This document shows positions 1 to 64,000 of a DNA stretch of 64,000 nt, piece after piece. The DNA comes from Eledone cirrhosa (taxonomy: Eukaryota). Under the pieces are notes generated by a model. The model ran no database searches. It was given only the letters and a program-made list of their open reading frames with translations, and had not been told where the DNA came from. The DNA is taken from assembly GCA_964016885.1 (NCBI GenBank), contig OZ024740.1, forward strand, positions 29,450,001-29,514,000, written 5' to 3'. The translations under genes were made by a program, and so were the position numbers. Position 1 is the first letter of the stretch; each line of letters opens with the position of its first letter.

Positions 1-63
<63 letters not shown>

Positions 64-64
64 G

Positions 65-96
<32 letters not shown>

Positions 97-101
97 TATA
101 A
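1..101. repeat. (TA)n microsatellite
   Basis: Direct reading. Confidence 0.98.
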
Positions 102-347
102 TGGCGAGCTGTGTGGTTGCAATTAAGTATAATGAAAATAAAAGTTACGGGCGAAAGAGGGTTATATCGTGGCTGTTTACATTTTTTCTCTCCCCCCCCC
201 TTTTTTTATCCCAATAACTTATTTTAGTTATTGTTCACCCTAGGCTGAGATATCTTGTCTCTAACGCGAAGAATTACCTATGATTCCTAGCAGAAGACTG
301 ACGATGGATATTACTCTCTTTCGCCCGTAACTTTTATTTTCATTATA
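102..347. mobile_element. Short fold-back element, probably Penelope-derived and non-autonomous
   Basis: About 32 bp inverted repeat (128-159 vs 316-347), short unpaired tail 102-127, flanked by (TA)n; lone CTGACGA at 298. Confidence 0.55.
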
Positions 348-359
348 TATATATGTATG

Positions 360-548
360 AGGGCGGTGAATTGGCAGTATTGGTTGAGGGTCGGACGCCA
401 TGCATTCCAGCATAGTTACGTTCCTTTACGATCTGAGTTCAAATCCCGCCGTGTTTGAATTTGCCTTTCATTCTTACGGGGTCGATAAAATAAAGTACCA
501 GTAATGCACTGGGTAATTGCTGGCCTTGTGCCTAAAGTAGGAACAATT
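360..548 (+). mobile_element. tRNA-derived SINE with Nin-like central domain
   Basis: A-box TGGCAGTATTGG, B-box GAGTTCAAATCC, body ggggtcgataaaataaagtaccag; multiple copies in the window. Confidence 0.85.
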
Positions 549-560
549 ATATATATATAT

Positions 561-824
561 GTATGTGTCTGTAAATTAAAGGTGGAAAACTGGGAGAGGG
601 CACTTGCCCTGGTGGTCAGGGTCACTGTGACCTTTTAATGGGCTTTCTCCACGAATGTCCCTCGGAAGTCTCCCCCCTATTGGGGAATTTTTCATTGTTA
701 TTTTCTTGTTACATCCTCTGTTTTGGTTTTTTACACGCAGAAATGACTATTTGTACCGTCCTGTATTGTCCTGTACTGTCCTTAATGTCTACTTTATGTA
801 AACCCTTGTGGTTAATAAAGAAAG
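561..824 (+). mobile_element. 3' UTR fragment of the L1/Tx1-like LINE
   Basis: Clearly homologous to 13064-13320. Confidence 0.9.
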
Positions 825-3800
825 TATTATTGTTCTTTGGGTCTCAGTCATTGATGTTAGTTAACTGGAAAGTTTGTTGAAATGAATATCAAGCTACTAC
901 CTGCATCCTCAGATATTCAGGACGTATCGGAGGGTTCTTGCTGTTCCCAGCAAGCATGCCTTTTGAAGCGTTCCAAAAAGCGTGGCGGGGCCAATTTCCT
1001 TTAACCATCCCTGGAAACTTTTTGAGATAGTACCTATTGCGCCTATGGCAATCGGGACCACTTTGACTTCATGGCAGTTCCAAATCCTTTTTACGGTATC
1101 AGGTATCGGTTAATTTTCTCCCTCTCCTTCTCTTGCACTCTCGTGTCGAATGGGCAGGCCACATCCACAATCAGGCACGATCTTTTTTCCTTGTCCAAAA
1201 CCACCAGGTCAGGTATATTGTGTTCCAGTTTCTTGTCCGTCTGTATCCTAAAATCCGACAGCCACTTTACCTGATCGTTTTCTATCACCGACTCTGGCTT
1301 ATGCTCATACCACTTCTCAGAATGTGGTACATTGTTTACTTTGCATAGGTGCCAGTGGATCACCCTGCCCATCACATCATGTCTCCAGCCCTTATAGTGA
1401 GTCTGTGCTAGGTGTTTACACTCGGATACAATGTGAGCCACAATCTCCTCTCTCTCTCCACAGATCCTGCACAGTGGGCTAGCCTCCTCCTTGTAAATAT
1501 GGTGTTTCAACCACTTCGTTTTGAGGGCCTGCTCTTGCGCAGCCATTAGCATTCCTTCTGTAGCCTTTTTAAGGTCTCCTCTTTTCAACCAGTTCCATGT
1601 CTGTGGATCTCTGAATTCAGTTTTCTCAAAGAAGGTACTATGAAGGGATTTTTCATGAAGGTTGCTCTTTCTCCTTGTTGTTATTTCCTCCTTGGACATC
1701 CCCTGGTCTATTGTCCTCGCCTTCAGTACAATTCTGAGCATTGGCTCCTTACTATCAGTCACGTATTTGTGTAGGTTGTTTTTCTCCATCTTAAGACAGT
1801 CCTCTATGCTGATAAGACCTCTTCCACCTTCAGATCTCATTAAGTAGAGTCTATCGTTATCACTCCTTTTGTGGAACATGTTGTACATAGTCAATAGCTT
1901 CCTAGTCTTCCTATCAATTTTTTTTGTTCAGCAACATTCCATCTCAGAATTCCCGCACTGTACCTAATAATAGACACAGCTCGGGAATTTACTGCACTTA
2001 TGGCATTCCTACTGTTCAGATGTGACTTTAATACGCTCCTTACTCTCCGAATGTATTCAGTTCTTATCAATTCCTTCATTTTTTTGTTCTTGATGTGATC
2101 AGCCTCCAGAACACCCAAATACTTGTATCCTTCTTCAGTGTCAATTTCCTTTATCATCTCACCTGTTGGTACCTGGATTCCGTTGCTTCTGCTCAATTTA
2201 CCCCTCATCACACGGACTCCACACTTACTAATACCAAATTGCATACATATATCATTGCTGAAAATACGGACAGTGTCAACAAGCACATCCAACTCCTTCT
2301 CACTCTTCCCGAAGAGCTTAAGATCGTCCATGAAGAGGAGGTGATTGATGGTAAGCTCTCCATTTCCCAACTTGTATCCTGCTCTCACTTTTCGCAGTAT
2401 AATAGTCAGGGGCATCAGAGCAAGGACAAACAACAGAGGGGACAAACTATCTCCCTAGAGGATACCCCTCTTGATCTTCACGCCTCTCAAGGATTCTCCA
2501 GCTGATGTTAACTCTGTTTTCCAGGACTTCAGACTTTTGCCCAACAACTGTCTGATGTTATCTGCTACCTTGTAGATCTCTAGGCTTTTGGGGATCCAAG
2601 AATGAGGCACCATGTCAAATGCCTTTTTGTAGTCTATCCATCCCATGGCAAGACCAGTGTGTCTCCACTTGCAATTCCTCATTACCATCTTATCAATAAG
2701 TAACTGGTTCTTTGTACCACGGGACTTTTTTCGGCATCCTTTCTGTTCGTCCGGTAACAAGTTGTTTGTGTGGAGGTGATGGTAGATTTCCTCAGACATA
2801 ATGCTTGTCAACAGTTTCCACATTACGGACAGACATGTGATAGGTCTAGAGTTGGTAACATCATTACCCTTGATTCGGTCTTTCATTACCAGAACCGTGG
2901 TACCTTTTGTCAACCACTCTGGTACCTCACCTGACATCAAGCAGTCATTGAACATGGTTGTCAGTTTCGGATGGAGAGATGTTATATTTTTAATCCAATA
3001 CCATCTGGGCCTGGTGATTTCCAGTTGGTTAGTTTTTTGGCCTGCCCCTTAAGAGTTTCAACTGTGATACTCAAATCAGTTTGTTGGTGTGCCTGTTCAC
3101 TAAACTCCTTTTGTACTGTCTCAATCCACACTGCCTGGTCGTTATGTTTAACATCCTGCTCCCATATTCCTCTCCAGAATGTCTTAGTTTGTTCCGCCTC
3201 AGGGATCAAGTCGTTGCCTCTTTCTTTCCCTTCAAGCTGTCCAAACAGCATCTTCTGGTTGTTGTCAAACATGCGGTTCTGTCTATACTGACTGACTCTG
3301 CTCTCGTATCGCCGCCTAATTTTTGCACTCTTTGCTACAATGCGCTGCTTCAGTTCCTCTATGATAATATTTAGCTTTTTCCTCCTAGTTTTGTACTTTA
3401 TTTCCAGTCTATTTTTAGTGTCTATGTTTTTTAGTGTCCCATTCAGTAAGGACTCAAGCTTGCCAATGTCATTTCTCATTTCCCTGATTTGACCATTCAG
3501 TCGTTTCTTCCACCAAGGTTCTGATCTTTCTTGTTTGTTGTTTCCTCTCGCTTTTATGCCAAGTAATTTCCTCACCGCATTTACTGTTGCTTTGAGGATA
3601 TTGTTGCACTGGTGAAGGCTCCTCGCCTCAAGGTATGGGATGACTTTGTTTACCTTAGCTGTTGTTTCTTCAAATCTTAGGATCATAGGTTTCCCACTAT
3701 CATTGTTCAATTCATCTACCACTAAGTTTAGGATATCAACCAAATCTTGTCCTAGCCCGTCAGCATTCATCTCCTCAATGGCCGTATCTTTGTTCCCGGT

Positions 3801-4353
3801 ATTATTTATCTCAGCATTCAGATCATTGTCTGCTTCGGATGGTTCCTCCCTTCTCTCAATCTCTTCACCTTCATTTCCCACTGGCTCGTTTGCCTGGCAT
3901 ACTCCACTCTCCATTTCCAAGCTAATCTCTCTGCTCAGTTCCTCCAGTTCCAGCTCGCTTATCCACCCATTAGTTCTTATTACCCGAGCCTGCTCGGCCA
4001 ATTTTTGTTCATCTAATTTAAATAGACCAATCTCGTTCCAGATGTTATGCATCCGTTTCCTATAGCCTTTCTCCTTGGGGTTACTCTTCAGGTAACATTG
4101 CATAACAGTTCTATTCAATTCTTTCGTCCAGTTGGTTCTGGTCCCTTTCCTTCTTATTCTTCCTCCGACACCAGCAGTATTTGGTTGACAACCAGGACCC
4201 TGCTGCTGAGCCAGGGAGCACCTGCTGGGTGAGAGTCTGTCACATGACATTCTAGTCTCCACTTCAACGTTATTCGAACTGTTTAGGTTCGACATTTAAA
4301 CACTCTTATCGAGGATTGGTGAATGTATGGTTACATAACCACTGGTAATTTCA
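825..4353 (-). mobile_element. R4/Dong-like non-LTR retrotransposon (RT + REL), degenerate
   Basis: Fragmented ORFs with RT (WIDYKKAFD, FMDD), CCHC finger (CRIC..HIVSEC), RHD and PD..D REL motifs; TAA-rich 3' end. Confidence 0.9.
909..4295 (-). pseudogene. Frameshifted RT-REL polyprotein
   Basis: ORFs 2982-4295, 2455-2955, 1891-2445 and 1091-1894 are successive parts of one protein. Confidence 0.85.
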
Positions 4354-4480
4354 TCACCCCGGTGATTTTAGTGTGGCACTATCACGCTGTAGCGAACATA
4401 AATAAACAAACAAACAAATAGGCAAAAAAAAAAAAAGAATAAGCATAAGTTTCATTGTAATGTAATGTTTGAATGTCTGG

Positions 4481-7347
4481 TTATTATTATTATTATTATT
4501 ACAGCTGCATCTATCTTGCTTTATGTTCATACGAGTTATCACCAAGTCACAACCAGTGACCTCAAGAGACAACAAGGTCCGCCATGTTCAAGAAAGAACA
4601 TACATACTCACACATGCATCTTTAGGTGTTTAGACTTGTGATGTACTTATATTGACAGAATCTTCCTTAGTATATGGGCAGTTCCCATTAGTACTATCTT
4701 TTGTATTTCTCCTATACGCGGGTTTCCTGGGATTTGCGATAAGTAATCATTAGACCCCTTAGGTATCATTCCTAGAGCGCCTACAACCACTGGTATTGTT
4801 TTAGTTCTCAATTTCCACATTTTTCCAATTTCTATCTCCAGGTCCTTATACTTGCTCAATTTTTCAAATGTTTTTATAGATACATTCTTGTCTATTGGAA
4901 CGGACATATCAATTAGCAGGCATACCCTCTTTTTAAAGTCCTTCAATATTATATCAGGTCTATTTGCATCTATTTTTCGGTCTGTTTGGATGCTAACGTT
5001 CCACAAGATTGAGATGTGATCTTTTTCAAGTATGGGAGGTGGTTGATGCTCCCACCAATTCTTTTGATGGGGCAGGTCAAAATGCTTACACATTATCCAA
5101 TGTATGTATTGTGCAGCTCTGTCATGCCTGTTTAGGTATTCGGTTGGAGCTATAGGACTGCACATTGAAATTATATGGTCAATGGTCTCTGGTTGTTTTT
5201 TACATACACAGCATAATGGGCTGCATACATTTTTTATTATGTTGGCTTGGTAATTTTTTGTTGGCAGACACTGATCTTGTGCTGATATAATCAGTCCTTC
5301 AGTCTCCGATTTCAGTCGAGAGAATGCCAACCACTGATGGGTTAAAGTTTTGTCAACATCAGGATTGTTAGCTCGTTCTGGGTATTTTCCATACAGAGGC
5401 TTTTCTTGCCATTTCTTAGCCAGTTTCTGTAGCAGTTCTTTCTTTGCAGTTACTTTTACCTGCTTTGCTTTTTCTGTGTTTTCCATTTCAGCAGTAAATG
5501 GGACTTCTGAAATGTGTAGTCCATTACTGTATCTTTGTGCATCTTTTGTAATGGAGTATGATCTTTTGATGCTTTCGTGTTTCAAAACGAGTTTGATCAT
5601 CTAATCATGTGATTCCCTTAGATATGTAGATAATCCAATTGTTGCAGTTTTCAACGCAATGTCTAACTGGATTAACCCACGTCCTCCTTCTTTCCTAGGG
5701 AGATATATTCTATCTGTATCTGCCTTAGGGTGATGCATTTTGTGCATGGTTAAGAATTTTCGAATTTTTGTATCGAGCCTACGGATCTCTGTGCTTGACC
5801 AGTTGATGACATTGTAACTGTAGGTTACTACTGGTATGGCAAGCGTATTTATGGCATCGATCCTATTCCTTGCATTCAATTCCGTTCTTAAGATTGCTCT
5901 TACTCTGCGGTAACATTCCTTCCTTATCCTTTCCCTCATTGTCGAGTGCTTGATTCCGTCTCCTTCACAAACACCTAGATATTTGTAAGTTTCCTCTTGA
6001 TCAAGTTCTCTTATCACATTCCCCCGATCAAGATTAATGTCTGAACTTTTCAGCAGTTTTCCTCTGGTGAACGTTGCTTTGGCGCATTTATCTAGTCCAA
6101 ACTCCATTTTAATGTCATCACTGAACTGCTCCACAGTGGATAATAGCCCTTGCAATTGTTCATCATTTATTGCAAATAGTTTCAGGTCATCCATGTAGAA
6201 CAAGTGATTAATGATTTTGTCATAGACTTTATATCCATGTTTTGTTTCATTGAGCATTTTACTTAATGGTATAAGTGCGATGCAGAATAAAAGCGGTGAT
6301 AAAGAGTCACCCTGAAAAATTCCACAATTAATATTAACTTCTCCAGCTTCCAGTGATTTTGTTTCACTATTCAAAAGGAGTGTCGTTTTCCATGTCTTCA
6401 TACTGAATGACAAAAACCTCCTGACAACGGGAGATATTTTGAAAATCTCTAAACATTTTTCAATCCAACTGTGTGGCAAACTATCGAATGCTTTTTTATA
6501 ATCTATCCAAGCAATTGATAGATTTTTGTGTCTATTATGACAATCTTCCAGTATCATTTTGTTAACCAAAAGCTGATACTTACAGCCATATGAACCTCGT
6601 TTACACCCTTTCTGCTCAATGGGAAATAGATCATTTGTTATCAGGTGGTCATATGTATATTCAGTTAGCACTGATGTTAACATTTTATACATTGTGGTCA
6701 AGCAAGTTATCGGTCTGTAATTTGTGGGATTGTTTGTCTCATCATTCTTCGGAAGCAGGAATGTAATGCCGTTAACTAGCCATGATGGTATCTTTTCTGG
6801 CTCCTTAACTATTTCATTGTAAAGTTGGGCTAACAGCTCATGAGACTCTGTGAAGGCATTTATCCAAAAATTTTGTATTTTGTCTTTTCCTGGGGATTTC
6901 CATTTGCTGGTTTTTCTTAGAGCCAAACGCAACTGTTCAACTGTTATATTTTCTCATATTTGTTCCTCAAGGTGAGCTGTATCTTTCATTTGTCTGTCTA
7001 TCCATGGGGCATGTATATTATGAACTTTTTCTTCGGCCCAGATCTTTTCCCAGAATTCTTGCACTTCCTCCTTGGGTGGTATTGATTTAGCAGTTATTGT
7101 TGACTTACCAATTTTTTCTGTAGAAGTTTCTTTGGTTGTTTTTGAACATATTATTGTCCTTATAGAATCTAGATCGTTTTTCAAAGCGCCTTATACGAGC
7201 AGCTTTGGCCGACACTTTTTGCTTGATTATTTCTATCAGCATGTCTATCTCACTTGTTGATTTTATACTGTACTTTCTTTTCAATTTTCTAAGTTTAGTT
7301 TGTTTAACATGTTCACCTACTTTATAGTTTGTTAAAATTTCTATGTC
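4481..7347 (-). mobile_element. Second R4/Dong-like LINE family, 5'-truncated, in (TAA)n
   Basis: RT (YMDD) and REL (CCVC..HIISMC, RHD, RPD..D, KLSKY); (TTA)n on both flanks. Confidence 0.9.
4647..6932 (-). pseudogene. RT-REL ORF with one in-frame TAG at 5601-5603
   Basis: ORFs 5601-6932 and 4647-5600 are contiguous and in frame. Confidence 0.85.
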
Positions 7348-7377
7348 ATTATTATTATTGTATTAACAAACTATACA

Positions 7378-7418
<41 letters not shown>
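7348..7418. repeat. (TTA)n microsatellite (interrupted), LINE target site
   Basis: Direct reading. Confidence 0.9.
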
Positions 7419-7419
<1 letters not shown>

Positions 7420-7628
7420 GGCGACCTACGTAGGAAATCGTATTATCGTGAGCTCCGCAAAGGTTTGTTATTTCCTTTTGTTTAAAAATTGCCATTTATG
7501 GAAAATTTTATTGTAAACTGTTTATAAGCACACATACATTGTTTTCCGAAAAGGACACCCAAAAAGATTGGGGCCTTGTGCCCAAAATTTTAACTTTTAT
7601 TATTATCCAAAAATTTCTTTGAAAAAAA

Positions 7629-9623
7629 ATGGCTAATTCCCCTCTGCACGAAGCAGCTGAAAGCCTTCCTCACAAAATAACACCTCACACCGACACCACC
7701 ATTGTAAATGTTACTACGTTTGCCAACACAAAAAAAAAATATAAGCAGTAGCAATATTTTAAATTTGTCTCAGGCAGACATTCATTTCCCGCCATTACCA
7801 ATGACTGCAGGTGTTAAACCCTCCACCACCACCACCACCGCGACAACCACCACCACCACCACCACCACCGCGACAACAGAAACAAAAGAAGAAAAAAATA
7901 AATTAACTCGTGACGTCGAAATGAAATCAAGCAAAATGGACTCTTCCCCACCAAAGACGACTGACGTCACCACCACCACCACAACTGAAAATAAAATTAA
8001 TATTAACGATAGCAACAACAACAACAATGACATTATAAAACCGACCCTCAGTTTCGCCATCGTAGCAAAACAATTCGAAGCGTTCACGGTAACTCAAGAA
8101 GATTTAGAAAATGCCAAACAAATGGTAAAGAAAGATGGGTACAGGGTCAGCCCCCCCCCCCCCCCCACCTAATAAAATGGAGCATCGGCGCCTGTGCACC
8201 GTGTCGTATAGAACAATAAATGTAAAATCGCGCCGAGTGGAACGGGCATCCGAGTCCCAAATCCAAAAAGCTTTGGGACATGTGTGGGCAAGAAAAACCC
8301 ACATCAGACGTGGGCAAAAGTATGGAACCGTGGATGTGTTCTTTGAAACACCAGAGGAGGCTAGAGAACACTCCATGGCCCCATTAAAAAGTGACGACCT
8401 CACACTCGTCCCAAGCTATTGTGGCCAGAGACTCGTAAAGATCAGGGTGACCCACGTTCCACCGGCCATCGAAATTCCCTGGCTAATAGCGGCTGTCATC
8501 GCCGGCATCGAGGCCAACACGAAAATAATAACAATAGCAAAAGAAAAGCAGGAAAACTGGTCCGGATCTGGGATGGAGCTCCTGATCCAAGCGGACCAAA
8601 AAAGCATTGAGGAGATCCCAGAGGTAATAGACCTCACTGACGGCAGCCACCTCACGGTAATTGTCGAGGGCAGAAGACCTAGGTGTGTCGTTTGTGGTGA
8701 AGGAACCCACCTAAGGGCTTTCTGCCCTCAGGCTAAAAGGTTGAGGCCACCTCTCGTACCCACCCCAGTGACACAACCATCAACACCACCAGTAGCAGAG
8801 ATGGCAGCAACAACTGTAGCAGCAACAACAGAAGCAACTATAACAGCAACAACCCCAGCAATAGTAGCAAAACCAACACCACTACCACCACCAGCAAAAC
8901 CAACACCACCACCACCCAACGCTTCAGAACTAGCACCAGCGCCTAGACCATCCACCACACCACAACCAAAACTAACGGCTGTGGAGGATTTTCCACTCCC
9001 CGGCCTATCACAACTGGAGACAGATTGTGACGACGAGGAGTGGGAAACGATATCCGGAAAAAAAAAGAAACCAAAAAAGAAAAAATTCTCTTCCTTCCCC
9101 CTCCAAAAACAAAATACAGAGGGAAACAAATAAACTAAGAAACAAAAAAGTTAGGACAGATATGTCACCATCCACACCAGCATCACCAACCCCATCAACC
9201 CAAACACCAACACCATCACCATCATTAACTCCAACACCACCATCACCTACACCACAAAAGTCACCAAAATGCGAAACAGAAACAAACCCACAACAAACGC
9301 AAACAAAACAAAACAACCAAAACGATACACACTACACAGCTTTAAATTTGAACAACAAGCAATTATTACACTACATCCAACACAACACCAGCATCACAGA
9401 AAAAGACTACACAACAACCCCAAAATTCACACCACCTCCACACATACAAATCACTCGCATCACACAGAAAACGTACATGACACTAAAACAAAAATTCCCC
9501 AAAGACATCGGAGACTTCCGACAAGCACTCTCCAGGAGGATTTATAAGGACATCCTTCCTGAGGAGGCCACAAGCAGTGAAAAGGATGGAAAAGCCGTCC
9601 TTCCCCTACGAGAAGTAAGGTAA
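7629..9623 (+). pseudogene. LINE ORF1 (CX2CX4HX4C knuckle, Pro/Thr-rich), three frameshifts at homopolymers
   Basis: ATG at 7629 (MANSPLHEAAE); knuckle CVVCGEGTHLRAFC; frame changes at the A-run ~7730, C-run 8151-8166 and A-run ~9060. Confidence 0.75.
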
Positions 9624-9657
9624 GTGGTCTTTCCCATCTTTTCCACTCCTTTTCAAC

Positions 9658-12600
9658 ATGACCTCACTCAGAATAGGCAGCATAAATGCGCGTGGCTTGG
9701 GGTCGTCATGGAAGCAGGGCCACCTGCTCAACGACCTCAGGTCACTAAACATAGATGTAGTGGCCATCAGCGAGACCAGAATCTCCTAAGCACAGGCTTT
9801 CGCACCGATCTTCGGCGGCTACGATGTGTACGCATCTCCCAGCCGTCCGGGATCGGGGGGAGGAGTTGCTGTGCTTTTTCGGAGAGGTTTGGATCTTGCC
9901 ATACGGGCCATCTTCCTGGACCCAGAAGGTAAGTTGGTGGTGCTGGACGTGACCAGCGGAGACGGGCAAGCTTTCAGGTTAGTGGCCGTCTATGCCCCGA
10001 CAGGAGCAGGGCGGCCTGATTTCTTCCGGCGTCTGGAGACCTTTCTTGGAACGTCCCGCTCTTTAGTGTTAGTGGGCGACTGGAACGGGATCTTAGATGC
10101 ACGCTGGGATTGTGTGGGATTAGTGGATAGGGAAGGAGGGTGCAAGAGTCTCACCAACCTGCTCAGACGTTTTGAACTGTCTGACAGGTACCGAATGGAT
10201 TTCCCGAATGTACCAATGTGGACTTGGACAAATCGCATAGGGTCATCCAGATCATATCTAGATAGAGTATTTTGTAGGGAAATAGATTGGTCTAGCATAG
10301 GCTGTCCACAATTCAAGATAGTCAGCTACACGGACCACAAATTCGTGATCTATGTGCTTGACTTAGATAGGCTTCATAGACGAGGACCCGGCTACTGGAA
10401 GCTAAACGCGTCCTTACCAGCGCGCAAGGCCTACAGAGACCGGATTAGCGAACTAGTTAAGCGGGCGTTGACGGGGGCCATCGTCAACAACAAGTGGTGG
10501 TTTGCTCTGAAAAGAGCAATTAGAATAGAGTCCATTAGGTTTAGTAAGACTTTAGCAATAGAGAAAAATAGAGCAGAGGGAGAATTAGTTAGAAAATTAG
10601 ATGAGGCGCTTAGCAAAGGCATCGCGACCGACGTACTTGCGGCGAAATTGGCCCTTGACCAATTCTTCAATGCAAAGCACGAAGGCTGCGTTGTCAGAGC
10701 TAGGGTGCGTGCTCTCAGACACGAGGGGACGAAAGCCGTTCAATGGGCCCGAGTGGCGGAGGCGCGTCGTGGAAACAAAGCCACCATCCGGTCTTTGGTG
10801 GACCACGACGGGCGCATGCTACTCGATCCCGGGCAAATGTGTGAAGCTTTTCAGCGACACTTCGCTCAACTGTTCGGGGGCAGTGGCGGGCCGGATCGAG
10901 GGATGGACTTTAGTGTCTACCTCGACGGACTGCCGCGGCTTTCGGCCACTGAGGCGGAGTGTTGCGAAAAGCCGATAACAACCGCTGAAGTACGGGATGC
11001 AATGACTAGTTGCACAAGGGGTAAATCGCCTGGTTTGGATGGTCTGCCCTATGAACTTTACGTACAAATGCCAAACTTGTTCGGAGGCCTCTTGGCGGAC
11101 GTCTACTGCAACTGGCAACAGAACGGGAGAATTCCCAGCTCTGTGAGCCGAGGAGCGGTGGCGCTGCTGAGAAAGGATCCGAACAAGGGGGATAACATAG
11201 ATAATTTTAGGCCCATAACTCTGCTAAACACAGAGTTCAAGATTTTGGCCAAGGTGCTAGCAAAGAGGTTGGTGCTTGTCGTTGATGGTCTGGTGGGAGA
11301 GGCGCAGACATGCGCCATTCCCGACAGATCCATCCACGACAACCTCCACCTCATGCGATACATCGTAGAGAGGGTAGCTAGGGAACCTGGTACGGGTGGG
11401 TCTTTGATCAATTTAGATCAGTCGAAAGCCTTCGATAGGGTCGACCATCGTTACCTAACGGCAGTCCTGAGGGCGGCTGGCTTTGGGCCCGTCTTCAGAG
11501 GCTGGATCGCTGCCATGCATAGCGACATCTGCTCTGTAGTGAGAGTGAACGGTCACCTTTCGGAACCGTTCAACATCATGCGCTCGGTCCGCCAAGGATG
11601 TCCCCTCTCGTCCCTATTGTACGTATTGACTCTCGAGCCATTACTGCACAAACTGGAGACGTTGAGGGGGGTCCCGCGCGAACTAGGATGCGGAAGATCC
11701 GTGTCAGCATATGCCGACGATGTCACCGTAGTGGTGTCGAACGCCAAACACATCGAGGCGATCGGCACTACACTAAGAGAATACGAAGCGGTGACAGGAG
11801 CAATGATCAACCAGGAAAAGTCAGTGGGCCTGCAGCTCGGCACCTGGAGAGGCAGGTCCATGCCGTCCAACAGCGTCGTCGGGCGCTGGACGGACGGACC
11901 GGTTAAATTGCTAGGGGTCTGGTTCGGTCCAGACCTCCAGACGGACAAAAACTGGGACGAGGTGACGAGCAGGGTGGCTTCTCTCACCCAGAAATGGGCC
12001 AAGAGAAAGCTATCCCTGAAAGGTCGAGCGGAGGTGGCGAATGCGTACATCGCATCCGTCATCTACTACCGCCTGACCGTCGTACCTTGTCCTAAGCCCC
12101 GCCTGACTGCGCTGGAGCGTTTGCTCTTTCGCTTCTTGTGGAAGGGACGCGCTCCGATGGTCAGGCGGTCCATCTGCTGTCAACACCCGCTACGTGGAGG
12201 GCTGGGCATGCCGTGGCTGATGATGCGCAGACACGCGCTCAGCCTACGACATCTCCACCTCTTCCTCGACGGTGATCAGGTGTGGTCGCCGTTTGCTAGA
12301 CACGTATTTCCCCAGCTCGTTTCCTTGACGGAGCTGCAGTCCTGGGTCAAGCGAAGACCGAGAGGGAGCGCCTGGAGACTGGAATGTCTTCAGGAACTCA
12401 CAGCCCTCGACCAATCGGGCAATGTGATCGGTGGAAACTCCACCTCGGCGTTCTATAGAGGATTAGTGGAGGGGAAGAGCGACGACGTACTTGGGGAAAC
12501 TCGAGGCGTCGACGAAAATCAACTAGCCAATCTCTTCGGAAGAACTTTCGGGCCGGGACCTATGGACAACTTCCAGAAATCTCTGGCCTGGCAGTGCTAC

Positions 12601-13077
12601 CGAGGAGCCTTGCCAGTTTTGGATAAACTCTACAGGCATGGATGTGCCGTCAGCCGGGCATGTCCGAGATGCGCGCAGGGCGACGAAACCGTCCTGCACG
12701 CACTCGTCCAGTGTCCGAAAATTGCTGACTTGTGGGTTTATGTCGAACACCTGCTGTCGCGTGTACGACGGATCCGGCTATCATCTGAGTCCATCGTGAG
12801 GATTGCCCCGCCCTATTCCTTTAGCCGGGAAGGGCAGGCAGTTTTTATCTGTCTGGTGGCCATGGCGAAAGAGATAGTATGGTGGACACGTTTGAAAGGG
12901 CTGAAGACGAGCACTTACCTCTTCGATGATGCCCTGATTGACTTTTTCAAATTTCATTTGAAAAGGAAAATCAGAGTAGAGAGGGAAGTGCTCTCTTCCC
13001 AGCATTTTGTTGAAAGATGGGTGAGAGAAGCAAGTATGGCCCGAGTGAATGGGCCTTCTCTGAGTATGTGTCTGTAA
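9658..13077 (+). CDS. LINE ORF2 (AP endonuclease + RT + CCHC finger); one in-frame TAA at 9787
   Basis: MTSLRIGSINARGL..ISET is in frame with the 9826-13077 ORF; GDWN, YLDR, TDH, QGCPLS, YADD, CPRC..HALVQC. Confidence 0.9.
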
Positions 13078-13349
13078 ATCAAAGGTGGAAAACTGGGAGA
13101 GGGCACTTGCCCTGGTGGTCAGGGTCACTGTGGTCTTTTAATGGGCTTTTCCACAAATGTCCCTCGGAAGTCTCCCCCCTATTGGGGAATTTTTCTTTGT
13201 TATTTTATTACATCTTCTGTGTTTTTTTACACGCAGAAATCCCATTTGTACCGTCCTGTATTGTCCTCTACTGTCCTTAATGTCTACTTCATGTAAACCC
13301 TTGTGGTTAATAAAGAAAACATTATTATTATTATTATTATTGTTATTGT

Positions 13350-13856
13350 TATTCCTTGAATCTCAGTCATTGATGTTGGTTAACTGGAAAGTCCGTTGGA
13401 TTGAATATCAAGCCACTACCTGCAGCCTCAGATATTCAGGACGTATCGGAGGGTTCTTGCCGTTCCAAGCAAGCATGCCTTTTGAAGCGTTCCAAAAAGC
13501 GTGAAGGGGCCGATTTTCTTTAACCATCCCTGGAAACTTTGGAGATAGTCCCCAGTGCGCCTATGACAATCGGGATCACTTTGACTTCATGGCAGTTCTA
13601 AATCCTTTTCACCTCCCACTTTAGGTCCTGGTATCGGTTAATTTTCTCCCTCTCCTTCTCTTGCACTCTCGTGTCGAACGGGCAGGCCACATCCACAATC
13701 AGGCACGATCTTTTTTCTTTGTCCACAACCACCAGGTCAGGTCTATTGTGTTCCAGTTTTTTGTCCGTCTGTATCCCAAAATCCCACAGCACCTTCACCT
13801 GACTGTTCTCCATCACCGCCTCTGGCCTATGCTCATACCATTTCTCAGAATGTGGT
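13350..13856 (-). mobile_element. 3' fragment of the R4/Dong-like LINE (same family as 825-4353)
   Basis: Homologous to 830-1328; REL C-terminus. Confidence 0.9.
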
Positions 13857-13943
13857 CTTTTAATGGGCTTTTCCACAAATGTCCCTCGGAAGTCTCCCCC
13901 CTATTGGGGAATTTTTCTTTGTTATTTTATTACATCTTCTGTG

Positions 13944-13995
<52 letters not shown>

Positions 13996-14042
13996 ATATA
14001 AGGGAACAAAAAATCGGTGTTACATCAAATACATATTTAATT

Positions 14043-14134
14043 ACATATTACATATGTTTCACTGTCGATCAGCTCGAGGAACGATCTATTAATGATCGAA
14101 CCTGATTCTGGAATCAGAAGCTCCTCAGATATGT
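14043..14134 (-). ncRNA. Type I hammerhead ribozyme with branched stem II
   Basis: acatat CTGAGGA gct..agt GAAA catatg TA atatgt; stem I is 6 bp, stem III is palindromic. Confidence 0.75.
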
Positions 14135-14149
14135 TTTAACATTGTATAT

Positions 14150-14405
<256 letters not shown>

Positions 14406-14756
14406 ATTAGAAAGTGAGGTTTTTTTTTTTACAAAATGAAAAATAACCGATGTGTCCTACACGAGTGGAAGTATAAAGAAAAAGGGATGAAATCGAAAAT
14501 GCAACTGAAGTCTTATTTTTTTAAAAAATATATATATTTATTTGGTTCCTTTACCGGTTTCGCAGTTCTTCTGCTTTTCAAAAGGTGAGTTGAGATGGAG
14601 GGTCTGTGGTTTTTCTCACCACAGACCCTCCATCTCAACTCACCTTTTGAAAAGCAGAAGAACTGCGAAACCGGTAAAGGAACCAAATAAATATATATAT
14701 TTTTTTAAAAAATAAGACTTCAGTTGCATTTTCGATTTCATCCCTTTTTCTTTATA
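14406..14756. mobile_element. Perfect fold-back element (arms 14472-14610 and 14618-14756) with ~65 bp tail
   Basis: Perfect 139 bp inverted arms, 7 nt loop, an HHR in each arm, (TA)n flanks. Confidence 0.85.
14643..14680 (+). ncRNA. Minimal hammerhead ribozyme, U3-A8 core (mirror copy 14548-14585, minus)
   Basis: cctt TTGAAAA gcag aagaa ctgc GAAA ccgg TA aagg. Confidence 0.7.
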
Positions 14757-14779
14757 TATATATATATATATATATACAT

Positions 14780-14860
<81 letters not shown>

Positions 14861-14867
<7 letters not shown>

Positions 14868-16315
14868 ATACTTTGGGAGGGTCATGTTGCCAATAAGAAA
14901 CACACGCACCAGTTGCTTTCACTTCAATTTAATTTATTATATATTTATAAATTTACAAATTTATAAATTTATGGTTGGTTGGTTGGTTCCACAACCAGAT
15001 AGTTGTTTATATATATATAGTCATAGTTCTTTCGTCACACACTCTGTGACCTCTTCAGTGACTGGGGATTTCTTTCTTCGTTTCTGTGCCTTTCCTTTCT
15101 TCTATCCTACGCCATTTTGTTTGTGTATGGGTTGCGTGCTCAGTTTGCGCATGCGCCACATCCGGGTGTCTGTGTGTGTTTGTGTTCATTTTTCTATTTT
15201 TCTATTTATATTTTTCTATTTGTTTGTTTATTTATTTATTTATTGTTGGTTGGTTGTTTGTTCTATGTGTGTGTGTGTTTTCATTTTGTCTTGTGTGTGT
15301 TTTCATTTTGTGTGTGTGTTTCAATTGTAAGTTGTTTGTTCTATGTGTGTGTGTGTTTTCATTTTGTCCTTAATTGTAAGTTGTGATGTTGCTGTTCCAC
15401 TCATATTTTCTATTTAATTTTGGTTTTAATTCTTTTATGCTTACTGCCTCTGTAATTTGCCTAAACATTGCGTCTTTCTTGTGTGTGGATTCTATTTTTA
15501 TTTCTATGCTCTCTAATTTACCCCTGTGTTCTATCTTAGCATGTTGGTAGAGCACAGAATCATCTGTGCTCTACCAACATGCTAAGATAGAACACAGGGG
15601 TAAATTAGAGAGCATAGAAATAAAAATAGAATCCACACACAAGAAAGACGCAATGTTTAGGCAAATTACAGAGGCAGTAAGCATAAAAGAATTAAAACCA
15701 AAATTAAATAGAAAATATGAGTGGAACAGCAACATCACAACTTACAATTAAGGACAAAATGAAAACACACACACACATAGAACAAACAACTTACAATTGA
15801 AACACACACACAAAATGAAAACACACACAAGACAAAATGAAAACACACACACACATAGAACAAACAACCAACCAACAATAAATAAATAAATAAACAAACA
15901 AATAGAAAAATATAAATAGAAAAATAGAAAAATGAACACAAACACACACAGACACCCGGATGTGGCGCATGCGCAAACTGAGCACGCAACCCATACACAA
16001 ACAAAATGGCGTAGGATAGAAGAAAGGAAAGGCACAGAAACGAAGAAAGAAATCCCCAGTCACTGAAGAGGTCACAGAGTGTGTGACGAAAGAACTATGA
16101 CTATATATATATAAACAACTATCTGGTTGTGGAACCAACCAACCAACCATAAATTTATAAATTTGTAAATTTATAAATATATAATAAATTAAATTGAAGT
16201 GAAAGCAACTGGTGCGTGTGTTTCTTATTGGCAACATGACCCTCCCAAAGTATAACAATATCGGTTTCAACACACGATTTCAGATAAAGAATCTTGCTAA
16301 ACAAATTCAGAAACG

Positions 16316-16320
<5 letters not shown>
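14861..16320 (+). mobile_element. Penelope-derived 1.4 kb palindrome (~700 bp arms) with 60 bp tail
   Basis: Arms mirror about 15559-15562; each arm encodes a GIY-YIG C-terminal remnant (RQITEAVSIKELKPKLNRKYE) and an HHR. Confidence 0.88.
16058..16102 (+). ncRNA. Hammerhead ribozyme (mirror copy 15019-15063, minus)
   Basis: agtca CTGAAGA g gtcac agagtgt gtgac GAAA gaac TA tgact. Confidence 0.78.
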
Positions 16321-16376
<56 letters not shown>

Positions 16377-17091
16377 AACCAGTAAGACCCCGACAGCTGA
16401 GCTCAAGCCGTTTCGACGGCTAATTCTGGACTAAATGAACATTTATCCTGGTATTTAAATAGCCGATCTTCTCAAGGGGTAATTCCATATATGGTCAAAG
16501 TGATTGTCAAAAATCAGTAGTAATTCTGTGGTTGCAAATTAGTAGGGGAGATGGTGGCTAAACCTGCCAGTAGGAGAAAGAGGGGAGGGGGTGGAGTAGA
16601 CCCAATCAAGCGTTGGTAGTGCCAGCTACAGCTGGGCATGAGGTCAAAGAAGATACAGGGGAGGGGGAGGGGGAGGAAGTCGGAACGGTAGGTAGAACAA
16701 TGGGGGGTAAAAATAGGAAAGAAAAAATACTGAGAGTGAAGAAAAGCAAATAAGTGTAAAGAAAAAATTAAATTCTACGACCTAGGTGTCAGGCTATTGT
16801 TAGGCGAGAATAAAATAAAGAAAGAAAGAAAGAAGTAAATAAATAAATAAATAAATAAATAGGGAAATAAGTAAAAGAACTAATTAGGCAAGGACCCTTT
16901 TAAGAGGTATAAGTACGTAAATGATACGGTGACTGGTCAACAAAAGGGGCCAAAATACTAAAGAGACTACCACGAAATAAACAATAAAGGTTTCCATCCC
17001 GGGCCAGCAACGACCCAGTGCAGCAAAGTGAACTTGTACGACATAATAATTCTGAGTCCCGGGAAAAATATATACTAATGCTAACTCTAAA

Positions 17092-19143
17092 AGACTTAGA
17101 TGGAGAACTTTTTTCTATGACAGATATTGCGACAACCACGACTTCGGCACCAAGGAGAGATTCGGATTTATTACCTACAAATCTCCGCCCCTGAACCCCT
17201 TGCTCGCACCCTTCGAGAATGACCTCTTCCAACTGGTCAAGAACATTAAATTTAAACCCAGACACAACCGATTCCTACAAAAACTCCGTAGCAAATTAAC
17301 AGAGTATGATAACACAAATGACATCATGGTGCATTCGGATAAAACTGGGAACCTATACTTTGTCAACCCTGACAGATACCACACACTGATCAGGAGCAGC
17401 CTAAACTCCACCTATAAAAAGGCCAACCACTCTTGCATCGAGGACATAAATCGAGATGGACAACAAATCACCTCCAGCCTCGGGGTCGCCGACCGCACGG
17501 AACCTCTAGACCCACGGACACCATACTTCACACTGAAGGACCATAAATCCGATTTTGACCGTAAACCCTCCATCAGGCTTATTAACCCAACGAAGTCCGA
17601 CATAGGGAGAATCAGCAAAAAAATCCTAGACCGCGTGATACCAAAAGTCAAGCAACACACCCGACTTAGCCTATGGATCAACACCCAGGAAGTAATCTCC
17701 TGGTTCAGCAATATGGAGGATAAACGAGAAACTAAATTCATACAGTTCGACATAGAGAGCTACTATGCTTCAATCACCTTACCGCTACTTACTGCCGCCT
17801 TGGACTTCGCCGAAACACTCGTGCCCATCACCGACCAGGAAAGAAAAATCATCCTCCACGCCAGGAAGACAGTCTTACTCTTTGACGACTCTAAATGGAT
17901 AAAAAGAGCTCCCGACTCACCCTTCGACGTCAGCATGGGCGCCACGGATTCGGCGGAGGTCACTGATCTTATAGGATTATTCCTAATAGCCAAACTCACT
18001 GATATGTTTCCTGCATTCGGTGGTGGATTGTACCGTGATGATGGGCTCCTTACTCTTAAAGGGTACAACCCCAGTAGTACAGATCGGGTCCGGAAACAAT
18101 TAATCAGATCCTTCCGCGACTGGGGATTTAAAATAACCCTACAAACGTCCCTGACCCGAGTAAACTTCCTGGACGTAACCCTCGACCTCGAAAACGACCT
18201 GTACTACCCATACAGGAAACCTAATGACAATCTGCACTACATCCACCGCCGATCAAACCATCCTAGGAACATCACAAACAACCTGGTCAAAAACATCTCC
18301 CTCCGCATATCCCGTTTGTCAGCTAATGAGCGGATATTCGATGAACATGCGCCTTATTACAACCAGGCCCTCAAGCGGAGTGGTTTCCGGGAGGAAATAT
18401 CCTACTGTCCAGATCCCATTAGCGGAACCAGCAGGAGACACCGCCGCTCACGCAATGTAACATGGTTCAATCCTCCCCACAACGCAGAGGTGACTACTCC
18501 CATCGGGAAACTATTATTTAGGCTCATTGAAAAACACTTCCCATTACAACACCGCTACCACAACATAATTAACAAAAATACCATCAAACTCTCTTACAGC
18601 ACTACACCAAACTTCGCACAAAACATCGTCTCCTCTAACAACAAAAAACTCAACCCCGATGGCAGAAATAACCTAAATAGCAGTGGAGAACCGACCAGGA
18701 GGTGTAACTGCCCGGATAGATCTATTTGCCCACTCGACAATAGATGCAGAGACCGTAATGTGATCTACCAGTGCAACGTGAGGACGGATACCTCCAACAA
18801 AGCCTATATAGGACTTACCGCATGTGACTTCAAGACCCGGCTATACCAACATAGACATACCTTCCGAAACCCGGCCCGGCGTCACGCCACTACACTTTCG
18901 GGCCACATATGGGACCTCAAGGACAACAACATCACCTATGATCTCACTTGGAGATTACTGTCCAGAGCCAATTCTTACACGGGAGGACGCCGTCCGTGCA
19001 ATTTATGCTCGGAGGAAACTTTACAAATGCTGTTTTCGACGGACCAACTCCTAAACAAGAAAGATGAACTGGTTACTGCATGTAAACATAGATTGCGTAG
19101 GACTTACCTCGCCCTCAAACCCCATAATGACCCGGGGGGGTAG
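17092..19143 (+). CDS. Penelope RT + GIY-YIG endonuclease, open but lacking its N-terminal ~35 aa
   Basis: FDIESYY, MG, LYRDD, CNCPDRSICPLDNRC, VIY..YIG..FKTRLYQH; frame is open upstream of 17200 (RLRWRTFF), matching RIRWRAF in the 48801 element. Confidence 0.92.
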   Translation, partial: RLRWRTFFYDRYCDNHDFGTKERFGFITYKSPPLNPLLAPFENDLFQLVKNIKFKPRHNRFLQKLRSKLTEYDNTNDIMVHSDKTGNLYFVNPDRYHTLIRSSLNSTYKKANHSCIEDINRDGQQITSSLGVADRTEPLDPRTPYFTLKDHKSDFDRKPSIRLINPTKSDIGRISKKILDRVIPKVKQHTRLSLWINTQEVISWFSNMEDKRETKFIQFDIESYYASITLPLLTAALDFAETLVPITDQERKIILHARKTVLLFDDSKWIKRAPDSPFDVSMGATDSAEVTDLIGLFLIAKLTDMFPAFGGGLYRDDGLLTLKGYNPSSTDRVRKQLIRSFRDWGFKITLQTSLTRVNFLDVTLDLENDLYYPYRKPNDNLHYIHRRSNHPRNITNNLVKNISLRISRLSANERIFDEHAPYYNQALKRSGFREEISYCPDPISGTSRRHRRSRNVTWFNPPHNAEVTTPIGKLLFRLIEKHFPLQHRYHNIINKNTIKLSYSTTPNFAQNIVSSNNKKLNPDGRNNLNSSGEPTRRCNCPDRSICPLDNRCRDRNVIYQCNVRTDTSNKAYIGLTACDFKTRLYQHRHTFRNPARRHATTLSGHIWDLKDNNITYDLTWRLLSRANSYTGGRRPCNLCSEETLQMLFSTDQLLNKKDELVTACKHRLRRTYLALKPHNDPGG

Positions 19144-20231
19144 ACTGGGGCTATAACACCCCAGTTGCCGATTTTGCAATGGGTAACCCCTGCTTGCCAA
19201 GGAAGACGTAAGATCTTCTTTGTATTCTTTTATCGCATCCTTTATTTCCTTCCCCCCTCTCTCCTTTGTCCTTCTACCCCAGCTCTTCTCCTTTGTCGGC
19301 GTCTTTTCTCGCCCACCCGAGGCTGCCCTTTGGCCCCATGTAGCCTTAGTACCCCCACTCCCCCCTCCCCTAGTCTTTGATAGATTTGGCGGACTCCGCA
19401 CTTTATAGCAGTTGGCTTAGACCCCGGATACTTGCCCCCCTTTTCCGACCGCTCCCACTATTCTCTGTGCCCTCTATATTTCTTAGTGTCACTTATGCCT
19501 TATTTTTTCGTTTCAGTATTTCTTGCTTCGCTTTTCTTCTGGGCGGGGTGGATTCTGAACTTATTTCTCCGTATTCTACCTTTATTTCGTACGAACTTTC
19601 ATGTAGCTTGTTTTAGATCTTTTAGAGTTAGCATTAGTATATATTTTTCCCGGGACTCAGAATTATTATGTCGTACAAGTTCACTTTGCTGCACTGGGTC
19701 GTTGCTGGCCCGGGATGGAAACCTTTATTGTTTATTTCGTGGTAGTCTCTTTAGTATTTTGGCCCCTTTTGTTGACCAGTCACCGTATCATTTACGTACT
19801 TATACCTCTTAAAAGGGTCCTTGCCTAATTAGTTCTTTTACTTATTTCCCTATTTATTTATTTATTTATTTATTTACTTCTTTCTTTCTTTCTTTATTTT
19901 ATTCTCGCCTAACAATAGCCTGACACCTAGGTCGTAGAATTTAATTTTTTCTTTACACTTATTTGCTTTTCTTCACTCTCAGTATTTTTTCTTTCCTATT
20001 TTTACCCCCCATTGTTCTACCTACCGTTCCGACTTCCTCCCCCTCCCCCTCCCCTGTATCTTCTTTGACCTCATGCCCAGCTGTAGCTGGCACTACCAAC
20101 GCTTGATTGGGTCTACTCCACCCCCTCCCCTCTTTCTCCTACTGGCAGGTTTAGCCACCATCTCCCCTACTAATTTGCAACCACAGAATTACTACTGATT
20201 TTTGACAATCACTTTGACCATATATGGAATT

Positions 20232-20325
20232 ACCCCTTGAGAAGATCGGCTATTTAAATACCAGGATAAATGTTCATTTAGTCCAGAATTAGCCGTCGAA
20301 ACGGCTTGAGCTCAGCTGTCGGGGT
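20232..20325 (+). ncRNA. Hammerhead ribozyme in the pLTR, U3-A8 core (mirror copy 16387-16480, minus)
   Basis: acccc TTGAGAA gatcggcta..tagccgtc GAAA cggc ttgagctca gctg TC ggggt; predicted cut after 20320. Confidence 0.78.
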
Positions 20326-20416
20326 CTTACTGGTTCTTATTACCCACTCTACTACCTCAAGTATTGAGTACTTTGGTGCGTTATGGTCCACCTGGTTCCT
20401 TACCACATTTCCTTCG

Positions 20417-20468
<52 letters not shown>

Positions 20469-20509
20469 ATTATATTATATATATATACATTTATATATAT
20501 ATATACATT

Positions 20510-20546
<37 letters not shown>

Positions 20547-20551
20547 ACATT

Positions 20552-20580
<29 letters not shown>

Positions 20581-20584
<4 letters not shown>

Positions 20585-20965
20585 TGAAATAGTGAACAAT
20601 AGCATGGTCAACAGTACAAATAAGGGGTTTTATTTACAGTCTAACAATTGTTTCACTGATTAAGTTGTCTTTCTCTGATGATCTGGTTAAGCTAACAACG
20701 TATTTAAAATTGAGTGGCACTGCTTCAAGTGGTCAGTAATTTTTAGACAACTTAATCAGTGAAACAATTGTTTAGACTGTAAATAAAAACCCTTTTTTGT
20801 ACTGTTGACCATGTTTTTCTTCACTCTTTCAATATTATTACTCCAAGATAAACTTACATTGGAATGCAAGAGAACTCATAAACTCGCCACTTGCAAAAAC
20901 TATCTAAAACTATCTATAATCAGAAGTATTCACAACCACTAACTGGATTACCTATAACGATATTT
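20581..20965 (+). mobile_element. Degenerate fold-back element with HHR (20672-20776)
   Basis: Inverted arms 20581-20670 and 20745-20835; tct CTGATGA tctggttaag..cttaatcagt GAAA caattg TT(t) aga. Confidence 0.7.
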
Positions 20966-21069
<104 letters not shown>

Positions 21070-21159
21070 GATGATGGTGGTGATTTATTTATGTATTTGC
21101 AACACACGTGATAATACCGATTAGCATATATAGCGTATATATAAAGCAGCGACAGCAGT

Positions 21160-23220
21160 GACGCAACAAATCAACAATAACAATAACAACATCAACAATA
21201 ATAATAAAAAAATTCAAAACTACAATAACAACAACATATACTACCGCTACAACAACAAAATCAATAACATAAACAGTAAACATTCACAATAACAATGAAA
21301 GCAACAACAAAGTCATGGCTATTAATTCCAATAATAACAACAACACCAATAACAGCATCAATGACATCAACAACAACAACACCAACAACAACACCAATAA
21401 CAGTAATAAATACAACACCAATAACAACACCAATAACAATAACAACAACACCAACAAAAACACCTAACAATAACAACAACACCAATAACAACACCAACAA
21501 CAACACCAATAACAACACCAATAACAACAACACCAATAACAACAACATCAATAACAACAACACCAATGACATCAACAATAACAACTTCTACGATAAACAC
21601 AGCAACAACAAGATTATGAATAACAATAACAGTAATAAATACAACACCAAAAACAACACCAATAACTCAATCAACAACAACAACAACAACAACAATGATA
21701 ACACCACCAATAACAACAACAACAATGACATCATCAACAACAACAACAACAACAACAATAACAACAATGATAACACCACCAACAACAACAACAATGACAA
21801 CTACTACTACGACAGCAACAACATGAAGATCAATAGAAATGACAGTAATAATTACAACAACAACAGTTCGATCAATGACAACAACAACAATAACTCTAGT
21901 ATGATCAATGACAACAACAACAGCAGCAGCAGTTCGATCGATGACAACAATGAGATCAATACCAATGACAGCAACTAAGTGTAAAAGAAACAGCAGTGCC
22001 ACTTACATCATCACGAATAACAACAACAACACCAATAACATCAACACCAATAACAACAACAACAACAATAACAACACCAATAATAACAACACCAATAACA
22101 GCAATAACAACAACAACAACAAAAACATAAACAACAACATAAACAACAGCAACAACAACAATAAAAATATCAACAACAACAATAACAACGAAACAACACC
22201 GATATTAACAACATTAATAACATTAATAACAACAAAAACAATAACAACAACAACATTAAAAATATCAGCAACAACAACAATAACAACAACAACATCAAAA
22301 TCTCCAATATCGACAATAATAACAGCAATAATTATATTATAACAACAACAATAAAAAAATCAACAACAACAACAACACCAATAACAACAACAACAATAAA
22401 AATAACAACAGCAGCATCAATGACAACCTTAACAGTATTAACAGCAAGGCCACTAACAACACTAGTAATAGCATCAACAACAACAACAACAGCAACAACA
22501 ACAACAGCAACAACAACAACAGTAACATCAACAACAACAACAGCAACAGCAACAACAACAACAACGCAGCAAAGACACCAACAACAACAGCAACAATACC
22601 AACAACAACAAAACAGCAACAACAACAACAACAGCAACATCAACAACAGCAACAACAACAACGCAGCAAAGACACCAACAACAACAGCAACAACAACAGC
22701 CACAACAAAACAGCAACAACAACAACAGCAACAACAAAACAGCAACAACAACAACAACAAGAACAACAACAGCCACAACAACAACAGCAGCAACATCAAC
22801 AACAACAACAGCAACAGCAACAACAACAACGCAGCAAAGACACCAAGAACAACAGCAACAACAACAACAACAACAAAACAGCAAGAACAACAACAGCCAC
22901 AACAACAACAACAACAGCAACAACAACAACAGCAACAGCAACAACAACAACAACAACAGCCACAACAACAACAACAACAGCAACAACAACAACAGCAGCA
23001 GCAACAGCAACAACAACAACAACAGCCACAACAACAACAGTAACATCAACAACAACAACAACAGCAACAACAACAACAACAAAACAGCAACAACAACAAC
23101 AGCCACAACAACAACAACAATAGCCACAACAACAACAGCAACAACAGCAACAACAACAACAAAAATAGCAACAGCAACAACAACAACGCAGCAAAAAACC
23201 AACATCAACAACTACAACTA
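21160..23220. repeat. ~2 kb degenerate (AAC/AAT/AGC)n trinucleotide tract
   Basis: Direct reading; stop codons in all frames. Confidence 0.95.
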
Positions 23221-23242
23221 CCCTACGAAATATACATTAATA

Positions 23243-23400
23243 CAATTGTTTCTACGTGTGGCACAAGACCAGCAATTAACCAGTGTATTACTGGTACATT
23301 ATTTTATCGATCGCGTAAGGATGAAAGGTAAAGTTAACCTCGGCGGGATTTGAACTCAGAGCATAAAGGGCCGTAACTCTTTACTGCAAAGCATGGCGCC
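23243..23400 (-). mobile_element. SINE copy (5'-truncated)
   Basis: Homology to 360-548. Confidence 0.85.
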
Positions 23401-23430
23401 CAATGAATGAAGATCTTAATATCTTAATGT

Positions 23431-23523
<93 letters not shown>

Positions 23524-24195
23524 ACATTAAGATATATATATATGTATTAATGTTATGTATATATATATATATATATATATACATAACATTAATATATATA
23601 TATATATATATATAGATAGATAATTTAATATATCAACTAACATAAGTGCACAGATGCACGCCCATGCTAGCAAATACACAGGTTATGTCATAGTACCTAG
23701 GTGGTTCAATGCAGGAGAATGCAGAACAATAATATAAAAGACGTAAAATAAGAAAATATTTTTTTAAAAAAAAGTTTAAAAAATTTTTTACTTACTTAAA
23801 TTTTCACTCCAACTAATTAGTTTCTGCAATGGGATAAAGACAGTTACGTAATCCAACTGTCGAGAATTCATTGCGTCATCAGGGAGTCTATTCTCAGTTA
23901 AGTCTCCAGGCAATGCGCGGACACTGGCGGCTCATATAAAAATAATAATAATTCGGTAGATCGAACAGCTTGCGAGGACTGGATTCTATGTACCGAAATT
24001 CTCACTGCTTCAAGTCAAATGGCCGATTCTAAAGAATCAATCACGTGACACAGAGGCTAGTTAGAAGGAATGGGATGGTAAGATGACTGACGCCTACTAA
24101 CACCCCAAAAAAAAAGTTTTTTTAGAAGTGGTTTTGGCAAGTTTGCTCGACAAATCAGTGATTTGGAGATTGCCTGGAGACTTAACTGAGAATAG

Positions 24196-24277
24196 ACTCC
24201 CTGATGACGCAAGGAATTCTCGACAGTTGGATTACGTAACTGTCTTTATCCCATTGCAGAAACTAATTAGTTGGAGT
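24196..24277 (+). ncRNA. Hammerhead ribozyme (also 23806-23887, minus)
   Basis: actcc CTGATGA cgcaa..ttgca GAAA ctaattag TT ggagt. Confidence 0.8.
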
Positions 24278-24753
24278 GAAAATTTAAGTAAGTAAAAAAT
24301 TTAAAAAAAATTTTTTTTTTTAAATATTTTCTTATTTTACGTCTTTTATATTATTGTTCTGCATTCTCCTGCATTGAACCACCTAGGTACTATGACATAA
24401 CCTGTGTATTTGCTAGCATGGGCGTGCATCTGTGCACTTATGTTAGTTGATATATTAAATTATCTATATTTATCTCCAAATCACTGATTTGTCGAGCAAA
24501 CTTGCCAAAACCACTTCTAAAAAAACTTTTTTTTGGGGTGTTAGTAGGCGTCAGTCATCTTACCATCCCATTCCTTCTAACTAGCCTCTGTGTCACGTGA
24601 TTGATTCTTTAGAATCGGCCATTTGACTTGAAGCAGTGAGAATTTCGGTACATAGAATCCAGTCCTCGCAAGCTGTTCGATCTACCGAATTATTATTATT
24701 TTTATATGAGCCGCCAGTGTCCGCGCATTGCCTGGAGACTTAACTGAGAATAG

Positions 24754-24835
24754 ACTCCCTGATGACGCAATGAATTCTCGACAGTTGGATTACGTAACTG
24801 TCTTTATCCCATTGCAGAAACTAATTAGTTGGAGT
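24754..24835 (+). ncRNA. Hammerhead ribozyme, tandem copy 558 nt downstream
   Basis: actcc CTGATGA cgcaat..attgca GAAA ctaattag TT ggagt. Confidence 0.8.
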
Positions 24836-24900
24836 GAAAATTTAAGTAAGTAAAAAATTAAAAAAAATTTTTTTTTTTTAAATATTTTCTTATTTTACGT

Positions 24901-24941
<41 letters not shown>

Positions 24942-24945
<4 letters not shown>

Positions 24946-25824
24946 AATTCATATCTAGTAACATATATATACATACAGATGCATATCAATGCTAGCAAAT
25001 ATATAGGTTTTGTCTTAATAACAGTGTGGTTCAATGCATGGGGTTGCAGAACAATAATATAAGAGACGTAAAATAAGAAAATTATAAAATTAACTTACTT
25101 ACTAAAATATCACTTCCAACTAATTAGTTTCTGGAATAGAGTAAATATATTTTCCGAAGAATAATATAAAGAAGCATTCCGTCGTCAGGAAAGTCTATTC
25201 TCATGTAAGTTTGTAATTCAGTGGATAGGAAATAGCGGAGCGTGGACTGAATTCCAAGCCATTGAGAAAATCACTGCCTCTGCGTCGGTGGCAAATTCAA
25301 AAAGAATCGAACACGTGACATCGAGGTCAATCAGTGGAAAGTTATTGAGACAAAACCTATATATTTGCTAGCATTGATATGCATCTGTATGTATATATAT
25401 GTTACTAGATATGAATTCTTTATTATTATCTCCAAATTATTTGTCGAGCAATATTGGCCATGACTGCTGCTACGGTTGTAGGCAGGCCGCTGTCTTATTA
25501 GAAAACCACTTTCCACTGATTGACCTCGATGTCACGTGTTCGATTCTTTTTGAATTTGCCACAGACGTAGAGGCAGTGATTTTCTCAATGGCTTGGAATT
25601 CAGTCCACGCTTCGCTATTTCCTATCCACTGAATTATTTTTTAGTAAGTTTCCAGTGTCCTCGCTTTGCCTGGAAACTTACATGAGAATAGACTTTCCTG
25701 ACGACGGAATGCTTCTTTATATTATTCTTCGGAAAATATATTTACTCCATTCCAGAAACTAATTAGTTGGAAGTGATATTCTAGTAAGTAAGTTAATTTT
25801 ATAATTTTCTTATTTTACGTCTCT

Positions 25825-25826
<2 letters not shown>
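24942..25826. mobile_element. Retrozyme-like fold-back element, 522 bp subfamily
   Basis: Inverted arms; homologous to 61901-62767 and more distantly to 23617-24903; HHRs at 25112-25194 (-) and 25692-25774 (+). Confidence 0.83.
25692..25774 (+). ncRNA. Hammerhead ribozyme
   Basis: actttc CTGACGA cggaatg..cattcca GAAA ctaattag TT ggaagt. Confidence 0.8.
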
Positions 25827-25898
<72 letters not shown>

Positions 25899-25899
<1 letters not shown>

Positions 25900-28800
25900 C
25901 ATCATCATCATCATCATCACCATTTTACGTCCGTTCTTCCACGCTAGCATGGGTTAGACGGGTTGTCCTGTTGTGGGCAGTGTCTGATCGGCTGACCCTG
26001 CCTTGCTCATACAGGAACTGATTTGGCTTGATTTCTACAGCTGGATGCCCTTCCTAACACCAAACTCATTTACAGTGAGTGCTGGGTGCTTTTTCGTGGC
26101 GCCTACATGTCCTCTTTACAGTGAGGGCTGGGTGCTTTTTTGCCGTGGCACCTCCACGACCACCTTGCAGTGGGAGGGTTTGTGGGGCATATTGTCTATA
26201 TGCTTCAGCTTGTACCCATGGGAGGTCGGGTACTCTGTATTACTGCGTGACGCCAGAGGTCACGGTCGTGTGTCATCGACTTTGAGAGGTGTAATTGGGT
26301 AAGGTCGGCTTTTATCACCTCATCCCAGGTCATCTTGGGTCTCCCCACTCCGCGGTTTCCATCAACTTCTAGTGCTCTGCACTTTTTATGCAGCTATCAT
26401 CCTTCATACGCATCACACGTCCATACCAACGCATCCGCCTCTCCTGCACACAGCATTTGATTCCTCTTATGCTCAGTCTCTCTCTCAATTTATTTATACT
26501 TTGTCGTTCGCGTATATTACTATTACACATCCATCGGAGCATGCAGGCTTCGTTTCTCTCTAATCTACGTAAGTCTTCCACCTTCAGCGCCCAGGTCTCA
26601 CTACCATGTAACATTGCTGTTCGGATACACGCATCATACAGTCTACCTTTCATTTTGAGGGAGAAGCCTTTTGCAGCTAGCAGTGGTAGTAGTTCCCTGA
26701 ACTTCTTCCATCCCGTTCTTACCCTAGTTATTGTACTTTCTGAACACCCACCTCCGCTGCTAATTCGGTCACCTAGGTAGCAGAAGCTGTCTACTGTCTC
26801 TACAGAGCCCTCCCAGAGATTGCTGCTACTTGTTTCCTGTGGCTGTTTGCTGCTTGCTGTCCCAGTACAGCTGCTGCATGTGAAGCCTACATTCTTATTT
26901 AAGCTTCCTGAGATCCCGCTACATCTCTTGTGTACCCATTGTTTGCATTTGGGGCAGAGAATAGAGTTCCTACCTACACCTTTCCTACATACTGAGCAAG
27001 GCCATTTCCCTGAGGGGATCTGGGTTCTGTTTTCTCGTCTACTTACAAGGACCTTAGTCTTTGTCATGTTGACTTTGAGACTCTTTCTTTCTAGTCCCTG
27101 CTTCCAAGTTTGGAATTTCTTCTCTAGTTCTACCATAGATTCAGCTATAAGTGCGAAGTCATCAGCATACAGGAGTTCCCATGGGCATCCGGTCTTAAAC
27201 TCCTCCGTTATTGCCTGCAGGACTATGATGAACAGGAGAGGGCTAAGAACAGAGCCCTGGTGGACCCCAACCTGTACGCTAAATTCCTCGCTATACTCAT
27301 TGCTAATCCTAACGTTGCTGACTGCTCCCCTATACATGGCTTGTACAGCTTTCACAAGCCATTCATCTACTCCTAGTTTTCTAAGAGCCCACCAGATTAC
27401 AGCACGTGGAACTCTGTCAAAGGCTTTCTCGAGATCGACGAATGCCAGGTAGAGTGGCTTACTTTTAGCTAGGTACTTTTCCTGTAACTGCCTCACAAGG
27501 GAGAGGGCATCAGTGGTGCCTCTTCCTGGTACAAACCCAAATTGCATCTCATCTAGTTTCATCCGGTCCCTAATCAACTGTGCTATAACTCTTTCTGTTA
27601 CTTTTATGATCTGGTCCATCAGCTTTATACCTCTATAGTTTCCTCTATCGAGTGCATCACCTTTATCTTTGTAGCAGTTGACAATGATGCTACTGCACCA
27701 ATCTTTTGGTATGACACCTTCTAGTATTAGCTGGTTAACAATATGTGTGGTTATAGTGTGACCTACAGACCCAGATGCCTTCAACATCTCGGCAGCTATA
27801 CCCGATGGACCGGTTACCTTCCCCATCTTCATATCTTTGATTGTCTTACTTACTACGCTGCCGCTGACTTGTACTGCTGGCCCCTCTATAGGGTCTACTT
27901 GGGATAGGGTCTCTTCTTCCCATGCATTCTCCTCATTTAGTAATCTATCATAATGACTCTTCCATGCATATTTCTTCTCAGCACTTGTGAGGGCAAGCTC
28001 ACCTTTATCATTCCGGATACACTTCTCTCCAATGACATCACAATTCTCTCTGACACACTGCCTCGCAATCTTGAACACCTCCTGTTTCTGCTTCCCTCCT
28101 AGCTAAGTATACTTGTCGCCTAGCTTCCCTCTTGGTCTCTATGTAATGTACCCTGCTCCCCCCGTTCTTCCATTCTTTCCATGCCTGTCTCTTGGCCTTA
28201 ACTGCCTCATCTACCTTATTGTTCCACCACCAAGTCACTCTCCTCCTGCTTGTGGTCTTACTCCAGCCACAGATCTCATCCGTCGCCTCTAGTAAGTTAT
28301 TTTTTAGGAACTCCCAGTGCTCTTCTACATTGAATGTCTCTATCTGTTCTTCTTTACTGTCGTAGGCGTTGAGTAAAATATCTTTAAATCTGTTTCTGGC
28401 TCAGGGGTCTTTCAGCTTCCAGATCTTTCTTCTCCAGGTTGGCCTCTGTTTCCAGGTTCGTCTAGTTCTGACTGTGAACTCGCTGACAACTAAGCTATGT
28501 TGGGAGGTACATTCCTCACTAGGGAAGGCTTTTGTGTTTACGACCGTCCATCTGTCACGTCCTCTGATTAGGATAAAATCTATCTGACTGAATGCTCCCC
28601 TGATCTATAGGTGATCAGGTGGTTGTCGGGTTTTTTGAAGTTTGTGTTACATAACGACATGTCATTGGCGTCGCAGAATTCTAGAAGTCTGAATCCTTCT
28701 TCATTTCTTGTGCCAACCCCATGGCCTTCATGGACTCTATTGAAGCCGTCAGTGTTTACCTACGTGTCTGTTAAAATCTCCTGCGATGATTAGGAAGTCA

Positions 28801-29395
28801 TTGTCGTTTGTTAGAGCAGTAGTGTGCATTAGGGACTCGTAAAATCTATCCTTAAGTTCGTCTGGCAACCCCGATTGGGATGCGTAAGCTGATATTATTG
28901 TGGTAATTGTTTTATTCAGGACTAGTCTGAGTTTAATGCTTCTTGCATTTACCCTGTACACTGAGATTACTTTATCTACCCACTTGTCAGCTAGTAGTAT
29001 ACCTACACCACCCATCCCATCGTCATTTCCCACCCAGAAAAATTTGTAGCACCGACTTTTTCCTACAAGGACTCTAGCAGACTCTCCTCTCCATCTAGTC
29101 TCTTGCACACAGTATACATCAATTTCCTTTCGCTCTAGCATTTCTACGATTTCTCCAGCTCTTCCTTTCATTGTGCTTACATTGATGGTACCAACTCGGA
29201 GTTTTGGGCATTTGTCGACACTCGTAGGGAAGGGTCGATGTTTGCAGGGGTGTGTGTGTGCTTCCTCTCTCTGGATTGGCGCTTCACATGGGTGCTTGGT
29301 AGCTCGCGGATTCATATTCATTTTATCTATTAATTCAGAGTTGCTCCAATTTATTCTCAGCTCATCCATCCATACCGGTAGGAAAATTCAGGGCA
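25899..29395 (-). mobile_element. RTE-clade LINE (APE + RT + internal PHD-like finger), degenerate, (GAT)n tail
   Basis: APE (GTINV, VQET, AGDFN), RT (DLEKAFD, QGSVLSP, YADD), CSVC..CPKC..WVHKRC..CSSC. Confidence 0.9.
26369..28078 (-). pseudogene. RTE reverse transcriptase fragment
   Basis: 569 aa ORF, frameshifted relative to the upstream APE pieces. Confidence 0.85.
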
Positions 29396-29404
29396 TATAT
29401 ATAG

Positions 29405-29455
29405 GGCTTCCTGATGATTTCTCCCGAATGAAACAGTTCTAGTCCTGTAGAAGCC
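29405..29455 (+). ncRNA. Minimal hammerhead ribozyme in a ~130 bp mini-element (29401-29530)
   Basis: ggcttc CTGATGA tttctcccgaat GAAA cag ttctagtc ctg TA gaagcc; same family at 61041 and 61423. Confidence 0.8.
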
Positions 29456-29909
29456 ATTTCTATATTAAATATTTATACTCTGCTATGTATTGAGTACCTT
29501 ATTTACTGTGGTTACTCTGGATTGAACCCGTACTGTGAGCTCTACATGTAATAAGCAGCTTTCAATACAAAAGAGACAGTCTTGAAATAAAAGATGAAAC
29601 CCATTAAAAAGAAAAAGGAATTCATTAATTAATAACCCAATCTTTAGTAGCTAACCTCAATATAGTGTTCATTAGGTAAGGTGACCATGTCTTGCTCATA
29701 CAATGTCGAACTTTCTCTTCACCTGCCCATATAAATTGTTTTCTTGAAAAACAGAGTGCAGAGTCGGAAAGAATACTGCGTTTGCCGCCTTCTTACAAAG
29801 TAGGTAGAAGTCAATATGGAAGAGATAATCTAAATTAAATCAGAAACCAGCAACAAAGATTGAAGGTGGAAGTTAACGGTGATCATTTGAATAATATTGT
29901 ACAAGATGC

Positions 29910-29954
<45 letters not shown>

Positions 29955-29984
29955 GTGTGTGTGTGTGTATGTGTGTGTGTGTGT

Positions 29985-30033
<49 letters not shown>

Positions 30034-30140
30034 TGTGTTTATATACTTATATATTTTTTATATTTTTTTCTTCCTTCAGCCTCACTTTCATATTTCTTAT
30101 ATTTTTGTTTTCAAATCCACATTCAATAAAAACACCAGGA

Positions 30141-30206
30141 TTGTTTCGTTCTGACGACTGAAAGCAGATTTGTTTGCTTTCAAGAAACCACTGGTAAATG
30201 AAATAA
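30141..30206 (+). ncRNA. Hammerhead ribozyme
   Basis: ttgtttcgtt CTGACGA c tgaaagcaga tttg tttgctttca a GAAA ccactgg TA aatgaaataa; stems I and II are 10 bp each. Confidence 0.8.
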
Positions 30207-30263
30207 TTATCTTGTGTTGCTTATTACATAATTATATATATATAACGCATACTTATATATGAC

Positions 30264-30304
<41 letters not shown>

Positions 30305-30307
<3 letters not shown>

Positions 30308-30832
30308 TGGTGAGGATGGTGGTGGTGGTGGTGGTGGTGGTGGTGATGGTAGTGGTGGTAGTGTTATTGTTGGTGGTGGTCGTCGTGGTGAGGATGGTGG
30401 TGTTGTTGTTGGTGGTGGTCGTAATGGTGGTGGTGATGGTGATGTTGTTGCTGTTGTTGTTGTTAGTGGTGGTGGTGGTGGTGATGATGATGGTGGTGTT
30501 GTTGTTGTTGTGGTGGTGGTGGTGATGTTGTTGATGCGGTGGAGGTTGTTGTTGTGGTGGTGGTCGTAGTGGTGTGAGTTGTAGTGGTAGTGATGGTAGT
30601 AGTGGTGATGGCGGCAGGAGCGATTGGGGTGGTGATGAAAGTGATGGCGGCAGCAGTGGTGGTGGTGGTGGAGGCGGCAGTAGTGGTGATGGCGGCAGGA
30701 GCGGTTGTGGTGGTGGAAGTGATGGCGACAGCAGTGGTGGTGGTGGTGGAGGCGGCAGTAGTAGTGGTGGTGGCAGAAGTGGTGGTCGTAGAGGCGGCAG
30801 TAGTGGTGACGGCAGCAGTGGTGGTGTCGGTT
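30305..30832. repeat. Degenerate (GGT/GTT/GGC)n tract
   Basis: Direct reading. Confidence 0.9.
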
Positions 30833-30959
30833 GTGATATACAATCCACAAATACAAGTACAATCAATATTTTCTACGTCGTTTATTTATGGCGGTTTAAC
30901 GACCTCACTGATTTCACTTGGAAAACAATTGCCAGCCTCTAGAAAATAAAGAGTATTTA

Positions 30960-31551
30960 CGGGCTGTTTGGTTGTTTACAAACAAACCGAGCATTATAAT
31001 AAATGTTCGGTAAACCCATACGTACATATATATATGTGTGTGCATGTATGTATATATATACATACTACTGTACGTCTGTATACATATATGTATGTACGTA
31101 TACATACATACATACTTACATTTAAGTAACTGCCGTACTCAGAGTGAGAAATGAAATTTCGTTTCATTCTTTTCCATTTATCGTTTTCGGTGCGCCGGCC
31201 GACTAACTCACTCGATATGCAAATTAGGCTGCTCAGCCGTTAATCTGCATAAGGAAAGTATATACTTTCAGACGTTCAACCATCTGACAAAGGTATACGA
31301 TGCTGACGATAGCTAATAAGCTTGAAACTAGTACATCGTTCCTGTGTCAGTGTTGAGCAAAAAGGTGACGATGGTTGCCTGAACACTGTACGGCATAATT
31401 CGGGCTGTTTGTTTACAAACAAACCGAGCATTATAATAAATGTTCGGTAAACCCATACGTACATATATATATGTGTGCATGTATGTATATATATACATAC
31501 TACTGTACGTCTGTATACATATATCTATGTACGTATACATACATACTTACA
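30960..31551 (+). repeat. ~160 bp direct repeat (30960-31120 and 31401-31551)
   Basis: cgggctgttt..aaacaaaccgagcattataataaatgttcgg appears twice. Confidence 0.85.
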
Positions 31552-31615
31552 TATCTATATATATATATATATATATGATATTAATAAATGGAAACTATAT
31601 TGATAAAACCATATT

Positions 31616-31675
31616 TATTCTATTATATATATTTCAATGGTACCAAAATTTGGTACGCCCTCATCAGATAAAATA
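31616..31675 (-). ncRNA. Hammerhead ribozyme in a relic related to the 44940-51195 Penelope pLTR
   Basis: tattttat CTGATGA gggcgtacca..tggtaccatt GAAA tatata TA atagaata. Confidence 0.72.
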
Positions 31676-31932
31676 CAAATTTTATTTATATCCTTTTAAT
31701 GTTCAAACCGGCCAAAACCGGCCAGAATTCGCTACCACACTCTGTTGAAACTCTCTGTAACTGGTCACTCAAACTGATGTTAAGGTATTGTTCTCAAAAT
31801 AAATACTTTCAAAATCTCATAGATTCGAAATTATGTGTGGTAATTATGTGAGGTAAATCCTTTACCATGAAAATATCATAGTATATATAGAGTAATATAA
31901 ATGCAAAAGGGTTTAATATATGTAAGTAAGTA

Positions 31933-31964
<32 letters not shown>

Positions 31965-31969
<5 letters not shown>

Positions 31970-32104
31970 AAAAAAGAGGATATCGAAAATGCAACTGGAG
32001 TCCTTTTTTTTTTTAGATATATTTATTTGGTTCCTTTACCGGTTTCGCAGTTCTTGTGTTTTTCAAAAGTAGAATTGAGAGATGGAGGGTCTGTGGTTTT
32101 TCTC
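31965..32104 (-). mobile_element. Diverged single arm of the 14472 fold-back family
   Basis: Homology; keeps TTGAAAA and GAAACCGGTA but stem II has decayed. Confidence 0.75.
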
Positions 32105-32107
32105 GTA

Positions 32108-32293
32108 ATAATTGTTTCTACTTTTGGCACAAGGCCAGCTATTACGCAGTGTATTACTGGTACTTTATTTTATCGACCCCGTAAGGATGACAGTTAACCT
32201 CGGCGTGATTTGAACTCAGACCATAAAGGGACATAACTCTTTGCTGCAAAGCATAGTGACCGAATCTCTACCGATACTGCCAATCCACCGCCC
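32108..32293 (-). mobile_element. SINE copy
   Basis: Homology to 360-548. Confidence 0.85.
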
Positions 32294-32656
32294 TGTGTAG
32301 AATATAATAAAGGAAGACATAACCTTGTGCTTTTATGAAATCAATTAACCCTGTTAACTTAGTTATTTAAATTTGTCAATCGTAAAAGGTTTTAGAAATT
32401 TAAATGGCACGTCCGAGATTTTCAATAAATGCAAACATATCAAAATGTTTCTAGCTGAAGAATTTCCTTTTAGAAAATCTCCTTTTAGATTTAAGTGAAG
32501 TAGTTACACAACTGCGTATCATGAAACATACATACACACATATACACACGCGCACACAGCCACACGCACAGACTCATCCATTCACACACACACAGACGAA
32601 CACATGCATACGCACATACGCACATACGCACTCTCTCTCTCTCTCTCTCTCTCACA

Positions 32657-32709
<53 letters not shown>

Positions 32710-32976
32710 GCATATATACTCACTCACATACTCACACACGAACACACACACACACACATACACACACACATATATATATATATTTATATATATATATATG
32801 CATATATACTCACTCACATACGCACACACGAACACACACACACACACATAAACACACGCACACACGCACACACACACATATATATATATATATACTCACT
32901 CATACACACACATACACACACATATATATATATATATGTATATATACTCACTCATACACACACACTCACACACACA

Positions 32977-33039
<63 letters not shown>

Positions 33040-33520
33040 GCTCACTCACATACTCACACACGAACACACACACACACAAATATATATATATATACTCACT
33101 CATACACTCACGCACGAACGCCACCCACATACACTCACGCTGGCGTGCATGCGCACAGCTGTATGTATGTAAACGCCTGGTTGTCCATTGCAGAGAAGTA
33201 AATAGCTGCTATGATGTAGACAAAGGCAGCCATTCCCCGGCGGCAGAGCTTTAACTGCAGTTACTACACTCTAGAATAATGAAACTATATTGTTACTCTA
33301 CATGTATTGAGTACTTTTATGGATGTGGAGATGTGAACGATGGTGAAAGATAAAGAGACAGATAAAGAGACAGAGAGAACTGAGCAGATATATTGATAAA
33401 ATGACATATTTCATCAATAGACCGATAAATCAATATAATCTATTGATTAATTTAGATGTTTAGATATATTGTGGAAATACATCGATATTACATAGAAATA
33501 AATGGTGCATAATACAACAG

Positions 33521-33555
<35 letters not shown>

Positions 33556-33580
33556 TTCACATGTATATATATATATATGT

Positions 33581-33648
<68 letters not shown>

Positions 33649-33844
33649 TAACACATGTATATATACATATATATATGTATACATGTGTGCAGTGTGCGTT
33701 TTTATGTATGTAAATATATATATATATTTATATATATATATATATACGTACACACACACACTCACACACGCGTGTGTGTGTGTGTGTGTGTGTGCGTGTT
33801 TGCTTTGTTATTTCTGTTTGCCTTTTGCATACATATTTATTTAT

Positions 33845-33889
<45 letters not shown>

Positions 33890-34014
33890 TGTTTATCTAT
33901 AATGTAATGTATATATGTATATATATGTGTGTGTGCGCGTGTTAGAGTGCTTGTTTTCTGTATGTCGCAATGTATATATTTTATTTCTCAATAGAATTCT
34001 ACATTTAGGTCGTT

Positions 34015-34045
<31 letters not shown>

Positions 34046-34048
34046 CTA

Positions 34049-34103
<55 letters not shown>

Positions 34104-34424
34104 AGATAAGGGATAGTGATGATGATGACGATGAATCAATACATTGGATTAAAAAGAAAATGATTCAACCAGCCAATAGAATTACCAGCTTCGCTTCACT
34201 GCGGCATTTGCCTACACACTGTATCTATGGCTGACTTCCTTTCGAGTTCTTGCTTTAACAGAGGAACGTTACATTGGTTTCGAAAATCGGGAAACATTTT
34301 ATAGAAAATAACAAATAGACATCAATAAGTGTTACATTTTTTTTATTGATATCAACATTTCTTACATATCTTCTTTAAAGGGATATATATATGTGTATGT
34401 TGTCTGTGGTACATGGCTTTTATG

Positions 34425-34480
<56 letters not shown>

Positions 34481-34549
34481 CACACACACACACATATACA
34501 TATATAAAACACAGAATTTATATGCATTTGCGTATGCGTTTATAAATAA

Positions 34550-34601
<52 letters not shown>

Positions 34602-34605
<4 letters not shown>

Positions 34606-34760
34606 CGAAGGAAATGTGGTAAGGAACCAGGTGGACCATAACGCACCAAAGTACTCAATACTTAGGGTAGTAGAGTGGGTAATAGGAACGAGTAGGACCC
34701 CGTCCAGAATTAGCCGTCAAAACGGCTTGAGCTCAGCCGTCGGGGTCCTACTCGTTCCTA
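34602..34760 (-). mobile_element. 160 bp miniature of the 16372 Penelope 3' end with short inverted arm
   Basis: Homologous to 20281-20420; inverted repeat ataggaacgagtaggaccccg. Confidence 0.85.
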
Positions 34761-35066
34761 TATATATATATATATATACGTACACACAAATGCATATAAA
34801 TTGTATGTGTTGTATGTGTTTTAAGTGTTATATATATATATATATACATATATACATATATACATTGATTCATTCATGCATACATTTATACATACATACA
34901 TAAATACATACATACATACATACATAAATACATACATACATACATAAATACATACATACATACATACATACATACATACATACATACATACATACATACA
35001 TACATACATACATACATACATACATACATACATACATGCATAATTGCATACATACATAGATATGTA

Positions 35067-35560
35067 TGATAGACAGATGGCACCAAGGAATACTGGTGGA
35101 ACCTGAAAATAAAAACTGCCACCAAATTAAAGCACAACCGGCCTGATATTGTTGTTTGGGACCACACATTGAAAACGTGTTCTGTTGTGGAGATCAGCTG
35201 CCCACTTCATGTAAACGTTGTCAGAAAAATACAGGAGAAGGAGGACATCTACTGACCAATGATGAGCAGTTTACAAATCCAGTATCCAAGATACACCTTT
35301 AGCTTCATGCCCATCATTATTGGAGCTACGGGTTATATACCAACCCGCTTGGACCAAAGTATGACTGAACTTGGATTTGCGGACAAGGAACGCAGTACCC
35401 TAATTCATAGTCTACAAATGGCTGCGGTAGCTGGCACCTTCAAAATTTGCAAAATATTCTTGCGATTCGAGGGATGACAATTTCTTTTTTTTTACAACCT
35501 TGCCACCAGGGTGGTGGCCGGTCAATAGAATATGCTCGAAATTAAGAGAAAGAGATAACA
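35067..35560 (+). mobile_element. 3' fragment of a REL-LINE in (CATA)n
   Basis: KHNRPD..VVEISCP motif; paralogue at 43712-44322. Confidence 0.8.
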
Positions 35561-35617
35561 CATACATACATATGACATACATACATACATACATACATAC
35601 ATACATACATACATACA

Positions 35618-35648
<31 letters not shown>

Positions 35649-35688
35649 GACATACATACATACATACATACATACATACATACATACA

Positions 35689-35719
<31 letters not shown>

Positions 35720-35736
35720 GACATACATACATATAT

Positions 35737-38010
35737 ATAGCCTGCCTGACCCTATTCCTCCAAGATCACTGTGAAAATAATAACATCATCACAGATGAAC
35801 AAGCAGCTGGAAAGAAAAGGGTTTGGGGATGTGATGAACAACTCCTAATCAACAAAATTGCGATGTCGGAGATGCGACAACTCAGGAGGAATATGACTAC
35901 AGTCTGGCTGAACTACAGGAAAGCTTTTGATTCTGTTCCCCACTCTTGGATGATAGAGGCCCTCCAACTTGCTAAAGTCCCAGACATTATTGTCAGAGCC
36001 ATAGAGAGGCTGTCTTCTTCTTGGGCTACTATCCTAAGGTTAAATACAGAGAGGGAGGACTCTATTTTCACTGATAAAATAAAATATTTCAGGGGTATAT
36101 TTCAGGGGGACAGTCTCTCTGTGATATTATTCATCTTGTCATTAAACCCCTCGTCCTTTCTGCTCAAGAAATGTGAGGGATACATCATTGGCTCACAGGA
36201 GGACATAAATACGAACCTAACCCATAATTTCTTTGTGGACGATCTGAAACTCTATGCCAAGAACATGGATGGGATGAAAAAAATCTTGACCTGGTTACAA
36301 TATTCTCAAAGGATATAGGAATGGAGTTTGGCCAAGATAAATGCTCATACATGACTGTAAAGCGGGGAAAAACAACAACCAAATCTAGCAACATTGTCAT
36401 CAATGGCCTAACTGTTTCACCGATATCTGATGAGGACTGCTACAAATACCTGGGGATAGATGAGAACATATCCTATAATGGTATCTGTGATAAAGAACGC
36501 GTATCCAAGGAATACTACACCCGATTAAGAAAGATCTGGTCATCGGAACTCTCTGCGCAAAACAAAACAGTGGCTCATAATGTGTTTGCTGTGCCTGTCC
36601 TAACACCAACGTTTGACGATAGACGAAATCGGAGCAGTTAATGTTGAAACTCGAAAAAGAATGAACAACACCGGAAACTTCCACATCGACAGTGACATAG
36701 ACCGCCTATAGTTGAAACGTAAGCAGGGAGGCAGAGGCCTAACATCAGTCCAGAAAACATTTGAATGTCGCATCATATCTCTCCGACAATATCTACCAAC
36801 CTCGAAGCGTAGGTGCCGGTTTCCGAAGCAAGTCTATCTGCATGAAACAGATAAGATCATGAGAGTTGGGATGGAACTCCTTGAGAGATATTCCCTGTGT
36901 GATAATCAAAAACTCACACCCAGTGATGTCGCTCAGCAGTGTCGCAGTGAATCCATGGATGAAAAACTGCATGCCTATCAGCAAAAAGTCATGCATGGAT
37001 ATGTTGCCAGGAAGCTCCAGAGTGAGAGTAATATAGATAAGGAAAGTCGTCTATCTTGGACCAACAACCGCTATATTGGCTCCCACTTTGAAGCAGACGC
37101 TTTTGCAATCCAAGAACAGGAGATTATCACGAAATACCTGATTCACAAAAGAGATAGGGATGCAGGCAAAACATCTAGATGTGATAACAAGTGCAGACTC
37201 TGCAGAACTAACATCGAGGATATCACCCATGTCATCAGCAGCTGTCCAAAGATGTCATCGCGGTACTATCTACCTATGAGGCATGATGTAGTGGCTAAAA
37301 CACCGTACAATGCAGTTCGTAAAAAAGATAGCCCCGATAATAAACACATTTGAAGCTACAGCAATGTGGAAGACATCCATGTAGATAATATGAAAGAGTA
37401 CTGGTGGAATGTTCCAGTAAAATCCCCAATAAAATGCAGGCATAACAGACCAGATATGATGATATGGGACAGGGAGAAGAAAACATGCACAGTAGTGGAA
37501 ATTAGCTGCCCAGCAGATTCCAATATAATATAAAAGATTAGTGAAAAAGAAAATATTTATGCAGAACTGATGAGAAATCTGCAGATACTCCACCCTGATT
37601 ACACCTTCAGATTTATGCCTGTGATTATTTGGGCACTGGGGTATGTTAGTAACTGCCTCAATACAAATCTTGAGAAGCTAGGCTTCACAGGAACGGAAAG
37701 AACACAACTAATTAGGATATTGCAAGTACAATCCATTAATGGAACAGTAAAAATATGTAAGACATTCCAAAAATGTTGCATCTAATAACTGCATATACAC
37801 ATATACAGATGCAAAGCATATACACATGCACACATACAACTCAAAACATACACATCCACACAAACAATAACATCCATATCTACACATGCATGCATACACA
37901 TCTACCTAGTTGATGTTGTGTAAATTCCAATGAGAGAGTCTTGTGTCTATGTTAGAAACAGACACTCTCACTATTGGGAAAACTTTGTGAAATTATAAAA
38001 CCAGAAGAAC
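35737..38010 (+). mobile_element. 5'-truncated R4/Dong-like LINE, tandem copy 1
   Basis: RT (YRKAFD, FQGDSLS, FVDD), CRLC..HVISSC, RHD, RPD; (CATA)n flanks. Confidence 0.88.
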
Positions 38011-38083
38011 ATACACACACACACACATACATACATACATACATACATACATACATACATACATACATACATACATACATACA

Positions 38084-38114
<31 letters not shown>

Positions 38115-38221
38115 GACATACATACATATATACATACATATGGCATATATACATACATATATACATACATACATACATACATACATACATACATACATAC
38201 ATACATACATACATACATACA

Positions 38222-38250
<29 letters not shown>

Positions 38251-38253
<3 letters not shown>

Positions 38254-40524
38254 GCCTGCCTGACCCTATTCCTCCAAGATCACTGTGAAAATAATAACAT
38301 CATCACAGATGAACAAGCAGCTGGAAAGAAAAGGGTTTGGGGATGTGCTGAACAACTCCTAATCAACAAAATTGCGATGTCGGAGATGCGACAACTCAGG
38401 AGGAATATGACTACAGTCTGGCTGAACTACAGGAAAGCTTTTGATTCTGTTCCCCACTCTTGGATGATAGAGGCCCTCCAACTTGCTAAAGTCCCAGACA
38501 TTATTGTCAGAGCCATAGAGAGGCTGTCTTCTTCTTGGGCTACTATCCTAAGGTTAAAGACAGAGAGGGAGGACTCTATTTTCACTGATAAATAAAATAT
38601 TGCATGGGTATATTTCAGGGGGACAGACTCTCTGTGATATTGTTCATCTTGTCATTAAACCCCTTGTCCTTTCTGCTCAAGAAATGTGAGGGATACATCA
38701 TTGGCTCACAGGAGGACATAAATACGAACCTAACCCATAATTTCTTTGTGGACGATCTGAAACTCTATGCCAAGAACATGGATGGGATGAAAAAAAATCT
38801 TGACCTGGTTACAATATTCTCAAAGGATATAGGAATGGAGTTTGGCCAAGATAAATGCTCATACATGACTGTAAAGCGGGGAAAAACAACAACCAAATCT
38901 AGCAACATTGTCATCAATGGCCTAACTGTTTCACCGATATCTGATGAGGACTGCTACAAATACCTGGGGATAGATGAGAACATATCCTATAATGGTATCT
39001 GTGATAAAGAACGCGTATCCAAGGAATACTACACCCGATTAAGAAAGATCTGGTCATCGGAACTCTCTGCGCAAAACAAAACAGTGGCTCATAATGTGTT
39101 TGCTGTGCCTGTCCTAACACCAACGTTTGACGATAGACGAAATCGGAGCAATTAATGTTGAAACTCGAAAAAGAATGAACAACACCGGAAACTTCCACAT
39201 CGACAGTGACATAGACCGCCTATAGTTGAAACGTAAGCAGGGAGGCAGAGGCCTAACATCAGTCCAGAAAACATTTGAATGTCGCATCATATCTCTCTGA
39301 CAATATCTACCAACCTCGAAGCGTAGGTGCCGGTTTCCGAAGCAAGTCTATCTGCATGAAACAGATAAGATCATGAGAGTTGGGATGGAACTCCTTGAGA
39401 GATATTCCCTGTGTGATAATCAAAAACTCACACCCAGTGATGTCGCTCAGCAGTGTCGCAGTGAATCCATGGATGAAAAACTGCATGCCTATCAGCAAAA
39501 AGTCATGCATGGATATGTTGCCAGGAAGCTCCAGAGTGAGAGTAATATAGATAAGGAAAGTCGTCTATCTTGGACCAACAACCGCTATATTGGCTCCCAC
39601 TTTGAAGCAGACGCTTTTGCAATCCAAGAACAGGAGATTATCACGAAATACCTGATTCACAAAAGAGATAGGGATGCAGGCAAAACATCTAGATGTGATA
39701 ACAAGTGCAGACTCTGCAGAACTAACATCGAGGATATCACCCATGTCATCAGCAGCTGTCCAAAGATGTCATCGCGGTACTATCTACCTATGAGGCATGA
39801 TGTAGTGGCTAAAACACCGTACAATGCAGTTCGTAAAAAAGATAGCCCCGATAATAAACACATTTAAAGCTACAGCAATGTGGAAGACATCCATGTAGAT
39901 AATATGAAAGAGTACTGGTGGAATGTTCCAGTAAAATCCCCAATAAAATGCAGGCATAACAGACCAGATATGATGATATGGGACAGGGAGAAGAAAACAT
40001 GCACAGTAGTGGAAATTAGCTGCCCAGCAGATTCCAATATAATATAAAAGATTAGTGAAAAAGAAAATATTTATGCAGAACTGATGAGAAATCTGCAGAT
40101 ACTCCACCCTGATTACACCTTCAGATTTTTGCCTGTGATTATTTGGGCACTGGGGTATGTTAGTAACTGCCTCAATACAAATCTTGAGAAGCTAGGCTTC
40201 ACAGGAACGGAAAGAACACAACTAATTAGGATATTGCAAGTACAATCCATTAATGGAACAGTAAAAATATGTAAGACATTCCAAAAATGTTGCATCTAAT
40301 AACTGCATATACACATATACAGATGCAAAGCATATACACATGCACACATACAACTCAAAACATACACATCCACACAAACAATAACATCCATATCTACACA
40401 TGCATGCATACACATCTACCTAGTTGATGTTGTGTAAATTCCAATGAGAGAGTCTTGTGTCTATGTTAGAAACAGACACTCTCACTATTGGGAAAACTTT
40501 GTGAAATTATAAAACCAGAAGAAC
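38251..40524 (+). mobile_element. Tandem copy 2 (recombinant of copies 1 and 3)
   Basis: 2514 bp offset from copy 1; same truncation point. Confidence 0.88.
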
Positions 40525-40573
40525 ATACACACACACATACATACATACATACATACATACATACATACATACA

Positions 40574-40604
<31 letters not shown>

Positions 40605-40732
40605 GACATACATACATATATACATACATATGACATATATACATACATACATACATACATACATACATACATACATACATACATACATACATACATACAT
40701 ACATACATACATACATACATACATACATAAAT

Positions 40733-43019
40733 ATAGCCTGCCTGACCCTATTCCTCCAAGATCACTGTGAAAATAATAACATCATCACAGATGAACAAGC
40801 AGCTGGAAAGAAAAGGGTTTGGGGATGTGCTGAACAACTCCTAATCAACAAAATTGCGATGTCGGAGATGCGACAACTCAGGAGGAATATGACTACAGTC
40901 TGGCTGAACTACAGGAAAGCTTTTGATTCTGTTCCCCACTCTTGGATGATAGAGGCCCTCCAACTTGCTAAAGTCCCAGACATTATTGTCAGAGCCATAG
41001 AGAGGCTGTCTTCTTCTTGGGCTACTATCCTAAGGTTAAAGACAGAGAGGGAGGACTCTATTTTTACTGATAAATAAAATATTGCAGGGGTATATTTCAG
41101 GGGGACAGACTCTCTGTGATATTGTTCATCTTGTCATTAAACCCCTTGTCCTTTCTGCTCAAGAAATGTGAGGGATACATCATTGGCTCACAGGAGGCCA
41201 GAAATGCGAACCTAACCCATAACTTCTTTGTGGACGATCTGAAACTCTATGCCAAGAACATGGATGGGATGAAAAAAAATCTTGACCTGGTTACAATATT
41301 CTCAAAGGATATAGGAATGGAGTTTGGTCAAGATAAATGCTCATACATGATTGTAAAGCGGGGAAAAACAACAACCCATTCTAGCAACATTGTCATCAAT
41401 GGTCTAACTATTTCACCGATATCTAATGAGGACTGCTACAAATACCTGGGGATAGATGAGAACATATCCTATAATAGTATCTGTAATAAAGAACGCGTAA
41501 ACAGGGAATACTACACCCGATTAAGAAAGATCTGGTCATCGGAACTCTCTGCGCTAAACAAAACAGTGGCTCACAATGTGTTTGCTGTGCCTGTCCTAAC
41601 ACCAACATTTGGAATACTCAATTGGACGATAGACGAAATCCGAGCAGTTGATGTTGGAACTCGAAAAATACTGAGCAACACCGGAAACTTCCACATCAAC
41701 AGTGACATAGACCGCCTTTACTTGAAAGGTAAGCAGGGAGGCAGATGGCCTAACATCAGTCCAGACAACATTTGAATGTCGCATCATATCTCTCCGACAA
41801 CATCTACGAACCTCGAAGCGTAGGAGCCCGCTTCTCGAGCAAGTCTATCTGCATGAAACAGATAAGATCATGAGAGTTGGGGTGGAACTCCTTGAGAGAT
41901 ATTCCCTGTGTGATAATCAAAAACTCACACCCAGGGATGTCGCTCAGCAATATCGCAGTGAATCCATGGATGAAAAATTGCATGCCTATCAGCAAAAAAT
42001 CATGCATGGATATGTTGCCAGGAAGCTCCAGAGGGAGAGTAGTATAGATAAGGAAAGTAGTCTATCTTGGACCAACAACCGCTATATTGGCTCCCACTTT
42101 GAAGGATACGCTTTTGCAATCCAAGAACAGGAGATTAGCACGAAATACCTGATTCACAAAAGAGATAGGGATGCAGGCAAAACACCTAGATGTGATAACA
42201 AGTGCAGACTCTGCAGAACTAACATCGAGGATATCACCCATGTCATCAGCAGCTGTCCAAAGATGTCATCGCTGTACTATCTACCTATGAGGCATGATGT
42301 AGTGGCCAAAACACTGTACAATGCAGTTCGTAAAAAAGATAGCCCCGATAATAAACACATTAAAAGCTACAACAATCTGAAGACATCGATGTACATAATA
42401 TGAAAGAGGTGGAATGTTTCAGTAATGATCCCAATAAAATGCAGGCATAACAGACCAGATATTATGATATGGGACAGGGAGAAGAAAACATGCACAGTGG
42501 TGGAAATTAGCTGCCCAGCCGATGCCAATATGATATCAAAGATTAGTGAAAAGGAAAATATTTATGAAGAACTGATGAGAAATCTGCAGATACTCCACCC
42601 TGATTACACCTTCAGATTTATGCCTGTGATTATTGGGGCACTGGGATATGTTAGTAACTGTCTCAATACAAATCTTGAGAAGCTAGGCTTCACATGAACA
42701 GAAAGAACACAACTAGTTAGCAAATTACAAGTAAAATCCATTAATCGAACAGTAAAAATATGTAAAACATTCCAAAAATGTTGCATCTAATAACTGCATA
42801 TACACATATACAGATACAAAGCATATACACATGCACACATACAACTCAAAACATCCACATCCACACATACAATAACATCCATATCTACACATGCATGCAT
42901 ATATACATATCTACCTATTTGATGTTGTGTAAATTCCAATGAGAGAGTCTTGTGTCTATGTTAGAAACCGACTCTCTCTCTATTGGTAAAACTTTATGAA
43001 ATTATAAAACCAGAAGAAC
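40733..43019 (+). mobile_element. Tandem copy 3 (more diverged 3' part)
   Basis: Same 5' point; retains ggaatactcaattggacg, which is absent in copies 1 and 2. Confidence 0.88.
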
Positions 43020-43070
43020 ATACATACATACATGCATATATGCATACATATATATACATACATACATATA

Positions 43071-43680
43071 TGGTGGCTGCCAACTCGTTTTCGAGTACGG
43101 CCACTACTTTATATTCATGTAGGAGAACCCCTACCGATGCGCTGAACGAGTGTGACTATTTAGTCAAGCCAGCGACTTGAAAACTCTGGTACAAATACTA
43201 CACTTGTGAAAATTATTGACACATAGTGCTGGGACCATGGTACCATGTGACGACAAGTGCAGAGAGATCTCCAGATATAAAGCAATGCCTGTGCCGTGAA
43301 GCTTTTATAGTGAGCAAAGGCACTGCACAAAGCCAGCCTCACTCTCTTAACCAAGATGATATTTACCAAAAAGAAGAACAAGTCAACATCATTGGATACC
43401 ATCAGGGTTGCAGGTGTTATATCAGAGTTTTCCTTCTCCTAGAATTCTGCCTTGGCAAAGGCTAAGGGGTCATCTCTCCCGGTGATTTTGGATGGCCATT
43501 GATTCTTAAGAGCTCTTTTGCCCTTTGACAGGTTTTGTTTTTAGTCCTGCAGGATGTCCAAAGTCACCCTCATCACCAAGAAACCTTGGTGGGGTTGTCA
43601 GTTTAGTCACCAACGACCCGACCATGATACAGGTTGTACTGGGATACATGTTACCAGTAGCACCAACTGGTGACCTGACA
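43071..43680 (-). mobile_element. Internally deleted non-autonomous RTE (5' UTR + 3' end)
   Basis: RTE 5' UTR-type motif ctaggagaaggaaaactctgat joined to a C2H2-coding 3' end and (TATG)n tail; truncated copy at 44378-44790. Confidence 0.6.
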
Positions 43681-43979
43681 TAAATGCATACATGCATACA
43701 TACATACATACATAGATATGTATGATAGACAGATGGCACTAAGGAATACTGGTGGAACCTGAAAATAAAAACTGCCACCAAATTAAAGCACAACCGGCCT
43801 GATATTGTTGTTTGGGACCACACATTGAAAACGTGTTCTGTTGTGGAGATCAGCTGCCCACTTGAAGTAAACGTTATCAAAAAAATACAGGAGGAAAACA
43901 TCTACGGACCAATGATGAAGAGTTTACAAATCCAGTATCCAAGATACACCTTTAGCTTCCTACCCATCATTATTGGAGC

Positions 43980-44075
43980 CGAGGTTGATTTTGCCTTTCA
44001 TCCTTACGGGGTCGATAAAATAAAGTACCAGTAATGCACTGGGTAATTGCTGGCCTTGTGCCTAAAGTAGAAACA
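43980..44075 (+). mobile_element. 5'-truncated SINE with 11 bp target-site duplication
   Basis: TSD attattggagc at 43969-43979 and 44076-44086; insertion is absent from the paralogue at ~35320. Confidence 0.85.
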
Positions 44076-45413
44076 ATTATTGGAGCTACGGGTTATATAC
44101 CAACCCGCTTGGACCAAAGTATGACTGAACTTAGATTTGCGGACAAAGAGCGCCACTCCCTAATTCATAGTCTACAAATGGCTGCGATAGCTGGCACCTT
44201 CAAGATTTGCAAAACATTCTTGCGATTCAAGGGATGACAATTTCTTTTCTTTTACAACCTTGCCACCAGGAAGGTGGCCGGTCAAAAAATATATACTCGA
44301 AATTAAGAGAAAGAGATAACATACATATGACATACAAACATACATACATACATACATACATACATACATACATACACGGTGGCTGCCAACTCGTTTTCGA
44401 GTACGGCCACTACTTTATATCCATGTAGGAGATCCCCTACCGATGTGCTGAACGAGTGTGACTTTTTAGCCCAGCCAACGACTTGAAAACTCTGGTACAA
44501 ACACTACACTTGTGACAATTATTGACACATAGTGCTGGGCCCATGGTACCATGTGACGACAAGTGTAGAGAGATCAGAGATCTCCAGATATAAAGCAATG
44601 CCTGTGCCGTGAAGCTTTTATAGTGAGCAAAGGCACTGCACAAAGCCAGTCCCACTCTCTTAACCAAGATGATATTTACCAAAAAGAAGAACAAGTCAAC
44701 ATCATTGGATACCATCAGGGTTGCAGGTGTTATATCAGAGTTTTCCTTCTCCTAGTATTCTGCCTTAACAAAGGCTAAGGGGTCATCTCTCATACATACA
44801 TACATACATACATGCATACATGATGGCTGCCCCCTCGTTATCGAGTATGGCCATTGCAGGAGGAGAAAGAAAAAAAAAATAATAATAATGATAAATAAAT
44901 AAAAAGAAAATAAAAATTAAAAAAAAATATATATATATATACAATATTAAATAAATGGAAACTATATTTATAAAACCATATTTATTTCATTATATATATT
45001 TCAGGGATATCATATTAACAATATGCTATGCCTTCCTCAGACAAAATACAATATAAACAGTTTTATAGATAAATAGATTTGACATACCGTAACAACATCG
45101 ACTTGTATTTGAAAAAGTTGAATTGGCAGTGAAAAAATTGTACACAGAGAGAAAGAAAGAGAGAAAAAAGGAAAGAAAGACAGAAAACGAAGAAAAAGAA
45201 GAAAAAGAAGAAATGCATGGAACAAAATAGAGAGATGGAAAGATAGATAAAGAGAAGAACTTCATGTAAAGAAACAGAGAGAGAGATATATATATATAGA
45301 AAGAGAGGAAATAGAGATAGATATATATATATAGAAAACTAGGTAGTGGGACGTCCGTTGAGTAAACGTATCAATGATACATTTATTTATTTATTTATTT
45401 AGCTCTAGTATTA

Positions 45414-45596
45414 ATTGTTTCTACTTTAGGCACAAGGCCAGCAATTACCAGTGCATTACTGGTACTTTATTTTATCGACCCCGTAAGGATGAAAGGCAAA
45501 GTCAACCTCGGCGGGATTTGAACTCAGATGGTAAAGGGACGTAACTACGCTGGAAAGCATGGCGTCCGACCCTCTACCGATATTGCCAATCCACCG
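45414..45596 (-). mobile_element. SINE inserted in one pLTR copy
   Basis: Absent from the copies at ~49416 and ~50625. Confidence 0.9.
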
Positions 45597-46582
45597 GGAG
45601 ATATATGGAGAGAAACCAGCTGTTATATAGAGAGAAAAATTTAAAAATAACCAGACATAGGCGAGGCGTAAAAACCCTATGTTTTAATGTAGAGGCATTA
45701 GTATGTATAAAAACCAGCCACTATATTGTAAATATCAGTATTCCTGAATGAGACATGTATCCATAATGTGTGAAAAGTAATGATCTTATGTTTAGTTTTT
45801 TAAAAAATTCATATGTTTATGTGATAACTACAAACATCTATATGAATTTACATGATCAACTCTGCAAACCCTAAGTTTACGGAAAACATTCTCATTGTGG
45901 TATAAAAATTTAAGTATACATATATGTGTATATATATACACACACAAATATATATAGAGTCAATATTACTACTATTCCTGTCTTTACTCTACAAGATTAT
46001 CTATCAAGCAGAAATAGAGAGCAGATTTCAATATACTAATAAAAATATATATCAGAAACAAAACTAAAAAATTAAAAAATAACAATAATAATAATAAGTA
46101 ATAATAAAATAGAAAACTAAAAAATATTACGAAAGAATATTACATATTAAAAATATTACATATTAAAAATATTAAAAATAAAAATATTAGAAATATTAGA
46201 AAATACTACAATAATAAAAATAAAAATAAACCACAAAGATCAACCCTTCAAAATTAATTGACAATATATTGCCAAGTTCATTATAAGCATCAGAGTCGAA
46301 AAACAGATAAAGCCAAAAATTATCTATCAAATCGCATCTAGCAAAGATCATTTCAAAAAGTTTAGGATGCCCATTTGGTCTACATGTGTTCTTATATTTA
46401 ATATAGAAGTTTATCTAGTGTAACGTTTATTCGAAATATTTGGAGCATCAACTTTTAGGGTAGCTTAATTTTTCATGAAGAATGTTTAAATAAAAATAAA
46501 AAGAAAAAGAAAAAGAATAAAAAGAAGAAATCAAAGATTTATCGGCTAGTTTCCCATATAATTATAAATCAAACTAAATATA

Positions 46583-48801
46583 CTACATTTTAAATTTAAA
46601 TTTATATTTAAACGTTGAGTTTAATCTATGTTTGCAGCAACTGAATAAATTTGTCCGTAGATTAAGGGAATTTTTAGATTTTAGTATAAAGAATATTTCC
46701 TCTGCGCAGAGGTCACATGTCTCAGAGGATGAATTAAAAGGAATCCCTCTTGAGACTATATTCCAAGCCGTCGAATATCTAACGTTATCTAGCTTAAGTT
46801 GCCAGAGTACGCCTGATAGTGCCGTTGAAGATTTTTTGCTTGGATCTGTGAAAGAATTCTTGTGGTTATTATAGCGAAGTTTAAATTCCGTCGATGTGGA
46901 ACCGACGTAGTTAAAAGAATTAGAGTCAGTATTAACATTACAATTGTATACTATATTTTTAACTAAGCAGTTGTTATTTAACGGACATTTAGATCTATCT
47001 CTACAGTTACATTTGTTAACTTGTATATTATTTATGCTATTATCACTAGGTTTTAAGTTCCTATTATTTATTCTATTAATATTTTGTGCTAAATTTTTGG
47101 TGGATGAGTAGGTTAATTTTATTGTATGTCTATTGAAAATTGAGTGATACCTATGTGTTCTAGGGAAGCGATTATCAAGAGCTTTAAAAAATAGTTTAGC
47201 GATGTGGGTTTTAATGTTTAGTGAGAAAGGGGGGGGGGGGCAAACCAAATTATGTTCCTAGTTCTATTTCTTTTTTGGCCTTTGGAATTATTGTAATGCT
47301 TTCTATTATAGTTGTTAAGGTTGTTGCCGTAATTAAAATAGTTGTTATTTTGTTTAGTTTGTCTATCATTATCTATGTACACAATCTTATCAGCATATCC
47401 TGCTCTAGCTAATGCTTCATTGTAGTATTGGGCTTTTTCGTCGAAAATCTTTCTATTCGACGAGATCCTAGAGATACGTTTTTGAAGAGAGTTTACTATA
47501 GTGTTTTTGACAGATCTGGGGTGGTTAGAGTTAAAGTTGACATAGTTTAAGTTTTCATTCAACTTGTGAAAAGGATAGTGAAGACATGTGTTGAGATTTA
47601 ATGTTATATCTAGGAAATTGACTATTCTATGGTTGTTCTCAATTTCTATTTTAAGATTAAAGTAATTAAAAAATTGTGTAATTTGTTTACATTTTCTATT
47701 TAGTTCAGAGTTATTATTATCAATAAGTAAAAGCATGTCATCTCTATATAAACCTCCGGTAGTACCAGGTATTTTCCTATGTAGCGAATTGATTAAAAAT
47801 AAGCCCACAAGGTCAGTTACCTGAGCTGAGTCAGATGATCCCATAGTAATGTCAAAATTGCTATCTCTATCTGCTCTGGTCCATAGTTGGTCATTAAATT
47901 CTATCAAAGTTTTCCTAGCCGATAATATAATATGCATTTCATTGCTAGTTAGGTCAGTATGTTTGAATGCGTAATTTAGTGCCTTATTTAGTAGATTAGG
48001 GGTAATAGAAGAATAATAGTTAGCTATATCAAGTTGAATAAACTTATTATTATTGTTATATTTAATTTGCTTAAACCACTCAACAACCTCTCCAGTTCCC
48101 TTCCACAAGCTCAGGTTAGATAAACAATCCAAGTTCTTAATTTGCTGTATCACCCTGTCAAGAATGTTTTTGCTTAATTTGCCCAGGTCCGATTTTGATG
48201 GTGCGATCAATCTAACTGGCAAGTCATTTTCAAAATTCCTCTTGTGATCTTTCATATTGATCTTCGGTTTCCTGGGCACGAAAGGTTGTGTTCTGTTCTC
48301 AATTTCCAACTCGTGCATTATACAAGATGCTTCGACATTCATTTTCTCAAGCTCGGCCTTATCTGCTACCTTGTACTTTTTCCTCAGCTCCTTCAGTATG
48401 AGGCCATTATACATGTCTTTCTGCACTCCATAGAGGTTGTTGGTCTTGTCAGATTTCACCAAGATCTTCTCAGTTTTCTCTAAGCTCTCAATGTTATCCT
48501 TAATGCCTTTCAGATATTCCTGGCCTTTGAAGTTTCTCTTGAATTTGACCCCTTGTATGATAGAAATTATATCGTTTTCAAAGTCAGATAAAAGTTTGTT
48601 AGGGGGTGGATTTCTTTTAGATTTGAAAACTTTGTTTAAGTCCGAGACATTTTCATTTATATTAGATTTATCAAAGTGGAATGCTCGCCACCTGATTCTC
48701 CTTATAAAAGAGTCAGATTTATCTATTAATTGTTTTATAAAGTCTTTGTTTCTAGGTAGAGGTATGTCTTTTAAAGAGGAAGTAATCTTAAATAATTCCA
48801 T
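46583..48801 (-). CDS. Penelope RT + GIY-YIG; single frameshift in the G-run 47228-47241
   Basis: LDIANYY, LYRDD, CNCRDRSKCPLNNNC, IVY..YVG..FKLRYNNH; collinear with the 17200 ORF. Confidence 0.9.
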
Positions 48802-50738
48802 TTTTCCAGTTATAATATAAAGCGCTCAACAGTATTGGAGCAAGATACATGGAAAGTTATATTTAAATTGTTGGGTTACAACTAGTAAATATTTATAACT
48901 GATATAAAAGCACTCGACAAGTATTTGGAGTATATTTACAATATTAAATAAATGGAAACTATATTTATAAAACCATATTTATTTCATTATATATATTTCA
49001 GGGATATCATATTAACAATATGCTATGCCTTCCTCAGACAAAATACAATATAAACAGTTTTATAGATAAATAGATTTGACATACCGTAACAACATCGACT
49101 TGTATTTGAAAAAGTTGAATTGGCAGTGAAAAAATTGTACACAGAGAGAAAGAAAGAGAGAAAAAAGGAAAGAAAGACAGAAAACGAAGAAAAAGAAGAA
49201 AAAGAAGAAATGCACGGAACAAAATAGAGAGATGGAAAGATAGATAAAGAGAAGAACTTCATGTAAAGAAACAGAGATATATATATATATAGAGAGAGAG
49301 AGAGGAAATAGAGATAGATATATATATATAGAAAACTAGGTAGTGGGACGTCCGTTGAGTAAACGTATCAATGATACATTTATTTATTTATTTATTTATT
49401 TAGCTCTAGTATTAATGTAAGGGAGATATATGGAGAGAAACCAGCTGTTATATAGAGAGAAAAATTTAAAAATAACCAGACATAGGCGAGGCGTAAATAC
49501 CCTATGTTTTAATGTAGAGGCATTAGTATTAAAATTAGTATTAAAATTCCCTTAATCTACGGACAAATTTATTCAGTTGCTGCAAACATAGATTAAACTC
49601 AACGTTTAAATATAAATTTAAATTTAAAATGTAGTATATTTAGTTTGATTTATAATTATATGGGAAACTAGCCGATAAATCTTTGATTTCTTCTTTTTAT
49701 TCTTTTTCTTTTTCTTTTTATTTTTATTTAAACATTCTTCATGAAAAATTAAGCTACCCTAAAAGTTGATGCTCCAAATATTTCGAATAAACGTTACACT
49801 AGATAAACTTCTATATTAAATATAAGAACACGTGTAGACCAAATGGGCATCCTAAACTTTTTGAAATGATCTTTGCTAGATGCGATTTGATAGATAATTT
49901 TTGGCTTTATCTGTTTTTCGACTCTGATGCTTATAATGAACTTGGCAATATATTGTCAATTAATTTTGAAGGGTTGATCTTTGTGGTTTATTTTTATTTT
50001 TATTATTGTAGTATTTTCTAATATTTCTAATATTTTTATTTTTAATATTTTTAATATGTAATATTTTTAATATGTAATATTCTTTCGTAATATTTTTTAG
50101 TTTTCTATTTTATTATTACTTATTATTATTATTGTTATTTTTTAATTTTTTAGTTTTGTTTCTGATATATATTTTTATTAGTATATTGAAATCTGCTCTC
50201 TATTTCTGCTTGATAGATAATCTTGTAGAGTAAAGACAGGAATAGTAGTAATATTGACTCTATATATATTTGTGTGTGTATATATATACACATATATGTA
50301 TACTTAAATTTTTATACCACAATGAGAATGTTTTCCGTGAACTTAGGGTTTGCAGAGTTGATCATGTAAATTCACATAGATGTTTGTAGTTATCACATAA
50401 ACATATGAATTTTTTAAAAAAACTAAACATAAGATCATTACTTTTCACACATTATGGATACATGTCTCATTCAGGAATACTGATATTTACAATATAGTGG
50501 CTGGTTTTTATACATACTAATGCCTCTACATTAAAACATAGGGTTTTTACGCCTCGCCTATGTCTGGTTATTTTTAAATTTTTCTCTCTATATAACAGCT
50601 GGTTTCTCTCCATATATCTCCCTTACATTAATACTAGAGCTAAATAAATAAATAAATAAATAAATGTATCATTGATACGTTTACTCAACGGACGTCCCAC
50701 TACCTAGTTTTCTATATATATATATCTATCTCTATTTC

Positions 50739-50770
<32 letters not shown>

Positions 50771-50999
50771 CTGTTTCTTTACATGAAGTTCTTCTCTTTA
50801 TCTATCTTTCCATCTCTCTATTTTGTTCCATGCATTTCTTCTTTTTCTTCTTTTTCTTCGTTTTCTGTCTTTCTTTCCTTTTTTCTCTCTTTCTTTCTCT
50901 CTGTGTACAATTTTTTCACTGCCAATTCAACTCTTTCAAATACAAGTCGATGTTGTTACGGTATGTCAAATCTATTTATCTATAAAACTGTTTATATTG

Positions 51000-51065
51000 T
51001 ATTTTGTCTGAGGAAGGCATAGCATATTGTTAATATGATATCCCTGAAATATATATAATGAAATA
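51000..51065 (+). ncRNA. Hammerhead ribozyme (copies at 44983-45048 and 48980-49045, minus)
   Basis: tattttgt CTGAGGA agg..cct GAAA tatata TA atgaaata. Confidence 0.75.
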
Positions 51066-51192
51066 AATATGGTTTTATAAATATAGTTTCCATTTATTTA
51101 ATATTGTAAATATACTCCAAATACTTGTCGAGTGCTTTTATATCAGTTATAAATATTTACTAGTTGTAACCCAACAATTTAAATATAACTTT

Positions 51193-51233
<41 letters not shown>

Positions 51234-51409
51234 CATACACATACACACACACACACTCACACACACATATACACACACACATACATTAATAACAATAACA
51301 ACAACAATAATAACAACAACAATAATAATAACAACAACAATAATAATATACATATACATATATATATACACACACACGCACACACATAAGCATATCTACA
51401 CACACACAC

Positions 51410-54400
51410 ACGATAGCAACTAACAGCGCTGCGATCGAATGTGGCTTTTTAGCCCAGCCAATGATCTAAAATGTCTTGCACAGAGTCGGCAACCAAAACA
51501 TTCACTGGGAATAGTCGGCTGTGGTTGGAGTTCGTGTACTTTTACATGTCGCTTGAGCCCTCCTGCTGATTTACATTCTCTACCACATGTTTGGCAAGCA
51601 TGATGAGTAGCATCTCCAACAGCAACCTGGTAGTCAACCACTGGTCTTACTTTATGATTGCGAAGATGACTTTCGAGTCCAGCTTTGCTTAGGCAGAGTC
51701 TCACACATACTCTGCATGTCAGCACCATAGGAGGACCCTCGCCGTCTGGAAGTGCAACAGCAATGCCCTTCCTCACATCCCGCTTTACTCTCTCGTATGC
51801 GATTCGAGATGCCTCAAAGGCAACTTTTCCCTCATATACAGTCTTTCTCCATTTATTACGATCAGCAGCAATATTCTCCCATGTATCAGCAGAGATGTTA
51901 GCGTCTTTCGGAGAGGCTTTCAAGGAATCCTTATACCTCTTTTTTGGTTTATGTGGCGGTCGTTTTCCTTTAACCAACTCTCCATAAAAGAGTTGTTTTG
52001 GTATTCTAGAATCCTTCATCCTGGCAAGGTGACCACTCCAACGGAGTCATTGCTTAAGCACAAGAGCTTCTATACTGTCACACATAGAGCTTTCCAAAAT
52101 CTCGACATCACTGATGTGGTCCCTCCAGTGAACGCTATGGATCCGTCTAAGACACATCTGATGGAAACGCTCCAATTGCTTAAGGTGGTGTCGATATGTG
52201 ACCCAGGTCTCGCAGGCATAAAGAAGACAAGAGAGCACACATGCCCTGTACACCTTTACCTTTGTCCTCCTGCATATGTCTCGCCGACCCCAGAGTCGCC
52301 TTTCTAGCTTTCCGAAAGCATCACTTGCTTTCCTAATCCTAAGTGAGATTTCACTGTCAAGGTTGCCGTATCGATTGACAGTGCTTCCCAGGTAGACAAA
52401 CTGATCAACCACTCCAAGTCGTTTGCCATACACATAGATGTTTGGTTCAGTGTACTGCTTACCAGGGGCAGGTTGGTACATGACGATGGTTTTCTTGAGA
52501 CTGACAGTCAGACCTAGGGCAGTGCAAGCGTCAGAAAATGCATTCAAAATGTGCTGCATATCACTCTCTGTGTGCGCTACAAGATCGCAATCATCTGCAT
52601 ACAAGAGGTCTCTTATGATTGATGTAAATACTTTTGTCTTCGCAGCAAAGCGCCTGATGTTAAATATACTGCCTGAGGTTCGATATCGGATGTAAACACC
52701 ATGCTCGCAATTCCTGAATGCAATACAGAAAACCATTGCAAAGTATATGGCAAACAGAGTCGGTGCTGGAATATCCCCCTGTTTCACTCCATTTTTTTTT
52801 ACTGAGATAGGCTCCGACATTTTACCCCCGACATTAACCCAAGCCTTCATGTCGTTATGGAAAGACCTAACTAAAGCAAGGAACTTATCAGGGCAACCAA
52901 GTTTCTGGAGAACATTCCATAATGCATCTCTGTTAACAGTATCGAAAGCCTTTGTCAGATCGACAAAAACCTGATACAGATCCAAGCCTTGTTCAATGCA
53001 CTTCTCCTGGAGCTGTCTAGCTGAGAAGATCATATCAGTAGTGCCGCGTCCAGCACGAAAACCAGATTGACTTTCTGGAAGAACACAATCTGCAATGTGT
53101 GTCAGCAGACGGTCCAGAAGCACCCTACATAAAACTTTCCCTACGACAGAAAGCAATGATATACCTCTGTAGTTCCCACAATCGTTCCTGTTACCCTTTC
53201 GCTTGTACAATACCACCATTACTGCATCTCTCCAGTCCTCAGGTACGGATTCATTAGCCCATATCCTGCCAAACAAAGAGTGAAGATGTTGCAGGAGTCT
53301 CTCACCACCATATTGTAGGAGCTCAGCATGTATGCCATCTATACCTGGAGATCTTCCACTGTTCAGCTTCGAAATAGCCACTGCAACCTCCACAAGCGTC
53401 GGAGGTTCTGCGAGAGCTACTTTCACAGGACTTTCTGGAATGAGATTGAGGAAATCTTCACTGACGACAGACGGCTGATTAAAAAGATCATCAAAGTGCT
53501 CTCGCCACCTTCGTAGAATTCCCTGTGAGTCACGAAGAAGTTCTTTGCCATCCCTGCTGCGAAGCGGTGTCACCAGAGAAGAAGACGGTCCATAAACCTC
53601 ACGCAAGAGACTGTACAACAGCTTTGTGTTATTGGAATCAGACGCAGTTTATATCTCACCAGCCTTCTCACTCCACCACTGATCCTTCATCTGAGAAAGA
53701 CTCTGCCTAACGCGTGATTTTACATCCCTGAGTTCCTCATGCAACGTATTCCTCTCCTGTGGTTTTGCCGTCAAGTAGCGTTACAGAGCACGCCTCTTAT
53801 CAGCCAACAAGTCTTCTATATGTACATCATTCTCATCAAACCAGTCCTGATGTCTCCTCTGCGCCAATCCCAGAACACGCCTGCCTACATCATAAACCGA
53901 CTTTTTAAGGGTCGGCCAATCCTCACCAAGATCTGCAACCTGCATCTCTTCTTCCAATGTCCTCTTCACATTTTTATCCTTAAGACGAGCAGCATTCAAT
54001 CTTTTGGGCAGGGCAACACCAGGAGCCCGGATTTTACGTTTAGTGATTAGTTTCACTTTTGCGCGTACCAGGCGGTGGTCCGTCCAGCACTCAGCTCCAC
54101 GAAGAACACGAACACACTGCACATCCTGTCTGTCACGCATCCTGACTAGGACGTAGTCCAAAAGATGCCATTCCTTAGATGCAGGATGCATCCATGTGGT
54201 CTTGAATTTGTTCTTTTGTTGGAACATGGTGCTGGTAACACACAGATCCAGCTCCTCACACATCTGCAGCAGGAGCATACCATTGCTGTTACACTTTCCC
54301 ACCCCATGCCTTCCGATTACATTCCATGTGTTAAAATCCCTACCCACTCTAGCATTAAAGTCACCAAGCACGATGACTTTGTCTGCCTGAGGGATATTTC

Positions 54401-54571
54401 TTAAAACACCTTTCAAGGCATGGTAAAAGGACACCTTTTCCTCATCGACAGAACTCGTAGTTGGAGCATACACACTCACCAGGGTAGCATATCTTCCCTT
54501 GTCCAGCGGTACTCTCATGGACATAAGACGCTCACTAATCCCTACTGGGAATTCTTCTAATTTGTTCACAA
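51410..54571 (-). mobile_element. RTE/BovB-like LINE, 5'-truncated, with three C-terminal C2H2-type fingers
   Basis: APE (VYAPT, GDFNA, LDY, TDH), RT (DLTKAFD, GVKQG, YADD), CxxC..H..H repeats. Confidence 0.9.
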
Positions 54572-54919
54572 GCATACATACATACATACATACATACATA
54601 CATACATACATACATACATACATACATACATACATACATACATACATACATACATGTGCCACACACTTTATACGGAATTATCAATAGAATTGTTGGCGTG
54701 CTTTCATGCTTGCTGGAAATTTGTTCTCATCATTGTTGCATACATTGAAAACTGTGTCTTTGGATGGATCTCCTTGTGTCTCTATTCTGTCTGTTACAAA
54801 GTCTGTTAACGTATCAAATAAGAACTGAGGGTTTTGTGTAAATATTAGCCATGAGAGAGATTGGGGTAGCTACAGGCACACCAATGGGTGAGTAGGATTT
54901 CTTTAGGGGATTGTACTTG

Positions 54920-55765
54920 ATTGATGATGATGATGATGATGATGATGATGTGGTGATAGTGGTGGTGGTGCTGTTAGTGGTGGAGGTGTTGGTCGATGGT
55001 GGTGGTGGTGTTGATGGTGTTGGTGGTAGGTGGTGTTGGTGATGGTGGTGGTGGGTGGTGTTGATGATGGTGGTATGGTGGGTGGTGTTGATGTTGGTGG
55101 TGGGTGGTGTTGGTGGTGGTGGTTGTGGTGGTGATGGGTGGTGTTGGTGATGGTGGTGGTGATGGGTGGTGTTGGTGATGGTGGTAGTGGTGGGTGGTGT
55201 TGCTGGTGGTGGTGGTGGTGGGTGGTGTTGGTGGTTTTGGTGGTGTTGGTGGGTGGTGTTGGTGGTGTTGGTGGTGGTAGTGGTGGTGGTGGTGGTGGTG
55301 ATGGTGGTGGTTTTGGTGGTGGTGGTGTTGGTGGTGGTGTTGATGGTGGTGGTATTGGTGGTGGTGGTGGTGGTGGTGGTGGTGGTGGTGGTGGTGGTGG
55401 TGGTGGTGGTGGTGGTGGTGGTGGTGGTGGCAGTGATGTTGGTGGTGGTGGTGGCTGTGATGGTGATGGTGATGGTGGTGGGTGGTGGTGGTGGTGATGT
55501 TGGTGGTAGTGATGTTGGTGCTGGTGGTGGAGGTGATGGTGATGGTGGTGGGTGGTGGTGGTGGTGGATGGTGGTGATGATGAGGGTGATGGTGATGGTG
55601 GTGGTGGTGGTAGTATTGGTGGCGGTGGTGAGGTTGATGATGATGATAAGGGAGGAGGATGAAATTTCAGAGATAGAAGAGTGGAACGAGAGAGGTGGTG
55701 GTGGAGGTGGTGGTGTAGGTGTTGGTGGAGGTGGTGGTGGTGGTGGTGGTGGTGGTGGTGGTGGT
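54920..55765. repeat. Degenerate (GGT)n tract
   Basis: Direct reading. Confidence 0.95.
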
Positions 55766-55972
55766 ATATTGACCCATCTCGGAGGTGATGATGGGCGGAG
55801 TTAATTAATCAGGTTACCTCCCTCGCTGATGAAGAAGTCACGGTTCAGTCTGTTGTCCAATTGATATCCCAGCTGTTTAGCTTCTTTTGTGGACTTGTGC
55901 AGCTATTTCGTAATTATACACCCCTTGCTACAAACTGGCCAATTACTTTAACGCATACATACACACACATAC

Positions 55973-56157
55973 GCGGTGGATTGGCAGAATCGGTAGAGGG
56001 TCGGACGCCATGCTTTGACGCATAGAGTTACGGTTCTTTCCATTCTGAGTTCAAATCCCGCCGAGATTAACTTTACCTTTCATCCTTACGAGGTCGATAA
56101 AGTAAAGTACCAGTAATACACTGGGTATTTTGCTGGCCTTGTGCCAAAAGTAGAAAC

Positions 56158-56161
<4 letters not shown>
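55973..56161 (+). mobile_element. SINE copy
   Basis: A-box TGGCAGAATCGG, B-box GAGTTCAAATCC. Confidence 0.88.
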
Positions 56162-56195
<34 letters not shown>

Positions 56196-56414
56196 CCATG
56201 TAGAGTGATGATTAAAAAAAATTATATAAAATTATATATATAATTTTTTTTTAATCATTACTCTACATGGCTGAATACAATAAATATAATCTGAGTTTTT
56301 CAAATATTAATAATAATATTCGATTCGTTTGAAATTATGCTAACAGCCTCTTTTTTAAAGCCATGTCAGTAGAATGAGCCCCTCATTCTTGCTCTTGTGT
56401 TGGCATTTAAACAA

Positions 56415-56462
56415 AACTGCTGACACTAATATTTCTGGGTATTACCCTTCATCAGTGCAGTT
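56415..56462 (-). ncRNA. Degenerate hammerhead ribozyme
   Basis: aactgca CTGATGA a gggta a taccc a GAAA tattagtg TC agcagtt; the first stem I pair is mismatched. Confidence 0.5.
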
Positions 56463-56508
56463 CATATATATATATATATATATGTAACTGCTATGTTAGA
56501 GCGAAATA

Positions 56509-56582
<74 letters not shown>

Positions 56583-57310
56583 GATATATAAAATAAGAAT
56601 TTGAAGGGGCTAGCATAAGTTTCCCTGCTAGTAGCGGTTGTATCTCACCGTACTCAATAGGTAAGGTTATGTAACAATCCCAGTGTAGACACAAAAATAA
56701 TTGTGCTTCAATACAACACACGTAAATGGGTACCATAAATCTATATCCGTACTCGAGTTTAGGCCACACTTAGTGTAGCAATTGACTGCACAGCGTCCAC
56801 TGTCAGCATTTATTATGCAACAATGTACCATCAGCACATGTGTGTGTTTTTATTGGGAACATGAGCCTCCCAATTATAACAATATCTGTTTCAACACGCG
56901 TTTTCAGATGAGAAATCCTGCAAAACAATTGTATATATATATATATATGAAATGTATAGCCTTACACACGCTGACGAAACATGGGCTATTCCATTTCAGT
57001 CAACAACATCTTGGCGAATAATATCTCTTTGGATTTGTACATGTGTGCTCTATAGCTATAGAGCTACGTATATACATTTTAATTCATATTTTTAATTATT
57101 GTTTCATAGGTTATAGATTCCATACACTATCTCTCTCTAGTGTGTTACCTTTTCAAGAAGGGATATTCAATTTGTTGGTAATTCAACAAATATAAATGTT
57201 TATAACTGATTCAGAACACTCAACAAATATCTGGAGTATAATATACAAGGATAACTTGAACCGTTAAGGCATATTCTCCTTGGTTATGTCAACATTTATA
57301 AAACACAGTG

Positions 57311-57371
57311 TATTTTATCTGATGATAGCGTACCAAAATTTAGTTACACTTGAAATATATATAATAGAATA
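57311..57371 (+). ncRNA. Hammerhead ribozyme (family of 31616 and 51000)
   Basis: tattttat CTGATGA tagcgta..tacactt GAAA tatata TA atagaata. Confidence 0.65.
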
Positions 57372-57432
57372 AATATGGTTTTATAAATATAGTTTCCATT
57401 TATTTAATATCATTGTATATATATATATATAT

Positions 57433-57502
<70 letters not shown>

Positions 57503-57588
57503 GGTAAACAGAAATAACAACACAATCGGTATATTACAGTATATGGAAGGGATATATTAGGTTAACGCTTGATATAGCAGGAAGAGGG

Positions 57589-57624
57589 TCTTAACGTTTC
57601 GGACGCTAGTCCTTCATCAGAAGA
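57589..57624 (-). ncRNA. Minimal hammerhead ribozyme
   Basis: tctt CTGATGA a ggac tagc gtcc GAAA cg TT aaga; palindromic AACGTT stem III. Confidence 0.82.
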
Positions 57625-57709
57625 AGGAACGAGAAATAAGATAGATTGAGGGGACGGGCGGGTCGGAATTGGAAAAAAGTCTTTAGATAAAAATATATAT
57701 ATATGTATG

Positions 57710-57791
<82 letters not shown>

Positions 57792-58212
57792 CGTGTTGGT
57801 ATTCATTGGCGTATATGTGTATACGTAAAAAGCGTATATTGTATTATTCATGCTTGTGTGTAGTTGTGTGTGTGAAGGTGCGTATTGACGTGTGTTGGTA
57901 TGGGTGCGCTGTGTTGTTTCAATAAACCCGTGCTTTTGGAAAACCTCCGGCATCCGTACCTAAGTAAGTGTGGGTGTATGAATTTAATTACTTCCGCTTT
58001 AACCTCGAGTTTCTTGAAAGGGATCTTCCCTGCCCCATAATAACTGGAAGTCTTTGATAAACGTTCCCTTGCTATTGACTAATCAACAAAACCATGTTCC
58101 ATCTGCCATTTTAATTTCTGTTGGCTGACTTGGTGAAACAGATAACTCAGTATGTCTGGGCAATTTTAGGGTCGGTGAGACGATTTGAGCAAACTTCATT
58201 ACTACACATACG

Positions 58213-58246
<34 letters not shown>

Positions 58247-58297
58247 CACACACATATGTATATATATATATACTGCATATATATATATATATATATA

Positions 58298-58440
58298 TAT
58301 AACAAAGGAAGTGTGGTAAGGAACCAGATGGACCATAACGCACCAGAGTACTCAATACTTAGGGTAGTAATGTGGGAAATAGGAAAAAGTATGACGCCGA
58401 CGACTTGAACTCTGACGTCGGGGTCATACTTTTTCCTATA
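58298..58440 (-). mobile_element. Miniature of a sister subfamily of the 16372 Penelope 3' end
   Basis: Tail homologous to 20341-20420; ~24 bp inverted arms. Confidence 0.8.
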
Positions 58441-58911
58441 TATATATATTAACGAATATATTATATACGTATATATATATATAGAGAGAGAGATGGGGAG
58501 AAATAGATAGATAGATGGATAGATAGATAGATATATTTCTTTATTGGATAGATGGATATATATATATAGAGATATATGTGTGTGCGTGTGTGTGTGTGTG
58601 TGTTTATGTTTGTGAAAGACTGTGTGTGTGCGTGTGTGCATGTGTATGTGTGTGTATGTGTGTGTGTAACAACTCAAACTATTACCTTTGCAATATATTT
58701 TGCTGCCCATTTTGTGGTTAAACTATTGGTGAATATGGATGAGTTGAATATTTTTAAAGTTTCATCAATGATTGTCACTGGTTTGGTTAATCCGGATAAA
58801 ATTGAATCTCCTACCGTTCAGTTCCGGCTGATAATATACATAGCCAACTGGAACACAGAAACACCGTTTCCTATTTTTTTTATTTTGAACATATATATAT
58901 ATATTTTTTGA

Positions 58912-58995
<84 letters not shown>

Positions 58996-59006
58996 GCAAG
59001 TTTGAA

Positions 59007-59257
59007 GAACAGTCAGATAAAATATACCCAATTTTTCTTCTCCTTAGTCCGTAGAAATGAACTAGATAAATAATCATTAAAACGGAGCTAAGTTTAAAAT
59101 GTAACTTCGAAGAAATAACAGATAAATGATACAGACTATATCCCTCGAGGAACAGTCAGATAAAATTTACCCAGTCTTTCTTCTTAGCCCGTAGAAATTA
59201 ACTAGACAAATAATCAATTAAACGGAGCTAAGTCTAAAATGTAAGTTTGAAGAAAAA
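59007..59257 (+). repeat. Diverged direct repeat, 143 bp period
   Basis: gaacagtcagataaaat..aacggagctaagt appears twice. Confidence 0.8.
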
Positions 59258-59626
59258 ATGCATATAAACTTTATATATATATATGGCTATGGCTGTTATG
59301 ATTCATGAGATGTTTTCCTAGATAAATTGTAGTATCATACATTTTAAAATCTCTATGACTGTTACATTAAGCAACGTTTTTCTTACTCACACATCCTCTA
59401 TTGAATTTATTACGTTTTCGCATTTTCTCATAATTAGGGTATAAATGTTAAATTTTCTCTTAGGTTAATCACTACCTTGATTAAATCTTAACCATTTAAC
59501 ATCTCAGGGTAAGTCATGTATCATTATATTTTGTCTGATCAGGACGTACTATTGTACATCCGAAATATGTATAATAAAATCTAATTGATCAAAAGAACAT
59601 CTATTTTTTTAATATATATAAATATA

Positions 59627-61025
<1,399 letters not shown>

Positions 61026-61040
61026 ATATATATATTTATT

Positions 61041-61230
61041 TATTTAATATAGAAAGTCTTCTACAGGACTAGAACTGTTTCATTCGGGAGAAATCATCAG
61101 GCTTCCTGATGATTTCTCCCGAATATAACAGTTCTAGTCCTGTAGAAGCCTTTCTATATTAAATATTTATACTGTGCTTTGTATTGAGTACCTTACTTAC
61201 TGTGGTTACCCCCGATTGAACCCGGGATAT
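61041..61230 (+). mobile_element. Mini fold-back HHR element (29405 family)
   Basis: Inverted HHR pair about 61102 plus tail. Confidence 0.8.
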
Positions 61231-61231
61231 A

Positions 61232-61404
<173 letters not shown>

Positions 61405-61422
61405 ATATATATGTATATATAT

Positions 61423-61606
61423 AAGAGCTTCTACAGGACTAGAACTGTTTCATTTGTGAGAAATCATCAGGAAGCTTCTTGATGATTTCTCACGAATGAA
61501 ACAGTTCTAGTCCTGTAGAAGCTCTTCTATATTAAAACATTTATACTCTGCTATGTATTGATTATCTTACTTACTGTGGTTACCTCCGATTCAACCCGGA
61601 ATAACT
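61423..61606 (+). mobile_element. Mini fold-back HHR element; intact HHR at 61426-61476 (-)
   Basis: agcttc CTGATGA tttctcacaaat GAAA cagttctagtcctg TA gaagct. Confidence 0.8.
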
Positions 61607-61782
61607 TATATATATATATATTGTTATACTTGGGAAGAGTCATATTGTTGTAATATTACAAGAAATAATAACAGAACACACTCACTGTTTGGTTGGTTTT
61701 CACTTCTGTATCTTTCATATCTCCATAGTTAATTTATTTGGCAAACAATGTTTATCAGTGATTGACCGATATACAGATATAA

Positions 61783-62969
<1,187 letters not shown>

Positions 62970-63150
62970 ATCAAAGTTCTTTCGTTGCACATCTGCAACA
63001 TCATCAGTGGTACTATTATGTTTCCTTCTATTGTATTGTATTTTATTGTATTGTATGTCTACGCCTATTTTTATTTTTATTTATTTATTTATTTATTCTT
63101 GCCTCTGTCTCTGTGCATGCGTTTGCGTGTATATATGTATATATATATAT

Positions 63151-63230
<80 letters not shown>

Positions 63231-63579
63231 AGTTCTACGACAGTTAATTAACCATTGCCGAGGACATTTGTTAATGAACTGTTGTGGAACTACTTCTACC
63301 AAACTGAGAACTCTACACCTTCACAACTTCCACCAAGCGATGCTTCTCCCACCATCTCTCTCTTTCACCACCTCTTCATTATAATCCCCCCCCCCATACA
63401 TATCACACATACCCAAACATTCCTTCTAGCAAAACCAATCAAAACGAACTAAAATTGACCACCATAAATAAATGTGAATCGTTATATATTGTTTCTAAGA
63501 GGTTCAGTCTGTCATTACCACAACAGAAGTCCGACGAGTTTTTTTTATTCCTGAGTTGGGCCAGATCGATACAGATCGA

Positions 63580-63861
63580 ACCGATAAAATAAAGTACCAG
63601 TATACGCTGGGATAATTGCTGGCCTTGTGCGAAAAGTAGAAACAATTATTATTATTATTATTATTGGTTTCTTATATAGGCACAAGGCCAGCAATTTTGG
63701 GGGAGAGCAAAGTCGATTAAATCGACCCCAGTGCATGACTGGTACTTTATTTCATCCTTACGGAGTCGATAAAATAAAGTACCAGTCACGCACTGGGGTC
63801 GATTTAATCGACTTTCTCCTTTCACAAAATTGCTGGCCTTGTGCCTATATAAAAAACAATT
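63580..63861. mobile_element. SINE 3' fragments, including an inverted pair (63664-63861)
   Basis: gataaaataaagtaccag..ttgctggccttgtgc in both orientations. Confidence 0.75.
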
Positions 63862-64000
63862 ATTATTATTATTATTTCTTTCTGCTTAATACTACACCTC
63901 TATACTTACAGGAAACTATGCATCGAGTGCTCACTCTGGTGAACCCATAGTAACTGGTCGTTATGATCCCTAAATATATATATACACACACATCGGTCTT

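Follow-up and report, generated by a model that had tools for sequence, protein, structure and literature searches.

Three loci in a 64,000-nt stretch of the Eledone cirrhosa genome (contig OZ024740.1, positions 29,450,001 to 29,514,000 of the forward strand; this whole stretch is referred to in the following as the window) consist of a non-coding repeat unit with one predicted hammerhead ribozyme per monomer. The locus raises the question of what kind of element this is, and how it is copied and inserted. An earlier analysis from the letters alone, referred to in the following as the sequence-only reading, had proposed a viroid-sized circular RNA parasite, possibly undescribed in this lineage, mobilised by resident Penelope enzymes. 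By testable sequence criteria, the repeat is a real, large retrozyme family, and its class has already been described (PMC7229834; bioRxiv 10.64898/2026.07.22.740005). Its main interest is the rule by which insertions end, together with an end hairpin common to non-coding and coding families.

A dispersed, high-copy family of non-coding units

An 18-mer from the ribozyme core had 12,272 exact matches in the 3.0-Gb genome and its reversed control had none, showing that the ribozyme motif did not arise by chance. The hairpin sequence at the long site, described below, matched 6,116 times (control 0). The first 100 core matches fell into 61 places, which extrapolates to a total of roughly 7,500 loci. 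The repeat is thus a dispersed, high-copy mobile family, and it co-occurs with Penelope-like elements (PLEs) in the genome. It was also found as contigs in four other public runs, which show presence only, so the family is not an artefact of this assembly. No phage match was found.

Monomers taken from cut to cut (n = 22) were 522–571 nt long, collinear and 67–100% identical. The window contains two subfamilies, A with a period of 558 nt and B with the 522-nt period given in the sequence-only reading, which is also the cut-to-cut length of the monomer in locus 3. Aligned to each other, the A and B monomers share 362 identical columns out of 566. Protein-coding capacity is absent, as had been claimed: the longest ATG ORF per circularised monomer was 27–67 aa in all 22, and the unit gave no tblastn match to the PLE proteins of the window. 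Circular folds of the sense strand scored z = −4.1 to −6.4 against shuffles in the three monomers tested and were also better than those of the antisense strand. Inside the unit, at about 320–335 (window 24590–24606), lies a conserved palindrome, GTCACGTGA, which we take to be E-box-like and a possible internal promoter element. The features of the window are listed in Table 1.

Table 1. Insertions, ribozymes, end hairpins and coding elements in the window (positions are those of the window).
Feature	Position	Strand	Remarks
Insertion 1, left arm	23610..24170	-	single full unit; ends at long (L) site in (TA)n
Insertion 1, right arm	24169..24909	+	unit 455-558, one full monomer and 1-79; ends at short (S) site in (TA)n
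Subfamily A monomer	24273..24830	+	558 nt, non-coding, cut to cut
Type I hammerhead	24196..24277	+	predicted cut after 24272 (GUU)
Type I hammerhead	24754..24835	+	predicted cut after 24830; C.A opposition at base of long helix II; helix III is the 10-nt palindrome ACUAAUUAGU
Predicted Watson-Crick loop 1-loop 2 contact	24746..24779	+	GAGAAU 24746-24751 / AUUCUC 24774-24779; weak
Left-arm hammerhead of insertion 1	23806..23887	-	predicted cut 23811
Bulged hairpin just 3' of S site	24356..24379	+	S near 24351
Bulged hairpin just 3' of L site	24474..24496	+	L near 24469; includes atctccaaat
"Tail" between the two fixed ends	24352..24469	+	about 120 nt
Insertion 2 (subfamily B), left arm	24939..25342	-	ends at L; hammerhead 25112-25194, predicted cut 25118
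Insertion 2, right arm	25338..25829	+	ends at S; hammerhead 25692-25774, predicted cut after 25768
Insertion 3 (subfamily B), left arm	61898..62659	-	ends at L; 522-nt monomer 62077-62598; hammerhead 62072-62151, predicted cut 62077
Insertion 3, short right arm	62651..62772	+	ends at S; only 3' half of hammerhead
(TA)n target tract common to insertions 1 and 2	24903..24942	.	
Further (TA)n tracts	23431-23633, 25825-25899, 61769-61901, 62769-62965		
PLE1, coding Penelope-like element	16372..20420	+	inverted arm ends at short site, body at long site; tail about 80 nt; candidate mobiliser
PLE2, coding Penelope-like element	44934..51200	-	frameshifted in window; tail about 90 nt; candidate mobiliser

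The hammerhead ribozyme

The two cuts that the sequence-only reading had placed 558 nt apart, at 24272 and 24830, were reproduced by a scan for type I hammerheads (H17 positions), and the ctaattag palindrome and the stem sequences were as it had described them. A search with covariance models, which it had proposed as a check, found no Rfam hammerhead in the whole window or in the isolated ribozyme; the matches returned were to microRNA models, at palindromes and microsatellites. The length of helix II, about 50 nt, is the probable reason for the missing hammerhead match.

We aligned 31 copies, chosen by eye for diversity from the genome match list. Helix II was 98.9% paired, with two compensating pairs and one pair occurring in four types, and its distal extension had two-sided changes in 5 of 7 pairs. 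The covariation score of helix II was reached by 0 of 500 shuffles and by none of the slid controls, which were only 33–53% paired, a signal that is inflated by the relatedness of the copies. The covariation between subfamilies that had been read from the window thus held for helix II, where the changes are compensatory, but the pair actcc/ggagt versus actttc/ggaagt proved to be an indel plus a wobble. In the aligned copies A9 is followed by C and G12 preceded by A, the triplet is GUU, and the palindrome ACUAAUUAGU would form a 10-bp dimer helix. The copies were selected with a pattern that contained both palindrome and triplet, whose invariance is therefore no evidence.

A Watson–Crick contact between the internal loops of helices I and II is suggestive only. 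The predicted pairing of loop 1 with loop 2 was present in 94% of cells, with two-sided changes in 2 of 5 pairs and a change from G-C to A-U in four related copies; a related 517-nt unit has a different but complementary loop pair. In the predicted best fold of the A ribozyme the core is paired with the palindrome, which counts against activity, whereas the B ribozyme folds as a hammerhead. Among frog retrozymes, only one of nine predicted ones cleaved in vitro (bioRxiv 10.64898/2026.07.22.740005).

With the PLE-associated hammerheads (PMC4209133) the ribozyme has in common its type I core, a long helix II, the conserved G10.1–C11.1, a palindromic helix III that would suit dimers, and the extra base after A9; the last two are typical of that group. 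It differs in the additional A before G12 (the C.A opposition), the GUU triplet, the predicted Watson–Crick loop contact and a helix II that is about 50 nt long and contains an internal loop. Other families are represented in the window by further hammerhead motifs at 14043–14134, 30139–30208 and 31297–31339, the second of which likewise has C.A at the base of helix II.

Each insertion ends at one short and one long site

Self-BLAST showed that each of the three loci consists of two inverted, outward-facing arms. The tandem monomers of the sequence-only reading do exist as independent copies, one arm having about 12 units (one arm reaches 6.9 kb), but the three loci are not simple tandems. The downstream ends of the arms are fixed, at a short site S (unit position ~79 in A, ~61 in B) or a long site L (~200 in A, ~180 in B), the two being about 120 nt apart. 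Both ends are TAT-like and run into (TA)n, which would mask any target-site duplication, and the upstream ends are variable. What had been described as circular permutation of the units is better explained by internal start sites of reverse transcription. Similarly, the unit's 3' end had been said to read into its own start at atctccaaat; this stretch does follow the tail in 3 of 3 loci, but it belongs to the hairpin at the L site and is not the start of the element.

Arms were typed in 108 loci: the 3 in the window, the 19 best A and 28 best B matches, and 58 taken in order along C1, this number being what remained once 10 overlapping loci and 1 duplicate had been removed. Two inverted arms were present in about 60% of the sampled insertions. 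There were 67 two-arm insertions; both ends could be assigned in 59, all of which were S+L (59/59), with no case of S+S or L+L, and the remaining 8 had one end disrupted. In the position-ordered sample, 28 of 35 two-arm insertions were assignable and all were S+L. The single-arm copies of that sample comprised 14 with an L and 11 with an S end, indicating that each site works alone. The inner junctions varied freely, some being short palindromes or overlaps. Upstream ends were enriched in the first 30 nt past the cut (9 of 75, 2.1 expected, p = 2.5e-4), with one exactly at the cut (L135); a cleaved 5' end would give such a cluster, but so could stalling where helix I begins on its 3' side, or the A/T runs.

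Ends in (TA)n also occur in four coding elements (PLE1, PLE2, PLE3 and PLE6) and in two other closed non-coding units. In the window, long fold-back palindromes of other repeats were seen at 14472–14756, 14752–16375 (about 1.6 kb) and 63634–63887.

A predicted bulged hairpin downstream of the ends

Each end is followed by a bulged hairpin with the pattern YUC-stem-loop-stem-UN-GAR. By a strict rule, the hairpin is present at S as well as at L in 17 of the 22 monomers, compared with 0.14 per shuffled monomer; counting three monomers with one extra match elsewhere, it is found at S in 20/22 (two lack an S match) and at L in 22/22. By a relaxed rule, 13 of the 14 ends that were mapped have the hairpin at +4 to +9 (11 of 12 when A and B are counted together), over a background of 1.3–2.8% per 10-nt window, the rule having been derived from these same sequences and relaxed afterwards, so that it is partly post hoc. 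The mapped ends bearing the hairpin include those of four coding Penelope-like families. Six sites were examined after the motif had been noticed: two passed the strict rule, namely the long site of PLE1, which had been predicted beforehand, and the D long site; five passed the relaxed rule, and the long site of PLE3 failed. The hairpins alone had no extra stability over shuffles (z −0.1 to −1.4). The closest in sequence to the unit's long-site hairpin is that at the short site of PLE2. The letters in Fig. S1 of PMC11167929 include a UUC...UUGAA stretch, which we treat as a lead only.

Two more closed non-coding hammerhead units with the same layout and similar short-site hairpins were encountered, of 517 nt (L050:5630–6230, minus strand) and 483 nt (L233, a two-arm short/long insertion). 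L050 had been considered as a coding relative and was rejected, being a closed 517-nt non-coding unit.

Coding Penelope-like elements and the search for a parent

The layout of the non-coding family, with two arms and a short and a long site, recurs in PLE1 and PLE2. PLE2 is young and abundant, with 120 scored genome matches at 96–100%, many of them with 745-aa open frames, and PLE1 copies are near-identical genome-wide. The PLE1 and PLE2 proteins had no match in Pfam, NCBIfam or PDB. The coding PLEs of the window contain YRDD, DKT, CxC and Y(I/V)G motifs, and on these and on general PLE features we take the elements to be Penelope-like.

Three genome-wide patterns joining the hairpin or tail to a PLE N-terminal motif gave 1, 7 and 11 matches and no coding parent with the family's tail, the patterns being blind to any parent without a K(N/D)IP motif. 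The single match of the first corresponds to PLE2's own leader. The 7 matches, and those of the 11 that marked new places, turned out to be tails that run out in (TA)n, a single chance fusion amplified in tandem, or family E. Beyond the hairpin motif, the unit had no convincing alignment to the ends of PLE1, PLE2 or PLE3, the sole score above the null, B against PLE2, being a gappy AT-rich match that ends in the hairpin. Five tandem matches on C4 were rejected as a parent: they belong to a 2.5-kb tandem array of at least 5 copies (L237–L241, G000:C4:38.10 Mb), in which one subfamily-B insertion is joined to an unrelated piece of sequence, an endonuclease fragment from another PLE. Also rejected as a clue to the partner was a chimera (L138:300–1864) in which a subfamily-B arm meets the 3' part of coding PLE6 with no (TA)n between them; both of its outer ends are long sites.

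Other features of the coding elements were observed. The PLE1 hammerhead (about 20225–20325) has a U3–A8 core in place of C3–G8, a variant known from PMC4209133. A third hammerhead family (window 29405–29530 and 61043–61620; L205) is the end of coding PLE3 and has a long site without the hairpin. L209 (G000:C1:67.88 Mb) is a ~221-nt tandem deletion derivative of PLE3 with about 3 units, in which ribozyme, tail and ORF start are joined to the 3' end; it is apparently a retrozyme that arose from a coding PLE.

Proposed mechanism and alternatives

With a probability of roughly three in four, we read the repeat as a non-coding hammerhead family residing in (TA)n, likely a retrozyme that depends for its copying on a Penelope-like reverse transcriptase/GIY-YIG enzyme, with internal starts at S and L. 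A Penelope mobiliser had been part of the sequence-only reading, and three features that recur in coding PLEs, two of which lie in the window, speak for it: insertion into (TA)n, a pair of fixed ends, and the hairpin that follows them. No coding parent was found. A transcript longer than one unit would be bound by the enzyme at the hairpins. The (TA)n would be nicked, its 3' end would pair with the TAT-like stretch, and cDNA would be primed 4–9 nt upstream of a hairpin. Where both target strands are primed, one would use S and the other L, a pairing to be expected if an enzyme dimer holds both hairpins of one RNA. The two cDNAs would then join head to head at microhomologies. The hammerhead is likely slow and would cleave as a dimer through its palindrome, freeing an RNA 5' end. 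A PLE protein has been reported to nick both strands and extend them, starting at two sites inside the RNA between which the tail lies, and a dimer was predicted (PMC11167929). Two results of that work count against the model: in vitro the start sites did not differ between the strands, and cleavage by the ribozyme could be dispensed with. In Penelope elements, the tail is often or optionally on one end only (PMC8557442, PMC3846280).

The variants within the arrays bear on the nature of the template. Units and arms inside one insertion differed by 0.7–0.8%, compared with 1.3% between insertions, and insertion-specific variants common to both arms were found in L034, L035, L037, L039 and L087. 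Among the seven longest arrays, L034, L035 and L037 had one haplotype over both arms apart from single-unit changes; in the other four (L031/32, L033, L036 and L045) some variants occurred in part of the units or in one arm, with a period-3 repeat in L031/32. These partly common variants argue against a single monomer circle, as variants confined to some units would need a multimeric template, two RNAs or later crossover. The cut site was crossed by both arms in 19 of the 35 two-arm insertions of the ordered sample. The template must hold an intact cut-site junction, and would therefore be a ligated circle or an uncleaved multimer. We give RNA circles as the template slightly less than even odds. 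The same PLE-driven insertion could instead use a linear, mostly uncleaved multimer, with the ribozyme trimming the 5' end or near idle and no circle formed; we regard this as falling just short of a coin toss. It would account for the partly common variants and the period-3 repeat, though common variants can arise by later unequal crossover, and for the upstream ends after the cut, a cluster equally open to the stalling and A/T-run explanations given above. Unprocessed RNA was the dominant substrate in PMC11167929, whereas circular forms predominate among the retrozymes of mussel, coral and axolotl (PMC7229834), and arms of up to about 12 units and the uniform two-arm haplotypes of L034 and L035 also speak against a linear template.

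Two further explanations would dispense with an independent retrozyme or with a second target-primed start. If the unit were nothing more than a coding Penelope's pLTR and tail, and its copies 5'-truncated stumps, the match of its architecture to PLE ends (PMC8557442, PMC3846280) would follow; frog retrozymes do come from pLTRs (bioRxiv 10.64898/2026.07.22.740005), and PLE3 gave rise to the tandem derivative L209. We consider this very improbable, given that 22 of 22 cut-to-cut monomers close on themselves without an ORF, and that neither the parent patterns, which cover parents with a K(N/D)IP motif, nor the alignments to the ends of PLE1, PLE2 and PLE3 led to a coding parent. Inverted arms could also come from a satellite, through self-priming fold-back, DNA rearrangement or misassembly. 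For inverted PLE junctions, an antisense template that primes itself has been proposed (PMC3846280), and some junctions here are short palindromes or overlaps. Fold-back, however, does not predict the constant S+L pairing of the outer ends next to inner junctions that vary, and the contigs from other public runs speak against misassembly. We rate this group of explanations as unlikely by a wide measure.

Relation to known elements and significance

In common with metazoan non-LTR retrozymes (PMC7229834; bioRxiv 10.64898/2026.07.22.740005), the family has tandem non-coding units with one type I hammerhead each, low GC, structure and thousands of copies, alongside PLEs. Its unit size lies inside the 51–972 bp range of the 2026 survey (bioRxiv 10.64898/2026.07.22.740005). 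The circles tested in those studies were of 170–400 nt, and the present unit is larger. Inverted arms that end at fixed S and L sites within (TA)n are a feature of this family that the consulted parts of those sources do not describe, and no homologous coding pLTR was found here. A search of mainly open-access literature returned no description of the family, of strict S/L pairing or of the end hairpin.

Like EN+ Penelope-like elements (PMC8557442, PMC3846280, PMC11167929), the family forms partial tandems with a truncated arm in inverted orientation, has its tail on one end, inserts into AT-rich or (TA)n sequence and has a hammerhead upstream of the two ends. It has no RT/GIY-YIG ORF and is thus not an autonomous PLE. 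The tail is 30–40 bp there and about 120 nt here, and the one-end-only pattern is strict here. In PAc, initiation has been described as lying inside an AC-rich stem loop, whereas here a bulged hairpin is repeated just 3' of each end.

The origin of Penelope inverted repeats and one-sided tails was named as open in PMC8557442 and partly answered in PMC11167929, and the priming of retrozymes was hypothetical in PMC7229834. The strict rule of one short and one long end, with a cis hairpin in coding and non-coding families alike, makes both questions directly testable with a 250-nt RNA, and rule and hairpin together provide homology-independent sequence evidence for a retrozyme using PLE machinery. 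A more general proposal, which we put forward tentatively and hold to be rather doubtful, is that Penelope enzymes integrate as a dimer gripping two copies of one bulged RNA hairpin, priming one strand each and copying both ways; the family would then be a minimal circular parasite, a ribozyme and two hairpins, rolled into multi-unit arms. If this is true, the spacing of the hairpins would set the length of the tail, and the inverted repeats and one-sided tails of Penelope elements in general would be explained.
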